Origin: Patescibacteria group bacterium
GTDB lineage: Bacteria; Patescibacteriota; Patescibacteriia; Buchananbacterales; UBA6539
Assembly (NCBI GenBank): GCA_034003985.1
Contig: JAVEXP010000001.1
Span: 68,924 to 132,923, forward strand
Length of the DNA: 64,000 nt
Direction: 5' to 3'
In this document: positions 1 to 64,000 of the stretch, one piece after another
Numbering within the stretch: position 1 is the stretch's first letter
Layout of the letters: the number at the start of each line of letters is the position of its first letter
The notes under the pieces: generated by a model
Databases searched by the model: none
Told to the model about the DNA's origin: nothing
Seen by the model: the letters and a program-made list of their open reading frames with translations, nothing else
Translations under genes and position numbers: made by a program

Positions 1-542
1 ATTGGTATTATTGGGATAATGACCAATGGTCGGTTGCCAGTCAGGATGATTACAATACCGCCGTGGTGGTGAACAATAATATTAATCAGTTTGCTACTTC
101 CAGTGGGGCAATTTCTTTTAAAGCTTTTTTAGTCAGTGATGGCACTCAGCAAGTCCAATTAAATAATGTCCGAATCGGCTGGGGTGAAGATTTCGGTTCG
201 GGAGGGTATCAAGATTTTGGTTATTTGATGTCATCCGCGTTTGATCTCGGCAGCCGAGCTGGTTTGGGAGTGATTGAGTGGGATCAAAACATTTCCGAAT
301 GCGAGCCAAATTGCGAAATAAAATTACAGGTAAGAACCGCGCCGGATGGCAGCGGCGGACCGGGAGCCTGGAGTGATTGGTATGGTGCCAGTGGCAGCGG
401 CAGTTATTTCACTAACGCTGACGGTACTATTCTACCAGCCATTTTAAACTTTAATCGGTGGTTGCAATATCGGGTTGAATTGATTGGCGACGGGACTCAA
501 ACACCAATTTTGGAGCAGGTTAAAATTAACTATTTACCATAA
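1..542 (+). CDS. C-terminal fragment of a larger protein of unknown function; the frame is open to the window start
   Basis: Frame 0 has no stop from nt 3 through 542, so the apparent start at 63 is internal. The segment is G/S/D-rich and lies upstream of the pilus genes. Confidence 0.45.
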   Translation, partial: WYYWDNDQWSVASQDDYNTAVVVNNNINQFATSSGAISFKAFLVSDGTQQVQLNNVRIGWGEDFGSGGYQDFGYLMSSAFDLGSRAGLGVIEWDQNISECEPNCEIKLQVRTAPDGSGGPGAWSDWYGASGSGSYFTNADGTILPAILNFNRWLQYRVELIGDGTQTPILEQVKINYLP

Positions 543-1036
543 TGAACAAAAAGCTCCAGGGGTTTACCTTGATTGAATTAATTATTTATTTGGCAATTGT
601 TGCCATTATTTTAACAACCATTTCTTATCTGATTTTGGATATTTTGGGAGGCCAGACCAAAAATTATGCCAATCAAGAAATCAATCAAAATCTAAGATTA
701 ATCACCGGCATTTTGGTTAAAGATATCAAGGCCGCTGAAGAAATAGTTAGTCTTGACAGTAAGACCTTGATATTGCGAGCCGATGGTGATGATATTACTT
801 TTAATTTCGACGATTCCAATCAAGATATTACCAAGCAAATCGGAGCGGGTCAGACGGCCAGATTAAACAGTTCGCGCGTTGAGGTCAGTGGCAGTTTTAC
901 CGATTTGTCGTATGACGACCGGACTAAAAATGTGGGAATCAGCCTCTTGTTTAATTATTATAATCCTTCGGGAATGGCAGATTACAACGCTTCAACCACC
1001 GTTGATTTTACGGTTGAATTAAGGGGGAGAAAATGA
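542..1036 (+). CDS. Prepilin-type N-terminal cleavage/methylation domain protein (pseudopilin / minor pilin)
   Basis: The N-terminus 'KLQGFTLIELIIYLAIVAIIL' matches the class III signal peptide motif G/FTLIE followed by a hydrophobic helix. Confidence 0.7.
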   Translation: MNKKLQGFTLIELIIYLAIVAIILTTISYLILDILGGQTKNYANQEINQNLRLITGILVKDIKAAEEIVSLDSKTLILRADGDDITFNFDDSNQDITKQIGAGQTARLNSSRVEVSGSFTDLSYDDRTKNVGISLLFNYYNPSGMADYNASTTVDFTVELRGRK

Positions 1037-1413
1037 ATTGTCAAAAACCAAAATCAAATGGCTATATCGCCCTGGTGGCTTTATTAATTGTGGCGGCTGT
1101 TGGTTTATCCATCGGTTTGGCCGTTAGCTTGGGAGGGATAGATGAAATTCAAGTCAGTTATGGCACCAGCCAAGCTGTTAAAGCCAAAGCGATGGCTAAT
1201 GCCTGTATTGAAGAGGGTCTGGGTCGGTTGCGCAACAATTGGGCTAATTATTCCGGATCGTTGTCAATTGCCGACAATTCTTGTATAATTATGGTAATGG
1301 TTGACGGCAACATGGCTTTATTGACTGCTACTGGCACTGTTGACATCTATGTTCAGAAATTACAAGTTGAAGTCGATGACAGTTTGAATATCATTGACTG
1401 GCAGGAAAATTAA
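1033..1413 (+). CDS. Pilus-associated minor protein with N-terminal transmembrane helix (PilX-like), hypothetical
   Basis: It has an N-terminal hydrophobic segment 'IALVALLIVAAVGLSIGLAV'. Its start overlaps the upstream pseudopilin stop by 4 nt and it sits in the pilus cluster. Confidence 0.4.
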   Translation: MNCQKPKSNGYIALVALLIVAAVGLSIGLAVSLGGIDEIQVSYGTSQAVKAKAMANACIEEGLGRLRNNWANYSGSLSIADNSCIIMVMVDGNMALLTATGTVDIYVQKLQVEVDDSLNIIDWQEN

Positions 1414-1472
1414 TTAAACCATTTGCCATTTGATTGTAAAATAAAAATAATTTTTAAGGAGGTAAAAACAAA

Positions 1473-3293
1473 ATGTTTAATAAACAAATTTTTGGTTTAG
1501 ATATTTCGGATCATTCAGTTGAGCTGGTTTTGTTGGAAAAACCATTGTTTGGTAAGGTTAAGGCCGTCGCATACAGCCGCCTGGTTTTGCGAGGAAATTT
1601 GATCAGTAACGGGGTAATTAAAGATAAGCTGAAATTGTCGGAAAGTTTGACTAAATTATTGGAGTCCGCCAAGCCTCGGTCGGTTAGGACTAGATACTGT
1701 GTTGTTTCATTGCCGGATTCGCAGGTTTTCACCACGGTTTTTAAGTTTCCGGCCGGACTAAGACATAGTGAAATTCAAAAAACTATTCCGTTTAAAGCGG
1801 AAGAAGCAATTCCGTTTAAAGCTAGCGAAGTATATTTTGATTTTAAGACAATCAGCGTCCAGGGTTCTAGCCAGGATGTTTTTTATGTTGCCGCGCCGAT
1901 TAAAATCGTTGATGACTATATTGATCTCTTGAGCTCGGCGGGATTGAAACCAATCGCTTTTGATTTGGAGTCAATCAGTCTGGCGCGGGCAGTTATCGGC
2001 CAAACCGTTCAGAAGGATCAGGCGACTTTGTTGGTGGATATCGGTTCGCGGACTACCAGCGTCAATATTTTTGACCAAAACGGCATCAGGCAAAATTTGG
2101 TCATCAAAACCGGCGGTAACCGTTTTGCCAAAGCCTTGGCAACCAAATTAAAAATGACAGTTAAGGATGCCGAAGTATTAAAAATTAAGAATGGTTTTGA
2201 TCAAAAGAAACAGTCGGCCAAGGCCCTGGCGATTTTACAGAAAGAGGCCGAAAAAATTATTTTAGAAATAAACAGCCTGATTGATTATTATCAAACTCAG
2301 ACTCAGCGTCAGGTTGGATCAATTATTTTGGTCGGCGGTTGCTCGTTGATGCCCGCCATTGATCAATATCTGGCTAACACTTTACAAAGAGAGGTAAATC
2401 TTGGCCAACCATTGATGATGGTTGCCGACCGTCAACAGCTCTTGAAGCTGAAAGATCGGGCGGTGTTTTTTGCCAATGCTATCGGTTTGGCTTTGAGGGG
2501 CTTGGCACGCGATGCGGGTGGTTCGGACATCAATTTATTGCCGATGTTGTCCCCAGCCAAGTTTGCTTTTTTCCCAAAATCGCATGATTTAAAAGTTCGG
2601 CGAAGGTTTAAAATTAGGTTGGTTGTTTTGGTGGTTTTGCTGGCGATACTGATAACTTTGGTGATTCTAAAGCAGCGCGGATTTGATTTATATAGTAAAG
2701 TTATGCCAACCTATGATTATGAAACATACTCGTCGTCTGACATCGAACTTGATATATTGAATGAATTGCGTCAGGAGCTGCTTAATGCTGACACAACGAC
2801 TACGCCGACCGTAATGCCACCGGTGGTCAAAGTTAAAATTAAGCCGACCAGCGTAGGGTTCCTTAATGTTCGAGAGGGCGCGGGTACTGATTTTGCTAAA
2901 GTCGGACAAGCCGATTCCGGGGCGGAATATCAGTTTTTGGAGGAAATTGACGGGTGGTATAAAATCACCCTTGATGACGGATTAGCCGGTTGGGTATCGG
3001 CCACCTTTGCGGAATTGCTGGAAGAGCCGGCCGTTTCAGCAGGTAACGCCTCGTCAACACCAGAAGTTTTGGGTGTTTCTAATGAGGACAGCCTGATAAT
3101 AAAAATTTCTCCAACCGAGCTTGGATATTTAAATGTCCGTCGGCGACCGGATATCGGATCGGACAAGATTGGTCAAGCGGCTGCCGGGGAAGAATTCGAA
3201 GTCTCGGCCCAAGTCGATGGCTGGTATCAAATTACGCTGACTGACGGCAATCAAGGCTGGGTGTCTTCAGTCTACGCTAAAGAAATTAATTAA
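1473..3293 (+). CDS. pilM: Type IV pilus assembly protein PilM (actin-like ATPase) fused to a PilN-like TM segment and two C-terminal SH3b-like repeats
   Basis: A strong SD 'AAGGAGG' precedes the ATG. The N-terminus 'IFGLDISDHSVELVLLEK' is PilM/FtsA-like. A TM stretch 'IRLVVLVVLLAILITLVIL' lies around residue 375. The C-terminus carries two repeats, 'GWYKITLDDGLAGWVSATFAE' and 'GWYQITLTDGNQGWVSSVYAKE', typical of bacterial SH3. Confidence 0.65.
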   Translation: MFNKQIFGLDISDHSVELVLLEKPLFGKVKAVAYSRLVLRGNLISNGVIKDKLKLSESLTKLLESAKPRSVRTRYCVVSLPDSQVFTTVFKFPAGLRHSEIQKTIPFKAEEAIPFKASEVYFDFKTISVQGSSQDVFYVAAPIKIVDDYIDLLSSAGLKPIAFDLESISLARAVIGQTVQKDQATLLVDIGSRTTSVNIFDQNGIRQNLVIKTGGNRFAKALATKLKMTVKDAEVLKIKNGFDQKKQSAKALAILQKEAEKIILEINSLIDYYQTQTQRQVGSIILVGGCSLMPAIDQYLANTLQREVNLGQPLMMVADRQQLLKLKDRAVFFANAIGLALRGLARDAGGSDINLLPMLSPAKFAFFPKSHDLKVRRRFKIRLVVLVVLLAILITLVILKQRGFDLYSKVMPTYDYETYSSSDIELDILNELRQELLNADTTTTPTVMPPVVKVKIKPTSVGFLNVREGAGTDFAKVGQADSGAEYQFLEEIDGWYKITLDDGLAGWVSATFAELLEEPAVSAGNASSTPEVLGVSNEDSLIIKISPTELGYLNVRRRPDIGSDKIGQAAAGEEFEVSAQVDGWYQITLTDGNQGWVSSVYAKEIN

Positions 3294-3322
3294 TAATTTT
3301 TAATAAAAATAACTACAAAACT

Positions 3323-3808
3323 ATGAAAAGATTTCGAGGGTTTACCCTAATCGAACTGTTGATAGTCATTGCGGTAATCGCCATTTTGGCTGCGATTATT
3401 TTTGTGGCGGTTGATCCGGCCCGGCGGCTTGCGGAAGCCCGCAACGCAGCGCGTTGGAGTTCAGTCAATTCAATTCTGAACGCTTATTTGAAGTATACAG
3501 TGGACTACAGCGGTCAAGAGCCAGTAAGCTTGACCCCTGATACCGAGTATATGATCGGCACCGGAGCAAGTGCGACTAATTGTGAATCAGTCGGTGGCGG
3601 TACCGGTACGACTACCAGCGCAGTGATTGACCTTTCACCGTTGGTTGACACTTATTTGTCGTCAATTCCTTATGATGATACTGCCGGCGGCGATGCCAGT
3701 AAGACATTCTATTGGATCAAGAAGACTATGAATGGCCGTATTACCATTGGTGCTTGCGGAGCGGAAATAGCCGGCGGTAATACGCCAACCATTACTGTTA
3801 CCCGTTAA
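3323..3808 (+). CDS. Type IV pilin (prepilin)
   Basis: The N-terminus 'RGFTLIELLIVIAVIAILAAIIFVAV' is a prepilin cleavage motif plus a conserved hydrophobic helix. Confidence 0.75.
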   Translation: MKRFRGFTLIELLIVIAVIAILAAIIFVAVDPARRLAEARNAARWSSVNSILNAYLKYTVDYSGQEPVSLTPDTEYMIGTGASATNCESVGGGTGTTTSAVIDLSPLVDTYLSSIPYDDTAGGDASKTFYWIKKTMNGRITIGACGAEIAGGNTPTITVTR

Positions 3809-3827
3809 GCCTGATTTGACTTTATTA

Positions 3828-3880
3828 AAGAGCTTCTGGACCGGATTAGCCGTCTGACCAGAAGCTCTTTTTTGATTTTT
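3828..3880 (+). terminator. Rho-independent terminator after pilin 1
   Basis: Inverted repeat 'aaagagcttctgg ... ccagaagctcttt' is followed by a T-run. Confidence 0.6.
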
Positions 3881-3927
3881 TAATTTATGGTATAATTCAA
3901 CCAGATAATAAAGGTAATTTTAAACTT

Positions 3928-4446
3928 ATGAACAAAAAACGAGGGTTAACTTTAATTGAGTTGTTGATTGTGATCGCCATTATCGCCATTCTGGCGGCGA
4001 TTATTTTTGTGGCAGTTGATCCGGCCCGGCGGCTGGCGGAAGCCCGCAATGCTGAGCGCTGGAGTTCGGTTAATTCAATTTTGAACGCCTATCTAAAATA
4101 CAGTGTTGATCATGATGGTGATTTGCCGGCCAGTAATGGTGTGGTTGATGATTATCCTGCCACGGTTCAGATTATTGGTGAGGGCGGTACGGCCTGCAGT
4201 TCGGTTGAGTGTGCCGGTGGGGAGAATTCAAGTTTGTCGGTAGTTTCATCTGGTTGCTTCGTGAACGGTTTGGATACTGATTTGGCTGGACCTTATTTGT
4301 CGGCGGTGCCAAAGGACCCGAAAACCGGTACGGATAATGACACCCGGTATTATGTCAACAAGACTACTGACGGCCGAATTGTGGTTGGCGCTTGTGATCC
4401 AGAAACCGTCGGCGGCGAAACTCCCGATATTGAAGTGAGTAGATAA
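3928..4446 (+). CDS. Type IV pilin paralog. The N-terminal roughly 58 aa are nearly identical to the upstream pilin and the C-terminal domain is divergent.
   Basis: 'RGLTLIELLIVIAIIAILAAIIFVAVDPARRLAEARNAERWSSVNSILNAYLKY' compared with the same segment in ORF 3323. The nucleotide identity is about 85% over about 160 nt. Confidence 0.75.
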   Translation: MNKKRGLTLIELLIVIAIIAILAAIIFVAVDPARRLAEARNAERWSSVNSILNAYLKYSVDHDGDLPASNGVVDDYPATVQIIGEGGTACSSVECAGGENSSLSVVSSGCFVNGLDTDLAGPYLSAVPKDPKTGTDNDTRYYVNKTTDGRIVVGACDPETVGGETPDIEVSR

Positions 4447-4463
4447 TTTAGAGTATCATTTTT

Positions 4464-4497
4464 AAAAAATCAACCCTATTTATGGGGTTGATTTTTT
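4464..4497 (+). terminator. Rho-independent terminator after pilin 2
   Basis: Hairpin 'aatcaaccc-tatttat-ggggttgatt' is followed by TTTTT. Confidence 0.6.
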
Positions 4498-4536
4498 ATG
4501 TTACAATGAAAAAAATACTTAATCTATTGAAATTAT

Positions 4537-5049
4537 ATGGCTAAGAAGGCAGTATTTATTATCGCTCAAAACAATTTTCGAGATGAAGAATTGCTGGACA
4601 CCAAGGCGGTTTTAACCGGGCGAAAAATTGAAGCTAAGGTTGCGGCCAAAACCAGAAATAAGGCTTTGGGTAAGCTGGGGACTGAAATTAAACCGGATTT
4701 GGCGATTGCTGAAATTAATCCCAATGACTTTGACGCCATTGTCTTTATTGGCGGCCGTGGAGCAGAACAATATTTTGACGACCAGGAAGTGTTTAAGTTG
4801 GCCGAGAAATTTTTCCGTGGTGGCAAACTAGTCGGGGCAATTTGTATTGCCCCGTCAATTTTGGCCAATGCTGGAGTTTTAATTGGTAAGACCGTTACCG
4901 CTTTTCCGACCGAGGAAGAGAATTTAAGAGATCGTGGAGCTGAATATACCGGGATGCAAGTTGAAGTTGATGGCAAAATCGTCACTGCCAAAGACCCGAC
5001 GGCGGCAAAGGAGTTTGGAGAGAAGTTGGCTTATCTGCTTGAAGGATAA
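4537..5049 (+). CDS. DJ-1/PfpI family protein (class I glutamine amidotransferase-like)
   Basis: Nucleophile elbow 'GAICIAP' and the 'DAIVFIGGRG' pattern are typical of DJ-1/ThiJ/PfpI. Confidence 0.8.
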   Translation: MAKKAVFIIAQNNFRDEELLDTKAVLTGRKIEAKVAAKTRNKALGKLGTEIKPDLAIAEINPNDFDAIVFIGGRGAEQYFDDQEVFKLAEKFFRGGKLVGAICIAPSILANAGVLIGKTVTAFPTEEENLRDRGAEYTGMQVEVDGKIVTAKDPTAAKEFGEKLAYLLEG

Positions 5050-5141
5050 TTTTTAATTTTGAATTTATAATTTCAAATCAATTTTTATTACTGAATTATT
5101 TAAAATTTATTAAAAACTGAAAATTAAAAAATTTGGTTTTT

Positions 5142-6092
5142 ATGTTATATGATGTCATAATTATCGGCGCGGGACCGGCCGGAGTGGCGGCTACGGTTTA
5201 TGTGGCCAGAAAAAAATTAAAAGTTTTATTGATCACTGATTCTTTTGGCGGCCAGTCGATTGTTTCCGATGATATTCAAAATTGGATTGGTGAAAAAAGC
5301 ATTTCGGGGTTTGATTTGGCCAAAAAGTTGGAAGATCATGTTAAAAATTTCAACAAGGAGATTGAAATTAAAGAAGGTCGGCAAGCGGTTGGGATAAAAA
5401 AAATAAATTGTCCGGATGGTTTGTACGAATGTAATTTTGAAGTTACTACCGACCAAAATAATAAATATATCAGTAAGACTTTGATTTTAGCCAGTGGTGC
5501 CAGGAGACGAAAACTGGGGGTTAAGGGTGAACAAGAATTTGAAGGACGGGGAGTGGCTTACTGTTCTACTTGTGATGCACCATTATTCAACGGTCGCGAT
5601 GTGGCGGTAGTTGGCGGCGGTAATTCCGGTGGCGAAGCGGTGGTTGATCTTTTGCCTTATACTAATAAAATTTATCTTTTAAATCGGTCTGATATTTTAA
5701 AAGCTGATTTAGTTACGCAGGACCAGATCAGAAATAATAAAAAGGTCAGTTTAATAATGAACGCCGAGATTTTAGAAATTTTGGGAGATCAGTTTGTTTC
5801 AGGTTTAAAATATAAAGATAATAAGACTGGTGAAGAAAAGCAAATTGAGGTCCAGGGGGTATTTGTTGAAATTGGATCAATTCCGAACTCCGAAATTGTT
5901 AAAGATTTGGTTGAGTTGGATCGTTTTGGTCAAGTTGTTATAGATTCCAAACATGCTACTACTTCACAACCCGGTATTTTTGCGGCTGGTGACATTACCG
6001 ATGATCCTTATAAACAGAACAATATTTCGGCCGGTGACGGAGTGAAGGCTGCCTTAGCAGCATACGCTTATATTTTGCAACTTCATAAATAA
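5142..6092 (+). CDS. trxB: Thioredoxin-disulfide reductase (FAD/NAD(P)-binding)
   Basis: 'YDVIIIGAGPAG' is an FAD fold. 'CSTCDAPLF' is the redox-active CxxC. 'VAVVGGGNSGGEA' is the NADPH site. The ATG at 5142 is preferred over the TTG at 5133. Confidence 0.8.
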   Translation: MLYDVIIIGAGPAGVAATVYVARKKLKVLLITDSFGGQSIVSDDIQNWIGEKSISGFDLAKKLEDHVKNFNKEIEIKEGRQAVGIKKINCPDGLYECNFEVTTDQNNKYISKTLILASGARRRKLGVKGEQEFEGRGVAYCSTCDAPLFNGRDVAVVGGGNSGGEAVVDLLPYTNKIYLLNRSDILKADLVTQDQIRNNKKVSLIMNAEILEILGDQFVSGLKYKDNKTGEEKQIEVQGVFVEIGSIPNSEIVKDLVELDRFGQVVIDSKHATTSQPGIFAAGDITDDPYKQNNISAGDGVKAALAAYAYILQLHK

Positions 6093-6105
6093 TCACTGGC
6101 AACTG

Positions 6106-6134
6106 ATTAGCGTATTGACAAATAATTAAGTAAT
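6106..6134 (+). promoter_or_regulatory. Consensus sigma70-type promoter upstream of uvrB
   Basis: TTGACA (6106-6111), a 17-nt spacer and TATAAT (6129-6134). A perfect hairpin 'aagggac-caacta-gtccctt' (about 6170-6190) follows in the 5'UTR. Confidence 0.5.
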
Positions 6135-6200
6135 TAATATAATTAATTGGCTTAATCTAGTAATTTAGTTCAAGGGACCAACTAGTCCCTTTCGCTTGTT

Positions 6201-8141
6201 ATGTCAAAATTTCAGCTAAACAACCTATACCCCCCCAAAGGTGATCAACCTCAGGCAGTTGAAAGATTGGTAGCTGGCTATGAAAAATACCGCCAGCAGA
6301 CATTGTTGGGTGTAACTGGCAGCGGTAAAACCTTTACGATTGCCAATGTTATTCAGCAGCTTCAAAAGCCAACTTTAGTTTTATCGCACAATAAAACTTT
6401 AGCCGCCCAGCTATTTCAGGAATTTCAGACTTTTTTTCCCCGCAATAAAGTTTGCTATTTCGTATCTTATTATGACTATTACCAGCCGGAAAGCTATTTA
6501 CCCCATACTGATACTTATATTGAAAAGGATTCCAGCGTTAATGAAAAAATTGAACGCTTAAGACTGGAAGCGGCGACTTCACTGTTGGCCCGAAGCGATG
6601 TGATTGTAGTGTCGTCGGTTTCCTGTATTTATTCTTTTGGCCAGCCGGCGGATTTTGAAGGTGAAAGTTTTCATTTGACCTTGGGTCAACATCTGACCAA
6701 AAAAGATTTTCTCAAGGCTTTGATTAATATTCAGTATGAGCGAAATGATACCGAACTTAGGTCCGGACGGTTTAGGGTTAGGGGCGATACAATCGACATT
6801 CTTCAGGGATCGGCCAATAGCAATATTGTCAGGATTCAGTTGTTTGGCGATGAAATCGAAGCGATTTGTGATATCGACCGGATTACTGGTCGGAAAATAA
6901 ATGATTTGCGCGATATTTTTATTTATCCGGCCAAACCGTTTGTCGTCCCTGAAGACCGGATGGGTCCGGCTTTGGAGTCAATCCGCCAGGAACTCAAAGA
7001 AACTCTGCCCAAGCTAGATACGATTGAAGCCTATCGGTTGAATCAGCGGACCAATTATGATTTGGAAATGTTGGAGCAGCTGGGCTATTGCAAAGGAATG
7101 GAAAATTATTCCAGGCATTTTGACAACCGCCAGCCCGGTCAGCCACCTTTTACTTTGCTTGACTTTTTTGAATATGCCGCCAAAGACTGGCTATTAGTGA
7201 TTGATGAAAGTCATCAGACAATTCCCCAGGTAGGTGGAATGTACCATGGCGATAAAGCCCGCAAGAAAAATTTGGTGGATTACGGTTTTCGGTTACCCAG
7301 TGCTTTTGATAACCGGCCGTTGAAATTCAGTGAATTCGAAAAATATTTGAAGCACGCAATTTATGTTTCGGCCACACCCGGTGAATACGAGCTGGAAAAC
7401 AGCTCCCAAGTCGTTGAACAGATTATTCGCCCGACGGGCTTAGTTGATCCGCCGATTGAAGTTCGGCCGGTTGACGGCCAGGTGGCTGATTTACATCAAG
7501 AAATTAGCAAGGTGGTAAACAAAGGCCATCGAGTATTGGTAACTACTTTGACCAAGCGGATGGCCGAAGATTTGGCGGCTTATTTCGTGGATCAAAAAAT
7601 TAAGGCCGTATATCTCCATTCGGAAATTGATACCCTGGAACGGACAAAAATAATCAGGGATTTGCGGCTTGGTAAATATGATGTGTTGGTGGGTATTAAT
7701 CTTTTGCGTGAAGGTTTGGATCTTCCGGAAGTGGCACTGGTGGCAATTTTGGATGCCGACAAAGAGGGATTCTTACGCAACACTACCAGCCTGATCCAGA
7801 CAATCGGCCGAGCGGCGCGAAATGTTGAATCTCGGGTAATAATGTACGCGGCTTCCCAAACGCACTCAATTAAAGAGGCGATCAGGGAAACTGATCGGCG
7901 GCGGAAAATTCAGACGGCCTACAATAAAAAGCACGGGATTACGCCCCGAAGCATTATCAAAGCGATTGCTGAGGAGGAAGTGGTGATTGAACCCGGAGAA
8001 AGGGGCAAGGAATTGGCTTTGGATAAGTTGATTGTTGATTTGGAGGGTCGAATGCAGGTGGCGGCCGAAGATCTTGATTTCGAAAAAGCCATTGAACTAA
8101 GAGATAAAATTGAAAAATTAAAGAAAAAATTAGATGACTAA
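6201..8141 (+). CDS. uvrB: Excinuclease ABC subunit B
   Basis: '[12 protein letters not shown]' is Walker A. It has the UvrB helicase motifs and the C-terminal UvrB/UvrC interaction motif '[15 protein letters not shown]'. Confidence 0.95.
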
Positions 8142-10962
8142 AAAAATAACCGATCAAATCACAATTAGGGGTGCTCGGGAGCATAATCTCAAGAATATCG
8201 ATGTGGATATTCCAATTGATAAACTCACGGTGATTACCGGTTTGTCCGGTTCGGGCAAGTCTACTTTGGCGTTTGATACTTTGTATGCCGAAGGCCAGCG
8301 CCGGTATGTGGAAAGTCTGTCGGCTTACGCGCGGCAGTTCTTGGGACTGATGAACAAGCCGGAGGTCGATAAAATCACCGGTTTGTCGCCGGCCATTTCG
8401 ATTGAACAAAAATCAATTTCCAAAAACCCGCGTTCGACGGTGGGAACAATTACGGAAATTTCCGACTATTTAAGGTTGCTTTACGCCAGGGTGGGCAAGC
8501 CTCATTGTCCAAATTGCGGCAAACCGATTATGTCGCAATCAGCTGAAAGTATCAGTGAAATTATTCAACAGGAAAGCGCTGGAACAAAAATCCAAATCCT
8601 CGCGCCGGTGATCAGGGCTAAAAAAGGAACATACGAGAAATTGTTTAAGAGTTTTTTTGACAAGGGCTTTAGTCGAGTCAGGTTGGATGGTGAAACATTG
8701 GATTTGTCGGATTGGGAAAATTTTGAACTTAATAAGCAAATCAAGCATAATATTGAGTTGGTGGTTGATCGCTTGGAGATTAAAAAAGGAGTCAGCTCCC
8801 GACTTACCGACGCGGTGGAAGTGGCTTTGTCGGAAGCCGATGGTTTGGTATTGGCGATTATTGGCGACCAAGAAAGATTGTTTTCGCAACATAATGCCTG
8901 TTTGGATTGCGGCATTTCAATTGAGGAATTGCAGCCCAGAATGTTTTCGTTTAATTCGCCGTTTGGCGCTTGCTTGGAATGTCACGGTTTAGGATTTTTA
9001 CAGCAGGTTGATGAAGATTTGGTGATTCCCGACCCCGGTTTATCACTGGCCGAAGGAGCGGTTCGGCCCTGGCAAACTTATGGCGAAGGCTGGCGCTATC
9101 AATTATTGGAAGGCTTATCAGGCCATTACAGCTTTGATTTACAAACGCCTTACAAAGATTTACCGCGGAAAATAAAAGATATCATTTTGCACGGTTCTGA
9201 TGAGGATGTCAGGTTTCATATGCATTCCAGCAAGAAGAACTCGAACTATAACTGGGTTGGCCAATTTGAGGGTATCATCCCGCAAATTGAGCGGCTTTAT
9301 CAACAAACTGATTCAGAATACCGCCGTCGGGAAATGGAAAAGTATATGCGGGTTGGATCATGTCCGGTCTGCGGCGGCAAACGGTTGAAACCCGAAACTT
9401 TGGCGGTGACGGTCGGTGGTAAAAATATTTGGGAGGTAAGCGAATTATCAGTCGATAAGGCCCTGGATTTTTTTAGAGCTTTAAACCTAAGTAAATCGGA
9501 GAGTGAAATTGCTAAATTAATTTTGCGCGAGATTGAAAATCGTTTAAAATTTTTGATTGATGTCGGATTGAATTATTTGACACTATCGCGTGAAGCCAGA
9601 ACACTGTCTGGCGGTGAAGCTCAGCGGATCCGGCTGGCAACCCAGATCGGTTCAGAACTGCGGGGGGTGTTATATATTTTGGATGAGCCGTCAATTGGTT
9701 TACATCAGCGCGATAATCAAAAATTAATCAAAACTTTGAAAAACTTGAGAGATTTAGGCAATACCGTGGTGGTGGTAGAACATGATGAAGAAACGATTTT
9801 GGAAGCCGATCAAGTAATAGATTTGGGACCTGGGGCGGGAATTCACGGCGGTCAGATTGTTTGTGCCGGGCCACCCGATAAAATCAAGAAGTGCAAGGAT
9901 TCAATCACTGCTCAATATTTGAGCGGGCATAAGAAGATTTTAACGCCAACAAAACGCCGAAAGGCATTTGATTATTTGGAAATCCTCGGTGCCGCCCAGA
10001 ATAATCTTAAAAATATCGATGTTAAAATTCCGCTTAAAGTTTTTACCTGCGTGACGGGAGTATCCGGTTCTGGTAAAAGTAGTTTAATTAATGATATTTT
10101 ATACAAAGCTTTGTATAAGATATTTTGGGCCAGCTTGGAAAAACCGGGCAAATATAAAGCGCTCAAAGGCCATGGTAATCTGGATAAGGCGATTATTGTC
10201 GATCAGTCGCCGATTGGCCGGACGCCGCGCAGCAATCCGGCAACTTATATCGGGGTATTTACGCCGATTCGCGAATTGTTTGCCCATACCGCCGAAGCCA
10301 AGGCTCGGGGCTATAAGGCCGGAAGATTCAGTTTTAATGTGGCTGGCGGACGGTGCGAGGAATGCGAAGGCGATGGCGTTAAAAGAATTGAAATGAATTT
10401 TTTGCCCGATGTCTATGTCGAATGTGAAAAGTGCAAAGGCAGTCGTTACAATAAAGAAACTTTGGAGGTTAAATATAAAAACAAAACGATTGCCGATGTT
10501 TTAAACATGACAGTCGAAGAAGCTTTGATGTTTTTTAGACATATTCCGGCAATCCAGGCTAAATTGCAGACTTTGTGTGATGTTGGACTTGGTTATATCG
10601 CTTTGGGCCAAGCCGCCACGACTTTGTCTGGCGGGGAAGCTCAGCGGATCAAATTGACTTCGGAATTATCGCGCAAGGGTGGCAACACAATGTATATTTT
10701 AGACGAACCAACCACAGGACTGCATTTTGACGATGTTAATAAATTATTGACTGTTCTGAACAGATTGGTCGACAAAGGCAATAGCGTAGTAGTGATTGAA
10801 CATAATTTGGATGTGGTTAAATCCTCGGATTGGGTGATTGATTTGGGACCGGAAGGCGGGGATAAAGGCGGCCGGATTGTGGCGGAAGGTACGCCGGAAA
10901 AAATAGCCAAATGTGCTAGATGGTCTTATACTGGTAAATATTTGGCAAAAGTTTTGAAATAG
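8134..10962 (+). CDS. uvrA: Excinuclease ABC subunit A
   Basis: There are two ABC ATPase modules ('[14 protein letters not shown]', '[13 protein letters not shown]'), two 'LSGGEAQRI' signatures and zinc-finger Cys clusters. It overlaps the uvrB stop by 8 nt. Confidence 0.95.
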
Positions 10963-11044
10963 TTTAATAAAAAAACGACCCCGAAAGCAGGAACGAACCT
11001 GTCGGAGTCGCGTTGGAGCCGTGGGCTACTGTTTCGGTACACTG

Positions 11045-11847
11045 TTATTGTCGTGGTACCAGATGAAACAGATAGGTGCCCTCGGCTCCGGGTGGCGCGG
11101 CACTCGAATAGATGTGGTCGCCATTTTGCCAGTGGCGGATGACGGTGAAGCCGTCAATGGTTGCTAGGCCTTGGTCGTTGAACGGAGTGATCAACCATGG
11201 CCATTTGGTTTCCGTTGCCTGCAAGACAGGCTGGCTGTTGTCTTTGATGACTTTGAGATTGTAATCCGTTGGTGTAAATACCCAGAAGGCCGTGCAGATC
11301 ACTACGATCATCACCAGTCCCTGAAGCCAACCATTAGCGTCGATGTGGCCGCGACCGGCGGTAAGTTTGTGAGCATACCAGCCAGGTTGCCAGACTGCGA
11401 CTGGAATGAAGCAGATCAGTAAGACGGCTACCCAGAACTTATTGGCGCTGGTATCAATGAAATAGGCCGATAGCGTTCCCAGCACTACCGTGAAGTAGGC
11501 CAGGTGATACCAACCACCAACGGTAAGCTTCCTGATGCCGATCCGCTCTGGCTCGACAATATGTCCAGGCAAATCGCACCATTGGCAGTAGGCCAGGTGC
11601 ATCAGTACACTGATGGCCAGTCCGGCGACAATGCACATCACCCAGACGGTTGTCGTGATTTCGCCCAGATAGGATCCGATCAGGTAGGCAATACCGCTCA
11701 CGATAATCAGATCGGACCACATTCCGCCGTGGACCAGCCAGGGGACAGAAAAATACCCCATCTGCCGCTTTGACAAACGGTGTTCAAATCCGGCGATTGC
11801 AGCTCCGACAAGCACCAAAATAATATTAAAGAACGCGAGTCCCGTCA
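11045..11847 (-). CDS. Hypothetical polytopic membrane protein (GC-rich gene)
   Basis: It has multiple TM helices. The preferred start is the ATG at 11847, which has SD 'AAGGAGA'. The gene is about 55% GC, well above the flanks. Confidence 0.5.
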
Positions 11848-11941
11848 TGGGAATTCTCCTTTTTTGAACCACGCCACCGCGGCGTGATAAACAAATAATT
11901 CTAACATAAAATATATAGAAAGTCAATGTTTTTGTATAATA

Positions 11942-13519
11942 ATGGCTAAATTAAAAATAAAAATTAAATCAGCACCAACTGCTCCCGGCTGTTATTTGTT
12001 TAAAAATAAAGCCGGAGAGATTATTTATATTGGCAAGGCAAAGAATATCAGGAAACGGATTGCCAATTATTTTCGGAAAAATAATCTTGACTCCAAAACC
12101 AAGGAGCTGGTAAAAAATATTTGTGAGGTGGAATTTTTTATTACCGACAATGAAACTGAAGCGCTGCTGTTGGAAGCCAGATTAATTAACAAACACCAGC
12201 CGAAATACAATATTGACTTGAAAGACGGCAAGCGTTATGCCCATTTGATGATTACCAAAGAAGATTATCCAAGGTTGGTGGTGAGTCGTAATTTTAAGCC
12301 CAGTGACGAAATTTATGGTCCGTATACTTCGGGACAGTCGCGTCAGGAGATTTTGCGGTTGGCTAATCGATTGTTTAAATTGCGAGTCAATAAGCAGTTA
12401 ACTAAAAAAGACCGTGAACGCGGACGAATTAGGTTGGCGACTTCTCCTTGGTTGGAAAATGTGACGATTCAAGAATATGCTAGACGGCTTGATAAAGTTC
12501 GATTGTTGTTGAAAGGCCAAACCGAAGAACTAATTGTTAAGTTAACTGCTGAGATGAATGGTTTTTCGGCAACCAAAAGTTTTGAATTGGCTAAAATCAG
12601 ACGCGATCAGATTTTGGCTTTGAAGAATATTTCGGAAAAGCAAAAAGTTGAATTAAAAAAGCGTTATGACCAGGATGTAATTAACTATCTGATCTTGCCG
12701 AACAAAATTGTTGTTCAGTTGTTTAATGTTAATAAGGGGGTAATCTCGGGTCGGAAGCGTTTTAGTTTTGAAGCAAAAAGTCAGGTTGATTGGCAAGAAA
12801 ATATAGCTGGTTTTATCAGTCAATATTATTTTAGCAATGATATTCCTCAGGAAATAATTTTGCCGCAAGCCTTGGAACAGCATAAGATACTGGAAAAATA
12901 CCTCGCCAGACTTAGTCGACGATCGGTTAAAATAACAATTCCAAAAAGAGGTGACAAGTTAAAACTTTTGGAATTGGTAGAAAAAAATATCGAATCGGAA
13001 TGGAGTTCTGATTTGTCGGCTTTGACCGAGCTGCAAAAAATATTTAATTTACCAATGCCGCCCGCAGTCATTGAGGCTTTTGATATTTCCAATTTGGGTA
13101 ATACCGGCGTAGTCGGAGCTTTGGTGTATTTTAAAAACGCCAAGCCTGATAAGAATAATTATCGACGATTCAAAATTAAAACTTTTTTGGGGCAATCTGA
13201 TTTTGACGCGATGAAAGAAGTAGTTTTTCGCCGTTATTATCGGTTAAAAAAGGAAGGTAGAGTTTTGCCTGATTTGATTATGGTTGACGGCGGCAAACCG
13301 CAACTGACCGCTACCTTGGATTCTTTACGGCAATTAGATTTAATTATTCCCGTAATTGCTTTAGCGAAAAAAGAAGAAGAGATTTATTTGCCGGGAGTAA
13401 AAAATCCCATCAGGCTGTCACGCCGATCAGCGGGTTTGAAATTATTGCAGCAAATCAGGGATGAAGCTCATCGATTTGCCGTTAATTATCAGCGTTTATT
13501 GCGGAACAAATCACTATAG
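11942..13519 (+). CDS. uvrC: Excinuclease ABC subunit C
   Basis: N-terminal GIY-YIG 'GCYLFKNKAGEIIYIGKAKNIRKRI'. It has a UvrC endonuclease V-like C-terminal region. Confidence 0.9.
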   Translation: MAKLKIKIKSAPTAPGCYLFKNKAGEIIYIGKAKNIRKRIANYFRKNNLDSKTKELVKNICEVEFFITDNETEALLLEARLINKHQPKYNIDLKDGKRYAHLMITKEDYPRLVVSRNFKPSDEIYGPYTSGQSRQEILRLANRLFKLRVNKQLTKKDRERGRIRLATSPWLENVTIQEYARRLDKVRLLLKGQTEELIVKLTAEMNGFSATKSFELAKIRRDQILALKNISEKQKVELKKRYDQDVINYLILPNKIVVQLFNVNKGVISGRKRFSFEAKSQVDWQENIAGFISQYYFSNDIPQEIILPQALEQHKILEKYLARLSRRSVKITIPKRGDKLKLLELVEKNIESEWSSDLSALTELQKIFNLPMPPAVIEAFDISNLGNTGVVGALVYFKNAKPDKNNYRRFKIKTFLGQSDFDAMKEVVFRRYYRLKKEGRVLPDLIMVDGGKPQLTATLDSLRQLDLIIPVIALAKKEEEIYLPGVKNPIRLSRRSAGLKLLQQIRDEAHRFAVNYQRLLRNKSL

Positions 13520-13585
13520 ATTGGTTGATAATATCGGATTTTTTTGTTATCCTTAGATTAGATAACTATTAAATATTTTTATCAT

Positions 13586-14473
13586 ATGAGTGTTGAAACC
13601 AGGGGTAAAATGCCAATGGTAAGCGGGGATTTGGACGCAATTGAAAGAATTAAGAATAGTGTTGATCGTGAATATGACCAAGCTTTAGGAGTTCCGGATT
13701 TGAATGAATTTATTGAAGAAAGTCATGGAGTTGATCCTGATGTTTCTGATATTTCCGTTCCTGGGAGGAAAATAAGTCAAGAAGTCGTTGGTTCTCGGCC
13801 CGCCGTTAAGCAGGAATTTCGTCAACCAAGCGGAATGGATAGGATTAGAAAAACCATGGCTGAAAAAGGCTGGAATCAACCACCGGAATTGGAACGAAAA
13901 GATCTGTTGACCAAAGACGGCAGGATTTTGGATTTCAGTGAGGCCGCTGATTTTCATGAGTTAGTCGAGATGATTAAAAATGAAGAATATATTACCAATC
14001 AGAATGGTGAAGATTTGTCAGCGGAAACGGTCATTAATTTGATTTATAAATTAACCTATCAGGATATTCGTAATTATCACAAAGAAGATTGGACCAATAT
14101 TACTCTCCGACATAATCTGCGGGCGACGGTGGCCGGGTTGATTGATCAATATAAACGAACGCCGGAATTCAGGGCGTCGGTGGGTTTGGATTTAAGTCAG
14201 ATTCAAACCAAACAGGAGGTTTGCAGCCTCCTGCGACAAAGAACCATGATGGTTGATGCTAATGGTAATACGGTAGACGGTGATACATTGGTCAGATATA
14301 TCAATAATGGAGATTTAACAATGCTGCCGGAGCCGATTCGCTTTAAGGTTATTGAAATTAATAAAGAAGAATCAGATCGTCATATCGAAAATAAACAACA
14401 CCAGGAAAATAGCTTGGGCGGCCGGTTAAAATCCGGGCTGGCTAAGCTGAAGTTCTGGGGCCGGAAAAAATAA
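13586..14473 (+). CDS. Hypothetical protein
   Basis: It is a 295-aa ORF with no recognisable motifs and an acidic N-terminus. Confidence 0.4.
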   Translation: MSVETRGKMPMVSGDLDAIERIKNSVDREYDQALGVPDLNEFIEESHGVDPDVSDISVPGRKISQEVVGSRPAVKQEFRQPSGMDRIRKTMAEKGWNQPPELERKDLLTKDGRILDFSEAADFHELVEMIKNEEYITNQNGEDLSAETVINLIYKLTYQDIRNYHKEDWTNITLRHNLRATVAGLIDQYKRTPEFRASVGLDLSQIQTKQEVCSLLRQRTMMVDANGNTVDGDTLVRYINNGDLTMLPEPIRFKVIEINKEESDRHIENKQHQENSLGGRLKSGLAKLKFWGRKK

Positions 14474-14498
14474 TTCTTGACATTCGTCGTAATAATTT

Positions 14499-15731
14499 AT
14501 GAGAATTTGGAAAATATTGGCCATTACTGTAGCGGCCAGCACGGGACTGGCTTTTTTAGTTTGGCATTATGGTTGGTTGAATAAATTGGATGAAAAATCA
14601 ATTGAGGAACAGACCACTAAACCGCCATTGGAAACAACTTATAAAAAATCTTTTGAAATAATTGAAGGAACGACCTTTGGGATTTTGATGGAAAGAGCCA
14701 GCGTAACCCCGGCAATTAGTCAGGCGATTTTTAGCGCCGCACAGCCGGTCTATGATTTGACAAATATTCGTTTGGGACGAATTATTGATCTGGTTTACGA
14801 TAAAACCACTGACGAATTAAAGCAGTTGGTTTACCCGATTGACAGTGAAGAAAAGTTGTATGTAACTTTACAGTCATCGATGGTGACTGCCACCACTACC
14901 GAGTTGGTTTGGCAGGCCGAGAAAAAATTGATTCCTTATGAAATTAAGATTAAAACCGTTGAGGGTGAAATTCAAACTTCAATGTGGGAGTCGGGCTTGA
15001 ATCAAGGCATAGATGAACGGGCAATTATCGCTTTCGCCGATGTTTTTCAGTGGACGGTTGACTTCGCCTGGCAGGTTAAAGCCGGCGACCGCTACAAATT
15101 TATTTTTGAGGAACGCTATCTGGACGGAGAGTATGTTATGCCGGGAAAAATTTTGGCCGGTAAATTCATCAATGAAGGTAATGACTTATTAGCTTTTTAT
15201 CATGAAGATTCAGTTGATAAAATCGGTTATTTTGATCAAGACGGCAATTCGGTTCAGAAAGTTTTTTTGAAAGCGCCGTTGGCATTTAAATATATCTCCT
15301 CTGGCTTTACCACTGGTAGTCGCTATATTTCGGCGTTCAATATTTCCACTGGCCATCGGGCCATTGATTATGCTGCGGCGGCCGGTACGCCGATTCGGTC
15401 GGTAGGTGATGGCACTATAATTTTTGCCGGCTGGGATGGCGCTTATGGTCGTAAAGTTAGCGTCCGGCATAATTCAACTTACACCACCAATTATGCCCAT
15501 ATGTCAAAAATCGCGGTTCAAGTCGGACAAAAAGTCAGCCAGGGCCAAACCATTGGTTATGTCGGTTCGACCGGACTTTCTACCGGCCCGCATCTGCATT
15601 ACGAAATGGTCAAAAATGGTGTTAAGATTAATCCCTTGCTTGAGGAATTTCCTTCGGCCGAAGGCATTGGTGAGGAAAACAAAGCGGCTTATTTGGCGGC
15701 CGTCAAGGAGTGGCAAGAGCAACTGAATTAA
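14499..15731 (+). CDS. M23 family metallopeptidase (LytM domain) with N-terminal TM anchor
   Basis: 'HRAIDYAAAAGTPIRSVGDG...GRKVSVRHNSTYTTNYAHM...GPHLHYEM' carries the M23 HxxxD and HxH motifs. Confidence 0.85.
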   Translation: MRIWKILAITVAASTGLAFLVWHYGWLNKLDEKSIEEQTTKPPLETTYKKSFEIIEGTTFGILMERASVTPAISQAIFSAAQPVYDLTNIRLGRIIDLVYDKTTDELKQLVYPIDSEEKLYVTLQSSMVTATTTELVWQAEKKLIPYEIKIKTVEGEIQTSMWESGLNQGIDERAIIAFADVFQWTVDFAWQVKAGDRYKFIFEERYLDGEYVMPGKILAGKFINEGNDLLAFYHEDSVDKIGYFDQDGNSVQKVFLKAPLAFKYISSGFTTGSRYISAFNISTGHRAIDYAAAAGTPIRSVGDGTIIFAGWDGAYGRKVSVRHNSTYTTNYAHMSKIAVQVGQKVSQGQTIGYVGSTGLSTGPHLHYEMVKNGVKINPLLEEFPSAEGIGEENKAAYLAAVKEWQEQLN

Positions 15732-15788
15732 TTTATTGGCAACAACTAAAACTTGATTTTTAGTTGTTTTTATGTTATTTTTTAATAC

Positions 15789-16454
15789 ATGGGAACACTT
15801 TTTGTGGTGGCAACACCAATTGGTAATCTGAGTGATATTAGTTTTAGAGCCGTTGAAACTTTAAAATCGGTTGATTTGATTGCTTGCGAAGATACCAGAA
15901 TTACCAAGAAGTTGCTTGAACATTATGAAATTAATAAACCAACTGTTAGCTATCATCAACACAGCAATGTCGGTAAGATTGATTTTTTGATTGATAAATT
16001 AAGACAAGGGCATAATATTGCTTTGGTTTCTGATGCCGGAACGCCAGGAATTTCTGACCCTGGTAACTTGTTGGTTCAGGCGGTTCATAATGAAGGAATA
16101 AAAGTTGAACCAATTCCCGGACCAAGCGCGGTAATTACGGCTTTATCGGTGTCTGGATTGCCAACTGACAGATTTTTATTTTTGGGATTTTTGCCTCATA
16201 AGAAGGGTCGGGAAACTTTAATTAAGGAAATCATCGCCGCCCAACAAACCGTGGTTTTTTACGAATCGGTCCATCGGATCATTAAATCATTGGAACAGTT
16301 AAGGGATGCCGGATTGCAGCGCCAAGTTATAGTTGCCAGAGAGTTGACCAAAAAATTCGAAACCATTTACCGTGGTACCGCCAGTGAGATATTAACTAAC
16401 TTAGATGCCGATCAAACTAAGGGGGAGTTTGTCGTTATTGTTTCTAAAAAATAA
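15789..16454 (+). CDS. rsmI: 16S rRNA (cytidine1402-2'-O)-methyltransferase
   Basis: 'LFVVATPIGNLSDISFRAVETLKSVDLIACEDTR' is the tetrapyrrole-methylase-fold RsmI N-terminus. Confidence 0.85.
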   Translation: MGTLFVVATPIGNLSDISFRAVETLKSVDLIACEDTRITKKLLEHYEINKPTVSYHQHSNVGKIDFLIDKLRQGHNIALVSDAGTPGISDPGNLLVQAVHNEGIKVEPIPGPSAVITALSVSGLPTDRFLFLGFLPHKKGRETLIKEIIAAQQTVVFYESVHRIIKSLEQLRDAGLQRQVIVARELTKKFETIYRGTASEILTNLDADQTKGEFVVIVSKK

Positions 16455-16455
16455 T

Positions 16456-17889
16456 ATGTCAAACAAATTTTACATTACTACGGCTATTCCCTATGTTAAT
16501 GCTAATCCACACATTGGCTTTGCTTTGGAATTGGTCCAAACCGATGCGGTCGCTCGTTGGCATCGTCAGCAGGGCGATGAGGTTTTCTTTTTGACTGGGG
16601 CGGATGAGAACAGCTTGAAGAATGTTCAGGCGGCTGAAAAAGAAGGAATTTCTACTCGCGAACTGGTTGATAAAAATACCCAGCGTTTCATTGATTTGAC
16701 TAACACCTTAAATATTTCTAATGATGATTTTATTCGAACAGTATCGGATAAACATTTTGCCGGGGCCCAAAAATTATGGTCAACCTGCAAACCCGAAGAC
16801 ATTTATAAAAAAACTTACAAAGGTTTGTACTGCGTTGGTTGTGAACAGTTCTACACTGAAAAAGAATTGATAGACGGCAAGTGCCCGGAACATCAAAAAG
16901 AACCGGAAGTGGTTGAAGAGGAAAATTATTTTTTTAAACTTTCTAATTATCAATCCAAACTGGAAAAGTTGATTGAGTCAGATGAATATAGGGTGGTTCC
17001 GGAATCCCGCAAGAATGAGGTTTTAAGTTTTGTCCGCATGGGTTTGGAAGACTTTTCGATTTCTCGTTCACAGGCGCGCGCTAAAAATTGGGGCGTGCCG
17101 GTGCCCGGTGATGAATCGCAAGTGATGTATGTTTGGTTTGACGCTTTAAGCAATTATATTACCGCTTTGGGTTATGACCAAACTGGCGAAGAATTTAAGA
17201 AATTCTGGCCAGCCGATGTTCATGTGATTGGCAAAGGGATTATCAGATTCCATGCCGTTTATTGGCCGGCGATGTTGATGTCGGCCGGAGTGGAGTTGCC
17301 AAAGAATTTATTTGTTCACGGTTATATCAATATTGATGGCGGTAAGATGTCTAAATCGCTGGGTAATGTGATTGATCCGTTTGTCTTGGTTGAAAAATAC
17401 GGGGTTGAACCGGTACGATATTATTTATTGCGCTATGTTCATCCGGTGCTGGATAGTGATTTTTCAACGAAACAGTTTGAGCAAGCTTATACAGCCGATT
17501 TGGCCAATGGCTTAGGCAATTTGGTCAACCGCGTGGCAGGGTTAATTGAACAAAATGATATCGTGATTAAATTAGATAAGGATCGTGACGCTAATGATGA
17601 ATTCGACCAATTAATGGCAGGATTTTTGTTTGATCAAGCTTTAAAATATATTTGGGACAAGATTGCTCAGGTTGATGGCTTGATTTCCGAAACTAAACCG
17701 TGGGAATTGGCCAAGACCAGCCAGACTGAAAAGCTGACTGAAATTTTGAATCAAGCGGCTAACAGTGTTTATCATATCAGTTGGTTATTGAAGCCATTTC
17801 TACCCGAGACGGCCGAAAAGATTGAACAAATATTTACAGCTGAAAAGATCATTAAGGGTACGCCATTATTTCCCAGATTAGAAAGTTAA
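16456..17889 (+). CDS. metG: Methionine--tRNA ligase (short form)
   Basis: 'PYVNANPHIGF' is a HIGH-type motif. It has the Cys knuckles 'CVGCEQF...CPEH' and the 'KMSKS' motif. The ATG at 16456 is preferred over the upstream start, which overlaps rsmI. Confidence 0.9.
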   Translation: MSNKFYITTAIPYVNANPHIGFALELVQTDAVARWHRQQGDEVFFLTGADENSLKNVQAAEKEGISTRELVDKNTQRFIDLTNTLNISNDDFIRTVSDKHFAGAQKLWSTCKPEDIYKKTYKGLYCVGCEQFYTEKELIDGKCPEHQKEPEVVEEENYFFKLSNYQSKLEKLIESDEYRVVPESRKNEVLSFVRMGLEDFSISRSQARAKNWGVPVPGDESQVMYVWFDALSNYITALGYDQTGEEFKKFWPADVHVIGKGIIRFHAVYWPAMLMSAGVELPKNLFVHGYINIDGGKMSKSLGNVIDPFVLVEKYGVEPVRYYLLRYVHPVLDSDFSTKQFEQAYTADLANGLGNLVNRVAGLIEQNDIVIKLDKDRDANDEFDQLMAGFLFDQALKYIWDKIAQVDGLISETKPWELAKTSQTEKLTEILNQAANSVYHISWLLKPFLPETAEKIEQIFTAEKIIKGTPLFPRLES

Positions 17890-17907
17890 TAATTTTTTTA
17901 TAAAACT

Positions 17908-18426
17908 ATGTATTTAACGATTTTGGATTTAGTACTAGTTTTTATCGTTTTTATTTTCGTCGCGTTTGGTTTTGCTATGGGTTTAGTTCAGACCGTTGGT
18001 GCTTTGGTCGGAGTAGTGTTGGGAGCCTGGTTGGCTGGAATTTATTACGACAGCATCGCGGTTTGGCTTAGTCCATTTATGCTGGGTAATGATATTATGG
18101 CGAAAATCGTTGCTTTCATTTTGATTTTTACGATTATTAATCGCTTGAGCGGCTTGGTTTTTTGGATTATTAATAAATTTTTTAATATCCTTTCAATCAT
18201 CCCTTTTGCTAAAAGTTTGAATCGGATTCTGGGAGCACTTCTGGCACTGGTGGAAGGAATTTTGACTTTGGGAGTGATTCTCTATTTTGCCGGTCAGTTT
18301 GAAATTTCCGAATGGTGGCAGGGGATAATTTCTGGTTCAATAGTGGCTGGCTGGTTGATTGAAATGGCCAGGATTTTAACACCATTACTGCCTCAGATTT
18401 TAGACAAAGTAACTTCAATGACTTAA
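17908..18426 (+). CDS. CvpA family membrane protein
   Basis: It has four TM helices and a size and hydropathy layout typical of CvpA. Confidence 0.55.
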   Translation: MYLTILDLVLVFIVFIFVAFGFAMGLVQTVGALVGVVLGAWLAGIYYDSIAVWLSPFMLGNDIMAKIVAFILIFTIINRLSGLVFWIINKFFNILSIIPFAKSLNRILGALLALVEGILTLGVILYFAGQFEISEWWQGIISGSIVAGWLIEMARILTPLLPQILDKVTSMT

Positions 18427-19224
18427 ATGATTATTGATACTCATGCCCATTTGAATTTTGAAGCTTTTGATGACGATTGGGACGAAGTGATAGCCGACTG
18501 CCAAGCTAAAGGGGTGTGGATGATTAATGTCGGTTCGCAATTAACTACTAGCCGTAAAGCGGTGGCTATGAGCAGTAAATACCAACAGGGGGTTTATGCC
18601 GCGGTTGGTTTGCACCCAATTCATGTTTCGGGCAGCAGTTTTAATCCCGAAGCTTTTAATATTGACGAGTATCGAGTGCTATTGCGGCATTCTGATAAGA
18701 TTGTAGCTTTGGGCGAAACCGGTATAGATTTTTTTCATGATGACAGTAATTTTGAAAATCAAATTAAAGTTTTTGTAAAACACATTAACTTGGCAAAAGA
18801 ATTTGATCGGGCAGTTATTGTTCATAGCCGAAACAGCAAAGATGGTAGTCGCAATGCTTATGAAGAAATTTTAAAGATTATTAAAGAACAGGCTTTTGGT
18901 CGAGGAGTGATCCATTGTTTTGGCGGTACCGTTGATCAGGCCAAGAGATTTATTGACCAAGGTTTTTTTGTCGGTTTCACCGGGATCGTGACTTTTGACA
19001 AAACCGGTGAGTTAGCGGAGGTAATTGTTAATTTACCGCTAGAATCAATATTAATTGAAACAGATAGCCCTTACTTAGCGCCAGTGCCGTATCGGGGTAA
19101 GCGCAATCAACCGCAATATGTTGATGAAGTAGCAAAAAAAATTGCTGAAATTAAAGGAATTGACTATAATAAAGTTGTTGAGCAGACCGTTAAAAATGCC
19201 CAACAATTGTTCAAATTTAATTAA
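18427..19224 (+). CDS. tatD: TatD family deoxyribonuclease
   Basis: 'MIIDTHAHLNFEAF', 'GETGIDF', 'HSRNS' and 'DSPYLAP' are metal-dependent hydrolase motifs. Confidence 0.85.
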   Translation: MIIDTHAHLNFEAFDDDWDEVIADCQAKGVWMINVGSQLTTSRKAVAMSSKYQQGVYAAVGLHPIHVSGSSFNPEAFNIDEYRVLLRHSDKIVALGETGIDFFHDDSNFENQIKVFVKHINLAKEFDRAVIVHSRNSKDGSRNAYEEILKIIKEQAFGRGVIHCFGGTVDQAKRFIDQGFFVGFTGIVTFDKTGELAEVIVNLPLESILIETDSPYLAPVPYRGKRNQPQYVDEVAKKIAEIKGIDYNKVVEQTVKNAQQLFKFN

Positions 19225-19235
19225 TGACCTAATTT

Positions 19236-19355
19236 ATGCCGCATTTAAGCGACGATTGCCCATGCGGTTCGGGAAAAACCTACGGCGAGTGCTGTGGGGC
19301 AGCCGAACCATGCGATTGTGGCTCAGGAAAACCAGCCGGCGAGTGCTGCTACTAG
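19236..19355 (+). CDS. 39-aa protein with two SEC-C-type zinc-binding motifs
   Basis: The translation is 'MPHLSDDCPCGSGKTYGECCGAAEPCDCGSGKPAGECCY'. 'CPCGSGKxYxxCCG' is the SecA C-terminal metal-binding (SEC-C) motif. It falls below the ORF-track cut-off and has no strong SD. Confidence 0.4.
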   Translation: MPHLSDDCPCGSGKTYGECCGAAEPCDCGSGKPAGECCY

Positions 19356-19462
19356 TTTAGAGAAAGTCCTGCCAGGTCTTGGACAAAACCTAGTATAAAA
19401 AACTCTAAGATAGTAAGAATAAGGGTGATGTTTTTTATTTGGCCGCCGAGGCTGTTTTTTTA

Positions 19463-19491
19463 TTGACTATTTTACTATTTTGTGATATTTT
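19463..19491 (+). promoter_or_regulatory. Promoter-like repeat copy P1 (TTGACT, 17-nt spacer, TATTTT)
   Basis: It is near-identical to the promoter at 48213-48241 ('ttgactatttt..tgtgatatt') and shares the upstream 'gctgttttttt' leader. Confidence 0.4.
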
Positions 19492-19845
19492 GAATAGTTG
19501 AATGGTTGGTTGTCGGTAAGTTCCGGTGACTTGACGGAGGGCAATAACGAGAGAACAGTAGATACTACAGCTCAAGGCCACTACACAGCTCACCTACCCC
19601 AGTGGGCTATGATATGCCTTTGGTATGAATCTGTTAGGGATAGTCTCGTTTAGTAGCGTGCTCAATGATTTCGGTCGAGAGTCAACGATTCCTTGTCTGA
19701 TTTCCCTGCAGCAAGCCTGTTCTTGGGTTGAGGGATCGTATTGGTAATCAGGTTGTTTTTTTATGAATAAAGCATCCTGGTGCCCTGATTAGGCCGTAAT
19801 TTTTTGGGTGAACCATTCAAGCAAGCGTTCCTCCAATCGGGTTCC

Positions 19846-19885
19846 AGGATGTCCGAGCGTCGGCAGAATCATCCTGGTTTTTTTA
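19846..19885 (+). terminator. Intrinsic terminator
   Basis: An 8-bp stem 'ccaggatg/catcctgg' with an internal 'ccga-gcg-tcgg' hairpin, followed by T7. Confidence 0.55.
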
Positions 19886-19931
19886 TTAAAAAAGAAACTA
19901 CGGGTAGTAATTTCTTTTTTAGGTAGTATGA

Positions 19932-20570
19932 TTAAACGGTTTGTTCTTCTTGGGCGATAATATCTTTGACTTTCATCAGGGTGATAATGGTCGCTCGTTC
20001 TTGTTCGTTGAGTTTAGCCGTAATGTATTTGATGGTTTCTTTCATATCGGGGATAAAAACATACTCTAGGGCATTAACCCGACGGCGAGTTTTTTCGATT
20101 TCTTCAGCTAGTAATCTGGCGGAGTGTTCAATCTCGGCCAGACGAACCATGTCTTGAAGGGCATTAGAAAAAGTTTCCAGGGCGCGGTCAAGGCTGGTGG
20201 AAGTCGTAGCTAGGTCGTAGCAGAGAAAGTCACCTTCTTCTTGATACTCAAACAATGGCACTTCTACACCCATGACATTTTTGGTTTTGGCTTCCAAGCG
20301 GACTTTTTTAGTTGGGACAGCCAGGGCTTCGTTAATAACAGAGTGTCTGATTTTGGAAGAAAAGAAAATGAAGGAGAAAAAGCCGCTACTCAAATCAGTT
20401 TCAATTTTTTGGCGCAAATCTCTGGCTTCGCGAATGATCGCCATGAAGTGTTTCATTAAGCCGTCGCGTTTTTCCTTGAGCAATTTATGGCCACGCATCG
20501 CCGTCTTAAGCTTGATTTTTAGCTTAAGTAACTCCTGACGAGTGGGATTAACATTCAGTTTGTTAGCCAT
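19932..20570 (-). CDS. atpD: V/A-type ATP synthase subunit D
   Basis: It is coiled-coil with the 'NPTRQELLKLKIKLKTAMRGHKLLKEKRD' signature of V-type subunit D. Confidence 0.9.
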   Translation of the reverse strand: MANKLNVNPTRQELLKLKIKLKTAMRGHKLLKEKRDGLMKHFMAIIREARDLRQKIETDLSSGFFSFIFFSSKIRHSVINEALAVPTKKVRLEAKTKNVMGVEVPLFEYQEEGDFLCYDLATTSTSLDRALETFSNALQDMVRLAEIEHSARLLAEEIEKTRRRVNALEYVFIPDMKETIKYITAKLNEQERATIITLMKVKDIIAQEEQTV

Positions 20571-20643
20571 AGTATTTTAATTTTGAATTTCGAGTAAATT
20601 TAAGATATTTAAGTTTGATTAGAAATCCAAAATTTAAAATTAG

Positions 20644-22041
20644 TTATTTATCCTTAGGTAGATATTTTTCGATGTGAGCTTCTTTAACGCGTTTGAGTTC
20701 TGATTTTGGCAGGATTGACATTAATTTCCAACTTAAGTCCAGCGTTTCTTTAATGGTTCGGTCTTCGTCCAAATTTTGGCGAACAAATTTATCTTCAAAC
20801 TGGTCGGCGAATTTGGCGAATTTCTTGTCGGCATCAGACAGTGCTGATTCACCAAGAATAACAGCCAATTCTTTGGCTTCTTTGCCTCGAGCGTAAGCGG
20901 CAAAGACTTGGTTTAAAACACCGGAGTGATCTTCGCGGGTTTTACCTTCACCAATTCCTTTGTCTTTTAAGCGGGATAATGACGGCAAGACATCGACTGG
21001 GGGGTAAATGCCTTTGCGGTGAAGTTCACGAGAAAGCATGATTTGGCCTTCGGTGATATAGCCGGTTAAATCAGGAATGGGATGAGTTTTGTCGTCTTCG
21101 GGCATGGTTAAAACCGGGATTTGGGTAATTGATCCGGGCTTGTCTTTAATTTTTCCGGCTCGTTCGTAAATGGTGGAAAGGTCAGTATAAAGATAACCAG
21201 GATAACCGCGTCGGCCGGGGATTTCTTTTCGGGCTGCTGAAATTTCACGCAGCGCTTCACAGTAGTTAGTTAGGTCGGTTAAGATAACCAAAACATGCAT
21301 GCCTAATTCAAAAGCCAAATATTCGGCCGTGGTTAAAGCAATCCGAGGCAGGGTAATTCGTTCAACAACCGGATCGTCGGCCAAGTTAACATACAATACC
21401 GCGCGAGAAATAGCGCCGGTCTCTTTGAACTGGTTAATAAAGAATTCCGATTCTTCAAAGGTAATTCCCATGGCGGCAAAGACGACAGCGAAGTTTCCTT
21501 CAGAGGTGCCGTCTGGTTTGGCGACTTTGGCTTGACGGGCGATCTGCGCGGCGAATTCCGAATGAGGCAGACCGGAAGCCGAGAAAATCGGCAACTTCTG
21601 GCCGCGGACCAAAGTGTTTAGACCGTCAATGGTGGAAATACCGGTTTGAATAAAGTCATTGGGATAGTCCCGGGAATAGGGGTTAAGTGGTGCGCCGTTG
21701 ATATCCAACTTTTTCTCGGCGATGATTTCTGGCAGGCCATCTTTTGGTTTGCCGGCGCCGTCGAAGATGCGGCCGAGCATGTCTTGCGAAACACCGATTT
21801 CCATGGTTTTGCCTAAGAATGTAGCCTTGGCCCCTTCGATTTCCAAACCGCGGGATTCTTCAAACATCTGTACCACGGCTTTGTCTTTGGTAATCTCCAA
21901 GACGCGGCCGCGTCGGTGACTGCCGTCAGAAAGTTCAACCTCCACCATTTCTTCGTATTTAACATCTTTAACACCTTCAACGATTAGCAGCGGTCCGGAT
22001 ATTTCTTTGATTGTTTTATATTGTTTCAGCATAGGCTTCAC
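20644..22041 (-). CDS. atpB: V/A-type ATP synthase subunit B (regulatory)
   Basis: It has alpha/beta ATPase family motifs without a canonical P-loop, and a '[18 protein letters not shown]' segment. Confidence 0.95.
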
Positions 22042-23777
22042 TATTTATTAATCTCGGTTTTAATTTCGGTTGGCAGTTTTTCCAGATTAGCCAGATTTTT
22101 TTCTTCGACCATTTTAGCTTTGCCGATTTTATCTTTGATTGGCAGATTAACTAAATCTTTCAAAGCTTTACCGTTCTCCAAGGCGGCAACTCCTTCGTGG
22201 TGGAAAGTCAGGATTGCCTTCAACATCCAGTACATCTTTTTGGAAGAAGTGTAGGTATCAATGTCGTCAAAGGCATTTTGGTGAAGGAAATCTTCTCTGA
22301 TTGATTTGGCGGTATCAAGAATCAATTGTTCTTTGACCGACAAAGATTCAACGCCGACCAAACGGACAATTTCTTCAAGTTTGGCTTCCTGCTGGAGCAA
22401 GTTCATGGCCTCGGTCTGCATTTCCGGCCAATCGCCACCGGCATTTTTTCTCATAAAGTCGGCAACATCATCCAGGTATAATGAGTAACTGGTTAGCCAG
22501 TTAATGGCCGGGAAGTGGCGCTTATAAGCCAGTTGAGCATCAAGGCCCCAGAAAACTTTGACAACCCGCAAGGTGTTTTGAGTGACCGGTTCGGACAAGT
22601 CACCGCCCGGAGGGGAGACTGCACCAATGACGGTCAGGGAACCTTCTCGTCCATCGGAGCCAAGACATTTCACAAAGCCGGCCCGTTCATAGAAAGTGGC
22701 GGTGCGGGAACCAAGGTAAGCCGGGTAGCCTTCTTCGCCAGGCATTTCTTCCAGTCGACCAGACATTTCACGCAAGGCTTCGGCCCAGCGGGAAGTGGAG
22801 TCGGCCATTAAGGCGACTTTGTAACCCATATCTCTGAAGTATTCAGCGATGGTAATCCCAGTATAAACGGAAGCTTCCCGAGCGGCTACTGGCATGTTGG
22901 AAGTATTGGCAATCAAAACCGTTCGTTCCATCAATGGTTTACCTGATTTCGGATCGTTTAATTCAGGGAATTCCTGCAAGACATCAGTCATCTCGTTACC
23001 GCGTTCGCCGCAGCCAATAAAGATGATAATGTCGGCATCGGCCCATTTGGCCAACTGATGTTGAACGACGGTTTTACCGGAACCAAACGGTCCGGGAACA
23101 CAAGCCGTACCACCTTTCACTACCGGAAAGAAGGCATCGATGACGCGCTGGCCGGATAGTAATGGTTCGGTTGGCAATAGTTTTTTACCTACCGGACGCG
23201 GTTGGCGAATCGGCCAAATTTGTTTCATGCAAACATTGCGGTTGCCGACTTTAGCGATTGCTTCTTCAATAGTGAACTCACCGGATTTAATTTCTTCAAC
23301 CTTACCTTTTATTCCCGGTGGTACCATGATTTTGTGGACAATCAAAGCTGTTTCGGCAACTTCACCCAAAATATCACCTTCGGCCACATCGGTTCCTTCG
23401 GCCACTTTGGCTTCAAATTTCCATTTTTTGGATTTATCCAAAGGTGGCACTTCAACGCCCCGGGTAATATAATCACCGGCGACATCGCGGATTAAATTTA
23501 GCGGCCGTTGGATCCCGTCGTAAATGGAAGTTAACAGGCCAGGTCCCAGCTCGACGGCCATTGGGTTGCCGGTTTGATAAACCGGTTCGCCGGGTCCTAG
23601 GCCGGAAGTTTCTTCGTAGACCTGAATGGAAGCGGTGTCGCCTTTAAGTCCAATGATTTCACCAATTAATTTTTGGTCAGAAACTTTGACGACTTCATAC
23701 ATTTTGGCATTCTTCATTCCCGAAGCAACGACCAACGGACCTGACACCTTGATAATTTTTCCGATTTGTTCACTCAT
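22041..23777 (-). CDS. atpA: V/A-type ATP synthase subunit A (catalytic)
   Basis: '[35 protein letters not shown]' carries Walker A. It has the V-type non-homologous insertion. Confidence 0.95.
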
Positions 23778-23795
23778 ATTTATTCCTAATTATTT

Positions 23796-24119
23796 TTAAT
23801 CATTAGATAAAATATCTGAACCGACTGCTTGTTCAACAATTTTTTTCAAACTGCGCAATCCAGCACCGGTTGATCCGGTTTGGGAAGGCACGGCAACAAT
23901 TGAAGGCAGAGCCTTGGGTGGCAGATCATCCATGAATTTACGGATTTTATCAGCCCAGTCTTCAGTAATAAAAATAATGGCATAATCGGAAGATTGGTGA
24001 AGTTCGCCAAGTTTGGTTTGGCATTCGGCAACTGATTTGACACCAACAGCTTCCACTCCAACGGCTTTAAAACCATTGATGGCGTCTTCATTTCCGATTA
24101 TCGCAATTTTATAGCTCAT
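23796..24119 (-). CDS. atpF: V/A-type ATP synthase subunit F
   Basis: 'MSYKIAIIGNEDAINGFKAVGVE' is a subunit F hallmark. Confidence 0.8.
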   Translation of the reverse strand: MSYKIAIIGNEDAINGFKAVGVEAVGVKSVAECQTKLGELHQSSDYAIIFITEDWADKIRKFMDDLPPKALPSIVAVPSQTGSTGAGLRSLKKIVEQAVGSDILSND

Positions 24120-24120
24120 A

Positions 24121-25158
24121 TTAATAAACTTCTCTTATAGTTTCTCTAATAGCCTGTGTCGGTAACCCGGCAAGTTTGCCAGTAAGAATTATTCGGACAT
24201 TGGTAACGGCATTAACCTTGGCCAAATAGTAAGCAAAGATAACTTCCGGACCGTAGGAAAAATGTTTGGCCATTCTGGCATAGCGGACTTTATAGTCATC
24301 AACGGCTTTTTCCAATTCCCAGAGGTTGTCATTTTCACAGAATTGTTCAAAGACTTCCAAAATTTTTAGATCAAAGTTGGCGTTGACAAATGATCGCAAG
24401 CCACGGGTTTCTTCCGGGTAAAGTTGAAGCATTCTTTGAATATCGGCATGACCGCCTTTGATTAATTTTTCTTTAAGCTTTTCTTTGGATAGTCCTAGTC
24501 GTTTGACGCGAACCCAAATTAGCAGGTTGGCGGTATCAATTTCCATTTTGATGTAATTTTTGATGAACCGACTGCCGATCATTTCGGCCAGTTGTTGTTT
24601 TAAATCAAAATATTCCTGGGTTAGTATTGCATCAAGTTCGTCGGGGCGGGTATTTTCTTTGAGGCGTTTGCTGACGCGGTAAATTACATCCTTCATTTCC
24701 TGTTCCATAACCTGGCCTTTTTGTTCGCTGATATAGGCCTGGAGAATTTCGGGGGAATGAATGTGGGTCTCATAGATAAAATCTTTCAAATGTCTTGGCG
24801 AGTATATGACATTTTCTTTAATATATTGATTGACATCAACGCCATAAAGTTTGGATTTGAAGAACAGTTTGATATTGATGAAGTCGCGATCAAGCAGGAT
24901 TAATTCAAACAATTCTTGTTTGGGGGTAATGCGTTGAAGCAAATCGTGGAGCTGGGCAAAATCTTCCCGCAGCGCGTCACGGTAATTTACCGGGTCGACT
25001 TCCAACAGGTTGTCGCCGTAATCGGTGTCGTGAAGGACTTTGAAAGCCCCCGACAAATCGGGCGCGTCAATCATTCGCTCAATGTCGGTGGCATCAAGGA
25101 TTAATTTTTCAAGCGCCCGAAGCTTGGCACTGGCGTAGATGTAATTAGTGCCTTTCAT
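24121..25158 (-). CDS. atpC: V/A-type ATP synthase subunit C (V0 d subunit)
   Basis: It is a 345-aa helical protein at the position of the C/d subunit in the operon. Confidence 0.65.
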   Translation of the reverse strand: MKGTNYIYASAKLRALEKLILDATDIERMIDAPDLSGAFKVLHDTDYGDNLLEVDPVNYRDALREDFAQLHDLLQRITPKQELFELILLDRDFINIKLFFKSKLYGVDVNQYIKENVIYSPRHLKDFIYETHIHSPEILQAYISEQKGQVMEQEMKDVIYRVSKRLKENTRPDELDAILTQEYFDLKQQLAEMIGSRFIKNYIKMEIDTANLLIWVRVKRLGLSKEKLKEKLIKGGHADIQRMLQLYPEETRGLRSFVNANFDLKILEVFEQFCENDNLWELEKAVDDYKVRYARMAKHFSYGPEVIFAYYLAKVNAVTNVRIILTGKLAGLPTQAIRETIREVY

Positions 25159-25161
25159 AGT

Positions 25162-25737
25162 TTATTGTTGATCGCGATTAAATAGCATTTTACTGACTTC
25201 GAGAACAGTCCAGTCCCTGCTGTTGTTTATTAAGCTGGTAAAAGTGTTATCGATTTCGACGGATTTGGAGCGGAAAACAAAGCCACCCGAAACATTGGCG
25301 GTTTCAGCTAAAACTTCGAATTTGCGGCCACTTTGTTTAAGCGCTTTTTTAAGCAGCGCTTCTTTGCCTTTGGCCGAAATCAATTTTCCGTCTTCTTCCG
25401 GTAGTCGGTTAATCAATTTAATCATCAAAACAACATAGTCGGAATCATTCAGGCCGTTAAGCTTATTAAGGGCTGATTTATAAACCCGGTCGATAATATT
25501 TTGTTTCTGATTGATGATTTCGGTTTGGGCCTGAGCCTGCAGCTTAAACTGGGTCTGCTGGATTTTTTGAGTGGCCTTGCGTTTGGCGGTAGCGACAATG
25601 GCTTGTTTGTGTTCTTCCAGTTTTCTATTCCAGTCAGCTTTTAGTTGGCCAATCTTCTGTTCACCCTGTTGAATCACGGTTTTGATTTCAGCGTCAGCTT
25701 CGGCCAGAATCGCTTTTTTAATGTCATCAAGAGCCAT
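25162..25737 (-). CDS. atpE: V/A-type ATP synthase subunit E
   Basis: It has an N-terminal charged coiled coil and a C-terminal globular domain, in the subunit E position. Confidence 0.65.
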   Translation of the reverse strand: MALDDIKKAILAEADAEIKTVIQQGEQKIGQLKADWNRKLEEHKQAIVATAKRKATQKIQQTQFKLQAQAQTEIINQKQNIIDRVYKSALNKLNGLNDSDYVVLMIKLINRLPEEDGKLISAKGKEALLKKALKQSGRKFEVLAETANVSGGFVFRSKSVEIDNTFTSLINNSRDWTVLEVSKMLFNRDQQ

Positions 25738-25769
25738 AGATTAGCAGTTAACTTTTAGGGTCATTAACA

Positions 25770-26294
<525 letters not shown>

Positions 26295-26298
26295 TTAA

Positions 26299-28269
26299 TT
26301 ATTGATTATCTTTATTAATTATTCGAATGTATTTAGAATCTTTACGGAACGGCTGAAACAAGACGCCGCCGCCTTCCATAAACTTTGGGAAGAATTCAAC
26401 AAACTGCAAACGACTGGAATGGATGAAAGCACCCAGGGCATTGATGCCTAGATTGAATACATGCCCGCCAATGATAATGAAAAAAGCAATCACCCAGCCC
26501 AGATAGGGAACCATATCAATTGTCAGACCGGCAATTAGATTAACTACCATGGCAATAATACCAGTGGCTAGTCCCAAGGCCAGTAATCGGGAATAGGATA
26601 AGACATCGGACAAATAACCAACTAAACCATAAAGACTGATGACACCGCTGCTTAATTTCATGATTGGATTTTTTTGATGGCGGCCTTGGGTGGCGATTAA
26701 AGCAATGACTCCCGCCCAAACTAAATATTTGGAATAGGCAAATTGAATCAAGCCCAGTTTGGCTGCACCGCCAATTAAGATGGCAAAGATGAAATAAAGC
26801 CACAAGCCGTCATCCAACAAAGCTGATTGGACATTATGATGTTTGATTTTCCACCACATACTGACAATAATGCCGATGATTACTTGAATAATTCCCAATA
26901 TCAAAGAGAAAACCAGCATGGTTAGAGGATCTTTGACCGGATCAATCAACCGAACGGAAACCAGCAGATTTCGTAAGGGAAGATATGGAATGTTGTCGAT
27001 GACAATCCCGAACCAACCGCCAACGGCGGCACCAGCGAAAAAAGTTACCAAACCGCCCCAGAATAGAACTTTGAACATCTTTTTCATCTCAGCACTTGGT
27101 TTGAGTAATTTTAAGCCCAACCAAGAAACCAAGGCCAAAACAATGCCATAACCGGCGTCAGTTAAGCACAACCCGAAAAATAAAATGAAGAAAGGGGTTA
27201 ACCAGGGGGTTGGATCCGGTTCGCCGTATTGGGGAGCGCCATAAACATTGGTGACAAATTCAAATGATTTGGCCCAGGTATTTTTAAAGATAATTGGCAC
27301 CGATTCATCTTCGTTGATTGGTAGTTCCTCAACCACAAAATTGGGACTGACTTTGTTCAATTCAGTTTCCAGTCGATTGATCAAGTTTTTGTCTATCCAG
27401 CCGATTAAAGAAAAAGTTTGGTCGGTATGAAGAGCTTTTTGTTGGTTTTCGATTTTTTCTTTTTGCCAACTTAAATAATCAAAAACGATTTTTAACTCCC
27501 GTTGGGAGTTGGCAAATGTTTGAGCTTGGGTGGTTAATATTTCAATTTGGTGCTGGGTTTGTTCTAGTTGATGATTTATTTCTTTGATGCGGTCACTAAC
27601 GCCGATTTCCAAGTTAGGAAATTCGGCAACTTTGATATTGAGTTCGTTTAAGATTTCGTTGAGCTGGCTCTCGCTGCCGGTTTTGAAAAATACAACTGCC
27701 AAAATCTCAGTTTTGACGGCATCGACTTTTTCGGCCTGGCTTAACGGTAGGCTGGATTGCAGGGCAGTTAATAAATCAGCGAAATTATTTTCGGCGGCAA
27801 TTATCAAGCGGAAATCAAAATTAGTTTCCAATTTTTGGTGATTGGGGACAAAATCAAGTTTTTGCCAAGGTTCAATTTGTCCAAGCTCAATTTGCAATTT
27901 GTCTTTGAATACATTGGCATTGTTAATCCCGGCTTCAATATCCTGAATTTTTTTAACCTCGGTCTGATAATCGAAATTTTTGATTGTGGTTTGGACTTCC
28001 GCTAGATCAAGATTGATTTTGGAATCAATTTTCTCACTTAAACTTTTCTTTTTGGTTTCGAAACCAGCCAGCCAATCCAAAGCAAAGCGCGCTCCGGCCA
28101 GCTGGTAATCAATTTGAGCCAGTTGATCATTGATGTTTTGTCGTTTAAGCGTTTGATCAGGGTTGTCAATAAGTTCAGTAAAACCGACATTCTGTAAAAC
28201 TTCCAGAATATCAGCTTGATCTTGCTGGTGACCAATAATATTAATTTTGGCAACTTGAGCAACAGCCAT
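26299..28269 (-). CDS. atpI: V/A-type ATP synthase subunit I (a subunit)
   Basis: A roughly 300-aa cytoplasmic coiled-coil N-domain is followed by 7-8 TM helices with a conserved Arg in a late helix. Confidence 0.85.
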   Translation of the reverse strand: MAVAQVAKINIIGHQQDQADILEVLQNVGFTELIDNPDQTLKRQNINDQLAQIDYQLAGARFALDWLAGFETKKKSLSEKIDSKINLDLAEVQTTIKNFDYQTEVKKIQDIEAGINNANVFKDKLQIELGQIEPWQKLDFVPNHQKLETNFDFRLIIAAENNFADLLTALQSSLPLSQAEKVDAVKTEILAVVFFKTGSESQLNEILNELNIKVAEFPNLEIGVSDRIKEINHQLEQTQHQIEILTTQAQTFANSQRELKIVFDYLSWQKEKIENQQKALHTDQTFSLIGWIDKNLINRLETELNKVSPNFVVEELPINEDESVPIIFKNTWAKSFEFVTNVYGAPQYGEPDPTPWLTPFFILFFGLCLTDAGYGIVLALVSWLGLKLLKPSAEMKKMFKVLFWGGLVTFFAGAAVGGWFGIVIDNIPYLPLRNLLVSVRLIDPVKDPLTMLVFSLILGIIQVIIGIIVSMWWKIKHHNVQSALLDDGLWLYFIFAILIGGAAKLGLIQFAYSKYLVWAGVIALIATQGRHQKNPIMKLSSGVISLYGLVGYLSDVLSYSRLLALGLATGIIAMVVNLIAGLTIDMVPYLGWVIAFFIIIGGHVFNLGINALGAFIHSSRLQFVEFFPKFMEGGGVLFQPFRKDSKYIRIINKDNQ

Positions 28270-28580
28270 TATTTGGTAACCTCCTTGAGGACCGTTTCGG
28301 CAGCACGGTTAATTTTTTGGTCATTGATTGATTGCAGAAGCTGTAATTGACCGGCCAATTCGCGTTCTTGTTTGGCTTTTAAACTGTTGATTTTGGTTTT
28401 GGCATCATTAAGAATTTCTTGGATTTCATTGGAAACCTGATTTTCAGCTTGATTAAGGCTTGATTGACCATCTTGATTCGCTTGCGAAACCAGATTTTCG
28501 ATTTTTTGTCTAGCTTCAGCGACTTTAACCTTAGCTTCGGCTTCGGCTTGCTTGATGCTATCAATAGTATTAGTTGTCAT
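28269..28580 (-). CDS. V/A-type ATP synthase subunit H/G-like (small coiled-coil stator component)
   Basis: It is a 103-aa all-helical charged protein and the first gene of the operon, overlapping atpI by 1 nt. Confidence 0.5.
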   Translation of the reverse strand: MTTNTIDSIKQAEAEAKVKVAEARQKIENLVSQANQDGQSSLNQAENQVSNEIQEILNDAKTKINSLKAKQERELAGQLQLLQSINDQKINRAAETVLKEVTK

Positions 28581-28624
28581 AAAATAAAAAAAATTTTTTT
28601 TAATATTTAGTTTTTCGAAATATT

Positions 28625-28752
28625 TTGGCTGAATTTAGCTAAATTTATAGCTTATTAAGTTACTATTTAAGTATAAGAGACAATTCTAATCTGTCAAGGG
28701 TCGGGAATTACTTATTAGGATACTTTTTATTATTTTGGCTAAATTTAGCCAA
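28625..28752. promoter_or_regulatory. Two copies of palindromic motif 'tattttggctRaatttagc' in the divergent control region
   Basis: 28625-28647 reads 'ttggctgaatttagctaaattta'. 28735-28752 reads 'ttggctaaatttagccaa', a perfect 18-bp palindrome. The two are about 105 bp apart, between the ATPase operon start and the GC-rich island. Confidence 0.35.
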
Positions 28753-28840
28753 TCGGTTCTTGACTTTCACTTAAAATTTAATTTAAAGTAATATAAATCG
28801 GCGGAAACGGGTTCCGTTTGATATATAAGGAGGATTTGCC

Positions 28841-29485
28841 TTGGGAAACGGAGAGCAGTTTTTTCTGGAACAGTTTCGGCAACGCCAAGCCTTGTGGATT
28901 TATCAAGGCGAACCGCGAGCTGAAGCGCCACATGGGTTGATGACCTCGGGGAAGCATTCCAAAGGCTATTTTAACAGCACACCGATCGTTCGCGATCCGA
29001 AGCTGTTGTCGGTAGCCTGTGGTACCCTGCTGCATTCGATAAGCGTTGACCCCAAAGATGTCGGCGAAGTCTGGGGTAGCGCAATGGGTGCGATTATGAT
29101 GGCCTATGAGTTGGCCCAACAAATTGGTGCGCTTTCGGGCTACACTGAGAAGCAGGAAGGAAACATGGTGGTTGGTCGCAATGCGATTCAGCCCGGCACT
29201 CGTGTGCTGCTGGTGGAAGATGTTATCACCACCGGCGGTACGACTTTGAAAACGGTGGCCGCGCTGGAGTCGGCGGGAGCCATCGTGATGGGAGAAATTC
29301 TGGCGTTGGTAAACCGTTCGGGCCTGACTGAACTGAACGGTCGTAAGATCGTGTCCTTGATTGAGCAGGAGTTGCCCTTGTGGAGCGCGGCTGAATGTCC
29401 GTATTGCCGGGTTGGTTCCGAGGCTTTGCGGCCCAAGGGCGAGAACTGGTTTCGACTTGTCGGAACAGGAGGTGAAACAGGATGA
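28841..29485 (+). CDS. Orotate phosphoribosyltransferase-like type I PRTase (TTG start)
   Basis: A perfect SD 'AAGGAGG' lies 6 nt before the TTG. 'VLLVEDVITTGGT' is the PRPP-binding motif. 'SGKHSKGYFN' resembles the PyrE 'SGRKSPYFFN'. GC is about 60%. Confidence 0.75.
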   Translation: MGNGEQFFLEQFRQRQALWIYQGEPRAEAPHGLMTSGKHSKGYFNSTPIVRDPKLLSVACGTLLHSISVDPKDVGEVWGSAMGAIMMAYELAQQIGALSGYTEKQEGNMVVGRNAIQPGTRVLLVEDVITTGGTTLKTVAALESAGAIVMGEILALVNRSGLTELNGRKIVSLIEQELPLWSAAECPYCRVGSEALRPKGENWFRLVGTGGETG

Positions 29486-30354
29486 ACGCTTTCTTGTCTT
29501 TGATCCGGGATGCTGGCGGTGATGAGCGAACCCGGATCTGTGTTGGGCTGGATCCTGAAATCGCGCGGCTTCCCGTCTGTGTCAGAGGGTCTAACCCAGC
29601 GGAACGAGTGATGTCGTTTTCGACTGATGTGGCCGCTGCTACAGCGCAGTTTGCTTTGGCCTTTCAAACCAAGCTGGCCATCTGGCAAGCGGTTGGCGCT
29701 GAAGAACAACTGGCAAAACTGATTGCTTATATTCAAGGGCAATTGGGTCGGCCGGTGATCTTGGACGCCAACTATGGCGATGTTCCGGCAATATCCGCGG
29801 AATATGCGAAAGCCGCTTTCGATCGTTTCGACGCTAGCGCGGTAACGCTGAATGTCTATCACGGTCGAGACAGCCTGGTTCCCTGGCTGAAGCGCGGTCC
29901 GGAAAAAGGACTGTTCGTTGTCTGCCACACCAGCAACGACATGGCCAGTGATTTTCAGGACCTGCAGGTCAACCCGGTTGGTAATGGCGGCCATTTGCCA
30001 TTGTTCGTCCATTTGGCTCATCAGGTGCTGCAGCTGCGGTCGGACGACAGCGCAACTATCGGATTCGTGATGGACGAAGCATTCCCGATGCATATTACCA
30101 GCCTTCGGCCGCAAGCTGGTGACTGGTGGTGGCAGCCATCAGAGATTCCGTTGCTGATCGGGTATTCGTCGGGGCAGCTTGAGGAGTTGGTAGGGCGGGC
30201 TTCGTTCTATCCTTTCCTGCTGAGCTGTTCGCGAGGGATAATCCACGCTTCGGAGGAGTCGGATTTTGCCCAGGCCGCCGCTAATGCCGCCGAGGGCTTG
30301 CGTAACCGAGTCAACATGGTGTTGGAAAACAAGGAGGGATGTCGTGTCGGCTAA
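29482..30354 (+). CDS. Orotidine-5'-phosphate decarboxylase-like (type 2 / HUMPS family) with a non-canonical active-site motif
   Basis: 'ICVGLDP', 'VTLNVYHG' and 'VCHTSNDM' match type-2 ODCase blocks. The DxKxxD block reads 'ILDANYGDV', so the catalytic Lys is replaced by Asn and the Arg by Tyr. The ATG overlaps the upstream stop and has SD 'GGAGGTGA'. Confidence 0.7.
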   Translation: MNAFLSLIRDAGGDERTRICVGLDPEIARLPVCVRGSNPAERVMSFSTDVAAATAQFALAFQTKLAIWQAVGAEEQLAKLIAYIQGQLGRPVILDANYGDVPAISAEYAKAAFDRFDASAVTLNVYHGRDSLVPWLKRGPEKGLFVVCHTSNDMASDFQDLQVNPVGNGGHLPLFVHLAHQVLQLRSDDSATIGFVMDEAFPMHITSLRPQAGDWWWQPSEIPLLIGYSSGQLEELVGRASFYPFLLSCSRGIIHASEESDFAQAAANAAEGLRNRVNMVLENKEGCRVG

Positions 30355-30490
30355 CTCACAATCGTACCCCGGTCGACCCAGGAAATGCAGTAATGTTCCA
30401 GGGTCGAAGGCCTGTGATAAGTGCCGGAAGAACAACGGAACTTATTGCCAGTACTGCACCGCTTGGCAGAATGCCAGCGGCAAGAAGTAG
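30344..30490 (+). CDS. 48-aa zinc-ribbon-like Cys-rich small protein (GTG start)
   Basis: SD 'AAGGAGGG' lies 5 nt upstream of the GTG. The product is 'VSANSQSYPGRPRKCSNVPGSKACDKCRKNNGTYCQYCTAWQNASGKK', with CxxC...CxxC spacing. GC3 is about 64%, matching the island. Confidence 0.4.
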   Translation: MSANSQSYPGRPRKCSNVPGSKACDKCRKNNGTYCQYCTAWQNASGKK

Positions 30491-30507
30491 TACTACTACA
30501 TATAACT

Positions 30508-30556
30508 TTGACCCCGCCTTTGGATGAAATGAGGGTGACCACTGGCGGGTCTTTTT
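30508..30556 (+). terminator. Putative terminator after the small Cys-rich ORF
   Basis: Stem 'gacccgcc/ggcgggtc' with a roughly 25-nt loop is followed by TTTTTT. It precedes a short AT-rich, promoter-like spacer. Confidence 0.35.
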
Positions 30557-30667
30557 TATTTGATTTATTGACTTTTTGTCGATTTGTTAGTAAGTTTAGG
30601 TACTCGGTTTATAAATCGAGTGACAGTGCTAAACAGGAATCTACCGCAACGGAAAGGGAGATCAGCC

Positions 30668-31774
30668 ATGCCAACATTGACAGGTGGAACATTGTTACTA
30701 GAAGAGGAAGGTCTGGCCGGAATCAAACCCGGTTTGATCAAGCATGCACTGTTTGACAGTGACGGAACCATCTCGCTCTTGCGGGCGAAATGGGATCTGG
30801 TAATGGCGCCAATGATGTGCCGGGCGATTTGCGGTGAGGGAAACACAGTGCCCCAGGAAGTGGCCGAGATCGTTTCCGACACCATTGAGGAAACAACGGG
30901 CATTCGGACAATTCGCCAGATGGAGCTGCTGGTCAATCTGGTCATGCAGTTCGGGCTGGTGCCTGACGATCAGGTCAAGGATGCTTGGGGGTACAAGGCC
31001 GACTATTTGGCGGCATTGATGGTGCCGGTCAACGAGCGGATTGCGCGCGTTCAGTCCGGCGCTTGCAAGCCGGAGCATTTTATGGTTCGGGGGATTGGGA
31101 CTCTCCTGGAACTGTTTTGCCAAGTCGGAATCGACATGCGGGTGTTCTCCGGCACCGATGAACCCGATGTGCGACGCGAACTCGAAGTGCTGGGAGTCCT
31201 TCACCATTTCACCTCAGTTCACGGGGCAGCACCGGCGCTGAAGCCCGGAGAACCTGAAATCGACAAGGAACAGGTTCTCCAATGCTTGATGGAAGAGCAG
31301 GGGCTCAAAGGCGAGGAAGTTTTGATCATCGGCGACGGTCCGGTGGAAATCAAGCTTGCGCGGCAGTTCGGCTGTTGGGCCATTGGCGTTTGTTCGAAAG
31401 AGGGCGATGATCGCAAAGGCTATGATCAGGCCAAGGTCGCGCGTCTGACCAAGGCCGGGGCCCATGTGCTTATCCCCGATTTCAGCGACGCTTGCCGCTT
31501 GGTACGCGAACTGTTCAAAGTCGCGTCAATCATCGAGCCGGCCAATTTTCCGCTGCCGGAAGATGAAGACATGCTGTCGTTGCTTGGCTTTATCCGCAAC
31601 CAGGTCAGCAACGGCGAATTCAAGCCTGGCGACTTGTTGCCCACCCCGGAAGAATTTGTCGAGCGCTTTTCCCAGATCGTCGGGCATCGGGTTTATCCTG
31701 AAACCGTGGTCGGACTGTACAACGCGTCCGAACATATCAAGCGGCGTGACTATGACGGCTATGTGATTGTCTAA
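30668..31774 (+). CDS. HAD superfamily hydrolase (subfamily IA-like phosphatase) with a roughly 150-aa C-terminal extension
   Basis: The ATG has SD 'AAGGGAG'. 'ALFDSDGTIS' is motif I (DxDGT). 'SGTD' is motif II. 'IIGDGPVE' is motif IV. Confidence 0.7.
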   Translation: MPTLTGGTLLLEEEGLAGIKPGLIKHALFDSDGTISLLRAKWDLVMAPMMCRAICGEGNTVPQEVAEIVSDTIEETTGIRTIRQMELLVNLVMQFGLVPDDQVKDAWGYKADYLAALMVPVNERIARVQSGACKPEHFMVRGIGTLLELFCQVGIDMRVFSGTDEPDVRRELEVLGVLHHFTSVHGAAPALKPGEPEIDKEQVLQCLMEEQGLKGEEVLIIGDGPVEIKLARQFGCWAIGVCSKEGDDRKGYDQAKVARLTKAGAHVLIPDFSDACRLVRELFKVASIIEPANFPLPEDEDMLSLLGFIRNQVSNGEFKPGDLLPTPEEFVERFSQIVGHRVYPETVVGLYNASEHIKRRDYDGYVIV

Positions 31775-31786
31775 GGGGGGGGCAAA

Positions 31787-31912
31787 ATGAAGCCGCTTGT
31801 TCAGCGTTCAGCGGAATTGCCGCTGACTATTCAATTTATATTCATCGCAGTAACGGTGGTTTTGTTGGCAGTAATCTTGCTGCCGGCAATTGTCCGATCG
31901 TTGGGTGACTGA
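31787..31912 (+). CDS. 41-aa hydrophobic peptide (possible small membrane protein)
   Basis: 'MKPLVQRSAELPLTIQFIFIAVTVVLLAVILLPAIVRSLGD'. It is preceded by a G8 homopolymer and has GC-rich codon usage. Confidence 0.3.
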   Translation: MKPLVQRSAELPLTIQFIFIAVTVVLLAVILLPAIVRSLGD

Positions 31913-32035
31913 TAGTAATTCAACGAACAAACCGTGACAACCCGTTATTTGCTGGGGCCTTGACCGTGCGTCGAGGCTCGTTTTTTTACATTTTGGAAAT
32001 TTTTGTTTGGGTTTAATCTGTGTTAAAATAAGTTT

Positions 32036-35000
32036 ATGGAAATAAATTTAAAAACTTTAAATTCTGAACAGAAAAAGGCCGTGACGCACGATCAGGGACC
32101 TCTTTTAATAGTCGCCGGTGCGGGTACGGGCAAGACCACGGTAATTACCCAGCGCATCGGCTGGCTGATTGAACAGGAAAAAGTGAAGCCCGATGAAATT
32201 TTGGCCTTGACTTTTACCGATAAAGCGGCCGGCGAAATGGAAGAGCGGGTGGACCAGTTGCTGCCTTATGGCTACATTGATTTGTGGATTATGACTTTTC
32301 ACGCTTTTGCCGAAAAGATTTTACAGCAGCACGCTTTGGAAATCGGTTTGCCCAATGATTTTAAATTACTAAACCAGACCGAGCAATGGCTGCTGGTGCG
32401 CCAGAATTTGGATCGGTTTGGACTTGATTTTTACAAGCCACTTGGCAATCCGACCAAATTCGTCCATGCCTTAATTAAATTATTTTCCCGCGCCAAAGAT
32501 GAATTGGTTGTACCGCAAGATTATTTAAATTATGCACAGGATTTAAAACTTAACAGCGACAGCCCTGATTTTATCGCCGACATTTTGGAGCCCGGAGCAA
32601 TTAAAAAAATGTCTAAGGCCGAGAAGAAAGAATTGGTTGCTCAAGAGATTAAAAAAGTCCAGGAGGCGGCTAATGCTTATCATATCTATCAGCAATTGTT
32701 GTTGGAAAATAATGCTTTGGATTTTGGCGATTTAATCAATTATTGTTTGGAGCTGTTTAAAAAACGCCCGGCAATTCTGGCCAAATACCGATCCAAATTT
32801 AAATACATTTTGGTTGATGAATTTCAAGATACTAACTACGCTCAATATGAACTGGTTAAATTGTTGTCCGGCGGCAACGACAATATTACGGTAGTCGGTG
32901 ATGACGATCAGTCAATTTATAAATTCCGCGGGGCATCAGTTTCTAATATTCTGGAATTTAAAAAAGATTACCCTAAGGCTACTGAAATATTTTTAACCAA
33001 GAACTATCGTTCGGGCCAAAATATTTTGGATTTGTCTTATAAATTTATTCAGCAAAACAATCCCAACCGTTTGGAAGTAAAATTGGCCAAGACTAAAAAA
33101 GCTAAAGATAAAGTTTTGACCAAGGAATTGAAGTCGCAAATTAAAGACAAGGGCGAGATTAAACATTTCCATTTTGCCGCTTACGACGATGAAATTAGGG
33201 GAGTGCTGGAGCAAGTTGACGCTTTGAAGCGTCAAGATAAAACGGCGGCTTGGTCGGATTTTGCGATTTTAGCTCGGACCAACGAGGTGGCCAATAATTT
33301 TTCTCAAGCCTTGGCCCAAACCCAAATTCCCTATCGGTTTGTGGCTTCTCGCGGCCTTTATACCAAGTCGGTGGTGTTGGATATTCTGGCTTATTTGCGG
33401 CTGCTTGACAATTACCACGAAAGCAGTGCGGTTTACCGGATTTTGAATTCACCGGTTGTGGGTTTGGACAACCGGACAATTGTTCAGCTGAATTATTGGG
33501 CGCGGCGTAAAGGCTACTCGTTGTTTGCGACTTTACAGAATGTCAGCAGTATGCGTTTTAGCGATTTTGAAGTCCAGAGCAAAATCAAGAATTTTTTGAG
33601 TTTGGTGGACAAACATACCCAGCTGGCGCGAACCAAAGGTGTCGGGGAAGTGGTGATGGCGTTTTTGGAAGACACTACTTACTTGGAGCAGCTGACGGCC
33701 AAAGAAGATGCGGCAATGCTGGAAAATACCAATTACTTAAATCAGTTTTATAAACGAATAAACGATTTTGCACAATCAACTGAAGATCCCAGTATTAAGA
33801 ATTTTTTGGAGTTGATAAATTTGGAATTGGAAGCGGGCCAAACCGGCAACCTGGAACAGAACTTGGACGAAGGGCCGGATGCTTTGAAGGTAATGACGGT
33901 TCACGCGGCCAAGGGTTTGGAATTCAAATATGTTTGGATTGTCAGTTTGGTTGACCGCCGGTTTCCGACCGATGATCGGCCGGATCCGATCAGTTTGCCG
34001 GAAAAACTGATCAAAGAAATTTTACCCGAAGGCGATATCCATACTCAGGAAGAAAGACGCTTGATGTATGTGGCAATGACGCGGGCAAAACAAGGTTTGT
34101 ATTTAACCAGCGCCGCCGACTACGGCGGAGCGCGCCATAAAAAAATTTCCAAGTTTTTAGTTGAATTCCAGGATTTAGGTTTGAAGCTTGACAAACAAGT
34201 CGCGGAATCGCAGGCGGATAAATTAAAATTAAGTATCCGGGCCGGTGAAAAAAATAGTGCCCGGCTGACCAGGGAAGACATTGAGTATCTGCTGCCGCAA
34301 AAGTTTTCGTTCAGCCAATTGAGTTCCTTTAAGCATTGCCCTTATCATTATTGGCTGGAATATATTTTAAAGATCCCTCAAAAGGGTAAAAGTTTTTTTT
34401 CGTTTGGGACTTCAATCCATAGCACCTTACAGCAGTTTTTTTTGCTGGTTTTACAGCGCAGTCAAAGCAACCAGCAGGATCTGTTTGGGCAGATTAAATA
34501 TCATCAGGCCAAGGGGCCAGTAGTTAGTTTGGAGGAGCTGCTCGCAATCTATCAGCAAAAATGGATTGATGATTGGTATCCGAGTCGCCAGAACCATGAT
34601 GATTACAAGGCCAAGGGAATTCAAATGATGAAGGACTTTTATAAAACTTACCAAGAGGAACTGCCGCTGCCGAAATATTTGGAAACCCCTTTTACTCTGG
34701 ATATCAATGCTGACGGAGAAGTATATAAAATCACCGGGAAAATTGACCGGATTGACCAGCTAAACAGCGGGGTGGAAATTATTGATTATAAAACCGGCGG
34801 TGCCAGAACCGCCAAGACTTTGGATACTGACAGCAAGGAGCAGTTGCTAATTTATCAATTGGCAGCCAGTCAGCAGTTGGGCGAAAAAGTGGAAAAATTG
34901 ACTTATTATTATCTCGAAGAAAATAGCCGAGTTTCATTTGTCGGTTCAGAAAAAGATTTGGAGAATTTAAAAAAGAAAATCGTTGATACCATCGAAGAAA

Positions 35001-35074
35001 TCAAAAACTACGATTGGCCGCCGAAGGTGACTGATTGTCAATGTCAAAATCAAAGCTTAGATACTTTATCGTAA
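32036..35074 (+). CDS. UvrD/PcrA-family helicase with C-terminal PD-(D/E)xK (RecB/Cas4-like) nuclease domain
   Basis: 'LIVAGAGTGKTTV' is Walker A. 'VDEFQDTN', 'TVHAAKGLEF' and 'YVAMTRAK' are helicase motifs. The C-terminal 'CPYHYW...IDYKTGG' is a nuclease motif. The last codons show Cys spacing 'CQCQ'. Confidence 0.85.
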   Translation: MEINLKTLNSEQKKAVTHDQGPLLIVAGAGTGKTTVITQRIGWLIEQEKVKPDEILALTFTDKAAGEMEERVDQLLPYGYIDLWIMTFHAFAEKILQQHALEIGLPNDFKLLNQTEQWLLVRQNLDRFGLDFYKPLGNPTKFVHALIKLFSRAKDELVVPQDYLNYAQDLKLNSDSPDFIADILEPGAIKKMSKAEKKELVAQEIKKVQEAANAYHIYQQLLLENNALDFGDLINYCLELFKKRPAILAKYRSKFKYILVDEFQDTNYAQYELVKLLSGGNDNITVVGDDDQSIYKFRGASVSNILEFKKDYPKATEIFLTKNYRSGQNILDLSYKFIQQNNPNRLEVKLAKTKKAKDKVLTKELKSQIKDKGEIKHFHFAAYDDEIRGVLEQVDALKRQDKTAAWSDFAILARTNEVANNFSQALAQTQIPYRFVASRGLYTKSVVLDILAYLRLLDNYHESSAVYRILNSPVVGLDNRTIVQLNYWARRKGYSLFATLQNVSSMRFSDFEVQSKIKNFLSLVDKHTQLARTKGVGEVVMAFLEDTTYLEQLTAKEDAAMLENTNYLNQFYKRINDFAQSTEDPSIKNFLELINLELEAGQTGNLEQNLDEGPDALKVMTVHAAKGLEFKYVWIVSLVDRRFPTDDRPDPISLPEKLIKEILPEGDIHTQEERRLMYVAMTRAKQGLYLTSAADYGGARHKKISKFLVEFQDLGLKLDKQVAESQADKLKLSIRAGEKNSARLTREDIEYLLPQKFSFSQLSSFKHCPYHYWLEYILKIPQKGKSFFSFGTSIHSTLQQFFLLVLQRSQSNQQDLFGQIKYHQAKGPVVSLEELLAIYQQKWIDDWYPSRQNHDDYKAKGIQMMKDFYKTYQEELPLPKYLETPFTLDINADGEVYKITGKIDRIDQLNSGVEIIDYKTGGARTAKTLDTDSKEQLLIYQLAASQQLGEKVEKLTYYYLEENSRVSFVGSEKDLENLKKKIVDTIEEIKNYDWPPKVTDCQCQNQSLDTLS

Positions 35075-36544
35075 ATGTTTAAGAAAATTGGTTTTAAATT
35101 ATTGCTTGGGGTGGCGGTAGTGATTTTAGCGGCCGTAGCTTATACCGTGATTAATAATGAAAACCAAAAAATAAGTTTTAATGATATGTCTAGTCAACAA
35201 ATCAGGCCGGCGGCAGTCAGCGGGAGTTTTTATCCGTCAACTCCGGCGGAATTAACAACGATGATTGAAGATTTTTTGTCGAAAGTCCAAGTTGACGAGA
35301 CGATTGCCAATCCGCGGATAATTATCGTACCTCATGCTGGGTATCAGTATTCCGGCGCGGTGGCCGCCAAAGCATTTAAGCAATTGATAAATAAGGATAT
35401 TACGCGCGCGGTGATTATCGGTCCGTCGCACCATTTCCCGCTTGCCGGTTTGGTTTTGGCGAAGGCCGATATTTGGCAAACCCCGTTGGGCGAGGTAAAA
35501 GTTTCTTTATTGAATAAAGATTTGGCGCGCCAGCCCAATTTTAAAATTGACGACAAAGTTCATGAGCCCGAGCATGCTTTGGAAATGCAGTTGCCTTGGT
35601 TGCAGATAGTTTTACCTCAGGCCGAAATCATTCCAATTATCGTCGGTCAGTTGAGTTTGGAAGAACAACAACAGTTTGCTGAATCATTGAGCGAAATTTT
35701 AGACGATCAGACAGTTTTGATTGCCAGCGTTGATTTGTCCCATTATCACCAGGCCAATCAGGCCGAACAGCTTGATCGTCAATCGCTAGATGACATTTTA
35801 AATTTTGATTATCAGAGTATTTTGGAAGACGAAGTTGACGCACCTTGGGCGCTGGGTGCGGTTTTACAGCTGGCCAAAGAACAAAACTGGCAGCCTAAAT
35901 TATTAAGTTATCAAAACTCCGGAGATGTTACGGGCGACGATAGCGCGGTGGTTGGTTATGGCGCGGTAGTATTTAATGAAATTAGTTCAGCAGATCAATA
36001 TACCTTAGAAGAAAAGCGCGAAATGCTTCAGGCGGCGCGGGCGGCGATTAGCAATTATTTGACTAATCGGAATAAAATTTTGCCATTGACCGGCAACCAG
36101 AAATATTTGGAACATCAAGGAGCATTTGTAACTTTAATTAAAGACGGCAAACTGCGCGGGTGTATTGGCTATATTGAGCCAGTTGCGCCTTTGGGTCAAG
36201 CAATTATTGACAATGCCATTGCGGCCGCGGTTTCGGACCACCGGTTTGAACCAGTAGAATTTGCCGAACTGGCGGCAATTGAAATTGAGATATCAATTTT
36301 AACCGAACCGCAGCCTGATTCCATGGAAGCTATCGCCACCGCGCACAAAGGAGTGGTTTTGGAACAGGGAAATCAGGCGGCAACTTATTTGCCGCAAGTC
36401 TGGGAGTCATTTGATAGTCCCCAGGAATTTTTTGGCAGTTTATGCCTGAAAGCCGGGTTGGCAGGCAACTGCTATTTGGACCCAAAAACCAAACTGTTTT
36501 CGTATCAAGCAATTGTTTTTAATGAGTCGGAATTGGTTGATTAA
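35075..36544 (+). CDS. MEMO1-family (AmmeMemoRadiSam protein B-like) fused to an AMMECR1 domain, with N-terminal TM anchor
   Basis: 'IIVPHAGYQYSG' and 'IIGPSHH' are Memo/dioxygenase-class III motifs. The C-terminal 'GAFVTLIKDGKLRGCIGYIEP' is AMMECR1. Confidence 0.75.
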   Translation: MFKKIGFKLLLGVAVVILAAVAYTVINNENQKISFNDMSSQQIRPAAVSGSFYPSTPAELTTMIEDFLSKVQVDETIANPRIIIVPHAGYQYSGAVAAKAFKQLINKDITRAVIIGPSHHFPLAGLVLAKADIWQTPLGEVKVSLLNKDLARQPNFKIDDKVHEPEHALEMQLPWLQIVLPQAEIIPIIVGQLSLEEQQQFAESLSEILDDQTVLIASVDLSHYHQANQAEQLDRQSLDDILNFDYQSILEDEVDAPWALGAVLQLAKEQNWQPKLLSYQNSGDVTGDDSAVVGYGAVVFNEISSADQYTLEEKREMLQAARAAISNYLTNRNKILPLTGNQKYLEHQGAFVTLIKDGKLRGCIGYIEPVAPLGQAIIDNAIAAAVSDHRFEPVEFAELAAIEIEISILTEPQPDSMEAIATAHKGVVLEQGNQAATYLPQVWESFDSPQEFFGSLCLKAGLAGNCYLDPKTKLFSYQAIVFNESELVD

Positions 36545-36588
36545 TTAGATTGCCAATTGGTCGATAAATTGTTATACTAAAATATATT

Positions 36589-36990
36589 ATGAGCTTTCGT
36601 TTTTTTCTGATTTTGTTAATTTTAGGAACCATTATTGCCTGGGCCGGCTGGCTGCTGGTAATTTTTTATCTTGACCCCACTCAACTTAGTTGGTTGGGTT
36701 TTTTGTTTTTCTATGCCGCCTTAGCCTTAGCTTTAAGCGGTACGATTTTTTTAGCTGGTGATCTTATTAAGTCAAAAATCATCAGGAATAAGTTACTTTA
36801 TTACCGGGTTCGGTCATCAGTCCGTCAATCAATTTTGTTTGCGATGTTGATTTTGGGCTGGCTGCTGCTCAAAAGTCTTGGTGTGCTGCGTTGGTGGAAT
36901 TTGCTGATATTAATTTTATTTTTGGCGGCAGTGGAATTTTTCTTTATTTCTTCGCAAAAACATAAGGATTCATACGAACGGGGACTTTAA
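36589..36990 (+). CDS. Hypothetical small membrane protein
   Basis: It has 3-4 TM helices. Confidence 0.4.
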   Translation: MSFRFFLILLILGTIIAWAGWLLVIFYLDPTQLSWLGFLFFYAALALALSGTIFLAGDLIKSKIIRNKLLYYRVRSSVRQSILFAMLILGWLLLKSLGVLRWWNLLILILFLAAVEFFFISSQKHKDSYERGL

Positions 36991-38018
36991 TGAAGGAACA
37001 ATTAGCACAACTTAAAAATCAATTTAATCAAGAAATTGCTAAAGCCTCCAGCGAACAAGAGCTGGCTGAATTGGATACCAAATATTTGGGTCGTAAAGCC
37101 GGGGTGCTTACTAATATTTTGCGCGGATTAAAAGATTTAGGTGCCGAAGAAAAAAAGATTGTTGGTCCATTGGCTAATCAGTTGAAGGCGGAGCTGGAAG
37201 CAATGATTAAAGATCGGCGTTCAAGATTAAAGGGATTGGCCGATAATCAGACGATTGATGTTACTCTGCCTGGTCGGGAATGGCCGCAGGGCAGTTTGCA
37301 TTTGGTAACCAAAGCTATTGGGGAAATTTCTGAAATTTTTGAACATATCGGATTTGTCCGTCGCAGATATCCGGAAGTGGAATGGGATTGGTATGCTTTT
37401 GAATCATTGAATATGCCGCCCGATCATCCGGCCAGGGACGAATGGGAAACTTTTTTTATCGATCGTGAACCGGTTGGGCCAAAAGGCCAGCGGGTGTTGA
37501 CCCCTCATACTTCGTCGGGCCAGGCTAGGGAAATGGAACGCCAGCAAATGCCGATTCGAATGATTAATATTTCCAAATGTTATCGGCGTCAGATTGATGT
37601 TTCGCACGCGCCGATGTTCCATCAGTTTGAAGGATTATTAATTGACAAAGAAGTAAACATTGCCGACTTGAAGGGTACGCTGGATTATTTTGCTAAGCAA
37701 TTTTTTGGTTCCGATCGTCAGGCGCGAATTCGGCCGTTTCATTTTCAATTTACTGAACCAAGTTTTGAAGTCGATATTTCTTGTGGTTTGTGCCACGGTG
37801 AAGGCTGTAAGATGTGTAAGAGCGGCTGGTTGGAATTGGGTGGGGCGGGAATGGTTCATCCCAATGTTTTGCAAGCCGGGGGAATTGATCCTAAAAAATA
37901 TTCCGGATTTGCGTTTGGCTGGGGCGTGGAACGGACTTACATGATGAAATCCGGTTTGAGCATCCCCGACATCAGAATGATTTATCAAAATGATTTAAGA
38001 TTCTTAAAACAGTTTTAG
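36990..38018 (+). CDS. pheS: Phenylalanine--tRNA ligase alpha subunit
   Basis: It has class II aaRS motifs and 'FEGLLIDKEVNIADLKGTL...GWLELGGAGMVHPNVL'. Confidence 0.95.
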   Translation: MKEQLAQLKNQFNQEIAKASSEQELAELDTKYLGRKAGVLTNILRGLKDLGAEEKKIVGPLANQLKAELEAMIKDRRSRLKGLADNQTIDVTLPGREWPQGSLHLVTKAIGEISEIFEHIGFVRRRYPEVEWDWYAFESLNMPPDHPARDEWETFFIDREPVGPKGQRVLTPHTSSGQAREMERQQMPIRMINISKCYRRQIDVSHAPMFHQFEGLLIDKEVNIADLKGTLDYFAKQFFGSDRQARIRPFHFQFTEPSFEVDISCGLCHGEGCKMCKSGWLELGGAGMVHPNVLQAGGIDPKKYSGFAFGWGVERTYMMKSGLSIPDIRMIYQNDLRFLKQF

Positions 38019-38060
38019 TAAATTTTTATTTTTTCCAAATCAAAAATTCAAGATTAATCT

Positions 38061-40436
38061 ATGAATCTCCAAGTTTCATACAATTGGCTCAAGGAATATG
38101 TCAAAATTGACGAATCGGTTCAGGATTTTGTCAAAGAGTTTTCATTGCGCAGCCAGACAATTGATCGGATTCATGACCAAAAACCGAAATTTAAAAAAGT
38201 GGTGACTGCCAAAATTTTAGAAATTAATCCCCATCCCAATGCCGACCGCTTGCGTTTAGCGACGGTTGATGCCGGCAATGGCCAACAGACAGTGGTTTGT
38301 GGTGCGTCCAATATTGAAGTGGGTCAAATTGTTCCGCTGGCTTTGGAAGGCGGAGAGGTGATTGACGATCAAGGTAATACTTTTACGATTAAAAAAGCCA
38401 AGATCCGAGATTTTGAAAGTAGTGGCATGTTGTGTTCCCAGCGTGAACTCGGTTTGGGAGTTGACCATACTGGTATTATGATTTTGCCACCGGACACCAA
38501 AATTGGTCAGGATTTGGCCTTGGCCTTGGGTTTGGAAGATGATTATTTGCTGGATATTGAGATTACTTCCAATCGGTCGGATGCGATGTCGGTGGTTGGT
38601 TTGGCGCGTGATGCGGCTGCTGTGTTGGACAAGAAATCTAAAATTACTTTACCTCAGCCGGATTTAAAGTCGGTTGAGGAATTGCCCTTGGGAGTGGAAA
38701 TTAAGGAATCGACGCTGTGTCCGCGCTATCAGGCCGTAGTGATGACTGATGTCAAAGTTGGTCCTTCGCCGTTATGGATGCAGCTGCGCCTGTTTCAATC
38801 CGGGATGCGGCCGATTAATAATCTGGTGGATATTACCAATTATTTGATTTTGGAATATGGCCGACCAATGCATGTTTTTGACTACGATAAAATCAATGGT
38901 CATAAGATAATTGTCCGGCTGGCCAAACGGGGAGAAAAAATTTTGGCTTTGGACGGCAAGACTTACGAACTTCAACCGCATCAATTGCTGATTGCCGATG
39001 AAAAAGAGCCTCTGGCGATCGGCGGAGTGATGGGGGGTGAACTTTCGGCGGCTACTACCGAAACCAAGACCATTGTTTTTGAATGTGCGGCGTTTGATCC
39101 GGTAATGATTCGCAAGACCGCGCGCGAGCTCAATTTACATTCCGATTCATCGGATTTATTTGAAAAGAACCTCCATCCTGAAACAACTTTTGTCGGTATA
39201 TTGCGGGCCATAGAATTAACTCAACAGTTGGCGGGTGGTAAAGTGGCTTCGCCGATTATTGATATTTACGCCAAGGGGTACAAGCCTAATAGAATCAAGT
39301 TTGACATCGCCAGCGTCAAGCGCTATTTGGGAGTTGAAGTCCCCGAGGTTAAGATTAAGAAAATTTTAGAGGCTTTGGGTTTTGAAATTTCAGGCAGTAA
39401 GGTTATGGAAGTTACCGCCCCATATTGGCGGGCCAATGATGTTAACGGTGAGCATGATTTGATTGAAGAAATCGCCAGAACCTATGGCTATCATAATTTA
39501 CCAACCAGATTACCCAGCGGCGAAATTCCCTTGGAAGCCCGCGATCACTCTTTTGACTGGGAGGATCAAATCAAAAATTTGTTGGTCGGTTTGGGCTTTA
39601 ATGAGGTTTATAACTATTCAATGATTTCGGCTCAGCTGTTGGAAAAAATAAGTTTTAAACCAGAGCAGTGTTTGAAGATTGACAATCCTTTGAACGAAGA
39701 TTTAGTTTACCTGAGACCAACATTGATTTCCCATTTGCTTTGGGATATTAGTAACAATTTGAAAAATTTTTCAACTCAACAGATTTTTGAATTGAGCAAT
39801 ATTTATTTGCCAACTAAGGCCAAAGAATTGCCCGAGGAGAAACAGCGTTTAACACTAGCAATGGTTGGCGATGATGAAATATTTTTGGCGGCCAAAGGTT
39901 TAGCCGAACTAATGTTAAAGAAATTAGGAATCAATGATTATCAATTAATGTTGACTGATAGCCAATGTCCGATTTGGCAAAAGGGTTTAGGATTGGATAT
40001 CAAGGTTGGCAAGCAATTAATTGGTCAGGTGGGAATTATCAATGAAGCCATAACCAATAGATTCGACATTGATAAGCCTGTCGGAGTGGTTGATTTTGAT
40101 TTCAATTCGGTGGTGCAACTGGCTTCGACCGAAGTGTCATACCAAGATTTGCCGGAATTTCCGGCGGTTGAACGCGATTTGTCGTTGGTTTTAGACAGCC
40201 ATGTGAGCTGGGGAGAAATTAAAGAAGTGCTGGTTGGTATTGATGAACTGGTGGTTGATTCAGAATTCATCAGTCAGTATCAAAATGAAGAAGTGCTGGG
40301 AAAGCATAAAAAGAATTATGTTTTTCGGATAGTATTTAGATCAAACAAGCGGACCTTGAAATCCCAGGAAGTAGATGAGATAATGAAGAAGGTTATTACC
40401 AGGTTGGCTGACAATTTTGCAGCAATTTTAAGATAA
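38061..40436 (+). CDS. pheT: Phenylalanine--tRNA ligase beta subunit
   Basis: It has the N-terminal tRNA-binding domain, B3/B4, B5 and a C-terminal anticodon-binding domain. Confidence 0.95.
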   Translation: MNLQVSYNWLKEYVKIDESVQDFVKEFSLRSQTIDRIHDQKPKFKKVVTAKILEINPHPNADRLRLATVDAGNGQQTVVCGASNIEVGQIVPLALEGGEVIDDQGNTFTIKKAKIRDFESSGMLCSQRELGLGVDHTGIMILPPDTKIGQDLALALGLEDDYLLDIEITSNRSDAMSVVGLARDAAAVLDKKSKITLPQPDLKSVEELPLGVEIKESTLCPRYQAVVMTDVKVGPSPLWMQLRLFQSGMRPINNLVDITNYLILEYGRPMHVFDYDKINGHKIIVRLAKRGEKILALDGKTYELQPHQLLIADEKEPLAIGGVMGGELSAATTETKTIVFECAAFDPVMIRKTARELNLHSDSSDLFEKNLHPETTFVGILRAIELTQQLAGGKVASPIIDIYAKGYKPNRIKFDIASVKRYLGVEVPEVKIKKILEALGFEISGSKVMEVTAPYWRANDVNGEHDLIEEIARTYGYHNLPTRLPSGEIPLEARDHSFDWEDQIKNLLVGLGFNEVYNYSMISAQLLEKISFKPEQCLKIDNPLNEDLVYLRPTLISHLLWDISNNLKNFSTQQIFELSNIYLPTKAKELPEEKQRLTLAMVGDDEIFLAAKGLAELMLKKLGINDYQLMLTDSQCPIWQKGLGLDIKVGKQLIGQVGIINEAITNRFDIDKPVGVVDFDFNSVVQLASTEVSYQDLPEFPAVERDLSLVLDSHVSWGEIKEVLVGIDELVVDSEFISQYQNEEVLGKHKKNYVFRIVFRSNKRTLKSQEVDEIMKKVITRLADNFAAILR

Positions 40437-40467
40437 AAAATTAAAAAATAATTGATAAAACAAAAAT

Positions 40468-40776
40468 ATGCTAGAAACTTCCAGAGATTTACTAAATTTA
40501 GTAATCGCCTTTTCAATCTTGTGGTTTACCATTTTTGTTTGCTGGGGGATGTATCATGTCATTGTAATGTTGCGTAACGCCAGTAAAATGACAATCAGCA
40601 TCAGGGAAAAATTGGAACTGGTTGATAAGATTTTAAAATTAATCAAAGACAAACTGGAAAAAGGTTCAAACCACATGGCGCTGGTGTCCGATTCGATCAT
40701 CAAGCTAGTGGGATTTTTGATGGAAAAACAAAGAACCGCTTCGTCTAAGACCACCAAACGAAAAACCAAAAAATAA
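40468..40776 (+). CDS. Hypothetical small membrane-anchored protein
   Basis: One TM helix and a Lys-rich tail. Confidence 0.35.
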   Translation: MLETSRDLLNLVIAFSILWFTIFVCWGMYHVIVMLRNASKMTISIREKLELVDKILKLIKDKLEKGSNHMALVSDSIIKLVGFLMEKQRTASSKTTKRKTKK

Positions 40777-40858
40777 TTTTAGTAAGCAGTTGTTTAGTAA
40801 TTAGGGGAAGTTTACTTTCCCGGAAAGCTTTAGATGAGTCTGGCTTTCCAAAGAAAAT

Positions 40859-43800
40859 ATGTCTTTTGTCCATCTTCACACCCATTCGCATTATTCGCTG
40901 TTGGATGGTTTGGCTAAAATTGACGGTTTAGTTGCCAAAGCCAAGGCTGATAACATGCCGGCTTTGGCCCTGACTGATCATGGCGTAATGTACGGTTTGG
41001 TCGAGTTTTATCAAAAGGCCAAACAAGCCGAGCTTAAACCAATTTTGGGAGTTGAGGCTTATGTCGCCCGCAACGGCCATCTTAACAAGCGAGCCAAAAT
41101 TGATGATAGTCCGTATCATCTTATTTTATTGGCCAAAAATTTAGAGGGTTATCGTAATTTGATCAAACTGACGACTATCGCCCACATCGATGGTTTTTAT
41201 TATAAACCACGGATTGATTTTGAACTGTTGGAACAATATCATGAAGGTTTAATTTGTTCTTCGGCTTGTTTGCAGGGCGAGATATCGCGCCAGATCATTA
41301 ATGGCGACCTTAAAGGCGCTGAAGAGACAGCCAAAAAGTATCTGGGGCTTTTTGGCGAGGGCAATTATTACTTGGAGGTTCAACACCATCCCAGCCTGGG
41401 AAAACAGGTGGAAGCCAATAGGGAAATTTTGGCCTTGGGGAAAAAATTGGGGATCCCGGTCATTGCCACTAACGATATTCATTATTTGAACAGTGAGGAC
41501 GATTATGCCCAAGATGTTTTATTGTGTATTCAGACCAAAAAAACTTTAGCCGACACCGACAGGATGAGTTATATCGGCGAAGATTTTTCGATGAAATCCA
41601 CGGCCATAATGAAAGCCGAATGGGCCGACCATCCCGAAGTAATCAGTAATACATTGGAAGTAGCCAAGAAGTGTAATTTAGAATTAGAATTAGGCAAAAC
41701 TTTACTGCCTAATTTTGAAGTGCCCAAAGGCCAGACGGACAATGAATATCTCAAGAATTTTTGTCAGGAGGGTTTAGTTAAGCGTTATGGCACGGTTAAA
41801 GTTGATCAAATAATTAGCAACCGGTTGGATTATGAATTGGATATCATTGAAAAAACCGGGTTTGCTTCTTATTTTTTGATTGTTTCGGATTTCATCAACT
41901 GGGCTAAAAATAATAACATTGTGGTCGGCCCGGGCCGTGGTTCGGCGGCCGGCAGCCTGGTGGCTTATTTAACAAACATTACCGATATTGATCCTTTGCA
42001 ATACGATTTGATTTTTGAAAGATTTTTAAATCCAGAACGAATTTCAATGCCGGACATTGACTCGGATTTCGCGGATACCAGGCGGGATGAAGTGATTGAA
42101 TATGTCGCCCAGAAATACGGGCGCGATCATGTGGCCCAAATTATCACTTTTGGAACTATGGCGGCCCGGGCGGCTATTCGCGATGTCGGCCGGGTGATGG
42201 GGCTGCCCTATGCTTACTGCGATAAGGTGGCTAAAATGATCCCGATGTTTATGACTTTGGACCAAGCAGTCAAAACCGTTCCGGAGTTTCAGGAGGTATT
42301 GATCGATCCGGACGGCAAGCGATTGATTGAAATCGCCAAGAAGCTGGAAGGCTGCGCTCGCCATTCTTCGACTCATGCCTGCGGGGTGGTTGTAACTCCC
42401 GGGTCAATGGATGATTATATACCGCGCCAGCGTTCAAGTCAGGATGAAAATGAAATCGTTACCCAATACGAGATGCACGCCTGCGAGGATTTAGGCTTAT
42501 TGAAAATTGATTTATTGGGCCTTAAAAATTTGACGATTATTGAAAATACTTTGGACATTTTAAAAAAGGCCAGGGGTCTAGATATTAACATTTCTCAAAT
42601 CAAACTTGACGACAAGAAAACTTTCAGGCTGCTACAGAAAGCCGAAACTACCGGTGTTTTCCAGCTGGAAAGTTCGGGCATGAAGCGCTATCTTAAACAG
42701 TTGATTCCCACGGAACTGGAAGACATTATTGCCATGGTTTCGCTGTATCGGCCCGGCCCAATGGAGTTTATTCCCAATTACATTGCGTCTAAGCACGGTC
42801 AGCGCGAGGTGACTTATCTTGATGAGCGCATGGAAAAAGTTTTGAAGAAAACCTATGGCATTATTGTTTATCAGGAGCAACTGATGGAAATTGCCAGAGA
42901 GTTGGGTGGTTTTTCTTACAGTCAGGCCGATGTTTTGCGCAAGGCGGTAGGCAAAAAGATTGCTTCATTGCTCAAGGAACAGAAAAATAAGTTGGTTGAC
43001 GGCATGGTCAATAACGGCATTGAGCCAAAGATCGCCAAGCTTATTTGGGATTATATTTTGCCGTTTGCCCGTTACGGCTTCAACCGTTCACATGCGGCGT
43101 GCTACGCGATGATTGCTTATCGGACGGCCTATTTAAAGGCTCATTATCCCTCGGAATTTATGGCTTCGTTATTGACCGCCGATCAGGGAAATTCCGATCG
43201 GATTGCAATTGAGGTTGAAGAATGTCGGCAAATGGGTCTAGAAGTCCTGCCGCCGGATATTAATGAAAGTTTTTCGACTTTCACCGTTGTTTATGATACT
43301 TTGGAACAGCGACTTGACAAAGAGTCGAGGAAAATCAGATTTGGACTTAACGCCGTTAAAAATTTGGGAGCCAATATTGTCAAGGAAATCATCAAGGAAC
43401 GCAAAGCCAATGGCCCGTATGTCAGCTTGGAAGATTTTTTGAGTCGGGTTAAGACTAAAGATTTGAACAAAAAATCATTAGAAGCATTAATTAAGGCCGG
43501 AGTAATCGACAGTTTGGGGGAGCGCAGCCAGCTGCTTTATAATATTGATAAATTATTAATGTTTGTTAAGAGTATCAATCAGGAAGCCGACAGTTGCCAA
43601 TCCAGTTTGTTTGGAATGATGGCCAGTGAAGCGAGTTTGCCCAAACTTACTTTGGATTTTGTCGAAAAAGCCAATGATAAACAAAAATTGAATTGGGAAA
43701 AAGAATTTTTGGGATTGTATGTATCAGCCCATCCACTGTCGGAGTTTGGTGAGCATCTGAAAAAGCAAGTAGTGCCGATTCAGGAGTTGATTAGTGAAGA

Positions 43801-44410
43801 CAACGGTTACGGCGATCAGGCTTTGAAGGTCGCTGGGGTGATTACCAAAATTAAGAAAGTTATTACCAAGAAAGGACAGCCGATGCTGTTTGTCCGGATA
43901 GAGGATATTACTAACGGCATCGAAGTTTTGGTTTTTCCAACCATTCTTCAAGAAGATCCTGATGTTTGGCAGGAAGACCGGGTGGTGGCCATAAGCTGCC
44001 GGTTGTCGGACAAGGACGGCGAAAGCAAGCTGATATGCAACAAAGCGTTTGAGATAAATTCCAGAAATGTCCAAATGGTGTTGCACGAACTTGACTACAT
44101 TGAGCAAAACGGTAACGGCAACGGTCAGGCCAAAAAATATTTTGCCAAGCCCCAGGATAAGCATCAAGAGGTGGTGGTTGGCGGCAATGCATTTATTTTG
44201 TTGCCCAACCAATTAACTCCCAAATTAACCAACGATTTAAAAAAGATTTTTGATGCCAATCCTGGTAATTATCGGGTGGTGCTGGCAATCCGCCAGACCG
44301 CCGGATTTAAAAAAATCGTTACCAACTATATGGTTGATGCTTCCACCGGCATGAAGCAAGCGATTGAAGATTTACTGGGACCAAGAACTTTCAAGGCAGA
44401 GAACTATTAA
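40859..44410 (+). CDS. dnaE: DNA polymerase III alpha subunit
   Basis: It has the PHP domain 'HLHTHSHYSLLDG' and the polymerase core 'GLLKIDLLGLKNLT', 'YGFNRSHAACYA'. Confidence 0.95.
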   Translation: MSFVHLHTHSHYSLLDGLAKIDGLVAKAKADNMPALALTDHGVMYGLVEFYQKAKQAELKPILGVEAYVARNGHLNKRAKIDDSPYHLILLAKNLEGYRNLIKLTTIAHIDGFYYKPRIDFELLEQYHEGLICSSACLQGEISRQIINGDLKGAEETAKKYLGLFGEGNYYLEVQHHPSLGKQVEANREILALGKKLGIPVIATNDIHYLNSEDDYAQDVLLCIQTKKTLADTDRMSYIGEDFSMKSTAIMKAEWADHPEVISNTLEVAKKCNLELELGKTLLPNFEVPKGQTDNEYLKNFCQEGLVKRYGTVKVDQIISNRLDYELDIIEKTGFASYFLIVSDFINWAKNNNIVVGPGRGSAAGSLVAYLTNITDIDPLQYDLIFERFLNPERISMPDIDSDFADTRRDEVIEYVAQKYGRDHVAQIITFGTMAARAAIRDVGRVMGLPYAYCDKVAKMIPMFMTLDQAVKTVPEFQEVLIDPDGKRLIEIAKKLEGCARHSSTHACGVVVTPGSMDDYIPRQRSSQDENEIVTQYEMHACEDLGLLKIDLLGLKNLTIIENTLDILKKARGLDINISQIKLDDKKTFRLLQKAETTGVFQLESSGMKRYLKQLIPTELEDIIAMVSLYRPGPMEFIPNYIASKHGQREVTYLDERMEKVLKKTYGIIVYQEQLMEIARELGGFSYSQADVLRKAVGKKIASLLKEQKNKLVDGMVNNGIEPKIAKLIWDYILPFARYGFNRSHAACYAMIAYRTAYLKAHYPSEFMASLLTADQGNSDRIAIEVEECRQMGLEVLPPDINESFSTFTVVYDTLEQRLDKESRKIRFGLNAVKNLGANIVKEIIKERKANGPYVSLEDFLSRVKTKDLNKKSLEALIKAGVIDSLGERSQLLYNIDKLLMFVKSINQEADSCQSSLFGMMASEASLPKLTLDFVEKANDKQKLNWEKEFLGLYVSAHPLSEFGEHLKKQVVPIQELISEDNGYGDQALKVAGVITKIKKVITKKGQPMLFVRIEDITNGIEVLVFPTILQEDPDVWQEDRVVAISCRLSDKDGESKLICNKAFEINSRNVQMVLHELDYIEQNGNGNGQAKKYFAKPQDKHQEVVVGGNAFILLPNQLTPKLTNDLKKIFDANPGNYRVVLAIRQTAGFKKIVTNYMVDASTGMKQAIEDLLGPRTFKAENY

Positions 44411-44441
44411 CAGCTTTGGTGTTTTGAGGTATGATATAAAT

Positions 44442-45596
44442 ATGAAGGAGCCAGGAAAAATATTGCCAAAATCCTACCGCAAGATTGGTTTAGGGTTTTT
44501 TGTTTTGTCAATTATAGTGACAGTGGCAATTGGTTATTTAATTTGGGCTAAAGTGATTGTTGTTATTCATCCAAGTTCGGAAAGAATTTCCCAGGAAATG
44601 GTTTTTGAAATTAGGGAAGGCGACAGTTTTGGGGCGATGACCGGTCAGAAAATAGTGGCTGGAGTGGTCCGTTCGGTGGAAGTGGAAGGTAGTAAAAATT
44701 TTGACGCCACCGGTCAGAAAGCGGTCGAATCAAATATTGTCGGTGAGGTGACAATCATTAATAATTACAGCAAGGAACAAAAATTGATTGCCAGCACCAG
44801 GCTGGCTGATTCGCAGTCTCCGGACCAGACTTTAGTCCGGATAAACAAGGATGTAACGGTGCCGCCGGGGGGCAAAATAAAGGTTCAAGTCTATCCGGAA
44901 GATGAAAATAATTTTTCGCAGATTAATCCAGCCCGATTGATGATTCCAGGGTTGTGGGAAGGATTGCAAGACAAGATTTACGCGGAAAACGAAGAGCCGT
45001 TGCGATTGGGCGGTAATCTGGTAACGGTCGTCAGTCAAGAAGATCTGAATCGAGCCCAGGATGAGTTGAAGCAGGAACTATTCCAGCAGGCTTTAAGTCA
45101 GGTTAACGGCCAATTGGCCGCTAATCAGGCATTGTGGCCGAAATTGATTTCTTCCGAGATACCGCAAGTAACTTTTGATGCCGGGCTTGATCAGGAGGCT
45201 TCACAATTTACGGCCAGCCTTAAAGTCAGGGCAGTGGTAGTGGTATTCGACGAAACCCAATTGATTGACGAGGCCAGAGAGATTTTAGTCGGCACTTTAA
45301 GCGCCGATAAAAAATTATTAAGCTTGGAACAAAAAAATTTCAGTTATAATGTCGAAAGATATGATCTGACCGCCGGTACCGCCAGCATTAGGGCGATTAT
45401 CCAGGGCAATACGGTTTTGACCAAAACTTCAGAAGTTTTAGACAAGAGTCAGATTGCCGGCATGACAGCCGAAGAAGTTAAATCATATTTTTCTCAATTT
45501 TCGGAAATCGGTTCAGTCGAAGTGATATTTCATCCCGCTTGGTTAAAGAAAATTCCGCACCTGAACGATAAAATCGAAATCCGAATCAGCCAATAG
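44442..45596 (+). CDS. Hypothetical membrane-anchored protein
   Basis: It has an N-terminal TM helix. The ATG at 44442 lies after the dnaE stop, and the upstream part of the ORF overlaps dnaE. Confidence 0.45.
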   Translation: MKEPGKILPKSYRKIGLGFFVLSIIVTVAIGYLIWAKVIVVIHPSSERISQEMVFEIREGDSFGAMTGQKIVAGVVRSVEVEGSKNFDATGQKAVESNIVGEVTIINNYSKEQKLIASTRLADSQSPDQTLVRINKDVTVPPGGKIKVQVYPEDENNFSQINPARLMIPGLWEGLQDKIYAENEEPLRLGGNLVTVVSQEDLNRAQDELKQELFQQALSQVNGQLAANQALWPKLISSEIPQVTFDAGLDQEASQFTASLKVRAVVVVFDETQLIDEAREILVGTLSADKKLLSLEQKNFSYNVERYDLTAGTASIRAIIQGNTVLTKTSEVLDKSQIAGMTAEEVKSYFSQFSEIGSVEVIFHPAWLKKIPHLNDKIEIRISQ

Positions 45597-45605
45597 TTAT
45601 CATCA

Positions 45606-45640
45606 AAAACCGGCATTTACTCAGTTGCCGGTTTTTTAGT
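45606..45640. terminator. Bidirectional terminator between convergent genes
   Basis: 'aaaaccggca-tttactcagt-tgccggtttttt'. Confidence 0.6.
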
Positions 45641-45925
45641 ACAGGGCTGATAATTTTTTCCTTGCAGAAAAGCGGTGCAGACATTATCAAGGCAGCGGGG
45701 CGGATTCATGGCCAGGATGTCGCAACCGCCGTCGCATTCCTGAATTTCACCAGCCTGCTGTTGGTACCATTCGGCATTAACCGCTCCTTGACTGCAGGAA
45801 TTTAGGCAATCCTGGTCGGTAACGCAGTAGTATTTGTCGGAATTTTGGGTTGTTTCAACATTTGACTGATAGCTACAGCCGCTTAGTAGCATCACGGTCA
45901 GTAGCATCAAAATTGATCTAGGCAT
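45617..45925 (-). CDS. Cys-rich secreted lipoprotein (lipobox LSGC)
   Basis: 'MLLTVMLLSGCSY' is a signal peptide with a lipobox. There are 10 Cys in the mature region. Confidence 0.5.
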   Translation of the reverse strand: MPRSILMLLTVMLLSGCSYQSNVETTQNSDKYYCVTDQDCLNSCSQGAVNAEWYQQQAGEIQECDGGCDILAMNPPRCLDNVCTAFLQGKNYQPCTKKPATE

Positions 45926-45936
45926 ATAAATTTATT

Positions 45937-46371
45937 TTATTTACCAAGAGAAATTAGTACGGCTCCAATTACCATGATAATCGCGCCTAAGCCGGAAGTC
46001 CAGTTGAGTTTTTCGCCCAGCAGGATAACGGCAAAAACAATGGCAAAAACCAAACTAAGCCGATCAAGGGGAGCAACTTGGTAGACAGTGCCGAATTTCA
46101 GGGCTAAGAAATAAAAAAGCCAGGAAATCGCGCCGGCAATGCCGCTTAGAACAATGAATAATAAGGCGCGGTGGTTGGCAAAAATGATTGGCAGTTGATT
46201 GGTTTTGCCTTGAAATACCACCACCCCGATTAAAAAAACGGCCATGACCAGCGCCCTGACAGCGGTGGCAGTGTTGGTGTCGAGGTTTTTTAGGCCGATT
46301 TTACTGAAAATAGGGATCAGTCCGCCGAACAAAGCAGCGCCCAGCGCATAAAATAGCCAGATGTTGGACAT
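45937..46371 (-). CDS. EamA-like small DMT-family transporter
   Basis: It has 4-5 TM helices and one EamA repeat. Confidence 0.6.
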   Translation of the reverse strand: MSNIWLFYALGAALFGGLIPIFSKIGLKNLDTNTATAVRALVMAVFLIGVVVFQGKTNQLPIIFANHRALLFIVLSGIAGAISWLFYFLALKFGTVYQVAPLDRLSLVFAIVFAVILLGEKLNWTSGLGAIIMVIGAVLISLGK

Positions 46372-46391
46372 AGTTTAAAAATTTTAGGTTT

Positions 46392-47204
46392 TTAAAATAT
46401 TGATAAACTTAAAGCCATAATCAACATGCCAATCACTAATCCGCCGATGGCAAAATGATGCTGGCCGTATTCTTCGGCGGTTGGCAGCAGCTCATCTAAA
46501 GAGATATACACCATTATTCCAGCTACGCCGGCAAACGCCACTCCCAGGAATAGGTCATTTAGAACGCTGCGCAGAATAAAATATCCCAGCAGCGCTCCCA
46601 ATGGTTCGGTTAAACCGGATAAGGTTGACAGTAAAAAGGCTTTAGTTTTGTTTTTGCAGGCATAATAAATTGGAATTGATACGATGATCCCTTCCGGAAT
46701 GTTATGAATGGCAATCGCGACGGCCAAGCTTATTCCCAAAACCGGTTCGGACAAAGTACCAATAAAGGTTACTAAACCTTCAGGAAAGTTGTGAATGGTC
46801 AACACTAGAGCGGAAAACAGTCCCAAGCGCATTAATTTTTTTTCTTTGGCGTTAATAATTTGGTCGGGATTATCAAGATTAATATTTTTGATTTCGTGGG
46901 GATTCTCGAAAGACGGCACCAGCCAATCAATTAAAGCAATTGTGGCAATGCCGATAAAAAAGGCGGTCATCGTGATTAAATATCCTAGGTGATTATTGTA
47001 ATAATCGCTGAGAGTTGATTGGGCGTTGGCAAACAGTTCAACAAAAGAGACATAAATCATGACGCCGGCGGAAAACCCCAATGACCCAGAGAGGAATTTG
47101 GGGCTAAGCTTTTTTGAAAAAAAAGATATCGCGCCGCCGATGCCGGTTGATAATCCGGCCAATAGCGTTAAGCCAAAAGCGAGCAGGATGTTATTGGTTA
47201 GCAT
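46392..47204 (-). CDS. zupT: ZIP family zinc transporter
   Basis: Paired 'HNFPEGL' and 'HNIPEGI' metal-binding motifs in TM4 and TM5. Confidence 0.85.
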   Translation of the reverse strand: MLTNNILLAFGLTLLAGLSTGIGGAISFFSKKLSPKFLSGSLGFSAGVMIYVSFVELFANAQSTLSDYYNNHLGYLITMTAFFIGIATIALIDWLVPSFENPHEIKNINLDNPDQIINAKEKKLMRLGLFSALVLTIHNFPEGLVTFIGTLSEPVLGISLAVAIAIHNIPEGIIVSIPIYYACKNKTKAFLLSTLSGLTEPLGALLGYFILRSVLNDLFLGVAFAGVAGIMVYISLDELLPTAEEYGQHHFAIGGLVIGMLIMALSLSIF

Positions 47205-47338
47205 TGATGGGGTAATTAATCATTTTTCTAATTGCTGTTCAACTATTTTTTTGGTCTTCCAAAATACCCATAATAATGGCTCCGGCTACGACCAGAATGA
47301 TAATGACAATGAGGGCGATTAAACCCATAAAATTTTAT

Positions 47339-48064
47339 TTAATAATTTTTTTGGTATTTTGGCGCCGGTCGCTCGTTGGGATTAATTATTTTTTGGGATT
47401 TTTGAGCAAGCTTGATTTTCTTTTGTTCCATTCGATATATCCCAATCATAAAGAATACCCCGGCCAAAACTAGGCCGATTATCAGGTAAGTGGTCGGTAG
47501 CGACCCCAAAAAAGCAATGGTTAGACAGAAGGGGATTAGTCCCAGGAGAGTGGCCCAGAAAAAAGTTTTGGTTTCCACTCTGGTTATTAATCCCAATACA
47601 TAACTTAAGCCGTCAAACGGTGTTACCATTCTTAAGAAAAAGATTGTCCAAAAGATATTTTGATTAGGAATCAGCTTTTCGATTTTTTCTATTTTTTTGA
47701 GCGGTATGATTTTGGCGATGTGCGGCCGACCAAATCGCCGAGCAATATTAAAAGCAATCAGCGCGCCGATTGTCCAACCAATGGTGGACAGCACCGTGGT
47801 CATACCAATGCCCCATAATTTTGTCCCCATGGGGATTAGGGGCATTGAACTGATGGGGATTAAAACAATCGAAAGAATGAATATCAGAATATATAGCAGC
47901 ATCCCGGTTAGCGATTTCAGGCCAATGACTTTTTGGATGTCGGTTTGATAGCTGTTGAAGATATATGACGAAATCAGGAACAAAATGGCGATAATTAGGG
48001 TTGAGGAAACAATTTTAATTTTTTCTTCTCGGTTTTTTTGCCCAAACTCATTGAGGATTTTCAT
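47339..48064 (-). CDS. TVP38/TMEM64 (DedA superfamily) membrane protein
   Basis: The topology and the 'FLRMVTPFDGLSYVLGL' re-entrant segment are typical of YdjX/TVP38. Confidence 0.55.
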   Translation of the reverse strand: MKILNEFGQKNREEKIKIVSSTLIIAILFLISSYIFNSYQTDIQKVIGLKSLTGMLLYILIFILSIVLIPISSMPLIPMGTKLWGIGMTTVLSTIGWTIGALIAFNIARRFGRPHIAKIIPLKKIEKIEKLIPNQNIFWTIFFLRMVTPFDGLSYVLGLITRVETKTFFWATLLGLIPFCLTIAFLGSLPTTYLIIGLVLAGVFFMIGIYRMEQKKIKLAQKSQKIINPNERPAPKYQKNY

Positions 48065-48212
48065 GTTTTTAAAAACAGTTCGAAATCAGATAAATAAAAT
48101 TGATGTCGCTGGTTAATATTTAGTGCTTGGCTTAATTTTAGCATAATTACAGTTCAGACGAAAGAAAATATAGTAATGGATTTTTGTTGGGTTGTTTGGG
48201 TTTTTTCTTTTC

Positions 48213-48241
48213 TTGACTATTTTGTTAAAATGTGATATTAT
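48213..48241 (+). promoter_or_regulatory. Consensus promoter P2
   Basis: TTGACT (48213-48218), a 17-nt spacer and TATTAT (48236-48241). The RBS 'GAGGAGAG' follows before the ATG at 48292. Confidence 0.55.
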
Positions 48242-48291
48242 AGGATGTTCGTCGGATTCTAGTAAATGGCAAACATGAGGAGAGAAATGCC

Positions 48292-48570
48292 ATGAACAAA
48301 CCAATCGTCGGCCACAAAATCCTTAAAGCCTTGGAAGGTTTTGAGGCCGGTTTGGGCGATGATGCCAGCATCCAGCCCGCCATTCTGGCCAATCGGAATT
48401 TTGATCCGAGCCGGGTTGTGGCAGCCTGGGGCGGATACCTCAACGATGCCTGGACCGACAAGATCCAGGCGAAAATCCAGGAGGGTTTCACGGTCGTGCG
48501 AATCCAGACCGAATGGACTGGCAAGGCACACCGGACCATGATTTACCTGGTCAAACTGAGCGCCGAATAA
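48292..48570 (+). CDS. Hypothetical 92-aa protein in a GC-rich islet
   Basis: It has a strong promoter, an RBS and a terminator. GC is about 55%. Confidence 0.45.
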   Translation: MNKPIVGHKILKALEGFEAGLGDDASIQPAILANRNFDPSRVVAAWGGYLNDAWTDKIQAKIQEGFTVVRIQTEWTGKAHRTMIYLVKLSAE

Positions 48571-48598
48571 CCATTTGGCCGACATTGCTCAGTTTTGA

Positions 48599-48633
48599 GA
48601 AGCCGCATGGTGCGCCCAGCGGCTTCTTTTCTT
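48599..48633 (+). terminator. Rho-independent terminator
   Basis: A perfect 8-bp stem 'gaagccgc/gcggcttc' with a 12-nt loop, followed by TTTTCTT. Confidence 0.65.
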
Positions 48634-48965
48634 ATCTAAAGCTAAACGGCAGTTATATTTTCCGCCAATATTTCGTGGCGTTCAAATGGTGGCATTAATA
48701 TTTATCTTTAATATATTTGATAACTTCTCGGTCGTGCTTTATTATTATTAGATTTTTTGTTTCTTCTGAGGTAAATCAACCCATCACTTGTCCTTCACCT
48801 TGGGTCAGTTTTAGGCCGGAATCATATTCTTCCATCCTACTCATAATAAGAATAAAAGTTAGGTGGAATAAAAAAATAATTAATTACCTATTAATCAAGA
48901 GTGTGTCGGGCAGTTTATATTTTGTGCAACCAGATAAAATGTGCTGGGCGCTGTTTTTTCTTTTC

Positions 48966-48994
48966 TTGACAGTCTTTTCTTGATATGATAATTT
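48966..48994 (+). promoter_or_regulatory. Promoter-like repeat copy P3
   Basis: It is TTGACA preceded by the same 'gctgttttttcttttc' leader as P2. The -10 is weak ('tatgat'/'taattt'). Confidence 0.35.
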
Positions 48995-49041
48995 GGATTG
49001 AGTTCTGGTAACATAGCTGACAACATAGGAGGAAACAGGAT

Positions 49042-49284
49042 ATGTCTACCAAGGCACTTTGGTGTATCAGTTTTAACGACGGTACTTCCGTTGAGGTACG
49101 AGGCTCAAGCAAGCGCAATGCTGACAATCAGGCTTGCGCGAAGGCTGGCAAGACTCATCGCGAGATCTGTTCTCGGGGCGTGGTTTGTGGCAAGCCTCAC
49201 AACGGAAAACGAAATCGATCAAGACATTCCGGTGTAGTACATCCTTGCGCCAGCCCCCTGTCCCGTTGGGGTTGGCACTACTAA
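49042..49284 (+). CDS. Hypothetical 80-aa basic Cys/His-containing protein in a GC-rich islet
   Basis: RBS 'TAGGAGGA' lies 8 nt before the ATG. The product begins 'MSTKALWCISFNDGTSVEVRGSSKRNADNQACAKAGKTHREICSRGVVCGKPHNGKRNRSRH'. Confidence 0.45.
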   Translation: MSTKALWCISFNDGTSVEVRGSSKRNADNQACAKAGKTHREICSRGVVCGKPHNGKRNRSRHSGVVHPCASPLSRWGWHY

Positions 49285-49314
49285 GCTTTCGCCCGTGTTC
49301 GTTTTTACCGGCCT

Positions 49315-49344
49315 TGTCTGGACTGCCCCACGATCGCGTCGCGG
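49315..49344 (+). terminator. Putative terminator
   Basis: Hairpin 'ccccacga-tcgcg-tcgcgggg' followed by a T8 run. Confidence 0.45.
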
Positions 49345-49371
49345 GGCTTTTTTTAGTAAAAAAATAACCTG

Positions 49372-49387
49372 GCACTAAAATGTGTTA
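49372..49387 (+). repeat. Core-site copy c1 ('gtgttaagtaatgtat') at the left edge of the cassette array
   Basis: It matches cores at 49867, 51088 and 52684, and their inverted copies at 50494, 52151 and 53229. Confidence 0.5.
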
Positions 49388-49864
49388 AGTAATGTATCTT
49401 TTTTCTTAAAAATTTGATTTTTTTGTTTTGAGAAATGAAAGAGGGGTTAGGGGGTGAATTTTATTTTTCAAAATTCCTTTTTAGCTTTTCTTATGAAAGT
49501 ATTTTTGGATCAAACAACCTATGAACGCGAAAAATAATCCAGAGCTGAGGAAGGTGATGATAACGACTCCCGCCACATCATCATTTGGGTTTAGATATTT
49601 CAATGCTGCTATCGCCCCACCAGCAAACACTTCGCCAAAGATAAAACCAGGTCTGTTTCGTGATTTTCAACCTCATTAAGTATAAATTCTCTTATTTTAG
49701 TGTAATTTTTATCCATATAGACATTGTAAACCCCTAAAATTTACATTGTAAACCATGTAAGTTTTAATAAAAAACAAGACCAAGGTCTTGGAGGAAAAGC
49801 ATATTTCATATAACGTTTCGGCATATACGATGTTGCGTTAGCAATATAGGCGAAGCGAAGCGTA

Positions 49865-49893
49865 GCCGTATATGCCGTGTTAAGTGATGTATG
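49865..49893 (+). repeat. Core-site copy c2 ('ccgtgttaagtgatgtatgacgagggcgg'), inverted partner of c3
   Basis: It lies directly 3' of the hydrolase cassette. About 21 of 27 positions match rc(c3). Confidence 0.55.
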
Positions 49894-49905
49894 ACGAGGG
49901 CGGTT

Positions 49906-50493
49906 TTAAGAGAGAATTGGTTTCAACTTTTCTAATAATAAATCAAATTTTGTATAACCTGCCTTGGTGTTGAAATGTCCTGCGTTCGGCACAAAATTTA
50001 GTGCCACTTTTAAGTTCTTCGCCAGCAATTCGCCATTTCCTAATGAGACATATGGATCATCGTCGGATTGGAAAACTTCAAAATGATGAGCTTTTGTAGA
50101 TATGGTTTTCCAATCAAATAAAAATCCGTTAAAACTACTGTCTCTGTCATAGTTTAAAATAGGGCGAACTCCAATAGGGGTGCCTACAAAAATAGCTGCT
50201 TTAACTGGATGTGCTAATTTTTCCAATATGCGGAGGGTAAAAATACCTCCCAAACTATGCCCGATTAAAATAGTATTTTCATCGAAATGTTGCTCGTAAT
50301 TTTTAAGAACATCAAACCACTCAGCTATTTTTGCGGGCACCACTGGTGGCGAAGGAAACTGTGGCACTAAAACATTATATCCTTTTTGTTCTAACTCTTG
50401 TTTTAACCAAGGAAACCAATTCTCTTTTGGATGGCCTTCAGTGCCGTGTATTATAAATATATTTTTCATATAGTTGTTGTTAGCCTTCGTCAT
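49906..50493 (-). CDS. Alpha/beta hydrolase, YdeN/RBBP9-like serine hydrolase
   Basis: 'IFIIHGTEGHPKENWFPWLKQELE' and the nucleophile elbow 'IGHSLGG'. Confidence 0.75.
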   Translation of the reverse strand: MTKANNNYMKNIFIIHGTEGHPKENWFPWLKQELEQKGYNVLVPQFPSPPVVPAKIAEWFDVLKNYEQHFDENTILIGHSLGGIFTLRILEKLAHPVKAAIFVGTPIGVRPILNYDRDSSFNGFLFDWKTISTKAHHFEVFQSDDDPYVSLGNGELLAKNLKVALNFVPNAGHFNTKAGYTKFDLLLEKLKPILS

Positions 50494-50607
50494 ATTTCAC
50501 TTAACGTTTTGGGCTAGCCGAAGTTTCGTTTGAACGTTGTGGTATAATTTGTGCGGAGCGCTACCATATAAGTGAAAACGAAATTTGGGTGAGCGCGCTA
50601 AATAAAA
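50494..50607. repeat. Intercassette repeat (long type, 114 bp) carrying inverted core c3
   Basis: It is homologous over about 135 bp to 52150-52293. It is internally palindromic ('tttcacttaacg...cgttttcacttat'). It contains 'ACGTTAAGTGA' on the minus strand. Confidence 0.55.
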
Positions 50608-51054
50608 TTATTCGCAACCCCAGCCATCATTATCTCGGTCAAGTCCAAAAACATCTGGACCAAGAACTTTTACTTTGCCTGTGTAATATGGGCCATTGCC
50701 GGAACCGCCAGCACAATCGTAATCGCTAGCGTTTGCTTTTAAGCATCCAGAATAGCTGGGATGGCAGTTTTGTTGCGCAACCGTGGCCGGTTTAGGAACA
50801 GGTTTGGGATCGGGTTCTATGGCAGGTTCTGGTTTTGGTTCAGGAACAACATAAGTTTTCTGAGGTTGCGGAGTTGGTTTAGGCTCGTCCTGGTTTTCTG
50901 CTATTGGTTCTGATTCTAAGGATTCTGGTGTTTGATTATATTCAACCTCAGTGCCTAAAACTTCACCATCAGTGCTAGATTGTAAGTTTGTTTGAGTTGC
51001 GCAACCGGAAAGAAAAAGAATTGAAATTAGCGCTACATTGATTAAGATTTTCAT
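50608..51054 (-). CDS. Secreted lipoprotein with C-terminal Excalibur calcium-binding domain
   Basis: 'ILFLSGCATQ' is the lipobox. There is a Pro/Glu-rich linker. The C-terminal 'DRDNDGWGCE' matches Excalibur DxDxDGxxCE. The ATG at 51054 is preferred. Confidence 0.65.
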   Translation of the reverse strand: MKILINVALISILFLSGCATQTNLQSSTDGEVLGTEVEYNQTPESLESEPIAENQDEPKPTPQPQKTYVVPEPKPEPAIEPDPKPVPKPATVAQQNCHPSYSGCLKANASDYDCAGGSGNGPYYTGKVKVLGPDVFGLDRDNDGWGCE

Positions 51055-51111
51055 AATTTTATTTAGCAAGCGCGAACCGGCTAGCCCGTGTTAGGTGATG
51101 TAAATCCGATT
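51055..51111. repeat. Intercassette repeat (short type, 57 bp) carrying core c4
   Basis: 'attttatttagcaagcgcgaaccggctagcccgtgttaggtgatgtaaatccgattc'. It is homologous to 52645-52699. Confidence 0.55.
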
Positions 51112-52149
51112 CTACAAAATTTCAAATTCATGTTCTTTGTTGTCCTCGACTATCTTAAGGAACTCATCGAATTCATTTCTTTTTTTATTGATAATATTTT
51201 CTAAAACATCGATTTTCAAATCCCTCAATCCTGTCGGCATGTTTGGGTCTAAATCATAACCTAGCAGGAAAATGTCGACGACTTTTATGTCATGATTGTG
51301 TCGTTCTATAATTCCCTTATACCCTAATATTTGACCAATATGATCAGCCTTGATTTTAACAGATGGCCGTTTTAATTCGACTAATACAACATGGTTAGAA
51401 TCTTGTAAGAACATTTTTACAATTAAGTCTGGTCTCTTACCGAGCTCGGGGTCGTCTTCTAAATTTTTGTCGAGATAATCGCTCAAGGTTTTGTCACTTC
51501 TAACTAGATCATAGTTATTATCCAAGAGCCACAAATTTTTTTCTAACAACTTATGTATCTCTCTTTCCTTCGTATCCTTTTGTTTAATAAGGTGCCCAAG
51601 TAGTTTAATAAGTGATATCTTTTTTCTTACCAACTCAGCTATTGTGCTGATCTGTCCTATTCTGAGCTCATTCAAAATTGCTACAAAATTGTCCAATTCG
51701 TCATTTTTAGCGTCTGACAATTGTTTAAGAAGAAAGTCGACATTTTCTGCCTTAATTTCATAAACTCTAACCGCTAATTTATCTAAAGCCTCGAAGCTAG
51801 CCTGAGATAAGCCAGCTACATTTTTATTTGAGAGGATCTTTTGAAGAAAATCAGGGTTACTTGCAAGTATCTCATTTAGGTTGTGAAGTACTTCTTGTTC
51901 CGTTGAATATTTAGTACTTGTTGGCCACTGATGGTATTGGTATGTTTCAGATTCGATGAGTTCCTTAAGATGATTCCAATCATCCAGGTATAAATTAAAT
52001 TTGCCAGTTTTCTCTGGATGACCGGTATGTACTCTTTCTAGGATAATATAGTTGCGATCTTGATGTTCTCCGTCACCAATTACTGCCAGCGTTGTAATGC
52101 CACTTTTCCAGGCTTTTGTGACTTTCTTTAAAAGTTTAAATTTTGTCAT
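51112..52149 (-). CDS. PD-(D/E)xK nuclease-fold protein, DUF4263/Shedu-like candidate
   Basis: 'RPDLIVKMFLQDSNHVVLVELKRP' fits PD...(D/E)xK. The upstream 'EREIHKLLEKNLWLLDNNY' resembles the helix preceding DUF4263 nuclease cores. The gene is flanked at both ends by a 26/28-identical inverted repeat. Confidence 0.5.
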   Translation of the reverse strand: MTKFKLLKKVTKAWKSGITTLAVIGDGEHQDRNYIILERVHTGHPEKTGKFNLYLDDWNHLKELIESETYQYHQWPTSTKYSTEQEVLHNLNEILASNPDFLQKILSNKNVAGLSQASFEALDKLAVRVYEIKAENVDFLLKQLSDAKNDELDNFVAILNELRIGQISTIAELVRKKISLIKLLGHLIKQKDTKEREIHKLLEKNLWLLDNNYDLVRSDKTLSDYLDKNLEDDPELGKRPDLIVKMFLQDSNHVVLVELKRPSVKIKADHIGQILGYKGIIERHNHDIKVVDIFLLGYDLDPNMPTGLRDLKIDVLENIINKKRNEFDEFLKIVEDNKEHEFEIL

Positions 52150-52293
52150 AGAATCGGATTTATGTCACCTAACGTATCGGCGTATCTGAAGTTTGGTTGG
52201 AGTAATCTGCTATAATTGCGCGAAGCGTCAGCAGATTGCGGAAACCGAATTTGGGCGAAGCGAGCGTTAAGAATAAAATATATATTTATGAAA
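52150..52293. repeat. Intercassette repeat (long type, 144 bp) carrying inverted core c5 and an internal 8-bp-stem hairpin
   Basis: 'gaatcggatttatgtcacctaacgtatcgg' is rc-homologous to c4. The hairpin 'aatctgct...agcagatt' is at 52204-52237. The tail 'cgaatttgggcgaagcgagcgttaagaataaaat' matches the 50577-50607 tail. Confidence 0.55.
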
Positions 52294-52644
52294 TTATTTA
52301 TTATCAAGAGAATCTAAAAAATTTTTAATGTTGGCTAAATGTCTTTCTTCTATCTTTTTTATTGAGTATATTTTAATTGAATCATGTTCGTATGAATAAG
52401 CGTCTGGTGGAATTTCTTTTGGCTCATATTTAGTTTTATCCTTTTCTTTAAATTTTATTTCGCCATTTTCTACGGTGTAGATTTCTCGACTAAGCCAACC
52501 TTGTTTTTGTGAACTATCTCTGTATATATAAATTTTTTTAGATTCCACGTCCAAAACACACATATTGACTTTTCGTTTTAGTTGTTGAGAAAGTGTAATC
52601 TTTTTAACTAACTCAACATTTGCAGATGTTGGGAAAGATTTCAT
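52294..52644 (-). CDS. Hypothetical 116-aa protein
   Basis: It has an ATG and is Lys-rich, with no recognisable motif. Confidence 0.4.
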   Translation of the reverse strand: MKSFPTSANVELVKKITLSQQLKRKVNMCVLDVESKKIYIYRDSSQKQGWLSREIYTVENGEIKFKEKDKTKYEPKEIPPDAYSYEHDSIKIYSIKKIEERHLANIKNFLDSLDNK

Positions 52645-52736
52645 AAATATATATTTTATTTAGCCCGCGTAGCCAGATACGCCGTGTTATATGATGTAAT
52701 AAAAAGCTATACTATTTCTAAAATAATTTTGGCAAT
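52645..52736. repeat. Intercassette repeat (short type) carrying core c6 ('gtgttatatgatgtaa')
   Basis: It aligns with 51055-51111 through 'TACATCA..TAACACGG...CGCG..GCTAAATAAAAT'. Confidence 0.5.
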
Positions 52737-53084
52737 TTATTTCAGATCCTTGTTATTTTTAGTGTTCGGATTAGGTCCATATTTATTTTGATCCGGCTCG
52801 CTGTCTGATGCCAAACGTATAATAAGCCACCATGGTGCAAATATCGACCAGCCACTTTTTCCAGTATCGTGTAATCTTCTAATTAAGACTGCTATCCATG
52901 GTGTTAGCGTTGCTAAAAAAAATAAATACCCAAGCATGCTCTCACTATCTCCGATAATGTAACCAATGAATTCAAGAGCAAAAAAAATCAAGTAATTAAA
53001 TAACGTAAAATACCAAAATTCGGCTTTCGTTGATCTCCCAGTAAATTGAGCGTATTTTTTCAAACCTAGAATGTAGTAGTTCAT
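52737..53084 (-). CDS. DUF805 family membrane protein
   Basis: 'RRLHDTGKSGWSI' is the DUF805 signature. It has 3 TM helices. Confidence 0.7.
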   Translation of the reverse strand: MNYYILGLKKYAQFTGRSTKAEFWYFTLFNYLIFFALEFIGYIIGDSESMLGYLFFLATLTPWIAVLIRRLHDTGKSGWSIFAPWWLIIRLASDSEPDQNKYGPNPNTKNNKDLK

Positions 53085-53228
53085 ATTGTTTTAAAATAAA
53101 TTACCAAAATTATTAATGAATTAAAGAGGCTTTTTGTTATGTCATATAACTACTATTATACGAACTTTGTTGATTTTTTGTTGAAATTAAGGTAAAATTT
53201 AAGCACCAACATAGCGCCTATAACCTAG

Positions 53229-53241
53229 TTACATCCTAACA
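53229..53241. repeat. Inverted core copy c7 ('gttacatcctaac'), 20 bp upstream of the recombinase start codon
   Basis: Its rc 'gttaggatgtaac' matches the 'gttaggtgatgtaa' core family. Confidence 0.4.
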
Positions 53242-53260
53242 AATAACTGGAAAAAATGCT

Positions 53261-54085
53261 ATGTTTTTTGATGCCTTAAAAAAAGAGCTAGAAATTCGCA
53301 ATTTAAGCGAAAAGACAGCCAGGGCTTATCTGTATTATAATGGTGATTTGCTTAAATTCTGCAAAAAAACACCCGAATCAATTAAGGAATTGGATATAAA
53401 AGAGTATGTTAGACATTTGGTTGTGGAAAGGCGGGCTTCGGCTTCGACTGTCAGACTGGCTTTGAATGCTTTAAAATTTTATTACTCAAATATTAAGAAA
53501 CGCCGGTTTGATTATCTTTCTAAGGCGGTGTTGCCTAAAAAACCAAAAAGGTTGCCGGTGGTTTTATCTAAATCCGAAGTGGCAAAATTGTTAAGTTGCG
53601 TTGTCAACAATAAACATCGGTTAATTTTGTCGCTGATGTATTCTTCCGGCTTGAGAGTTAGTGAAGTTGTAACTTTAAGAACTCAGGACTTTGATTTGGA
53701 AAATAAAATTTTGTGGGTTAGACAGGGTAAGGGCAGAAAGGATCGACGAACAATCATTGCTGAAAAGTTAATTGATGATTTAAATCAATTGATCAGCTGT
53801 AAAGAAGTTGGTGATTATATTTTTCCCAGCCAGGATGGGATTGGACATCTTACCGCCCGAACAGCAGAAAAGATTTTTCAATCCGCACTGGTTAAATCAG
53901 GAGTCAAGAAGGAAGCGACATGCCATAGTTTGCGCCATAGTTTTGCCACTCATCTTTTGGAAGATGGGACTGATATTCGTTATATTCAAAGTTTGTTGGG
54001 ACATCAAAGTTTAACAACTACTCAGATCTATACCAAAGTGAGCAGTGGGCATTTAAGTCAGATCAAATCACCATTTGATTGTTAG
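53261..54085 (+). CDS. Tyrosine site-specific recombinase (XerC/XerD-like integrase)
   Basis: It has an N-terminal SAM-like domain. The C-terminal 'HSLRHSFATHLLEDGTDIRYIQSLLGHQSLTTTQIYTKV' contains the catalytic R-H-R-Y residues. Confidence 0.85.
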   Translation: MFFDALKKELEIRNLSEKTARAYLYYNGDLLKFCKKTPESIKELDIKEYVRHLVVERRASASTVRLALNALKFYYSNIKKRRFDYLSKAVLPKKPKRLPVVLSKSEVAKLLSCVVNNKHRLILSLMYSSGLRVSEVVTLRTQDFDLENKILWVRQGKGRKDRRTIIAEKLIDDLNQLISCKEVGDYIFPSQDGIGHLTARTAEKIFQSALVKSGVKKEATCHSLRHSFATHLLEDGTDIRYIQSLLGHQSLTTTQIYTKVSSGHLSQIKSPFDC

Positions 54086-54094
54086 TTTATTCTT

Positions 54095-54152
54095 TTGTCA
54101 TTGCGAGGATCCGCCAATAGGCGGAGACGAAGTAATCTTCTCGCAGCGACAT
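54095..54152. repeat. Diverged palindromic element ('tgtcattgcgag...ctcgcagcgaca')
   Basis: Its terminal inverted repeats flank a 'ccgcc-aatag-gcgg' hairpin. It is related to the MITE-like family below. Confidence 0.45.
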
Positions 54153-54185
54153 GGAGAGTTTTTTTGGATTACAATTTTAAACCCC

Positions 54186-54299
54186 GTGTCATTCTGAGGC
54201 CGCAGGCCGAAGAATCTCTAGACAGAATTGATGTCCTTTACTTTGAGATCCTTCGCTTCGCTCAGGATGACAAGAAGGTGGCTCAGGATGACAATGGGG
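54186..54299. repeat. MITE-like palindromic repeat copy 1 (A+B modules) with an 18-bp tandem 'ggatgacaaRaaggtg' tail
   Basis: 'tgtcattctgaggccgcaggccgaagaatctct...gagatccttcgcttcgctcaggatgaca'. The termini 'tgtcattctgag'/'ctcaggatgaca' are inverted. The internal arms 'cgaagaatctc' and 'gagatccttcg' are complementary. Confidence 0.6.
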
Positions 54300-54323
54300 T
54301 AGGATTATAGTAATACAATATAT

Positions 54324-54620
54324 ATGCCCGGTAGAATATATTATGTTTATTTAATGGTAAACAAGACTAATACGGTAGTTTATACAGGGGTGACAAATAA
54401 CCTGAGACGACGAGTTTTTGAACATAAGAATAAGTTAGTTAAGGGGTTTACCAGTAAGTATAATGTGAATAAATTGGTTTATTTTGAAGAAACTGAAGAT
54501 GTGTCCACGGCAATTTTTCGTGAAAAACAGATTAAGGGTTGGTTAAGAATAAAGAAAATTAAGTTAATTCAAACACGAAATCAGGGGTTTAAGGATTTAA
54601 GTGAATATTGGTATGATTAA
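54324..54620 (+). CDS. Stand-alone GIY-YIG nuclease domain protein (UPF0213-like)
   Basis: 'YYVYLMVNKTNTVVYTGVTNNLRRRVFEH' carries the GIY..YIG and R..E motifs. Confidence 0.75.
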   Translation: MPGRIYYVYLMVNKTNTVVYTGVTNNLRRRVFEHKNKLVKGFTSKYNVNKLVYFEETEDVSTAIFREKQIKGWLRIKKIKLIQTRNQGFKDLSEYWYD

Positions 54621-54631
54621 TTTTTTACTTT

Positions 54632-54737
54632 GTCATTCTGAGGCCGCAGGCCGAAGAATCTCTGGACAGAATTGTTTGAGATCCTTCGCTTCACTCAGGA
54701 TGACAAAAGAAGATTTCCACGATGACAAAAGAGAGTG
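54632..54737. repeat. MITE-like palindromic repeat copy 2
   Basis: It is near-identical to copy 1 in modules A (54632-54674) and B (54678-54737). Confidence 0.6.
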
Positions 54738-54835
54738 TTTGGTATAACAAAAGAGATGACTTTGGTTCGCAACAATCTGTCTGCTGGTAATCGGTAATGA
54801 CAGATTAGCACCGCGGCAATAAAATACTATTGTTA

Positions 54836-54864
54836 TTGACATAAATTTTGGCTAGGTATACAAT
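54836..54864 (+). promoter_or_regulatory. Consensus sigma70-type promoter (TTGACA, 17 nt, TACAAT)
   Basis: TTGACA at 54836-54841, the spacer 'taaattttggctaggta' and TACAAT at 54859-54864. No ORF follows. Confidence 0.55.
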
Positions 54865-54870
54865 GTGAAT

Positions 54871-55076
54871 ACCTAAGGTGATTGGTAAGGCTACCAACTT
54901 TACAGCGAGATCCTTCGCTTCGCTCAGGATGACAAGAGCGGCTAAACTTTTTAGGCCAATAAAATAAATTGAGTGTCCCGATAAAATCGGGAAAGTTGGG
55001 TGGAACCGCCCCGATAATTTACCTGCCTCGGCAGGTCGGAGTCCCAAGCAGAAATTTTCTGGTTGGTTTTTTGTTT
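54871..55076 (+). ncRNA. Candidate small RNA (about 205 nt) of unknown family, with a 3' intrinsic terminator
   Basis: It has no ORF longer than 12 codons. It carries perfect hairpins 'tcccgat-aaa-atcggga' and 'acctgcc-tc-ggcaggt'. The terminal hairpin is 'ccaagcagaa-attt-ttctggttgg' followed by TTTTTTGTTT. It embeds one B-module repeat at 54907-54936. Confidence 0.4.
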
Positions 55077-55093
55077 GGATATCTTTCGCTTCG

Positions 55094-55150
55094 AGATCCT
55101 TCGCTTCGCTCAGACAAAAGAAGATTTCCACGATGACAAGAAGGTGGCCC
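55094..55150. repeat. MITE-like B-module half copy
   Basis: 'gagatccttcgcttcgctcagacaaaagaagatttccacgatgacaagaaggtggcccaggat'. Confidence 0.5.
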
Positions 55151-55253
55151 AGGATTATAAAGAGAGTGTTTAGGGTAATGGGTGGGGTAATTGCGACAGG
55201 ATTTAGAATGGCATTAGGGTGTTTATTTTGATTATCAACCCAATATCATGTTG

Positions 55254-55396
55254 TGTCATTCTGAGGCCGTAGGCCGAAGAATCTCTGGACAGAATTGTTT
55301 GAGATCCTTCGCTTCGCTCAGGATGACAAAAGAAGATTTCCACGATGACAAGAAGGTGTTCGGGATGACAAGAAGGTGTTCGGGATGACAGGAAGT
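55254..55396. repeat. MITE-like palindromic repeat copy 3 with 2.5 tandem copies of a 20-bp unit 'gatgacaagaaggtgttcgg'
   Basis: It has the A module (55254-55296) and the B module (55301-55340). The tandem units at 55345-55396 run up to the GNAT gene. Confidence 0.6.
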
Positions 55397-55414
55397 GATT
55401 ATCTAAGTATCAAT

Positions 55415-55981
55415 ATGTCTAAAAAAATTATTTTAAAAGGAAAAAAAGTAATTTTACGCCCATTGTCTTTGACTGACGCGCCAAGGTTTTGCCAGTGGCT
55501 AAAAGACCGCGAAGTTACCAAGTTTTTGAGCATTCATGATCAGCCGCCGCCGAGCTTGCAGGAAGAACGCGATTGGATCAGGCGAACCAAAACTCATAAA
55601 CAAAATGTGGTGTTGGCAATTGATACCATTGACGGCCAGCATATCGGGGCAATCAGTCTGCGTTTTTCGCTGGGTGAAGACAAGGTGGCAAATTACGGCA
55701 TCAGTATCGGTGATCAGCGTTATTGGGGACAGGGTTATGGAACGGAAGCGGGCGAATTGATGATTGAATATGGCTTTAAGAAATTAAGATTACACCGGAT
55801 CCATTTGGAGTGTATTGCCTATAATATTCGGGGAATAAAATCTTATCAAAAATTGGGATTCAAAATCGAAGGCAGATTGCGAGATCAGATTTGGCGCGAC
55901 GGGTATTGGCACGATCAAATTCATATGGGAATTTTGGAGCAAGAATACTTCAATAAATCAAAATCTAAGAAAAAGGAGTGA
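55415..55981 (+). CDS. GNAT family N-acetyltransferase (RimJ/RimL-like)
   Basis: 'ISIGDQRYWGQGYGTEAGELMIEYGFKKL' is the acetyl-CoA binding motif A. The ATG at 55415 is preferred, because the upstream part of the ORF is repeat sequence. Confidence 0.8.
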   Translation: MSKKIILKGKKVILRPLSLTDAPRFCQWLKDREVTKFLSIHDQPPPSLQEERDWIRRTKTHKQNVVLAIDTIDGQHIGAISLRFSLGEDKVANYGISIGDQRYWGQGYGTEAGELMIEYGFKKLRLHRIHLECIAYNIRGIKSYQKLGFKIEGRLRDQIWRDGYWHDQIHMGILEQEYFNKSKSKKKE

Positions 55982-55998
55982 TAAATAATTAAAAATAT

Positions 55999-57777
55999 AT
56001 GGATGACAAATTATTAAGAATCAGGCATTCGGCTTCACATGTTTTAGCCCAAGCGGTCTTGGAACTTTATCCGGATGCCAAGCTGGCAATTGGGCCGGCA
56101 ATTGAAGAAGGTTTTTATTATGATTTTGATTTGGGCGGCAAAACTTTTTCCGACCAGGATTTGGCTGAATTGGAAAAAAAGATGCGCCAGATCATCAAAC
56201 AAAATCAGAAATTTGAAAAATCCGATATGGATGCTGATGAGGCGGTCAAGTATATCAAATCCAAACACCAGCCATATAAATTGGAAATGGCTCAGGATTT
56301 ACAAAAAGGCGGAGAAAAGAAATTGGGATTTTATACTATGGTGGCGCAAGACGGCAAGCCCAAGTTTGTTGATCTTTGCGCTGGACCCCATGTCAAGAAT
56401 ACCAAAGAGATTGGGGCGGTTAAATTATTGAAGCTAGCCGGTGCTTATTGGCGGGGAGACGAAAAAAATAAAATGTTGCAACGGATTTATGGGACAGCAT
56501 TTGGTTCTCAGGCTGAGCTGGATGAATATTTAAAGATGGTGGCCGAGGCAGAGAAGCGGGATCATCGTAAGATTGGCAAGGAACTAAAGATTTTTTCGTT
56601 TCACGATATGGTTGGTTCGGGCTTACCATTGTGGCTGCCCAATGGCGGCGTTATGATTGAAGAAATTGAAAAATTGGCCAAAGAAATGGAAGAACAAGCC
56701 GGTTACAGCCGGGTTAAAACTCCTCATCTGGCTAAAGAAGAAATGTATCAGACTTCCGGGCATTTGCCTTATTATGAAGAGAGTATGTTTCCGCCAATGG
56801 TGGTAGACGATGACGGGCGCAAAACCAAGTATTATCTTAAGGCGATGAATTGTCCTCATCATCATTTGATTTTTGCGTCGGAAATGCGCAGTTACCGTGA
56901 TTTGCCAATTCGTTTAGCCGAATATGGTACCTGCTACCGTTATGAAAAAAGCGGTGAATTGTTTGGATTGATGAGGGTTCGTTCCATGCAAATGAACGAT
57001 GCTCATATTTATTGTACCGAAGATCAATTTGAGTCGGAATTTTTGGCAGTGATTGATTTGTATCTAAAGTATTTTGAGATATTTAATATTGAGAAATATG
57101 TGATGCGTTTCAGCACTCATAGCAAAGAAGGGCTTGGCAAGAAATATATTGATAATGAAAAATTGTGGCTGAAGACCGAAGAAATGATCAGGAAACTATT
57201 GACCAAAAACAAGGTGCCATTTGTGGAAGTGACAAATGAAGCGGCTTTTTATGGACCAAAAATTGATGTTCAGATTTGGAGTGCCATTGGCCGGGAATTT
57301 ACCCTGGCTACCAACCAAGTTGATTTTGCAGTTCCCGAGAGATTTGGTTTGGTTTATGTCGACAACGAGGGCAAAGAGAAAACCCCGATTTGCATTCACC
57401 GGGCGCCGCTTTCTACTCATGAAAGATTAATCGGATTTTTGATTGAACATTATGCCGGTGCTTTCCCAACTTGGTTAGCGCCAGTTCAAGTTCAGATTGT
57501 TTCCGTTGGTCAAGATTTTATTGAGTTTTGCCAGCAATTGGCCACTGAATTGGTCAGTCAAGGGATTAGGGTAAAGATTGATGACGCCAACGAAACCGTT
57601 GGTAATAAGATCAGAAAAGCCGAAAAACAAAAAATTCCCTATATGTTGGTGATTGGTGAAAAGGAAGTCAAAGGTAAGGAGTTAAGTGTTCGACTGCGTG
57701 GTCAGAAAGAAATGGTTGGGATGAAGAAAGAAAAATTTGTTGAAAAGGTTGTGGCAGAAATAAAAAATAGGAAGTAA
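55999..57777 (+). CDS. thrS: Threonine--tRNA ligase (lacks the N-terminal TGS/editing extension)
   Basis: It has the class II core 'CPHHHLIF' zinc site, 'FGLMRVRSMQMNDAHIY', and a C-terminal anticodon-binding domain. Confidence 0.95.
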   Translation: MDDKLLRIRHSASHVLAQAVLELYPDAKLAIGPAIEEGFYYDFDLGGKTFSDQDLAELEKKMRQIIKQNQKFEKSDMDADEAVKYIKSKHQPYKLEMAQDLQKGGEKKLGFYTMVAQDGKPKFVDLCAGPHVKNTKEIGAVKLLKLAGAYWRGDEKNKMLQRIYGTAFGSQAELDEYLKMVAEAEKRDHRKIGKELKIFSFHDMVGSGLPLWLPNGGVMIEEIEKLAKEMEEQAGYSRVKTPHLAKEEMYQTSGHLPYYEESMFPPMVVDDDGRKTKYYLKAMNCPHHHLIFASEMRSYRDLPIRLAEYGTCYRYEKSGELFGLMRVRSMQMNDAHIYCTEDQFESEFLAVIDLYLKYFEIFNIEKYVMRFSTHSKEGLGKKYIDNEKLWLKTEEMIRKLLTKNKVPFVEVTNEAAFYGPKIDVQIWSAIGREFTLATNQVDFAVPERFGLVYVDNEGKEKTPICIHRAPLSTHERLIGFLIEHYAGAFPTWLAPVQVQIVSVGQDFIEFCQQLATELVSQGIRVKIDDANETVGNKIRKAEKQKIPYMLVIGEKEVKGKELSVRLRGQKEMVGMKKEKFVEKVVAEIKNRK

Positions 57778-57781
57778 AAAT

Positions 57782-58555
57782 ATGGCAGCTGAAAACCCCG
57801 AATATATTCCAGTCGAGGCGCGGGAGCAGTTGACTAATGTTGAATATGGAGTTTTGACTCCCGATGATACAGCTAGCATAGCTGAATACTATCAATTCGA
57901 GATTAATCAAGGTTTTTCCCAGGTTCCCGAACAGTCAAGTTTAGAGGGAATGATTGCCTGGCGCCAAAAGCAGATTCAAGAAGGAAAGCTGCAGGTAGCT
58001 GTTGCCAGGCAGGAAGGTAAAATCGTTGGTACTGCGGTGATGGCTTTGGAAAATGAAATAATGGGCAAAAAATTACAGCCTAATGAAGCCTGGGCGGCTG
58101 GGACGGTGGTTGATAAAAGGTTGTCTGGCCAGGGTGTTGGGCGTGGTCTGGTAGAACAAGAAGATGAGATTGCCAGACAGGCCGGCAAGGAAGCAATCTT
58201 AACAACGATTACCCAGGACAATTTACCCAGCATGAGACTTTATTTGAAATCCGGTTATAGTTTGGAAGCTTTGGATGAACGGGAAGATGAAATTTGTTAT
58301 CGCTATCGTAAGGATTTGAAAGAGTCGGGTCGCAGTGACCAAGGCTGGGTAAAAGCAGTTGAACAAGGAGAGCTAAAACCATTGGACGCTGAAATTGATG
58401 AACAAACCCCAAATCAAATTTTGATTTCGCCGCAAGATTCGCTAAAAGTTAAAGCGGCGTTAGAAGCCGGTTATCGGGGAGTACAATTAGTTTCTCCTCG
58501 CGATTTTGAGGAACAAGAAGTCTTGGATCAGGCTTATTTGGTTTTTACTAAATAG
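57782..58555 (+). CDS. GNAT family acetyltransferase domain protein
   Basis: 'RLSGQGVGRGLVEQ' is motif A-like. The start is 5 nt after the thrS stop. Confidence 0.55.
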   Translation: MAAENPEYIPVEAREQLTNVEYGVLTPDDTASIAEYYQFEINQGFSQVPEQSSLEGMIAWRQKQIQEGKLQVAVARQEGKIVGTAVMALENEIMGKKLQPNEAWAAGTVVDKRLSGQGVGRGLVEQEDEIARQAGKEAILTTITQDNLPSMRLYLKSGYSLEALDEREDEICYRYRKDLKESGRSDQGWVKAVEQGELKPLDAEIDEQTPNQILISPQDSLKVKAALEAGYRGVQLVSPRDFEEQEVLDQAYLVFTK

Positions 58556-58571
58556 TTTTGAAAAACTAAAC

Positions 58572-58615
58572 TAAAAAAATCAGCCCTGCCTCAACTCTTG
58601 CGAGCGAGGCAGGGC
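58572..58615. terminator. Terminator hairpin, strongest for the minus-strand gene
   Basis: A 10-bp perfect stem 'gccctgcctc/gaggcagggc'. The A-run on the plus strand gives a T-run for the minus-strand transcript. Confidence 0.55.
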
Positions 58616-58631
58616 CTTGCGTTTGGGCCGG

Positions 58632-60194
58632 TTACAGGCCCAGAATAATCGGGGATGAGAACGAGGGCAGGGTGCTACCGTCGTCCATCGTCACCCGCCA
58701 GCCGCTATTGAATTGCGGTTGGCCAAAGAGCGTGGGGTCGAAAATACCCAGCGGACCGCTGCGATGCAGGTCGGTCCAGATGAAGTAAGCCTGGGAAGCT
58801 GCTTCATCGTAGGTGGCCGGCAAGGGGGCGGGGAAAGACTGGTCCCCGACCAGGTTGGTGACGATCGCGGCGTCGGCCTGGCCGGGTGGAATATTCAAAT
58901 CGGCCATCAGCCAGAGCCGTTCGCCTTGATCAATCTGACCGTCAGGAATCACTTGCGGCTCCAAATCAACGATGACCAAGCCGTCGGCATCAAGCTGGCC
59001 GGTGCCAACCACACCCTGAAATTCGCGCCAGACGCGAAAGTTGCTCGCGGTCACATGCTGCGTCTGGACCTTGAAGGTCAGGCGGCAGAGTGCCAAATCG
59101 TCCCAGCCGCCGTTGGTGACGGCGAGCGGGAAGAGGATTTGGTTGTTGATATGGCCAACAACCAGGCGCGCGCCATGCAGCGGCAAGATGCTGACTATGG
59201 GCACACTCTGAAAAACAGTGAACTGCCCTGAGGTTGCCTGGCCAATCCCACCTAAGAGCTGGTTCGAATCCAGCCCGCGTCCGACAATCTCTTCTCCGGG
59301 CACGAAAACCGTGAAACCTTGGCCGGATTCGGCGGGGCCAGTCTCGCAATCGCCCGTCTCCACCTTGATCGTGAAGTGCTCGGGTACTCCGGGCTGGAGA
59401 ACCAGCGGTTCGGCAAAGTTGACTACCGCGCTGCCAGCCGTCAAAGGTATTGGCTCTTCCCAAGAGTCGTCGGTGCTGGGGACAGCCGAACCCAGGAAGT
59501 CGGCGCCGTGATAGACACTGACTTGCCCGATTTGATCCGGCCCGCCATCGTTGACTTTACTGAAGTAGATTGGCAAGCCGCTGATTTCCACTGGTTCGCG
59601 TTCGGCATCAAGGGCGACTTCCAGGATGCTGATTCCGGAAGTGTTGGCGGGTAAAAGCCCGGATCGGGGAGAGTTGCCGCCGGTACCGACATTAATTTCA
59701 CCGCCGGCGACCACTTGAATGATCGGTCCAAACTGAATCAGCTCCGGCGATTCCTGACTCATTCCGGCGACCATTGAGGTGGACGCCTGAATAGCGCATT
59801 CCATTGCCGAGGTGGCAATATCGCCGATCAGTTGGGCAGTCATTTGCTGGTTGGCACTGAAGGCCAAGGGCTGGGCCAGCAGGAAGCGGATCTGGGCGAC
59901 GCTTTGGTCGGGGTCAAACAGTCCCGCGTTGGGATCGTTGACGGTTTGTGCCAGCTCGCCGTCAATCAGCAAGCCGACATTGGCCAGAACATTGACCCCG
60001 GCGCCATTGACATTGACTCCGAAAGTCAGTTGGGAAAGGGTTGTCGGGCTTTTGTCGCCGTTGAGCTGCAGGTCCAGCAGGACAATGCCTTGCGAGCCGG
60101 CAATCACGGTGAAACCCTGGGTGGCGGTAATGGTCACGGTCACACAACCGGCCAATACTACACTCATCAGAACCAGAATCAAAGACTTACGCAT
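58632..60194 (-). CDS. Large secreted lipoprotein of unknown function (GC-rich gene, about 60% GC)
   Basis: The ATG at 60194 has SD 'AAGGAGA'. 'MRKSLILVLMSVVLAGCVTV' is the lipobox. It is Gly/Val/Thr-rich and beta-rich in composition. Confidence 0.5.
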   Translation of the reverse strand: MRKSLILVLMSVVLAGCVTVTITATQGFTVIAGSQGIVLLDLQLNGDKSPTTLSQLTFGVNVNGAGVNVLANVGLLIDGELAQTVNDPNAGLFDPDQSVAQIRFLLAQPLAFSANQQMTAQLIGDIATSAMECAIQASTSMVAGMSQESPELIQFGPIIQVVAGGEINVGTGGNSPRSGLLPANTSGISILEVALDAEREPVEISGLPIYFSKVNDGGPDQIGQVSVYHGADFLGSAVPSTDDSWEEPIPLTAGSAVVNFAEPLVLQPGVPEHFTIKVETGDCETGPAESGQGFTVFVPGEEIVGRGLDSNQLLGGIGQATSGQFTVFQSVPIVSILPLHGARLVVGHINNQILFPLAVTNGGWDDLALCRLTFKVQTQHVTASNFRVWREFQGVVGTGQLDADGLVIVDLEPQVIPDGQIDQGERLWLMADLNIPPGQADAAIVTNLVGDQSFPAPLPATYDEAASQAYFIWTDLHRSGPLGIFDPTLFGQPQFNSGWRVTMDDGSTLPSFSSPIILGL

Positions 60195-60362
60195 GCCACT
60201 TCTCCTTCTTGTTGGCATATTCCATTGTAGGGAACACAAAATTGTACTCATTTTGAGCACCTCAAAACATACCATAAAATATGATTTTTGTCAATAATTA
60301 TGCTTGAATTAACCCGGTTTTTTTGCTATTTTTAAATAGTTGAAACTAAATAATTAGCTAAA

Positions 60363-62498
60363 ATGAAATACAAAATTATTGTTTTTGGTTGCGGTTTTAA
60401 CCAGATTGATGCTGAACGGGCCGCGGCTGTTTTGGAAAAAATTGGCTACCAGTCTACGGAGAAAGATTTTGAGACTGACTTGTTTTTGGTGCTGGCTTGC
60501 TCCGTTCGTCAGTCGGCCATTGACCGGGTGATGGGGCTGGAACACAGATTTAATCAGATTAAAAAGACCCGGCCGATAATTACTTTATTGTCCGGTTGTG
60601 TATTGCCAACTGACAAATCAAAAATGAGCAAGTTTTTTGATATTGTTTTTCCGATTAATGATTTAGTTAAACTGCCGGTAATGTTGGCTCAAAAATCTTT
60701 GGATTTACCGACTGATTATTTGAAAGTTCGGCCAAGCTATCGTTCAACTTTTCAGGCCTCGGTGCCGGTCATTAATGGCTGTAATAATTTTTGTACTTAT
60801 TGCGCCGTGCCTTATGTTCGGGGAAGGGAAAAATCCAGAAAGGCCAAAGATGTTTTGGCCGAATGCCAAGCGTTGGTGGCCCAAGGATATAAATATATTG
60901 AATTGCTCGGTCAAAATGTTAACAGCTATCAAGACGGCAGGATTAATTTTCCGAAATTATTAAAGCAAGTGGATAATATTCCCGGGGATTATTGGCTGAG
61001 CTTTGCTTCCTGTCATCCCAAAGACATGTCGGATGAATTAATCGCAGTGATGGGCAAGGCTAAACATTTGATTCCCTATTTAAATTTGCCCCTGCAGGCC
61101 GGGGATAATGAAGTGATTCAGCGGATGAATCGTAATTATATGGTTAGTCATTATAAAAATTTGATTCGTAAAATCAGAAAAGCCGTACCGGGGATTGCTG
61201 TTTCGACTGATATGATCGTTGGCTTTCCCGGCGAGACTAGGACCCAGTTCAACAATACTGCTAAGTTGATGAAAGAAGTTGAATTTGACATGGCTTTTTT
61301 GGCCCGTTATTCGCCAAGGCCGGGGACAGCGGCAGCCAAGCTGGTTGATGATGTCAAACCGGCTGAAAAGAAACGGCGCGAAGAAGCGTTAAATAAGATT
61401 TTAAAACAAACGGCCTTGAAGAAAAACCAAGTTTTTGTCGGACAAAATATTGAAGCATTAGTAACCGAATATCGCCATGGTTTTTGCTTTGGCCGGACTA
61501 AACATTTCAAGAATATTAAGTTTAAAAGCGAAGTTGATTTAACCGGCCAACTAGTGCTGGTAAAAGTTACCAGCTGTTATTCCTGGGGATTGCGTGGCGA
61601 GCTGCCTAAGGTGGTGGTAATTTTGGGCACGACTTCGGCGGGCAAGACCAGCTTGGCCGTTAAGCTAGCCCGTAAGTTTAAGGGCGAGATTATTTCGGCT
61701 GATTCGCGTCAGGTCTATACCGGCATGGATATTGGTACGGGTAAAGATTTGGAAGAATATGGTAAAATTCCTCATCATTTGATTGACGCTGAATTGCCAA
61801 AGAACCAGTATACTTTAGCCCAATGGCAGCAGGGGGCCAACGCGGCAGTTAAAGATGTTTTGCAGCGCCAGAAGCTGCCGATTGTTTGTGGCGGCACAGG
61901 TCTTTATATTTCGGCGCTGGTTGACGGTTATCAGCTAGCCCAAGCCAGTGAAGATAAACAGCTTAGAAACCGTTTGGCTAGGCTGACTTTGAAACAATTG
62001 CTGGCCAGGCTGAAAAAGGTTGATCCCAAAACCTACGAAGTCATTGATCGGCAGAATCGGCGCCGAGTTCAGCGGGCGCTGGAAATTTATTATCAAACCG
62101 GAATTACCAAGTCGCAACAGGCTAAACCCCAAAAACCGCCTTATCAATTTTTGAAGCTTGGCATTACTTTTCCTAAAGAAGTGCTGAAGGCGCGGATTGC
62201 CAAAAGATTGAAGCATCGTTTGGAAAAAGAAGGGATGATTGAAGAAATTAAAAAATTGCACCAGCAAGGAGTGAGCTATCAGCGCTTGGAGGAGTTTGGC
62301 TTGGAATATCGCTGGGTCGGCCGTTACTTAAGAAAGCAATTGAGTTATGAAGAGATGTACAATAATTTGGAAAAAGCGATTAATGATTTTGCCAAGCGCC
62401 AAATGACTTGGTTTAAACGAGATCAAGAGATTGAGTGGGTGAGTGATTATCAGCAAGCTGAGAGGAAAATTAGAAAATTTTTGAGTGATAAAGGATGA
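60363..62498 (+). CDS. miaB-miaA: Bifunctional fusion of a MiaB-like radical SAM methylthiotransferase (N-terminal) and tRNA dimethylallyltransferase MiaA (C-terminal)
   Basis: The MTTase domain has three Cys (GC, 'LACSVR', 'SGCV'). The radical SAM motif is 'CNNFCTYCAVPYVRG'. The TRAM domain runs to 'LVLVKVTSC'. From about residue 418, 'VVVILGTTSAGKTSLAVKLA...ISADSRQVYTGMDIGTGK...PIVCGGTGLYISAL' carries the MiaA P-loop and motifs. Confidence 0.8.
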   Translation: MKYKIIVFGCGFNQIDAERAAAVLEKIGYQSTEKDFETDLFLVLACSVRQSAIDRVMGLEHRFNQIKKTRPIITLLSGCVLPTDKSKMSKFFDIVFPINDLVKLPVMLAQKSLDLPTDYLKVRPSYRSTFQASVPVINGCNNFCTYCAVPYVRGREKSRKAKDVLAECQALVAQGYKYIELLGQNVNSYQDGRINFPKLLKQVDNIPGDYWLSFASCHPKDMSDELIAVMGKAKHLIPYLNLPLQAGDNEVIQRMNRNYMVSHYKNLIRKIRKAVPGIAVSTDMIVGFPGETRTQFNNTAKLMKEVEFDMAFLARYSPRPGTAAAKLVDDVKPAEKKRREEALNKILKQTALKKNQVFVGQNIEALVTEYRHGFCFGRTKHFKNIKFKSEVDLTGQLVLVKVTSCYSWGLRGELPKVVVILGTTSAGKTSLAVKLARKFKGEIISADSRQVYTGMDIGTGKDLEEYGKIPHHLIDAELPKNQYTLAQWQQGANAAVKDVLQRQKLPIVCGGTGLYISALVDGYQLAQASEDKQLRNRLARLTLKQLLARLKKVDPKTYEVIDRQNRRRVQRALEIYYQTGITKSQQAKPQKPPYQFLKLGITFPKEVLKARIAKRLKHRLEKEGMIEEIKKLHQQGVSYQRLEEFGLEYRWVGRYLRKQLSYEEMYNNLEKAINDFAKRQMTWFKRDQEIEWVSDYQQAERKIRKFLSDKG

Positions 62499-62605
62499 TT
62501 AGCATTATCATTTCCACTTTTGCGGTAACGACACAAGGTAGGAAGTTAGTATTTTTTCATCACGCTGACCAACTTAGTTAGTTTATGTTGTTTATCTCAA
62601 TATAA

Positions 62606-62634
62606 AATCCCCTCGACTAGAGGGGATTTTTTGG
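62606..62634. terminator. Bidirectional terminator
   Basis: A perfect 9-bp stem 'aatcccctc-gacta-gaggggatt' with A/T runs on both sides. Confidence 0.65.
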
Positions 62635-62643
62635 GAGTTATAA

Positions 62644-63039
62644 CTAAGCAACTTCTTTTTGAGGAGCTTCTTTAATTATTTGTTTGGCGACAGCTACCAT
62701 GGGGTCGCTGTCAATTTTAGCCTCATCGCCAAAGGCGCGTTTTTGAGTCTCGACCCAGGCTAAATAGATTTCCGCGGCTTGGGCAAAGTCATCATATTCA
62801 TCAAGGGGAATGTCGTAAGTATTGCCGCGAAATTCGGAATTGATTCGTTGTAACACTTTATAGGCTTGATCACGATTTATACCTATTTCCTGATAGTCTG
62901 ATTCACCGCTGGCTTTTGCCCGGTCGATTTGATCTGGTCCGCGGGTGCCGCGAAATTTTTGTTCTCGGTCAAAATCAGCGGCGGTTTTGCCAAATGTTTC
63001 TTGGAGCCAGGCATCGGCATTGTTTTCTTGTTCAGCCAT
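62644..63039 (-). CDS. Hypothetical acidic 131-aa protein
   Basis: It lies downstream of gatB and is probably co-transcribed with it. No motif is recognised. Confidence 0.4.
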   Translation of the reverse strand: MAEQENNADAWLQETFGKTAADFDREQKFRGTRGPDQIDRAKASGESDYQEIGINRDQAYKVLQRINSEFRGNTYDIPLDEYDDFAQAAEIYLAWVETQKRAFGDEAKIDSDPMVAVAKQIIKEAPQKEVA

Positions 63040-63040
63040 A

Positions 63041-64000
63041 TTATTGTGACAATTTATTAGTCAAAATATCCTTGGTTTGGTTGGGTTCGGCTTGACCTTT
63101 GGTCTCACGCATGACTTGGCCGACAAAGAATTGAATTAAAGTTTCCTTTCCGGCTTGGTATTGCTCAACTTGCTTGGGGTTATCGGCAATGATTTTGTCG
63201 ATTACTTTTTCCAAATCTTCCTGGCTTTGGCTGGTGCCAAAATTTTCTTCAGTCATAATTACCGAGGGGTCTTTGCCGGTGACACACATTTTTTCCAAGA
63301 TTTGTTGGGCAATATTGGAATTAATTTTATTTTGGTAGACCAGTGAAATAAATTCAGCAAAATTCTCCGGAGTAATCTCTTGGGAGCTTACCAGATCGCC
63401 ATTAGCTTTATAAATGATAGCCAGTAATTTATTAATCAGCCAGTTGGCGGTCAATTTCGCCAGCTTGCCTTTATTTTGATCCCAGATTTCTTCGTCAGTG
63501 CCTTCAGTTTCTTCCAGGGCAATTAACCAAGCCCGAAGTTCGGACATTGCCTGTTCAAAAAAGCTGGCGAGATTTTTATCGTCGGTAATAATTTTGGCAT
63601 TCTCTTTGGTCAGGTCGAATTCATCAACAAAGCGTTGCCGTTTGGTTTGCGGCAGTTCAATCAAACCATTTTTGATTTTTTGAACATCAATCGCGCCGGG
63701 AACGCCAGGAGTAAAGTTTAAGGGCGGTAAATCCGGCTCGGGGAAGTAGCGGTAGTCCGAAGCTTCTTCCTTGGTTCGTTGTGCTTCGGTGACGCCTTTG
63801 TCCTCATTCCAACCGCGAGTGGTTTGGGTGTCAGGTGGTGTACCTTTTTCCCAAAGTTCGGTTTGGCGTTTGATTTCATATTCAATTGCTTTTTCAACCG
63901 CCCGGAAAGAGTTGATATTTTTAACTTCCGTTTTTGGTTTGAGTTGGGAAAATTCAATCTGATCGGGGTTTTGATCAGTCAGGGAAATATTGGCATCGCA
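63041..64000 (-). CDS. gatB: Asp/Glu-tRNA amidotransferase subunit B (the 5' end lies beyond the window)
   Basis: The frame is open to the window edge. 'CDANISL', 'SFRAVEKAIEYEIKRQ', 'YRYFPEPDLPPL' and the C-terminal GatB/YqeY domain are present. The track's TTG start is internal. Confidence 0.85.
   Translation of the reverse strand, partial: CDANISLTDQNPDQIEFSQLKPKTEVKNINSFRAVEKAIEYEIKRQTELWEKGTPPDTQTTRGWNEDKGVTEAQRTKEEASDYRYFPEPDLPPLNFTPGVPGAIDVQKIKNGLIELPQTKRQRFVDEFDLTKENAKIITDDKNLASFFEQAMSELRAWLIALEETEGTDEEIWDQNKGKLAKLTANWLINKLLAIIYKANGDLVSSQEITPENFAEFISLVYQNKINSNIAQQILEKMCVTGKDPSVIMTEENFGTSQSQEDLEKVIDKIIADNPKQVEQYQAGKETLIQFFVGQVMRETKGQAEPNQTKDILTNKLSQ

Follow-up and report, generated by a model that had tools for sequence, protein, structure and literature searches.

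A Shedu-like nuclease gene as cargo of a probable integron-like cassette array in a Patescibacteria group bacterium

Organisation of the locus

The window, the whole 64,000-nucleotide stretch analysed here, comes from a contig of a Patescibacteria group bacterium and contains an array of minus-strand genes: a DUF805 gene and genes for a protein of no known kind, a nuclease, a lipoprotein and a hydrolase. A tyrosine recombinase gene diverges from them. Each gene of the array has GTTRRRY before it and a matching RYYYAAC after it, and the L'' and L' stems keep fixed offsets from these R boxes. The intergenic elements are hairpins of 78 to ~600 nt; scans of the whole window gave no Rfam match and no tRNA. 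The initial annotation had guessed that the nuclease gene (gene X) rides in a cassette array, and this was correct: the array is integron-like, and gene X belongs to one of its cassettes.

Cassette Z (52173-53149, minus strand) carries the DUF805 gene (52737-53084). Its attC site, also on the minus strand, consists of R'' (52686-52692), L'' (52674-52683) and L' (52179-52188), with a loop branch that holds a further gene, Y (52294-52644). The predicted bottom-strand fold of 52167-52692 has a z-score of -4.5 and contains both the R and L pairing and the gene-bearing branch. A similar arrangement is found in cassette X, whose predicted complete mobile unit (50505-52172, minus strand) begins at the T that follows the G of its R' box and ends at the G of the next. 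The attC site of this cassette (50505-51096, minus strand) comprises R'' (51090-51096), L'' (51078-51087), L' (50511-50520) and the final G at 50505; on the same strand its interior has an inner hairpin (50521-50586) and a loop branch with gene W (unit 50597-51067). In the bottom-strand fold, the minimum free energy structure and the centroid both contain the paired R boxes, a bulge of 3 nt, the L stem, the inner hairpin and the branch that carries W.

Cassette V (49814-50504, minus strand) encodes a serine hydrolase (49906-50493) and has a simple 78-nt attC site (49808-49885). For this site the bottom strand gives the more stable fold, at -16.1 (z -3.8) against -12.4 (z -2.3) for the top strand; a 3-nt bulge separates the R and L stems. 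When the junction of cassette V is circularised the predicted fold reaches -31 kcal/mol (z -8.4), and a second circularised junction reaches -67.8 kcal/mol (z -15.3). The last cassette, U (49379-49813, minus strand), is degenerate and has the trailer motif TTCACCCCCTAACCCCTCT at 49440-49458.

The recombinase and the adjoining junction

The tyrosine recombinase (53261-54085, plus strand, 274 aa) is IntI/XerA-like and contains the Pfam domains PF13495 and PF00589. It scores 232.5 bits against the integron integrase model TIGR02249, in two stretches and with a model cutoff of 265, and 229 bits against the XerA/integron integrase model NF040815, which is over the cutoff of 220; the XerC and XerD models give 187 and 181. 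Aligned with IntI1, it keeps the catalytic residues RKHRHY and is missing an insertion of ~31 aa and a stretch of 10 aa. The IntI-specific additional domain (IntI1 ~197-235) is thus absent from the window recombinase, and likewise in 17 array loci. Passages of PMC9668308 and PMC2426708 that cite Messier & Roy 2001 describe this domain as necessary for IntI1 activity. The missing domain counts against the integron reading.

Between the recombinase gene and the array lies an attI-like junction (53151-53260, minus strand) with a Pc-like promoter, TCAACA-18-TATAAT (53184->53155). This site, a consensus match only, stops 4 nt short of the GTT of the first cassette and points into the array. The junction is conserved in the window and at two other loci (L008 and L010), and partly at three more (L061, L060 and L021). 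Inspection of the junction by eye found no dif-like 11-6-11 site.

The inverted repeat around the nuclease gene

Gene X is bracketed by an inverted repeat with arms at 51090-51114 and 52149-52173. The repeat had been described as a perfect match of 26/28 bp; both length and perfection were overstated, the arms being 25 nt long and complementary at 23 of 25 positions (92%). The two extra outer bases assigned to each end (GT.. and ..GT) are unpaired. At up to 3 mismatches the arm pattern occurs at only two places in the window, whereas shuffled sequences lead one to expect 0. The repeats do abut the gene, as had been stated: the TAG stop codon (51112-51114) falls within the trailer arm, and the final base of the leader arm is the A of the ATG (52149).

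What are the arms made of? Read from the outside in, each has a 7-nt R' or R'' box, 6 nt conserved across cassettes and 12 cassette-specific nt. The leader arm (52149-52173, minus strand) consists of the R' box GTTAGGT (52167-52173), the conserved GACATA and the cassette-specific AATCCGATTCTA, which extends to the start codon. The trailer arm (51090-51114, minus strand) consists of the TAG stop codon, the cassette-specific AATCGGATT, the conserved TACATC and the R'' box ACCTAAC (51090-51096). In the inner 12 nt, leader and trailer are reverse-complementary up to the start and stop codons, and position 11, within the conserved 6-nt extension, is a fixed A.C mismatch. The repeats had been taken to bound a precisely excisable module; instead, one is R' plus leader and the other trailer plus R''. 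The inverted repeat of cassette X marks neither transposon ends nor excision points.

Homologues of the nuclease outside cassettes offer a comparison. At six loci from a protein look-up, all in non-cassette contexts, flanking-repeat scores did not exceed the 95th percentile of shuffles (the window copy scores 48), and the repeat was absent from 37 further metagenomic loci in non-cassette contexts, where one high score came from an AT-rich low-complexity repeat. The notion that the repeat belongs to the gene family was rejected on account of these 6 + 37 homologues. A partial 15-nt complementarity reaching into the coding ends (51114-51128 and 52132-52146) was judged not significant, because homologues keep the peptides and not the DNA pairing and because the sequence is AT-rich. 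A separate 21-nt perfect inverted repeat lies within the coding sequence (51152-51172 paired with 51951-51971); it is unique to the window copy, and codon shuffles gave at most 14 nt.

The cargo protein

Gene X (51112-52149, minus strand, ATG start) encodes 345 aa, and the translation contains both motifs quoted from the start, 'EIHKLLEKNLWLLDNNY' and 'RPDLIVK...HVVLVELKRP'. The N-terminal ~190 aa are unclassified and are followed by a nuclease core at ~193-335. In an alignment of 22 homologues E195, H199, D241, E258, K260, Q273 and Y277 are invariant, among them the D, E and K residues (D241, E258 and K260) whose conservation had been proposed as a check. For the proposed DUF4263 similarity the SduA matches are weak. 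Protein X matches SduA_C (PF14082) with E 2e-5 and the PADLOC SduA model with E 5.8e-4; the SduA_C score of 25.3 bits, however, is under the Pfam gathering score of 27, and the match covers only positions 2-57 of the 159 in the profile. Within the family, 19 of the 22 members match SduA_C at E<=0.01, with a best value of 2.3e-6. The nuclease reading also draws on a match of aa 140-279 to NF050001, whose members combine GHKL and DUF4263 (E 1.5e-10).

An AF2 model has a C-terminal pLDDT of 75-92 and an alpha-beta-beta-beta-alpha-beta order there, the restriction-endonuclease core order that had been anticipated; at full length the model is mediocre (pLDDT 69). As modelled, protein X has the PD-(D/E)xK fold with the full catalytic set and resembles the SduA nuclease domain in structure. 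A sequence search of the PDB with the family profile gave no significant match. The architecture is that of type 1 Shedu, a single gene with an N-terminal region before the nuclease, and no conserved partner gene was found across the homologue contexts examined.

By its sequence features, protein X is classed as a divergent type-1 Shedu-like nuclease with a DUF4263-type C-terminal core and all catalytic residues. Most likely it would act as a stand-alone DNA-cleaving defence effector restrained by its N-terminal domain. The anti-phage role is proposed from homology and from the defence-related or mobile surroundings in which homologues lie; their neighbours include a TIR-TPR protein, methyltransferases, SMODS/SLATT and HepT. 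Neither cassette X nor the array has a methyltransferase, cassette X has no antitoxin-like gene, and no gene of this kind (methyltransferase or partner) was found that would account for host tolerance of the nuclease.

Recurrence of the design in other arrays

The same cassette design is found at three further loci (L008, L009 and L010), where it includes a 6.9-kb type I R-M cassette, and leader/trailer pairing occurs in arrays beside recombinase relatives in several phyla. A generic scan found 38 pairs versus 2 in shuffles. Past the first 13 nt the arms are cassette-specific: positions 14-24 pair with their own trailer in 52-74% of cases, against 25-32% for other trailers. At each of the 17 loci examined, the short recombinase and the conserved junction directly abut the array; no second, classical IntI was found near these arrays, the short recombinase being the sole IntI homologue within 10 kb.

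A homologous cassette at another locus (L095, 68% aa identity) keeps both leader and trailer; both arms have changed at positions 5, 9 and 19, and positions 10-11 are still mismatched. Between these two complete homologous cassettes, the only such pair available for covariation, pairing is kept by compensatory changes. Cargo common to the arrays, on which a wider covariation test would depend, was almost nil by tblastx. Positions 10-11 form C.A/A.C mismatches on the coding strand and G.T/T.G wobbles on the bottom DNA strand, and this polarity mismatch is oriented alike in all 25 oriented cassettes. Outside positions 10-11 there is no strand bias of wobbles (20 versus 18), and 51 transversions are found. 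The arms could be decaying copies rather than finely selected pairs. Leader and trailer sequence families recur across cassettes with different cargo.

Alternative explanations

Could the arms be the terminal inverted repeats of a MITE-like non-autonomous transposon that carries the nuclease and is served by a transposase elsewhere? A 25-nt repeat closely brackets a single gene, and the leader and trailer families recur with differing cargo. However, there is no target-site duplication, no direct repeat lying outside the arms (flanks ...CGATAC and ACGGGC...), the arms have no further copy in the window and the array has no transposase. Moreover, the outer 7 nt are R' and R'' boxes of a form common to neighbouring cassettes, followed by attC-type hairpins, and the polarity mismatch has one orientation throughout the oriented cassettes, which makes a transposon extremely improbable. 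Inversion of genes by the adjacent tyrosine recombinase, giving on/off phase variation of cassettes, is very unlikely as well: inverted sites are substrates for inversion by such enzymes, the conserved 13-nt box of each arm is a candidate enzyme-binding site and one cassette at locus L008 has an oppositely oriented ORF, but the genes are almost uniformly co-oriented in all arrays, homologous loci showed no allele in the opposite orientation, and attC hairpins together with direct-repeat-like successive R' boxes predict excision.

A role of the complementarity in RNA, as an RNase III site, in mRNA stabilisation or in masking of the ribosome-binding region, would suit arms that span exactly the untranslated leader and trailer up to the start and stop codons, and a promoter-like site directed into the array; compensatory change is also expected from selection on RNA. 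Yet it is positions 10-11 of the coding strand that are mismatched, with wobble pairs on the bottom DNA strand, and G.U-compatible changes on the coding strand are not in excess (18 versus 20). The arms also run on from the R boxes, sites at which DNA recombines, and the nested genes sit in branches of attC hairpins for whose L and R stems no role in RNA is obvious. This explanation seems rather improbable. The cargo itself might be read differently, as a solitary restriction-type nuclease (an HgiDII-family module) or a toxin-like nuclease that stabilises the array, and not as a Shedu-type defence effector. The best curated sequence match of protein X is indeed NF050001, the GHKL + DUF4263 restriction-enzyme family of BbrUII/HgiDII (E 1.5e-10, 40.3 bits, aa 140-279), one homologue (L002) lies near two DNA methyltransferases, and chromosomal integrons are known to hold stabilising toxin cassettes (PMC13108822). 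Against this, the score of ~40 bits compares with a cutoff of 550, the alignment involves the C-terminal half of protein X and reaches only profile positions 429-573 of 659, and profile searches of the protein found no GHKL/HATPase domain. The cassette has neither a methyltransferase nor an antitoxin-like gene, and Gu et al. (PMC10441436) place GHKL + DUF4263 proteins themselves in type 1 Shedu. A restriction or toxin function is thus considered unlikely.

Proposed mechanism and implications

The region is probably a chromosomal integron-like cassette with Shedu-like cargo, in which the repeat is part of the recombination architecture of the cassette. We infer that the adjacent short IntI-like recombinase is active, presumably on a single-stranded substrate, and that crossover would take place at the G|TT of consecutive R' boxes. 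Since this is where integrons cross over, the mobile unit would measure 1668 nt rather than the 1084 nt enclosed by the repeat; excision would release a circle (52172-50505) that includes the attC site with its nested second gene. In this circle the trailer, attC site and leader would form one continuous hairpin. Neither an excised circle nor an empty site or a rearranged allele was seen.

Defence genes are already known as integron cassette cargo, and a defence nuclease in a cassette is one more such item, as expected. An integron variant with a short recombinase and leader/trailer pairing appears to be undescribed; a literature search found nothing specific on integrons in Patescibacteria/CPR or on pairing beyond the R boxes. 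A possible, if somewhat doubtful, extension is that the array represents an unrecognised integron lineage, whose short IntI/XerA-like integrase lacks the additional domain and whose substrate would be the long trailer-attC-leader hairpin. Genes would then occupy hairpin loops and sometimes be nested inside attC loops. As leader and trailer modules recur with different cargo, the arrangement could in that case record how cassettes are made, by capture of genes into hairpin modules that already exist. The arrangement is seen in MAGs of Patescibacteria, Peregrinibacteria, Spirochaetota and Bacillota, and relatives of the recombinase are also found in DPANN archaea.

If such a lineage exists, it could account for many attC arrays of archaea and uncultured bacteria that now count as 'orphan' (CALINs). 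If short recombinases without the additional domain serve attC arrays, an entire lineage, found in the candidate phyla radiation and other groups with little sampling, escapes the working definition of an integrase (IntI = PF00589 + intI_Cterm), and numerous arrays regarded as lacking an integrase would have one. The compensated leader/trailer pairing offers a structural rule that can be tested. Two possibilities follow from it: the recombination hairpin of the excised cassette may be longer, or the pairing may be a zipper that joins the cassette's two attC sites. Since single-strand excision becomes less frequent as cassettes get longer (PMC5371416), a zipper could explain how the 6.9-kb cassette stays mobile. 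The rule also bears on how cassettes originate.

Comparison with known systems

Protein X resembles Shedu (SduA) in its weak but reproducible SduA_C matches and in being the product of a single gene with a non-nuclease N-terminal region; its relatives include proteins with a GHKL ATPase N-domain, like some Shedu proteins, and its homologues sit in defence or mobile islands. It differs in that its N-terminal ~190 aa fit no known Shedu sensor family, in its RecB/Cas4-type QxxxY motif and in an SduA_C match below the gathering score that spans the first third of the profile. In contrast to BbrUII/HgiDII (NF050001), it fails the full-length cutoff, and has no N-terminal GHKL ATPase and no cognate methyltransferase alongside.

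As in classical integrons, a tyrosine recombinase gene of the window diverges from the array, the junction is conserved and has a promoter-like site facing outward, and the genes are co-oriented, unrelated and promoterless; the hairpins are imperfect, with R''/L''/L'/R' boxes and conserved AAC/GTT, and favour the bottom strand. The cassette cargo includes R-M systems and the Shedu-like nuclease, and sedentary chromosomal integrons likewise carry defence systems (bioRxiv 10.1101/2024.07.02.601686). The differences from classical integrons are that the recombinase has no IntI-specific additional domain, that some attC loops enclose an entire gene, and that the cassette ends pair along the entire leader and trailer (17-92 nt), well past the 7-nt R boxes and with a conserved mismatch at position 11. 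In aadA1 of R100, the single classical cassette compared, complementarity of the ends tails off beyond ~12 nt.

Are these elements closer to Xer/dif systems, such as those of XerA and XerS/difSL? The window recombinase passes the NCBIfam XerA model (229 > 220 bits), and gene-sized modules between inverted recombinase sites are the hallmark of the pdif modules of Acinetobacter plasmids. However, dif sites are identical, 28 bp long and built as 11-6-11, and the modules that they flank alternate in orientation, whereas the sites of the window are hairpin-forming attC-type elements with cassette-specific arms. The recombinase also does as well against the integron integrase model (232 bits) as against XerA (229), and better than against XerC/XerD (187/181).

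CALINs are clusters of attC sites without an integron integrase (IntegronFinder, PMC4889954), and archaeal attC arrays are mostly found without a recognised IntI (539 attC sites versus 6 IntI; PMC9668308). Current tools would probably label the array of the window a CALIN, since the recombinase next to it does not pass intI_Cterm. With a conserved IntI-like recombinase and junction abutting the array at every one of the 17 loci, the array does not look orphaned.

The flanking inverted repeat and its cassette

The nuclease gene X (51112-52149, minus strand) lies between two complementary arms, at 51090-51114 and 52149-52173. The initial annotation described this inverted repeat as a 26/28-bp perfect match; it exists, but it is 25 nt long and 23/25 positions are complementary. 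It does abut the gene as claimed: the TAG stop lies within the trailer arm (3' of the gene), and the last base of the leader arm (5') is the A of the start codon. No further copy is found in the 64-kb window, where the number of matches expected by chance is 0. The outermost 7 nt of the arms are the R' and R'' boxes of X's own cassette, the next 6 nt (GA(C/A)ATA versus TACATC) are conserved across cassettes, and the innermost 12 nt, AATCCGATTCTA / TAGAATCGGATT, are particular to X. Arm positions 10-11 are non-complementary alike in the cassettes of Z, X and V.

What surrounds X? Between 49.4 and 53.15 kb, this Patescibacteria MAG carries small unrelated genes, every one on the minus strand: Z (DUF805), Y (unknown product, 52294-52644), X, W (a lipoprotein with an Excalibur motif, 50608-51069), V (serine hydrolase) and a last, degenerate unit, U. 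On this strand a GTTRRRY box begins Z, X and V, and an exactly complementary RYYYAAC box comes after (GTTATAT/ATATAAC in Z, GTTAGGT/ACCTAAC in X and GTTAAGT/ACTTAAC in V). From each R'' the sequence runs through 2 nt and a 10-nt L'' stem to a variable region, then through the complementary L' and 5 nt to the next R', as in an integron attC site. The cassette array proposed earlier is borne out. The proposal of a module excised between the repeat ends is not supported: integron rules put the crossover at G|TT in consecutive R' boxes, which predicts 52172-50505 as the mobile unit.

The simple attC of V is predicted to fold at -16.1 kcal/mol on the bottom strand (z -3.8) versus -12.4 on the top strand (z -2.3), with a 3-nt bulge separating the R and L stems. 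The variable loop of the X attC bears gene W on a branch shut by W's own 15-nt perfect inverted repeat (unit 50597-51067, repeat starting GCTAAATAAAAT), and gene Y is likewise carried in the attC loop of cassette Z (unit 52266-52664, with a 23-nt perfect inverted repeat also starting GCTAAATAAAAT). Folded as bottom strand, the two regions show this nested architecture in MFE and centroid structures alike. At the corresponding spot the V attC is uninterrupted (CTACGC|TTCGCTTCGCC).

A promoter-like TCAACA-18-TATAAT faces into the array, ending 4 nt short of the first cassette, and the junction between recombinase and array is conserved across related loci. The far end is bordered by a gene for a VTT-domain membrane protein both in the window (47339-48064) and at the comparison locus L008 (3187-3831), which suggests that the array is sedentary, at a conserved chromosomal position. 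The distal end also contains a GC-rich stretch of ~380 nt (48990-49375) with an 80-aa ORF (49042-49284) preceded by a strong Shine-Dalgarno sequence and, on the plus strand, an intrinsic-terminator-like hairpin (49325-49347) followed by a T run; Rfam gave no match in this stretch.

A short recombinase

Divergent from the array, at 53261-54085, lies the gene for a tyrosine recombinase. It scores 229 bits against the XerA/integron-integrase model NF040815 (above the cutoff of 220) and, in two stretches, 232.5 bits against the integron-integrase model TIGR02249 (cutoff 265). Aligned with IntI1 of plasmid R100, the enzyme keeps R146, K171, H277, R280, H303 and Y312; the ~31 residues of the additional domain (IntI1 ~197-235) are missing, as are 10 others. 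It is the sole IntI1 homologue within 10 kb in 17/17 array-bearing loci. Surveys have defined IntI by the additional domain (PMC2426708), so the arrays described here would score as integrase-less despite abutting a conserved recombinase and junction. In archaea, 539 attC sites have been reported versus only six IntI (Ghaly et al., PMC9668308).

The short recombinase has widespread relatives without the additional domain (loci L011-L090, 39-53% identity) among CPR bacteria and DPANN archaea (Nanoarchaeota, Woesearchaeota, Pacearchaeota), and others in Spirochaetota, Bacillota and further groups. In the Spirochaetota and Bacillota loci the recombinase gene comes first and the cassettes follow downstream of it. 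Immediately downstream of the window recombinase is a GIY-YIG nuclease gene (98 aa, 54324-54620).

The nuclease

The 345-aa ORF is present with both motifs quoted in the initial annotation. In profile searches, Pfam SduA_C (PF14082) matches at E 2e-5 over profile positions 2-57 of 159 (25.3 bits, a little short of the gathering score of 27), and the PADLOC SduA model at E 5.8e-4. The top NCBIfam match, far under its cutoff, is the BbrUII/HgiDII restriction-enzyme family NF050001 (E 1.5e-10, residues 140-279). Database searches found ~32 full-length relatives, all of about 345 aa (36-69% identity), and more distant proteins of ~590 aa that combine HATPase_c_3 with SduA_C and match NF050001 at 1e-42 to 1e-46. 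SduA_C is matched at E<=0.01 by 19 of 22 aligned family members. Across all 22, E195, H199, D241, E258, K260, Q273 and Y277 are invariant: a complete PD-(D/E)xK signature plus a QxxxY motif. Over its whole length the AlphaFold model is only mediocre (pLDDT 69), but the C-terminal half is good (75-92) and shows the expected strand/helix order.

Shedu has been defined as any DUF4263 protein; in type 1 Shedu the N-terminal domain belongs to one of 79 families, GHKL ATPases among them (Gu et al., PMC10441436). Given this definition, the profile matches, the catalytic signature and the model, the family is read here as a divergent Shedu-like nuclease of type 1 whose N-terminal region is unclassified, and which would act as a Shedu-like defence effector. 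Homologues lie beside two methyltransferases (L002), a TIR-TPR protein (L004), integrases with SMODS and SLATT genes (L092), a serine recombinase island (L093) and a large helicase with a HepT toxin (L094); these neighbourhoods are consistent with a defence role, short of proof.

A perfect 21-nt inverted repeat also lies within the X coding sequence (51152-51172 / 51951-51971, encoding HLKELIES and EFDEFLKI), where codon shuffling reaches a maximum of 14 nt. It is not found in six homologue genes, though both peptide motifs are kept, and hints at a process perfecting quasi-palindromes in the cassette-borne copy.

Maintenance and recurrence of the complementary ends

Flanking complementarity was found neither at six X homologues in non-cassette contexts nor at 37 further metagenomic loci of X homologues. 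The closest homologue, P0002 (68% identity; locus L095), is also a cassette, with homologous leader and trailer. Between the two, arm positions 5, 9 and 19 have changed together on both arms and positions 6 and 8 on one arm alone, and the 10-11 mismatch is preserved. Since unconstrained non-coding DNA should be randomised at this protein divergence, the arms are maintained, through selection or concerted evolution. Arm mismatches outside 10-11 comprise wobbles without strand bias (20 versus 18) and 51 transversions, which counts against fine tuning. The close homologues at L096 (2620-3657), L097 and L147 (a 105-aa C-terminal fragment) keep a cassette-type trailer (..TTTACATCAGCTAAAAC) and attC, and have a strong TTGACA-17-TATAAT promoter where the complementary leader would be.

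The same design occurs in arrays adjoining close recombinase relatives (L008, L009, L010), in every case with a 5' leader that is the reverse complement of the stop-to-R'' stretch, over 17-92 nt. Examples are an Eco47II restriction-methylase pair in one 2.3-kb cassette (L008 4634-6961) and an entire type I R-M system (hsdR, hsdM, hsdS plus a DUF8370/8371 gene) that makes up one 6.9-kb cassette, with ends complementary over ~77 nt (L010 1775-8669). In 1.12 Mb of retrieved loci, which include Peregrinibacteria, Magasanikbacteria, Spirochaetota and Bacillota MAGs, a generic scan found 38 such leader/trailer pairs versus 2 in shuffles. Cassettes chosen solely by arm positions 1-13 still paired at positions 14-24 with their own trailer in 52-74% of cases, and with other cassettes' trailers in only 25-32%. 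The leader always has A at position 11 and the trailer C; on the coding strand these two mismatch, and on the bottom strand they form a T.G wobble.

The motif TTCACCCC(C/T)..AACCCCTCT is found at window 49440-49458 and in the trailers of the Eco47II and type I R-M cassettes, and its complement, AGAGGGG, in leaders of the same cassettes. This recurrence with unrelated cargo suggests that cassettes share leader/trailer modules.

A possible mechanism

The analysis shows how the array is built, that this design recurs, that the arms have changed in compensating fashion, and how the DNA is predicted to fold. In the mechanism proposed here, the short recombinase would excise and insert cassettes at G|TT via folded single strands. 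What might the long pairing contribute? Fusing trailer and attC with the leader of the same cassette mimics an excised circle, and an unbroken hairpin is then predicted: V gives -31 kcal/mol (z -8.4) and cassette 1 of L010 gives -67.8 kcal/mol (z -15.3). The pairing may lengthen and insulate the attC hairpin of the circle. Alternatively, it may zip a cassette's two ends to each other in single-stranded array DNA, bringing its two attC sites into contact. Excision depends on cassette length (Loot et al., PMC5371416), a dependence that zipping, if true, would offset.

Comparison with classical integrons

Integron cassettes are already known to carry defence systems (bioRxiv 10.1101/2024.07.02.601686), and the diversity of Shedu is known too, so a Shedu-like nuclease in an integron-type cassette falls, as a finding, within known kinds. 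For the missing integrase domain, the long leader/trailer pairing and the nested genes, no description was found in the searchable literature, which is incomplete. In aadA1 of R100, the single classical cassette examined, terminal complementarity is gone after ~12 nt. In contrast to classical integrons, the window array adjoins an integrase without the additional domain, its leader/trailer complementarity extends far past the R boxes, and some of its attC loops have genes nested within them.

Follow-up and report, generated by a model that had tools for sequence, protein, structure and literature searches.

A putative REPIN-like partnership between hairpin repeats and a small GIY-YIG nuclease gene at a Patescibacteria locus

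REP and REPIN repeats go together with genes for REP-associated tyrosine transposases (RAYTs; Nunvar 2010). These repeats are imperfect palindromes of 20-40 nt that occur as singlets, inverted doublets, tandem arrays and clusters; the clusters flank the small cognate nuclease gene and the singlets look like decayed remnants (Bertels & Rainey 2011, PMC3116915). Our full-text literature searches, with cyanobacterial small dispersed repeats outside the comparison, found no paper that ties bacterial GIY-YIG genes to repeats of this type. Rickettsia palindromic elements (RPEs) are 100-150 bp long, restricted to one genus and insert in frame without destroying the genes that receive them, and we know of no cognate nuclease gene for them.

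Slx1 is a structure-specific nuclease that acts on branched and flap DNA. The prokaryotic stand-alone members of the GIY-YIG family are minimal single domains (PMC1564403), and the literature that we searched reports no activity, substrate or mobility for those of the Slx1/UPF0213 type. In the window described here, which is the whole 64,000-nt stretch of DNA that was analysed, a gene of this branch lies within a field of hairpin repeats (Table 1).

Table 1. Features of the repeat field and of the adjoining leader; positions are those of the window
Feature	Position	Strand	Details
Variant hairpin module (TGTCATTGCGAG..CGAAGTAATC; TCATTGCGAG...CGAAGTAATC subfamily), then inverted 12-nt terminal fragment (CTCGCAGCGACA)	54096-54152	+	From sequence and DNA fold
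Doublet A	54187-54272		86 nt; inverted modules; fold z = -2.3
Doublet A, left module	54187-54218	+	G.A strand on top; GGCC-GCA-GGCC apical extension; 32.8 bits, E = 2.8e-6
Doublet A, right module (GAGATCCTTCGCTTCGCTCAGGATGACA)	54245-54272	-	49 bits, E = 1.6e-10
Doublet A, tail	54273-54293	+	One 21-nt unit: 9-nt spacer and outer-arm copy (AGAAGGTGG+CTCAGGATGACA)
GIY-YIG nuclease gene (predicted), stand-alone, Slx1/UPF0213-like	54324-54620	+	98 aa; Pfam PF01541
Doublet B	54631-54705	+	75 nt; fold z = -3.5
Doublet B, left module	54631-54662	+
Doublet B, right module	54678-54705	-
Doublet B, tail	54706-54760	+	~2.5 degenerate 22-nt units; endings GATGACA/ATAACA/GATGAC
T-box leader (predicted)	54870-55075		Upstream of GNAT-thrS
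Solo module	54907-54934	-	49 bits; inside linker of T-box leader
Partial inner-arm duplicate (GGATATCTTTCGCTTC)	55077-55092	+	15 nt upstream of, and in register with, module 55093
Truncated solo module	55093-55116	-	Right arm minus 4 nt (GATG); 19 bits, E = 0.011
Tail after truncated module	55114-55159	+	Continues into sequence common to the tails of A and B
Doublet C	55254-55328	+	75 nt; fold z = -3.7
Doublet C, left module	55254-55285	+
Doublet C, right module	55301-55328	-
Doublet C, tail (GATGACAAGAAGGTGTTCGG)	55329-55395	+	3.3 units of 20 nt; Tandem Repeats Finder, 55330-55395

The repeat field and its hairpin module

Eight copies of a hairpin module, 24-32 nt each, are present between positions 54096 and 55395, six of them in three inverted doublets and two of them solo; the field also holds one variant copy (54096) and tandem tails of ~20 nt. 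A covariance model run with its filters off found the eight modules at E <= 0.011, all within 54187-55328, and no significant module in the other 62.7 kb, so that this is a single cluster within 64 kb. The 28-nt and 32-nt arm patterns had no matches in 100 shuffles, and therefore a chance origin is excluded.

The earlier note on this DNA had listed all of these copies, with coordinates within 1 nt of ours. Its two half copies (54907 and 55094) are the solo right-arm modules at 54907-54934 and 55093-55116, and its diverged copy at 54095 is the variant module at 54096-54152, which belongs to another subfamily. The three full copies that it described as 86 bp long do exist, but only doublet A has this length, and the real unit is the module hairpin of ~28 nt, the 86 bp being an inverted doublet of two different modules. 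The view that the repeats are a palindromic, hairpin-forming, non-coding family agrees with the DNA hairpins predicted for the doublets (z = -2.3 to -3.7), and the tandem tails that it counted as part of the pattern were recovered by Tandem Repeats Finder for doublet C. The minus-strand ORFs at 54633-54842 and 54805-55131, which it took to be products of the repeats, contain VILSEAKDL and LSEAKDL stretches that are translated modules; as they are also antisense to the T-box leader, they are spurious.

Individual copies display some differences. For example, the spacer of doublet A (54219-54244) is 11 nt longer than those of doublets B and C, and the left arm of this doublet has exact matches in more than 120 metagenome contigs (a lower bound). 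The solo module at 54907-54934 is identical to the right arms of doublets A and C. Inner-arm duplicates similar to the one at 55077 also occur at loci L027, L047 and L049. The variant module, with a DNA fold of -13.8 kcal/mol (z = -3.7), was missed by covariance model R1, which places it in a different subfamily; a TCATTGTGAG..CGAAGCAATCTC module that resembles it is present at 4491-4527 of L327, a syntenic relative of this locus. A scan for tRNA and tmRNA genes found none, the whole window gave nothing against Rfam at gathering thresholds, and an Rfam E-value scan of the region gave only a weak T-box match and chance matches such as mir-143.

The module follows the scheme TG-TC-AT-abc-GA-d, an apical stem-loop that is usually C-GNA-G, and d'-GA-c'b'a'-AT-CTC, with a total length of 24-45 nt. 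The 5-bp stem covaries, the tandem G.A/A.G is conserved and most copies have the C-GNA-G tip; the conserved foot of the module is TGTC-AT...AT-CTC, and the GTAG tetranucleotide of REPs was not found. The Y-R pair is concordant in all 162 pattern matches (100 T-A, 62 C-G and none discordant). Among 142 distinct 28-mers that were picked without any pairing requirement, 96% of the cells are paired, and 135 cells have double-sided changes versus 31 +/- 5 in shuffles, none of 500 shuffles reaching 135; compensatory changes occur in five of the seven pairs, one of which is found with all four Watson-Crick types. The tandem G.A/A.G is retained in 343 hairpins and its replacement by Watson-Crick pairs is rare. 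Apical inserts range from 3 to 45 nt, a range that fits a folded hairpin and not a fixed double-stranded binding site. The C-GNA-G tip is a classic, highly stable DNA mini-hairpin; compare d(GCGAAGC). The covariation is as compatible with RNA structure as with DNA structure. A hammerhead or k-turn reading of CUGAG...CGAAG was ruled out by inspection, A9 and the 3-nt bulge being missing.

Doublets measure 56-172 bp and consist of 24-45-nt inverted modules, in keeping with the size and the terminal inverted repeats of MITEs; they are also imperfect palindromes arranged as inverted, hairpin-forming doublets, as REP/REPIN repeats are. The ends of the element are sharp, TG...CA. None of 166 distinct doublets is bordered by a direct repeat of at least 4 nt, the counts for 2-3 nt are near chance, and a search for a target motif at the element ends found none. 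The label MITE-like, given earlier, holds for short, non-coding elements with terminal inverted repeats, but without a target-site duplication they are closer to REP/REPIN.

The tails consist of tandem units, each an outer-arm copy of 11-13 nt and a spacer of 8-10 nt, and the 11-13 nt that are copied would place the break points at the loop. Tails are general in the family (69 of 695 outer ends versus 0 in shuffles), and the CCACCT-type unit of the doublet A tail is also present at an unrelated Syntrophomonadaceae locus, L262. The doublet C tail runs into a GTG-started extension of the GNAT ORF, and translation from the GTG at 55376 reads through this tail (MFGMTG...); the GNAT start common to the window and L327 is the ATG at 55415.

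Several copies are alike beyond the element ends. Between doublets B and C, a stretch of 98 nt that includes the start of the tail shows 98% identity, 55113-55146 recurs with 100% identity at 55325-55358 within the doublet C tail, and the truncated copy at 55093 shares its tail and post-tail sequence with doublets A, B and C. These similarities imply that local duplication or recombination, rather than transposition, helped to build the field. Tail and module copy number also differs between strains at one locus. When the joined flanks of 452 repeat blocks were compared with all fetched loci, tail or loop copy-number variants were found and no clean empty site.

The GIY-YIG gene and its neighbours

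The 98-aa protein matches PF01541 with E = 2e-16 (60.4 bits versus a cut-off of 22.6), and 32 homologues share, without exception, residues Y6, Y7, Y20, T21, G22, R30, E33, H34, E67 and N86; the family is under strong constraint, with its Y, R, E, H and N residues conserved. Foldseek, given an AlphaFold2 model with a pLDDT of 92.7, ranked UPF0213 1zg2 first, followed by Slx1 structures (4xlg, 7cq2, 7cq4 and 6seh), and the matches include Slx1 bound to 5'-flap DNA; a profile search also found 1zg2 (E = 1.2e-5), as well as 1ywl. By sequence and model the protein belongs to the Slx1/UPF0213-like stand-alone GIY-YIG branch, and we predict that it is a structure-specific nuclease. The extra DNA-binding domain of known GIY-YIG homing enzymes is absent from it. 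To our knowledge, a nuclease domain of 95 aa alone has no strand-transfer activity, and so the label 'transposase' is unsupported.

The family is large, with 4,287 clusters (50% identity) at E <= 1e-10 among 1.8 billion representatives, and the gene is 55-70% identical across at least 15 phyla. PADLOC and PHROGs gave nothing meaningful for the nuclease. In viral contigs, a single-protein query found no related loci and an alignment query found only six.

The relationship between gene and repeats was surveyed at 80 GIY-YIG loci (80 genomes, at least 15 phyla) selected on protein similarity alone. A module is present within 200 nt of the gene at 57 of them, on both sides at 41, and the covariance model raises the number of loci with a nearby module to ~70 by a hand count of the listed matches; no module was detected at 10 to 23 loci. 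There are 4.8 modules per kb close to the gene versus 0.09 per kb beyond 800 nt, or ~50-fold. The modules have an orientation bias, + upstream and - downstream of the gene, and the usual layout is TGTCAT-module, gene, module-ATGACA, with the smallest units being 362-426 bp. These smallest units have doublet-type ends and encode the GIY-YIG nuclease only, with no known transposase family involved. The inverted terminal repeats of L282 and L273 are perfect. The earlier note had treated the GIY-YIG ORF as a neighbour that the repeats merely flank; with modules within 200 nt at 57-70 of 80 homologue loci, the 98-aa GIY-YIG gene is instead the cognate gene of the repeat family.

Most modules are found without the gene. 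Modules or doublets are present in over 120 viral stretches and over 120 from metagenomes (lower bounds), with a GC content of 40-68%; among those listed, just 1 of 120 and 2 of 120, respectively, have the gene nearby. Gene-less doublets vastly outnumber gene-carrying units, about 50:1 among the stretches listed. The module consensus is common to at least 15 phyla. Modules occur directly upstream of start codons, an MmeI-type gene of Planktothrix has in-frame copies inside its coding sequence, and ORFs or N- or C-terminal extensions that read VILSEAKDL, CHPERSEGS, LRFAQDDK or SLRMT are seen in many phyla. Doublet B had no BLAST match at E <= 1e-3 among cultured phages or PLSDB plasmids, a result that says little with so short and variable a query. 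One scenario raised earlier, that the element is confined to this locus and arose by duplication, is refuted as regards confinement, given the hundreds of unrelated contigs, although local duplication or recombination did contribute.

The repeats have two other neighbours. The field begins 11 nt after the stop codon of a recombinase gene. On the integron-integrase model TIGR02249 this recombinase reaches 232.5 bits, where the cut-off is 265, and its match is split in two with the IntI-specific insert left out; on the XerA-type model NF040815 it exceeds the threshold (229 versus 220). None of the 80 loci has a tyrosine recombinase within 4 kb of the gene, and L327, whose ThrRS is 82% identical, retains the recombinase, T-box leader, GNAT gene and thrS and is without the GIY-YIG gene, the doublets and the T-box-internal module. 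Since L327 keeps the recombinase without the gene and the doublets, the enzyme is a bystander, and its scores point to a housekeeping XerA-like protein. The protein divergence between the window and L327 is ~18%, so that insertion in one is not separable from deletion in the other.

The second neighbour, an sRNA candidate in the earlier note, appears from its sequence elements to be a divergent T-box leader for the GNAT-thrS genes. RF00230 scores 28.3 bits in the window and 24.4 bits in L327, both below the gathering score of 93. The T-box sequence GTTGGGTGGAACCGCCCCG at 54985-55003, a terminator (hairpin and T-run) at 55044-55072, an ACC in the hairpin at 54883-54898 and the downstream GNAT-thrS are all conserved in L327. 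In the alignment with the Rfam T-box model the solo module at 54907-54934 is an insert, and it is absent from the homologous L327 leader.

How the repeats may have spread

We consider it probable that the field consists of REP/REPIN-like structured DNA repeats with a partnered small nuclease gene, the repeats being REPIN/MITE-like, non-autonomous members of a GIY-YIG-associated selfish element, for which we infer the following mechanism. The modules would act as single-stranded or cruciform DNA hairpins, which the structure-specific GIY-YIG nuclease would recognise and nick, most likely in the loop and close to the TG/CA end. Mending of the breaks by copying or recombination would then spread and maintain gene units and gene-less doublets alike, with no target-site duplication, and the partial-arm duplications seen as tails would be footprints of break repair. 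At this locus, a GIY-YIG unit would have landed in the variable spacer between the XerA-like recombinase gene and the T-box-controlled GNAT-thrS; afterwards the repeats would have multiplied locally by duplication or recombination, and one of them would have entered the T-box leader.

The partnership of hairpin repeat and GIY-YIG gene could represent a minimal mobile element of a new type. A fuller claim, which we put forward tentatively and think somewhat more likely wrong than right, is that the repeats and the 95-aa GIY-YIG gene are an unrecognised mobile-element class: the smallest known autonomous unit (~360-430 bp), with an Slx1-like nuclease as its sole protein, tandem-G.A/GNA-tipped hairpin ends and REPIN-like doublets without target duplications, present in at least 15 phyla including Patescibacteria and capable of residing in frame.

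Alternatively, something else could move the repeats, and the gene could be their passenger or their homing endonuclease. The homing version, which we regard as unlikely but deserving of attention, supposes that the doublets are independent and that a free-standing GIY-YIG homing endonuclease cuts extruded empty doublets and is copied into their spacer, the modules serving as short homology arms; a gene-filled doublet could no longer extrude, and that copy would be spared. The commonest layout, [+] gene [-] with gaps of 3-60 nt, is precisely that of a doublet whose spacer holds the gene, and at L273 inverted repeats of ~80 nt enclose the gene, as if it had entered a long hairpin at its tip. 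The modules on either side of the gene often differ in subtype (e.g., L276 and L283), doublets exceed genes ~50:1, and GIY-YIG is a classic homing-endonuclease fold (PMC1564403). However, homing leaves the spread of the doublets themselves unexplained, and in the window, in Planktothrix and at several other loci the gene has a complete doublet on each side, [+][-] gene [+][-], and is not inside one. At 24-32 nt, the homology arms would also be at the lower limit for recombination, and the protein is without the DNA-binding domain of known GIY-YIG homing enzymes.

It is quite improbable that the modules are chiefly mRNA-stabilising or terminator-like hairpins, or a cis-regulatory or protein-binding RNA motif, and that their link with the GIY-YIG gene is secondary. 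REP elements do affect mRNA stability, structured RNA, too, typically has covariation and tandem G.A pairs, and modules occur in intergenic, transcribed places such as the T-box leader or directly upstream of start codons. On the other hand, no Rfam family matches, the modules face either way with respect to the genes next to them, and one module of a doublet would always be the C.T-mismatch version on any transcript. GNA triloops stabilise DNA rather than RNA, and the in-frame copies within coding sequence, together with sharp TG...CA ends, tails and strain-level copy-number changes, which are DNA-level behaviour, do not fit an RNA motif; the ~50-fold enrichment around the nuclease gene would also need explaining.

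Hardly credible, finally, is the reading of the repeats as sites of the adjoining tyrosine recombinase (integron-attC-like or dif-like) that were recently tandem-duplicated here: attC sites are imperfect palindromes read as folded single strands, the recombinase is 11 nt away and scores 232 bits on TIGR02249, and all copies in the 64-kb window are in one field and share sequence outside the element, but the integron and recombinase-site reading is largely refuted by the sub-cut-off IntI score with its skipped insert and the XerA match, by the absence of RYYYAAC/GTTRRRY cores (the ends are TGTCAT...ATGACA), by L327 with its recombinase and no doublets and by the 80-locus survey, and modules are found in hundreds of unrelated contigs.

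If the REP/REPIN-like partnership with the nuclease is functional, it would provide a substrate and a biological role for the large prokaryotic Slx1/UPF0213 GIY-YIG family and a new enzyme class behind REP/MITE-type repeats, and it would explain a common annotation artefact, the ORFs and extensions reading VILSEAKDL and the like. The system would be minimal and tractable, a 98-aa protein and a 28-nt hairpin, and it occurs in cultured Planktothrix agardhii. It would also bear on the genome plasticity of the streamlined Patescibacteria, with repeats inside a thrS-controlling T-box leader. If the mobile-element reading is true, a GIY-YIG-driven mechanism would join the short list of DNA-transposition and homing chemistries.

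Comparison with known systems

Like RPEs, these palindromic repeats can be inserted in frame into a coding gene, as in the MmeI-type gene of Planktothrix, but RPEs are longer (100-150 bp), genus-restricted and without a known nuclease partner. With IS200/IS605 and integron attC sites they share non-Watson-Crick hairpin features, an absence of insertion duplications and presumably the recognition of a folded single strand. However, IS200/IS605 ends are on one strand and not inverted, and the Y1 HUH enzymes of IS200/IS605 and the IntI tyrosine recombinases of integrons are not associated with the repeats described here.

Bacterial MITEs (Correia/NEMIS, RUP, ERIC, Nezha) are likewise short, non-coding and dispersed, with terminal inverted repeats and hairpin folds; they can create or extend ORFs and have a longer coding relative with matching ends. 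Our repeats differ from them in having no target-site duplication, in a 'parent' unit that encodes no known transposase, and in inverted repeats that are themselves internally structured, covarying hairpins, which ordinary transposon ends are not.

The protein shares its fold and the conserved Y, Y, R, E and N with Slx1/UPF0213 (YhbQ-like) proteins and with GIY-YIG homing endonucleases (I-TevI, Seg). Its best structural matches are UPF0213 BH0048 and Slx1, and the additional DNA-binding domains of the homing enzymes are missing.

The REP/REPIN-RAYT systems are similar in palindrome size, in the singlet, doublet, array and cluster forms, in a cognate gene flanked by repeats, in the lack of target-site duplications, in gene-less doublets that far exceed the gene and in remnant-like singlets. 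The differences are that the cognate protein here is a predicted 95-aa GIY-YIG nuclease of the Slx1-like type and not an HUH/Y1 transposase; that the end is TGTCAT and not GTAG, with modules that have a conserved tandem G.A and a GNA tip; that module copies can sit in frame inside coding genes; and that the consensus and the gene (55-70% identity) are common to at least 15 phyla, whereas REPs are species-specific.

Hairpin modules and their doublets

The copies and coordinates that the earlier note had proposed for this region are borne out within 1 nt, both by a reading of positions 53400-56200 and by repeat finders, and the minus-strand ORFs that it called spurious are indeed modules translated as VILSEAKDL, antisense to the T-box leader. 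The basic unit is smaller than its 86-bp element: every arm makes a hairpin module of its own, and a doublet consists of two different modules, a left and a right arm, in inverted orientation.

Coordinates of the repeats and neighbouring features in the window
Feature	Position	Remarks
Tyrosine recombinase	53261-54085	XerA-type NCBIfam model passed (229 vs cut-off 220)
Diverged copy	54096-54152	
Full copy (doublet A)	54187-54272	86 nt
GIY-YIG domain ORF	54324-54620	98 aa; between doublets A and B; Pfam E = 2e-16
Full copy (doublet B)	54631-54705	75 nt
T-box leader promoter	54836-54864	TTGACA-17-TACAAT
T-box leader ACC-bearing hairpin	54883-54898	conserved
Single right-arm copy	54907-54934	
T-box sequence	54985-55003	GTTGGGTGGAACCGCCCCG
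T-box leader terminator	55044-55072	
Single right-arm copy	55093-55116	4 nt shorter by truncation
Full copy (doublet C)	55254-55328	75 nt
Tandem tail	55330-55395	3.3 units of 20 nt (Tandem Repeats Finder)

Searched with an unfiltered covariance model, the whole 64 kb yielded eight modules, all inside 54187-55328, and the arm patterns had no match in the rest of the window or in shuffled sequence. The doublets make better DNA hairpins than shuffles do (z = -2.3 to -3.7). The module has the layout TG TC AT-abc-GA-d (apical part) d'-GA-c'b'a'-AT CTC. With Y and R left free in the search pattern, the Y-R pair is T-A in 100 of 162 matches, C-G in 62 and never discordant. For 142 distinct 28-mers gathered with only the anchors TCAT, GA, GA and ATC fixed, 96% of the cells are paired, and 135 cells have double-sided changes versus 31 +/- 5 in shuffles, a value reached by 0 of 500; compensatory change occurs in five of the seven pairs, with all four Watson-Crick types at one of them. 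The internal tandem G.A/A.G is kept in 343 hairpins and not swapped for Watson-Crick pairs, which identifies the functional strand.

The apical part ranges from 3 to 45 nt. Its short form is mostly C-GNA-G (GCGAAGC, GCGCAGC, GCGTAGC), the classic type of extraordinarily stable DNA mini-hairpin; the window doublets have a GGCC-GCA-GGCC apical extension in the left arm and a CGAAG tip in the right. Such variation in length speaks against binding at a fixed duplex site and in favour of modules that would be recognised as a folded strand or cruciform.

The modules are a structured repeat family with sharp ends: conservation breaks off exactly at TG...CA, the flanks are random in composition, and the 166 distinct doublets have no target-site duplication. 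No family in Rfam 15 matches them. The family is enormous and has spread massively across phyla. For example, a degenerate arm pattern has at least 120 matches in IMG/VR contigs, and the exact left arm with a GGCCGYAGGCC insert has at least 120 in JGI metagenomes, on contigs of 40-68% GC; among the matches listed, this arm is nearly always the left half of a doublet, and the spacer and right-arm loop differ.

A small nuclease gene and its flanking modules

Homologues of the 98-aa GIY-YIG protein are 55-77% identical over very distant taxa, and many predicted ones are extended at the N or C terminus by translated modules (CHPERSEGS, RDPSPSLRSG, EILRFAQDDK). The family comprises 11,813 clusters at 50% identity (E <= 1e-3), or 4,287 at E <= 1e-10. 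We picked 80 homologue loci from species-representative genomes by protein similarity only. They span at least 15 phyla (Pseudomonadota, Desulfobacterota, Bacillota, Chloroflexota, Cyanobacteriota, Spirochaetota, Ignavibacteria/Chlorobi, Planctomycetota, Acidobacteriota, Elusimicrobiota, Cloacimonadota, Nitrospirota, Binatia, Thermodesulfobacteriota and Patescibacteria).

The modules are strongly associated with this gene, and with an orientation bias, + upstream and - downstream. A strict detector, which had no match in the shuffled window, placed modules no more than 200 nt from the gene in 57 of the 80 loci and on both sides in 41; there are about 4.8 modules per kb in these 200 nt and 0.09 per kb at distances above 800 nt. 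Under the covariance model the number of such loci rises to about 70 of the 80 (a hand count from the listed matches). The simplest units, of 362-426 bp, read TGTCAT-module, 0-60 nt, ORF, 4-46 nt, module-ATGACA, and in some (L282, L273) the inverted repeats are perfect. In L273 (404-941) they reach about 80 nt, about 52 nt more than the module, and the gene looks as if it sat at the tip of a long hairpin. The window layout, [+][-] gene [+][-], recurs in three other loci (L272, L280, L268) and on RefSeq plasmid p1 of cultured Planktothrix agardhii No.66.

The AlphaFold2 model of the protein is confident (pLDDT 92.7), and its best PDB matches are, in order, the uncharacterised UPF0213 protein BH0048, Slx1, including Slx1-Slx4 on 5'-flap DNA, and the UvrC N-terminal domain. 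Residues Y6, Y7, Y20, T21, G22, R30, E33, H34, E67 and N86 are invariant. Stand-alone prokaryotic GIY-YIG domains have been assigned to the Slx1 family, with no mention of repeats (Dunin-Horkawicz et al., PMC1564403).

We infer that this Slx1-like nuclease would work on extruded DNA hairpins and so would drive the spread or maintenance of the repeats. Among the matches listed, only one of 120 viral and two of 120 metagenome module loci have the gene nearby, and therefore gene-less doublets far outnumber gene-carrying units. The main rival is homing: doublets would spread by some other route and be the targets of the gene. A possible role of the modules at the RNA level fits the data less well. 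Most contigs with one particular GIY-YIG protein (P0098; L344-L352) end within 100-300 nt of the gene, which suggests that the flanking repeats interrupt assembly and are multi-copy in that genome.

Neighbouring genes as bystanders

The recombinase falls below the integron-integrase cut-off, none of the 80 GIY-YIG loci has a tyrosine recombinase within 4 kb, and a recombinase/attC-site reading is essentially refuted. The closest relative found, L327 (GCA_964535715.1; ThrRS 82% identical), keeps the order recombinase (3054-3929, syntenic with that of the window), T-box leader, GNAT and thrS. It is without the GIY-YIG gene, the doublets and a module in the leader; its only module is of the TCATTGTGAG type. 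The neighbouring genes are bystanders. The stretch directly downstream of the recombinase is variable between the two: L327 has a 138-aa ORF there and an ORF between the leader and GNAT, and the window has repeats in these places.

What had been proposed as an sRNA candidate is a divergent T-box leader (54836-55075) for the downstream GNAT-thrS genes. The RF00230 match is weak in both genomes (28.3 bits in the window and 24.4 in L327, against a gathering score of 93). The leader is conserved in L327 at 4600-4800, and the two align throughout save at the window's solo module; it may represent a T-box type with a short Stem I in Patescibacteria. In its longest form, from GTG 55376, the GNAT ORF opens with 13 residues (MFGMTGSDYLSIN) that are translated doublet C tail (55376-55414); the start common to window and relative (MKNKVILKG in L327) is ATG 55415. 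A 345-aa minus-strand ORF (51112-52149) weakly matches Shedu SduA C-terminal/DUF4263 (Pfam E = 2e-5, below cut-off; PADLOC E = 6e-4), and 52737-53084 (-) encodes a DUF805 protein; this flank may be defence- or island-like.

Tails, copy number and known systems

Tails are a family-wide trait: at 69 of 695 distinct outer ends another copy of the terminal 8-mer follows up to 60 nt further out, mostly at 19-27 nt, versus none in shuffles. What is copied is as a rule the outer arm (11-13 nt), with a spacer of 8-10 nt, which implies break points at the loop. Inner-arm partial duplicates occur as well (window 55077-55092; L027, L047). Spacers are alike among unrelated genomes (L262, L285, L278, L032 and window 54273-54293; TGTCATCCTGAGCCACCT.., TGTCATTCTGAGCCCTTCGC..), which would not be expected if they were only random flanking DNA that had been duplicated; the tail may belong to the mobile unit or be a short element in its own right.

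Copy number changes rapidly and locally. One locus recovered from many metagenome samples (L332-L341), with an identical 92-aa GIY-YIG protein (P0120) and the same pilin-like gene cluster, has flanking intergenic lengths of 69-337 nt and carries one or two tail units and varying numbers of doublets and of head-to-tail modules (period 29); its assemblies have runs of N within the arrays. L032/L103 versus L089 is a second case. In the window, doublets B and C share 98% identity across 98 nt, tail start included, and the 55093 copy has tail and post-tail sequence common to copies A, B and C, so local duplication or recombination made part of the field. No clean empty site for the repeat blocks was found in the loci collected.

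The partnership of modules and GIY-YIG gene has, as far as the full-text literature searched goes, not been described; coverage of subscription journals was thin, and an earlier description is possible. The closest known system is REP/REPIN with its RAYT transposase (PMC3116915), which shares doublets, clusters by the cognate gene, tandem arrays and decayed singlets. The modules differ from it in enzyme class, conserved foot, cross-phylum conservation and in-frame coding copies. For example, a Planktothrix agardhii plasmid (NZ_LR882964.1; L343) has three tailed doublets (15455-15531 and 17093-17253) in frame within the annotated CDS of a 1560-aa MmeI-type restriction-modification protein, translated without a stop codon as VILSETKDLSGVV..RDSSQAQNDNNN and AQNDKNN/AQNDRRGY repeats. 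Therefore, the repeats can be maintained within coding genes, a property they share with Rickettsia palindromic elements.

Follow-up and report, generated by a model that had tools for sequence, protein, structure and literature searches.

The transcriptional T-boxes of the canonical type (Rfam RF00230; Bacillus thrS and tyrS, and the Chloroflexi loci L011, L016 and L023 of our set) share an RRRNG purine string, Stem III and a following AA, a 7-nt bulge whose 5' edge reads UGGN, the helices A1 and A2, and a terminator. Their specifier is a codon that matches the aminoacyl-tRNA synthetase and is followed by a purine, and it locates in one of the internal loops of the long Stem I. The T-box consensus AGGGUGGNACCGCG is the 14-nt stretch with the highest conservation in the family (PMC11297988), and the purine-string/Stem III motif of the T-box discriminator follows an established definition (PMC7583486; PMC7778990). 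In the studied T-boxes, the K-turn is described as important or essential, transcriptional T-boxes are stated to require the distal double T-loop, and T-boxes with a truncated Stem I are stated to rely on the Stem II domain as essential (PMC7583486). Transcriptional T-boxes are said to need the elbow motif of the long Stem I for fast tRNA capture, while variants with a truncated Stem I are said to be translational, ileS-specific and Stem II-dependent (PMC7583486; bioRxiv 10.1101/2023.02.28.530422).

Both the S-turn of Stem II and the IIA/B pseudoknot (F-box) are optional elements, and the transcriptional glyQS T-boxes have neither. The glyQS T-boxes carry a UGGA bulge for a U73 tRNA and keep the long Stem I, the K-turn and the elbow-stacking double T-loop. 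The ultrashort (US, class II) T-boxes of Actinobacteria have a short Stem I with the specifier in its terminal loop and no elbow-binding motif. They have been reported for ileS only, where a Shine-Dalgarno sequestrator lets them control translation (Sherwood et al., 2015, following the accounts in PMC7583486 and bioRxiv 10.1101/2023.02.28.530422). The ultrashort T-boxes depend on the K-turn, the S-turn of Stem II and the IIA/B pseudoknot (PMC7583486; bioRxiv 10.1101/2023.02.28.530422). The class II search of TBDB was confined to Actinobacteria and to class I matches that have a truncated Stem I (PMC7778990). Our literature search found no paper that joins the T-box with Patescibacteria or the 'candidate phyla radiation'.

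Here we describe a leader in a 64-kb stretch of Patescibacteria DNA, which is referred to as the window. To judge from its sequence and predicted fold, the leader is very probably a threonine-specific T-box riboswitch, which would control a GNAT-thrS operon by transcription attenuation. An earlier note on the same DNA had proposed an orphan promoter driving a structured noncoding transcript. The near-consensus, sigma-70-type promoter TTGACA-17-TACAAT locates at 54836-54864 on the forward strand. A motif scan ranks it as the top promoter-like site between 50 and 60 kb, and over the two strands of the window just four sites, this one included, match at 11 or more of the 12 positions, in agreement with the note, which placed it among the best of the window. 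Transcription probably starts at about 54871, and the RNA of about 200 nt from promoter to terminator has a folding energy of z = -2.5 against shuffles, supporting the view of a structured noncoding transcript. The three hairpins proposed earlier are real as well: GUAAGG/CUUUAC at 54885-54903, CCCGAU/AUCGGG at 54977-54991 and CCUGC/GCAGG at 55022-55035.

The label 'orphan', however, is mistaken. A GNAT acetyltransferase gene (55415-55981, forward strand; Pfam PF13302, 97.8 bits) is the first gene after the leader, and thrS, encoding threonine--tRNA ligase (55999-57777, forward strand; TIGR00418, 651 bits, cutoff 384), follows it after a gap of 17 nt. Both genes lie on the strand of the leader, and the motif scan of this strand reveals no further promoter-like site between the leader and thrS. 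The threonyl-tRNA synthetase (ThrRS) of the window has the same sequence as MDX9892895.1 (100% identity), which comes from the MAG of a 'Patescibacteria group bacterium'. The statement that no ORF of 13 or more codons lies downstream of the promoter does not hold either, since a 55-codon ORF with a TTG start (54969-55136) begins within the transcript. This ORF has no Pfam match, and its counterpart in the leader of the closest ThrRS relative (L001) runs through the T-box core in another frame.

By sequence, the discriminator half of the leader is a textbook T-box. The purine string GAGUG (RRRNG) locates at 54971-54975 and is followed by Stem III, UCCCGAU-AAA-AUCGGGA (54976-54992), and by AAG ending at 54995, which provides the AA at the 3' flank of Stem III. 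Helix A1 is formed by UUGGG (54996-55000) and CCCAA (55043-55047), with five of five pairs. The 7-nt T-box bulge UGGAACC (55001-55007) carries UGGN at its 5' edge. Helix A2 is formed by GCCCCGA (55008-55014) and UCGGAGU (55036-55042); it opens with the usual G-U pair of the family and pairs at six of seven positions, with one C-A mismatch. The T-box core of the window reads UUGGGUGGAACCGCC against the family consensus AGGGUGGNACCGCG, and the stretch AAAGUUGGGUGGAACCGCC agrees with that consensus. The segment UUGGG-UGGAACC-GCC (54996-55010) is unchanged in all homologues.

Downstream of A2, we observe an intrinsic terminator on the forward strand, CCAAGCAGAA / UUCUGGUUGG followed by UUUUUUG, with the stem at 55044-55066 and the U-run extending to about 55073. 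The automated terminator scan missed it at 55044-55073. The earlier note had rightly placed a stem followed by a T-run here; its '10-bp stem' pairs at nine of ten positions, with one G-G mismatch. Positions 55044-55053, which make up the terminator's 5' strand, share CCAA with the 3' strand of A1, so that terminator and antiterminator are mutually exclusive. The terminator conformer is calculated at -33.3 kcal/mol and the antiterminator conformer at -27.7 kcal/mol (ViennaRNA). On this folding model, the terminator is more stable by 5.6 kcal/mol, as is usual for a switch that is 'off by default'. The earlier note had seen a weak and not convincing likeness to SRP helix 8 in the string GGCAGGUCGGAGUCCCAAGCAG, which consists of the 3' strands of A2 and A1 and the terminator's 5' strand.

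In a search of the whole 64-kb window at the gathering score, Rfam gives no match. In E-value mode over 54600-55450, the T-box RF00230 is the sole significant match, with 28.3 bits (E = 3e-4), a score far under the gathering score of 93. The Rfam search that the earlier note had recommended thus points to the T-box family, and the housekeeping RNAs that the note had considered (6S-like or SRP-like) find no match at the gathering score or at E up to 10.

Upstream of the discriminator, in the place of the roughly 90-nt Stem I of canonical T-boxes, the leader carries an atypical decoding module, modeled as a three-way junction of a closing helix (P1), a specifier hairpin (P2) and a variable hairpin region (P3). 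The 5' strand of P1, CCUAAGGU (54872-54879), pairs with the 3' strand, ACUUUUUAGG (54946-54955). The junction strand GAUUG (54880-54884), invariant in five of six full-length homologues, leads into P2 (54885-54903), which has a 6-bp stem, GUAAGG/CUUUAC, and a 7-nt loop, CUACCAA. The threonine codon ACC (54893-54895), followed by A, locates in this loop and is the only conserved threonine codon of the leader. Among the leaders, P3 (54904-54941 in the window) is a region of 19-38 nt with one or two plain hairpins and without sequence conservation, and in L001 it is a plain 6-bp hairpin. The second junction strand, CUAA (54942-54945), is invariant in the window, L001, L161, L163, L166 and L170. 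The GAUUG/CUAA junction may resemble the UAA/GAN internal-loop motif.

In order to compare this element across lineages, we took the closest ThrRS relatives from a protein database and from contig look-ups. The closest, L001 (ThrRS 82% identical), has its leader at 1600-1815, followed by an inserted ORF, GNAT and thrS. In L161/L162 (71%), L163-L165 (70%), L166 (69%) and L170 (70%; truncated at the 5' end), the leader locates directly upstream of thrS. L171 (65%) has a more divergent leader. L077/L153 (56%), from a MAG labelled Saccharibacteria, have the ACC hairpin and the T-box core without the P1/junction architecture. All homologous leaders match RF00230 significantly and below the gathering score, with 29-49 bits (those of 37-49 bits with E from 7e-8 to 7e-5). 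A TTGACA-17 promoter with a -10-like hexamer stands at the equivalent place in L001, L161, L163, L166 and also L002, a Peregrinibacteria locus described below; the flank of L171 yields no TTGACA-17 promoter. A terminator hairpin with a U-run overlaps the 3' strands of A1 and A2 in all members. The distance from terminator to start codon is 340 nt in the window and 100-170 nt in the homologues.

The ACC-A sequence is kept in the P2 loop upstream of thrS in seven lineages, and in each it is apical rather than internal. The loop varies as CUACCAA, UCACCAA, CCACCAA and CUAACCA, and the stem beneath it is different in every lineage: GUAAGG/CUUUAC in the window, GUAAAG/CUUUAC in L001, AAAUGG/CCAUUU in L161, AGGCGG/CCGCUU in L163, GAACGU/ACGUUC in L166, GCAAG/CUUGC in L171 and CGGCGU/GCGCCG in L077. 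RNAalifold predicts P2 from an ungapped alignment of seven unedited sequences, with compensatory changes in six of six pairs. In Stem III, all five counted pairs covary. A2 covaries too, and so does P1, which reads AAGGU/ACUUU, AAAGU/GCUUU, AAGC/GCUU and UAGGC/GCCUA among the homologues.

For the structure as a whole, we aligned five leaders from which P3 and the variable loops were removed by hand with the structure in mind, because MAFFT misaligned the 3' strands of P1 and A1 on full leaders. In this hand-trimmed alignment, 97.6% of the cells of P1, P2, Stem III, A1 and A2 are paired, with both partners changed in 16 of 25 pairs. All 500 shuffles fell short of this, and slid controls stay at or below 61%. 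Since the trimming was guided by the structure, these counts lean towards it, whereas the P2 result is free of this bias; the covariation data comprise about seven independent sequences. A covariance model from which the window sequence was left out picks up a single site in the 64-kb window, namely this leader, with 22 bits. The same model finds no extra members among 51 loci. In the minimum-free-energy fold, UUGGU is paired with ACCAA and the codon is thereby hidden. We dropped this fold; its pairing occurs only in the window and L001, and the GUAAGG/CUUUAC hairpin covaries in all lineages.

P2 is of the size of an anticodon stem-loop (6 bp and a 7-nt loop) and stands upstream of thrS, and it could be imagined as an operator bound by ThrRS for autorepression. 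In the thrS operator of E. coli, ThrRS recognises an anticodon-like loop, of which the codon ACC is the complement. The P2 loop displays the codon ACC itself and not an anticodon-like GGU, CGU or UGU. Moreover, the leader contains a full T-box discriminator, the UGGA bulge and a competing terminator, with which a protein is unnecessary. We consider autorepression of this kind highly improbable. The match between the ACC specifier and the synthetase gene suggests that thrS is the target of a T-box.

The gene order among the homologues also bears on the idea that the RNA is an independent trans-acting sRNA, 6S-like, SRP-like or antisense/regulatory for the mobile region, which stands upstream of thrS by chance. 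Such an RNA would have its own promoter and terminator and a length of about 200 nt, as seen here, and a recombinase/GIY-YIG region and MITE copies adjoin the leader in the window. In L161, L163 and L166, however, the leader fronts thrS directly, and neither MITEs nor a recombinase or GIY-YIG gene are present: the element accompanies thrS and not the mobile elements. Rfam matches the T-box alone, and a terminated T-box leader already explains a discrete RNA. An independent sRNA thus appears scarcely credible. The earlier proposal of a cis-regulatory RNA for the mobile region is supported in its first part, with the downstream GNAT-thrS operon as the likely target in place of the mobile region. 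Nothing in our analysis points to an antisense or a recombination-directionality role.

On the T-box reading, we propose the following mechanism. RNA polymerase would start at the strong promoter and transcribe the compact decoding module, and the GGU anticodon of tRNA-Thr would pair with ACC in the 7-nt apical loop of P2. The 3' end of an uncharged tRNA, presumably UCCA, may then pair with UGGA at the bulge's 5' edge and stack on A1. This pairing would stabilize the antiterminator, in which A1 and A2 are stacked on Stem III, allowing read-through into GNAT-thrS. When tRNA-Thr is charged or absent, the more stable terminator would form and transcription would stop at the U-run.

The bulge sequence agrees with this pairing. 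The thrS loci that we fetched hold 102 T-box-like GUGGNACC sites, and UGGA stands in 95 of them, compared with UGGU in the family consensus. The prevalence of UGGA fits a tRNA-Thr with the discriminator base U73, as the predicted pairing would have it. ARAGORN finds neither a tRNA nor a tmRNA in the window. No tRNA-Thr gene appears in the window or in 40 scanned thrS loci, and the tRNAs found in these loci are tRNA-Val, tRNA-Lys and tRNA-Arg only.

The leader and the canonical T-boxes share the purine string, Stem III with its AA flank, the UGGN bulge, A1/A2, the terminator, a codon followed by a purine and a site upstream of thrS. In contrast to these T-boxes, the leader presents its specifier in an apical 7-nt loop, encloses the decoding and variable hairpins by a closing helix, scores 28 bits against a gathering score of 93, and lacks the K-turn, the double T-loop of AG-bulge and distal loop, the S-turn of Stem II and the IIA/B pseudoknot. 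These data place the element in the T-box family by its discriminator domain and by its logic, and the Stem I features of the family are absent.

These absences were followed feature by feature. For the K-turn (GA motif), we find neither a 3-nt bulge nor tandem G-A pairs, and GAUUG/CUAA adjoins the fully paired P1. A candidate K-turn within UGA...AA was rejected, as it has no bulge. The leaders contain neither a long Stem I nor the elbow-binding double T-loop (AGAGA + UGNRA), a motif that is seen in L002 and in Chloroflexi leaders. Neither a Stem II S-turn nor a IIA/B pseudoknot is found, and a CCGUUA-like F-box is missing; in the Rfam alignment, the Stem II and IIA/B regions are deleted or at low posterior probability.

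The comparison with other T-boxes gives the same picture. The leader has the short Stem I, the terminal-loop specifier and the lack of an elbow-binding motif in common with the ultrashort ileS T-boxes, and the window copy also shares insertions in A2. Going by secondary descriptions of that class, the leader is set apart from it by its threonine specificity, by a terminator with a U-run, by the lack of K-turn, Stem II S-turn and IIA/B pseudoknot, and by its occurrence in Patescibacteria. The leader fails most of the defining features of the actinobacterial ultrashort class. The glyQS T-boxes are likewise transcriptional with a UGGA bulge and without Stem II and the pseudoknot, and they differ from the leader by their long Stem I with K-turn and double T-loop.

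Another CPR locus, L002 (Peregrinibacteria, RIFOXYA2_FULL_41_18), shows a UGGAACC bulge and a TTGACA-17-TATAAT promoter in a leader directly upstream of a thrS that is 64% identical. L002 keeps the long Stem I, the AGAGA and UGAAA loops and an ACU-A specifier in an internal loop, and has no Stem II. It looks like an intermediate form in which only Stem II is lost. In Chloroflexi, most thrS genes carry GGGUGGAACCGCG 100-300 nt upstream. Three of these loci pass the Rfam gathering score for T-box, and several others with the T-box motif give no match at that score. By inspection, the Chloroflexi leaders have a long Stem I, Stem II, a IIA/B element and the specifier GAAA-ACC-A.

So far, we have seen the reduced leader in no more than a few lineages of the Patescibacteria (CPR). 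No leader precedes thrS in the Falkowbacteria-like loci L167-L169 (ThrRS 67%) and L172, and a metagenome scan with ThrRS returned no relative above 63% identity. We tentatively raise the possibility, which we hold at somewhat less than even, that the leaders represent a minimal class of transcriptional T-box that has not been described before, in which the codon is presented by an anticodon-loop-sized hairpin inside a three-way junction, without the elbow contact, the K-turn, the S-turn of Stem II and the pseudoknot. We could not find a description of this decoding-module architecture, although an earlier one is possible.

The window copy differs from its relatives by inserted sequence. A 32-nt MITE module locates inside P3 (54907-54938), as the earlier note had recognized, and matches the copies at 54678 and 55301 with 94-100% identity. 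These copies belong to larger repeats at 54631-54750 and 55254-55400, and the MITE repeat pieces of the window are confined to 54188-55400. About 340 nt of MITE/repeat-derived sequence separates the terminator from the GNAT gene. The loop of A2 holds an extra hairpin, CCUGC/GCAGG (55022-55035, forward strand). The leader of L001 has neither the module nor this hairpin. Both insertions are probably tolerated, since both sites vary in length among the homologues. In translational T-boxes, helix A2 is a frequent site of insertion (PMC7583486). Nevertheless, with the module in P3, the hairpin in A2 and the long spacer, the window copy could be impaired.

These insertions raise the question of whether the element is a decaying T-box relic, which has lost the long Stem I and received mobile pieces while thrS is expressed constitutively or from another promoter. 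The missing K-turn, double T-loop and Stem II, the module and extra hairpin within the leader, the MITE-filled spacer and the wholly leaderless L167-L169, the nearest group at 67% ThrRS identity, would all suit such a relic. On the other hand, lineages with a ThrRS divergence of 18-35% retain the reduced architecture, and the insertions are confined to regions that vary among the homologues. The terminator is intact in all members, and the promoter is retained in L001, L161, L163 and L166. P1, P2, Stem III and A2 change in a compensatory manner, the loop ACCA and the T-box core are invariant, and GAUUG and CUAA are conserved. Compensatory changes around an invariant loop and junctions indicate purifying selection and not decay, and we regard a relic as unlikely. 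The evidence favors a T-box leader under selection.

With this assignment, an unexplained 'orphan ncRNA' becomes a concrete and testable candidate regulator of an essential gene. Since Rfam-based annotation misses such leaders, the extent of T-box regulation in reduced genomes is probably underestimated. With about 170 nt in L001, the leader would also offer a compact scaffold for structural work and for the engineering of tRNA sensors. A conserved, terminator-coupled threonine T-box without the long Stem I, its elbow motif and Stem II would be a natural counter-example to the statements of the reviews. If the proposed minimal class is true, the elbow contact, the K-turn, the S-turn and the pseudoknot would be dispensable when tRNA is sensed co-transcriptionally, and CPR bacteria would possess the smallest T-box decoding module in nature.

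The threonyl-tRNA synthetase gene thrS is enclosed by two GNAT-family acetyltransferase genes, one upstream (55415-55981) and one downstream (57782-58555), and the three genes make up one apparent operon spanning 55415-58555. The downstream acetyltransferase gene begins 4 nt past thrS. The upstream one is common to the window and to the relative with the closest synthetase, L001 (82% ThrRS identity), and is absent from three relatives with homologous short leaders, L161, L163 and L166. Farther downstream, a single 711-aa ORF (60363-62498) encodes a MiaB-MiaA fusion, in which residues 2-414 correspond to the methylthiotransferase MiaB and residues 417-695 to the dimethylallyltransferase MiaA. 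The two activities provide two successive steps in the ms2i6A37 modification of tRNA. At L161, L163 and L164, thrS is followed by a stand-alone MiaB-like gene.

We also notice two islands, at 58000-60300 and 30000-32000, where the G+C content is 54-55%, compared with about 42% for the genome. The first contains a minus-strand ORF of 547 aa (58632-60275) together with many overlapping ORFs, and it could represent foreign DNA or an assembly chimera.

Among the fetched thrS loci of other genomes and metagenomes, a further leader with a canonical T-box core and a terminator lies at 2735-2930 of L008, a high-G+C locus whose record is labelled Gammaproteobacteria (ThrRS identity 59%). The distance from its promoter-like site to the T-box is only about 100 nt, a stretch that, like that of the window's leader, is too short to accommodate a long Stem I. 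In many Chloroflexi, including L005, L011-L013, L016, L018, L021 and L023, a tRNA-Val(GAC) gene locates immediately 5' of the thrS T-box, and the order tRNA-Val(GAC), T-box, thrS is conserved. No T-box precedes the Falkowbacteria-like thrS genes of L167-L169 and L172 (ThrRS identity 67-68%), where the upstream spacer measures 30-126 nt; the leader was therefore lost or never gained in this sister group.

Around the T-box leader of the window, copies of a composite, MITE-like repeat form a local cluster at 54188-55400, all on the plus strand, and no piece of the repeat was found in the rest of the 64-kb window. Two 98-nt copies (54631-54728 and 55254-55351) share 98% identity, and partial copies, likewise on the plus strand, occupy 54188-54300 and 55075-55180. 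A 32-nt module of the repeat is located within the leader itself, also on the plus strand, and both the leader and a GIY-YIG gene (54324-54620) are flanked by MITE-like copies. The downstream copy terminates in three tandem 20-nt units resembling ATGACAAGAAGGTGTTCGGG (55345-55398), which stand directly ahead of the start codon of the upstream acetyltransferase gene at 55415 and give rise to a spurious upstream GTG start at 55376. A tyrosine recombinase gene (53261-54085) adjoins the cluster; its product matches an NCBIfam model of the archaeal XerA/integron-integrase type with 229 bits against a cutoff of 220.

G+C-rich short palindromic elements, for example CCTGCCTACGCTAAAGCTTCGGCAGGCAGG, recur within and 3' of the homologous leaders of relatives, at 2915-2950 of L161 and at 60-90 and 170-235 of L170, where Stem III contains the palindromic GCGCTAAAGCTTCGG. 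In the window copy, helix A2 has an inserted hairpin, CCTGCCTCGGCAGG, to which these elements are similar and which occurs only once in the window. At L001, an ORF of about 137 aa (1914-2325), judged by eye to resemble a GxxExxY / PD-(D/E)XK-type protein, is inserted with the T-box terminator on one side and the acetyltransferase gene on the other. Its insertion site is the position occupied by the MITE copies in the window. The spacer between leader and gene seems to be a favoured landing site for selfish elements.

Follow-up and report, generated by a model that had tools for sequence, protein, structure and literature searches.

An open reading frame of 711 codons in a Patescibacteria (CPR) bacterium raises the question of whether MiaB and MiaA, two enzymes that act in succession on the same tRNA nucleotide, can be joined in a single working polypeptide and, if so, what is gained by joining them. 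MiaA, MiaB, and the ms2i6A pathway are textbook knowledge, and the modification that they produce adjoins the tRNA anticodon; what is new at this locus is the architecture rather than the enzymes, and current understanding of the pathway stands. In the literature searched, we found no published account of a MiaB-MiaA fusion, or of any fusion within the i6A to ms2i6A pathway.

The fused miaB-miaA gene (60363..62498, plus strand) lies in a 64-kb window, i.e. the whole stretch of DNA analysed. As an earlier note on this DNA had proposed, reading is continuous from the ATG at 60363 to the TGA at 62496-62498, with 711 codons, a 711-aa product, and zero internal stops. The gene is supported by the open reading frame itself, by profile matches, and by homologues, and its product matches NCBI MDX9892898.1, annotated as MiaB only, at every residue. 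The ATG at 60363 is the earliest start available 3' of the upstream stop, and the N-terminus that it gives aligns with those of homologues. A candidate internal start at the junction of the two halves (a Shine-Dalgarno-like AAGGTGG followed by an in-frame TTG) was rejected, as its product would be without strand beta-1 of MiaA. Approximately 83 nt 5' of the ATG there is a sigma-70-like promoter match (60253..60280, plus strand; TTGAGC-16-TAAAAT, 9/12), identified by consensus match alone. Downstream, a terminator-like hairpin (62609..62632; CCCCTC-GACTA-GAGGGG, with an A-run 5' and TTTTTT 3'), which the hairpin scan places on the minus strand, separates the fusion gene from a convergent 131-aa minus-strand open reading frame, and given this position between convergent genes it is probably a bidirectional terminator. 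A tRNA search of the 64-kb window found no tRNA genes, and an Rfam search of the same window returned zero matches.

Residues 1-414 constitute a complete MiaB-type methylthiotransferase, in which MTTase, radical SAM, and TRAM domains follow one another and six of six cluster cysteines are present. The MTTase (UPF0004) domain (60366..60638, plus strand; residues 2-92, Pfam 1.1e-13) contains the auxiliary [4Fe-4S] cysteines C10 (60390-60392), C46 (60498-60500), and C79 (60597-60599); C46 and C79 are invariant in 107/107 fused homologues, and C10 is present in all 87 of those that have an N-terminus (87/87). The radical SAM core (60765..61268, plus strand; residues 135-302, Pfam Radical_SAM 6e-26) holds the CxxxCxxC motif CNNFCTYC (60780-60803, plus strand; residues 140-147), whose cysteines C140, C144, and C147 are likewise invariant (107/107). 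The TRAM domain (61431..61604, plus strand; residues 357-414) is divergent, its Pfam match being weak and below threshold (17.5 bits vs a cutoff of 21). Despite this score, a MiaB TRAM was found by other means: the MiaB profile alignment covers the region and reaches position 436/437, the sequence alignment to MiaB in the PDB extends across it to residue 413, and five beta strands over residues 362-413 of the predicted model superpose on 7MJZ.

It could be argued that this half is not MiaB in function, but rather MtaB-like (ms2t6A) or RimO-like, in which case the two halves would not catalyse successive steps. The margin by which the NCBIfam MiaB equivalog TIGR01574 is passed is indeed narrow (residues 2-414, 357.4 vs a cutoff of 355.3, approximately 2 bits), the stricter MiaB model NF010916 is missed (333.8 vs 606), and the TRAM domain is divergent. 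The competing models, however, fail by far more: the MtaB equivalog TIGR01579 scores 265.2 against a cutoff of 357.05, TIGR01578 (tested under MtaB) 214.7 against 314.7, and the RimO equivalog TIGR01125, whose alignment ends at residue 379, 213.8 against 356.95, which leaves MtaB and RimO roughly 90-140 bits under the MiaB score. The best solved relative of the N-terminal half is Bacteroides uniformis MiaB (3.6e-68, residues 5-413), with 34% identity vs 26% for MtaB and 24% for RimO, and Foldseek aligns this half to MiaB 7MJZ/7MJW with a TM score of 0.86-0.87. B. uniformis MiaB (PDB 7MJV-7MJZ) shares the MTTase/radical SAM/TRAM layout and the six cluster cysteines; it differs in that the window protein runs on covalently into a complete MiaA, has a divergent TRAM domain under the Pfam cutoff, and has GCGFN in place of the MiaB motif GCQMN. 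The persistence with which this gene is linked or fused to miaA in different phyla is further evidence for an i6A substrate. Assignment to the MiaB type, as opposed to MtaB or RimO, is thus supported by sequence and upholds the reading of the earlier note; a non-MiaB function appears very unlikely. For the more specific role of i6A37 C2 methylthiolase, the fusion to MiaA offers circumstantial support.

The C-terminal half (61608..62495, plus strand; residues 416-711) is a complete MiaA (tRNA dimethylallyltransferase) module. In MiaA, the P-loop GxTxxGK[ST] binds the diphosphate of DMAPP, and the window sequence GTTSAGKT (61626-61649, plus strand; residues 422-429) fits this pattern. The catalytic DSRQ/IGTGK motif, ADSRQVYTGMDIGTGK, follows at 61698-61745 (plus strand; residues 446-461), and the catalytic Asp of the DSxQ[VI]Y...IGT[AG]K motif is Asp42 in E. 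coli MiaA. Residues G422, G427, and K428 of the P-loop, together with D447 and S448, are invariant in 107/107 fused homologues. These two motifs and CNNFCTYC had all been quoted in the earlier note and were all found. The Pfam IPPT domain is matched over its full profile (residues 450-687, 5.9e-67, positions 1-243/243), and the NCBIfam MiaA model TIGR00174 (residues 417-695, positions 1-285/288) scores 248.8 in the full-length protein and 252 bits on the isolated half, both vs a cutoff of 148.65. This full-length match spans the helical insertion domain, the anticodon-stem clamp. The best solved relatives are the MiaA proteins of B. halodurans, S. epidermidis, and E. coli, and Foldseek against tRNA-bound E. 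coli MiaA (2ZM5/3FOZ) gave a TM score of 0.88 and an rmsd of 2.3 Å over 304-306 columns. Known MiaA enzymes (E. coli 2ZM5/3FOZ; B. halodurans 2QGN/3EXA) therefore resemble the module in P-loop, DSxQ/IGTGK motif, and full IPPT profile, but, unlike them, it lacks a free N-terminus, its beta-1 strand coming directly after the MiaB TRAM domain. Over the fusion protein as a whole, the Pfam and NCBIfam E-values are far past chance, and with TIGR01574 and TIGR00174 both above their cutoffs the two halves are each complete, as had been claimed.

At the junction (61599..61619, plus strand; residues 413-419, E-L-P-K-V-V-V), which reads ...SWGLRGE-LP-KVVVILGTTSAGKT, the last TRAM strand passes into MiaA strand beta-1 with approximately two linker residues between; MiaB takes up residues 1-414 and MiaA residues 416-711. 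The spacing from G412, the last conserved TRAM glycine, to V419, a valine of MiaA strand 1, ranges from 6 to 27 residues in homologues; the window protein has the minimum, and the minimal linker is conserved inside its clade. Given that the source record is a metagenome-assembled genome and that some relatives carry separate, overlapping genes, a one-base error (a missed stop or a frameshift, as the earlier note had cautioned) could mimic a fusion by joining two genes. Against this, a Logan contig of run SRR25572339, assembled independently, encodes an identical protein, and its junction DNA matches at every one of the 201 bases that were compared (100%); no single-base run in the junction DNA is longer than four; the sequence LPKVVVILGTT is common to relatives at 60-66% identity; and more than 120 clusters, drawn from many samples and with a complete Nealsonbacteria genome among them, keep the junction in frame. 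The fusion is genuine, and an assembly or sequencing artefact is scarcely credible.

The same fused layout occurs in more than 120 protein clusters, mostly of Patescibacteria, at identities down to 40%. The best 120 homologous clusters (90% identity clustering) are all fused, with lengths of 626-783 aa and identities of 40-66%, and among the 150 closest representatives of MiaA approximately 10% are fused. Judging from these homologues, the fusion is frequent in Patescibacteria (CPR) genomes and uncommon over bacteria generally; the description of the fusion as uncommon thus holds over bacteria, but not within Patescibacteria, where many adjacent or overlapping gene pairs are also found. Databases name the fused proteins MiaB or MiaA, never both.

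Elsewhere in the Patescibacteria, miaB and miaA form separate pairs in the same order that overlap, abut, or are divided by short gaps. The genes share an ATGA overlap in three loci (L009, L010, and L011) and a longer one, ATGAATAA, in L007, while in L003 the miaA start comes immediately after the miaB stop. Among the GTDB matches listed, which do not include the clade nearest to the window, the miaB→miaA order was also seen in Actinobacteria and Chloroflexi; the closest MiaA among them (L005, 60% identity) stands alone, the 3 kb upstream of it being free of miaB. An 888-codon open reading frame over both genes in one Chloroflexi locus (L028) was dismissed as spurious: the high-GC DNA there happens to lack stops in a frame other than that of the genes, which are separate. 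Split pairs agree with the window in gene order and orientation, and differ in yielding two polypeptides vs one. They likely represent the precursor state of the fusion, or else a fission product, and it is from such a pair, miaB followed by miaA, that the fusion probably descends. The two genes would have been translationally coupled, and loss of the stop/start boundary between them would have left a single gene, an origin that would account for modules standing in the opposite order to their reactions.

An AF2 model of the fusion (pLDDT 93.8, pTM 0.88) has no disordered linker, pLDDT being 97-98 over the junction, and the protein is accordingly predicted to form one rigid two-module body. 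The TRAM domain is absent in sister lineages, in fused as well as coupled or overlapping miaB-miaA forms; AF2 on one TRAM-less fusion (P0061, 17-sequence alignment) gave a low-confidence model (pLDDT 78.7, pTM 0.55). As summarised in PMC10702137, TRAM is an RNA-contacting domain in all characterised MTTases. Its loss from lineages with fused or overlapping genes would be simpler to account for if MiaA helps to bind tRNA, and hints that MiaA aids tRNA binding by MiaB.

Taken together, homologue sequences and the structural model make it very likely that the fusion is a real bifunctional ms2i6A synthase of a Patescibacteria (CPR) bacterium. From its C-terminal half, MiaA would catalyse dimethylallyl transfer from DMAPP to A37 N6 in A36A37 tRNAs reading UNN codons, so that i6A37 is formed; the N-terminal MiaB would then methylthiolate C2 of this i6A37 to yield ms2i6A37, using its radical-SAM [4Fe-4S] cluster, the auxiliary [4Fe-4S] cluster, and two SAM. 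Packing of the modules as one rigid body would fix their stoichiometry at 1:1 and hold the second active site beside the first, and with the sites adjacent the same anticodon loop may be more readily caught again. Such a hand-off, or proximity, effect is plausible; it is to be distinguished from a tunnel-type channel, and we infer it from the rigid-body model and the TRAM loss. The "substrate-channelling" of the earlier note is overstated. What would have to be channelled is a whole tRNA, whose anticodon loop must move out of one active site and into the next.

Whether the join does more than unite two genes is a separate matter. The modules may work independently, with the tRNA fully released between steps, and the join may have come about merely because genes overlap in a compact genome, securing co-expression only. 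Close relatives with split, overlapping, spaced, and unlinked genes fit such a neutral origin, as do the fused share of the nearest MiaA representatives and the sufficiency of a single-base change to fuse genes at a 4-nt ATGA overlap. So does the patchy distribution of the fused state on the MiaA tree, where parsimony on a rough neighbor-joining tree without support values gives approximately 14 gains or losses; this patchiness and the standalone L005 suggest that fusion gives little obligatory advantage. A purely neutral join is less readily reconciled with a minimal linker conserved within the window's clade, with the rigid inter-module arrangement predicted by AF2, and with the disappearance of the RNA-contacting TRAM (PMC10702137) in lineages whose miaB and miaA genes are fused or overlap, and we put its chances a little short of even. 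That a hand-off between modules brings a kinetic benefit is, on the model, a tentative proposal and somewhat more doubtful still. We consider it rather unlikely that the MiaA module has become a tRNA-docking element for MiaB, clamping the anticodon stem while A37 shifts from the prenyl-transfer to the radical-SAM site, with the coupling (covalent in the window, possibly non-covalent in relatives with overlapping genes) having made TRAM dispensable. The overall best explanation, which we hold to be likely, is a bifunctional tRNA-A37 enzyme derived from a coupled gene pair, with its modules arranged as one body.

Bifunctional enzymes for consecutive steps of tRNA modification are represented by MnmC. 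Like MnmC, and like TrcP, in which C-to-U editing is followed by pseudouridylation (PMC9553926), the fusion would comprise two catalytic modules of one polypeptide acting sequentially on the same tRNA nucleotide, although chemistry, folds, and tRNA position differ from those of MiaB-MiaA. Since the fused proteins are labelled as one enzyme or the other, reconstructions of CPR metabolism and tRNA modification can wrongly score one step as missing. A rigid natural MiaB-MiaA fusion would also be handy for following, by structure and kinetics, the passage of a tRNA anticodon loop from one modification enzyme to the next. The fusion serves as a natural 'Rosetta stone' that points to tight coupling of the two steps in these reduced genomes, while its TRAM-less relatives put in question the need for TRAM in methylthiotransferases; if the docking proposal were true, the MiaB forms of these sister lineages would be the first methylthiotransferases without a TRAM domain.

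The gene at window positions 60363..62498 (+) is a single open reading frame (ORF) of 711 codons, which begins at the earliest ATG downstream of the preceding stop and ends with a TGA at 62496-62498, as the continuous 711-aa ORF of the earlier note had implied. All motifs quoted in that note are present, namely CNNFCTYC (residues 140-147), the P-loop GTTSAGKT (residues 422-429), and the MiaA catalytic motif ADSRQVYTGMDIGTGK (residues 446-461). Its proposed domain order, in which methylthiotransferase (MTTase), radical SAM and TRAM domains run into a complete MiaA, was likewise recovered: Pfam places UPF0004/MTTase at residues 2-92 (E = 1.1e-13), Radical_SAM at residues 135-302 (E = 6e-26), a weak TRAM match at residues 357-414 (17.5 bits, cutoff 21), and IPPT at residues 450-687 (E = 5.9e-67), the last matched over 1-243 of 243 profile positions. 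NCBIfam alignments to the MiaB equivalog TIGR01574 (residues 2-414) and the MiaA equivalog TIGR00174 (residues 417-695) leave only about 2 residues outside both enzyme profiles, and fold comparison of the modelled MiaA half with tRNA-bound E. coli MiaA gave a TM score of 0.88 (rmsd 2.3 Å). No further miaA or miaB copy was found in the 64-kb window, and no tRNA gene, tmRNA gene or Rfam family scored above threshold in window 1-64000.

The MiaB–MiaA fusion is genuine. An identical protein in NCBI (MDX9892898.1) comes from a MAG labelled 'Patescibacteria group bacterium', where its contig is 331,630 bp long, and the same protein is encoded on a 17,977-bp Logan contig assembled independently from run SRR25572339. 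Both assemblies agree at every one of the 201 bases spanning the junction, and the longest base run in this region is at most 4. A search of 5.8 billion proteins, of which the best 120 clusters were considered, returned exclusively fused homologues (626-783 aa with IPPT, Radical_SAM, and UPF0004; identity to the window protein falling from 66% to 40%), and those clusters carrying organism names are Patescibacteria (Buchananbacteria, Nealsonbacteria, Pacebacteria/Paceibacterota, and Parcubacteria). The further fused genes that the earlier note suggested seeking in CPR therefore exist, and its description of the fusion as uncommon is overstated within Patescibacteria. Across 107 aligned fused homologues, C46, C79, C140, C144, C147, the P-loop residues G422/G427/K428, and D447/S448 are invariant, and C10 is kept wherever the N-terminus is present; the MiaB and MiaA halves are therefore alike under purifying selection, and the junction is in frame family-wide. 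That the single ORF is an artefact, such as a missed stop or frameshift at the junction, is scarcely credible given the independent assembly, the uniformly fused clusters, and the invariant catalytic residues of both halves.

The N-terminal half was identified as MiaB, as the earlier note held, rather than MtaB or RimO. It narrowly passes the curated cutoff of the MiaB equivalog TIGR01574 (357.4 vs 355.3 bits) and fails those of MtaB TIGR01579 (265.2 vs 357), MtaB-like TIGR01578 (214.7 vs 314.7), and RimO TIGR01125 (213.8 vs 357). Its top solved relative by sequence is Bacteroides uniformis MiaB (3.6e-68, residues 5-413; RimO 1.7e-41), and fold comparison ranks MiaB (34% identity, TM 0.86-0.87) above MtaB (26%) and RimO (24%). 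Persistent linkage to miaA offers further, circumstantial support for an i6A substrate. The protein is very probably a real bifunctional ms2i6A synthase.

Gene order in relatives was surveyed in a GTDB scan (one genome per species), from which 80 listed loci were re-analysed by ORF calling and BLASTP. Among these, a single fused ORF (723 codons) occurs only in L002, a complete Ca. Nealsonbacteria genome; many other Patescibacteria carry separate same-strand genes, miaB then miaA, with an ATGA-type 4-nt overlap (L009, L010, L011), a ATGAATAA overlap (L007), a miaA start directly after the miaB stop (L003), short gaps (L025, L001, L008), or gaps of a few hundred bases (L004, L014, L064). This same-strand adjacency is conserved well beyond Patescibacteria, in Actinobacteria (e.g. 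L071, L079, L055, L074), Solirubrobacterales, Chloroflexi (L006, L075, L028), and one Omnitrophota MAG; in L006, L071, and L079 the two genes share a reading frame with one stop codon between them. Judged from these split, overlapping, and adjoining pairs, the fusion would most simply have arisen from a miaB→miaA pair with coupled translation, an origin that would also give the module order, MiaB then MiaA, which is opposite to the reaction order.

The fused state is labile. The best 150 MiaA representatives, clustered at 50%, include 8 full-length fusions and approximately 8 fusion fragments, the remainder being standalone proteins of about 300 aa with at most 57% identity to the MiaA half of the window. 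On a rough neighbor-joining tree without support values, fused forms are scattered, with about 14 changes by parsimony. The closest MiaA among the GTDB matches listed (L005, 60% identity) is standalone and lies behind a divergent gene. Records for L005 and L010 are titled 'uncultured Gammaproteobacteria bacterium', yet their genes are Patescibacteria-like, and both binned MAGs may carry an incorrect organism label.

MiaA uses DMAPP to prenylate N6 of A37 in tRNAs reading UNN codons, after which MiaB methylthiolates C2 via two [4Fe-4S] clusters and two SAM molecules; the fusion would follow these established steps, the MiaA module acting first and the MiaB module second. An AlphaFold2 model built with the 107-sequence alignment (mean pLDDT 93.8, pTM 0.88; junction pLDDT 97-98) passes directly from the last TRAM strand (409-413) into MiaA strand beta-1 (416-422), and a pTM of 0.88 for 415 + 296 residues suggests that the relative placement of the modules is confidently predicted. 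Since the substrate is tRNA, whose A37 must flip first into one active site and then into the other, the substrate channelling proposed in the earlier note is inapplicable in its small-molecule sense. Fusion could nevertheless fix a 1:1 stoichiometry and proximity of both modules, and part of the tRNA might stay bound between the two steps; a kinetic benefit from such a hand-off is put forward tentatively, at somewhat below even chances. That the fusion is functionally neutral has a nearly even chance, but loss of TRAM in fused or miaA-adjoining MiaBs hints at real coupling.

TRAM is cleanly lost in a monophyletic-looking group of fused proteins of 626-684 aa (P0061, P0084, P0104, P0100, P0062, P0136, and others) and in standalone MiaBs overlapping or adjoining miaA (L007, 2992-4035; L009, 2-976; L008; L014; L025). 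P0089, P0098, P0075, P0092, and P0172 also count among the TRAM-less fused proteins. Pfam scans at E ≤ 0.1, covering six fused proteins and the split MiaBs of L007 and L009, detected no TRAM. Characterised MTTases are described as always having TRAM among their three domains, all of which contact tRNA in MiaB structures, while the isopentenyl pocket is built from the MTTase and radical-SAM domains (PMC10702137). Loss of TRAM would therefore be less costly if RNA binding is provided by MiaA. These TRAM-less modules may represent a new minimal MTTase form; the AlphaFold2 model of one fused member is of low confidence (pTM 0.55).

Divergent from the fusion gene lies a 547-aa ORF (window 58632-60275 (-)) with a GC content of 0.56-0.60 over approximately 1.5 kb, sharply bounded against flanking genes at about 0.42, and a lipoprotein-like signal (…VVLAGC…). 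It gave no Pfam or PDB sequence match, is not a mis-join since it also occurs on the independent Logan contig, and could be a surface protein gained by horizontal transfer. A second local GC rise (0.536 vs about 0.42) spans window 30001-32000, where the ORF at 30584-31774 is weakly similar to HAD-type hydrolases.

Taken separately, the MiaB and MiaA halves are ordinary representatives of their families. Sequence and fold searches found no PDB chain spanning both. In the full-text literature searched, no paper was found that reports a MiaB–MiaA fusion or treats either enzyme in CPR/Patescibacteria, and such a fusion is also absent from a review of i6A biology. MnmC, a two-step tRNA-modifying polypeptide, is a functional analogue. 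TrcP is another (PMC9553926). In source annotations the fused proteins appear as MiaB, as MiaA or as 'hypothetical', and none is named as both enzymes (P0001, P0003, P0016, P0094, P0100, and others), so that one pathway step is silently lost in annotation-based reconstructions. The MiaB–MiaA fusion is a new architecture of two well-known enzymes, already in databases and under-annotated, and it would gain somewhat in interest if TRAM loss is indeed linked to docking by MiaA.
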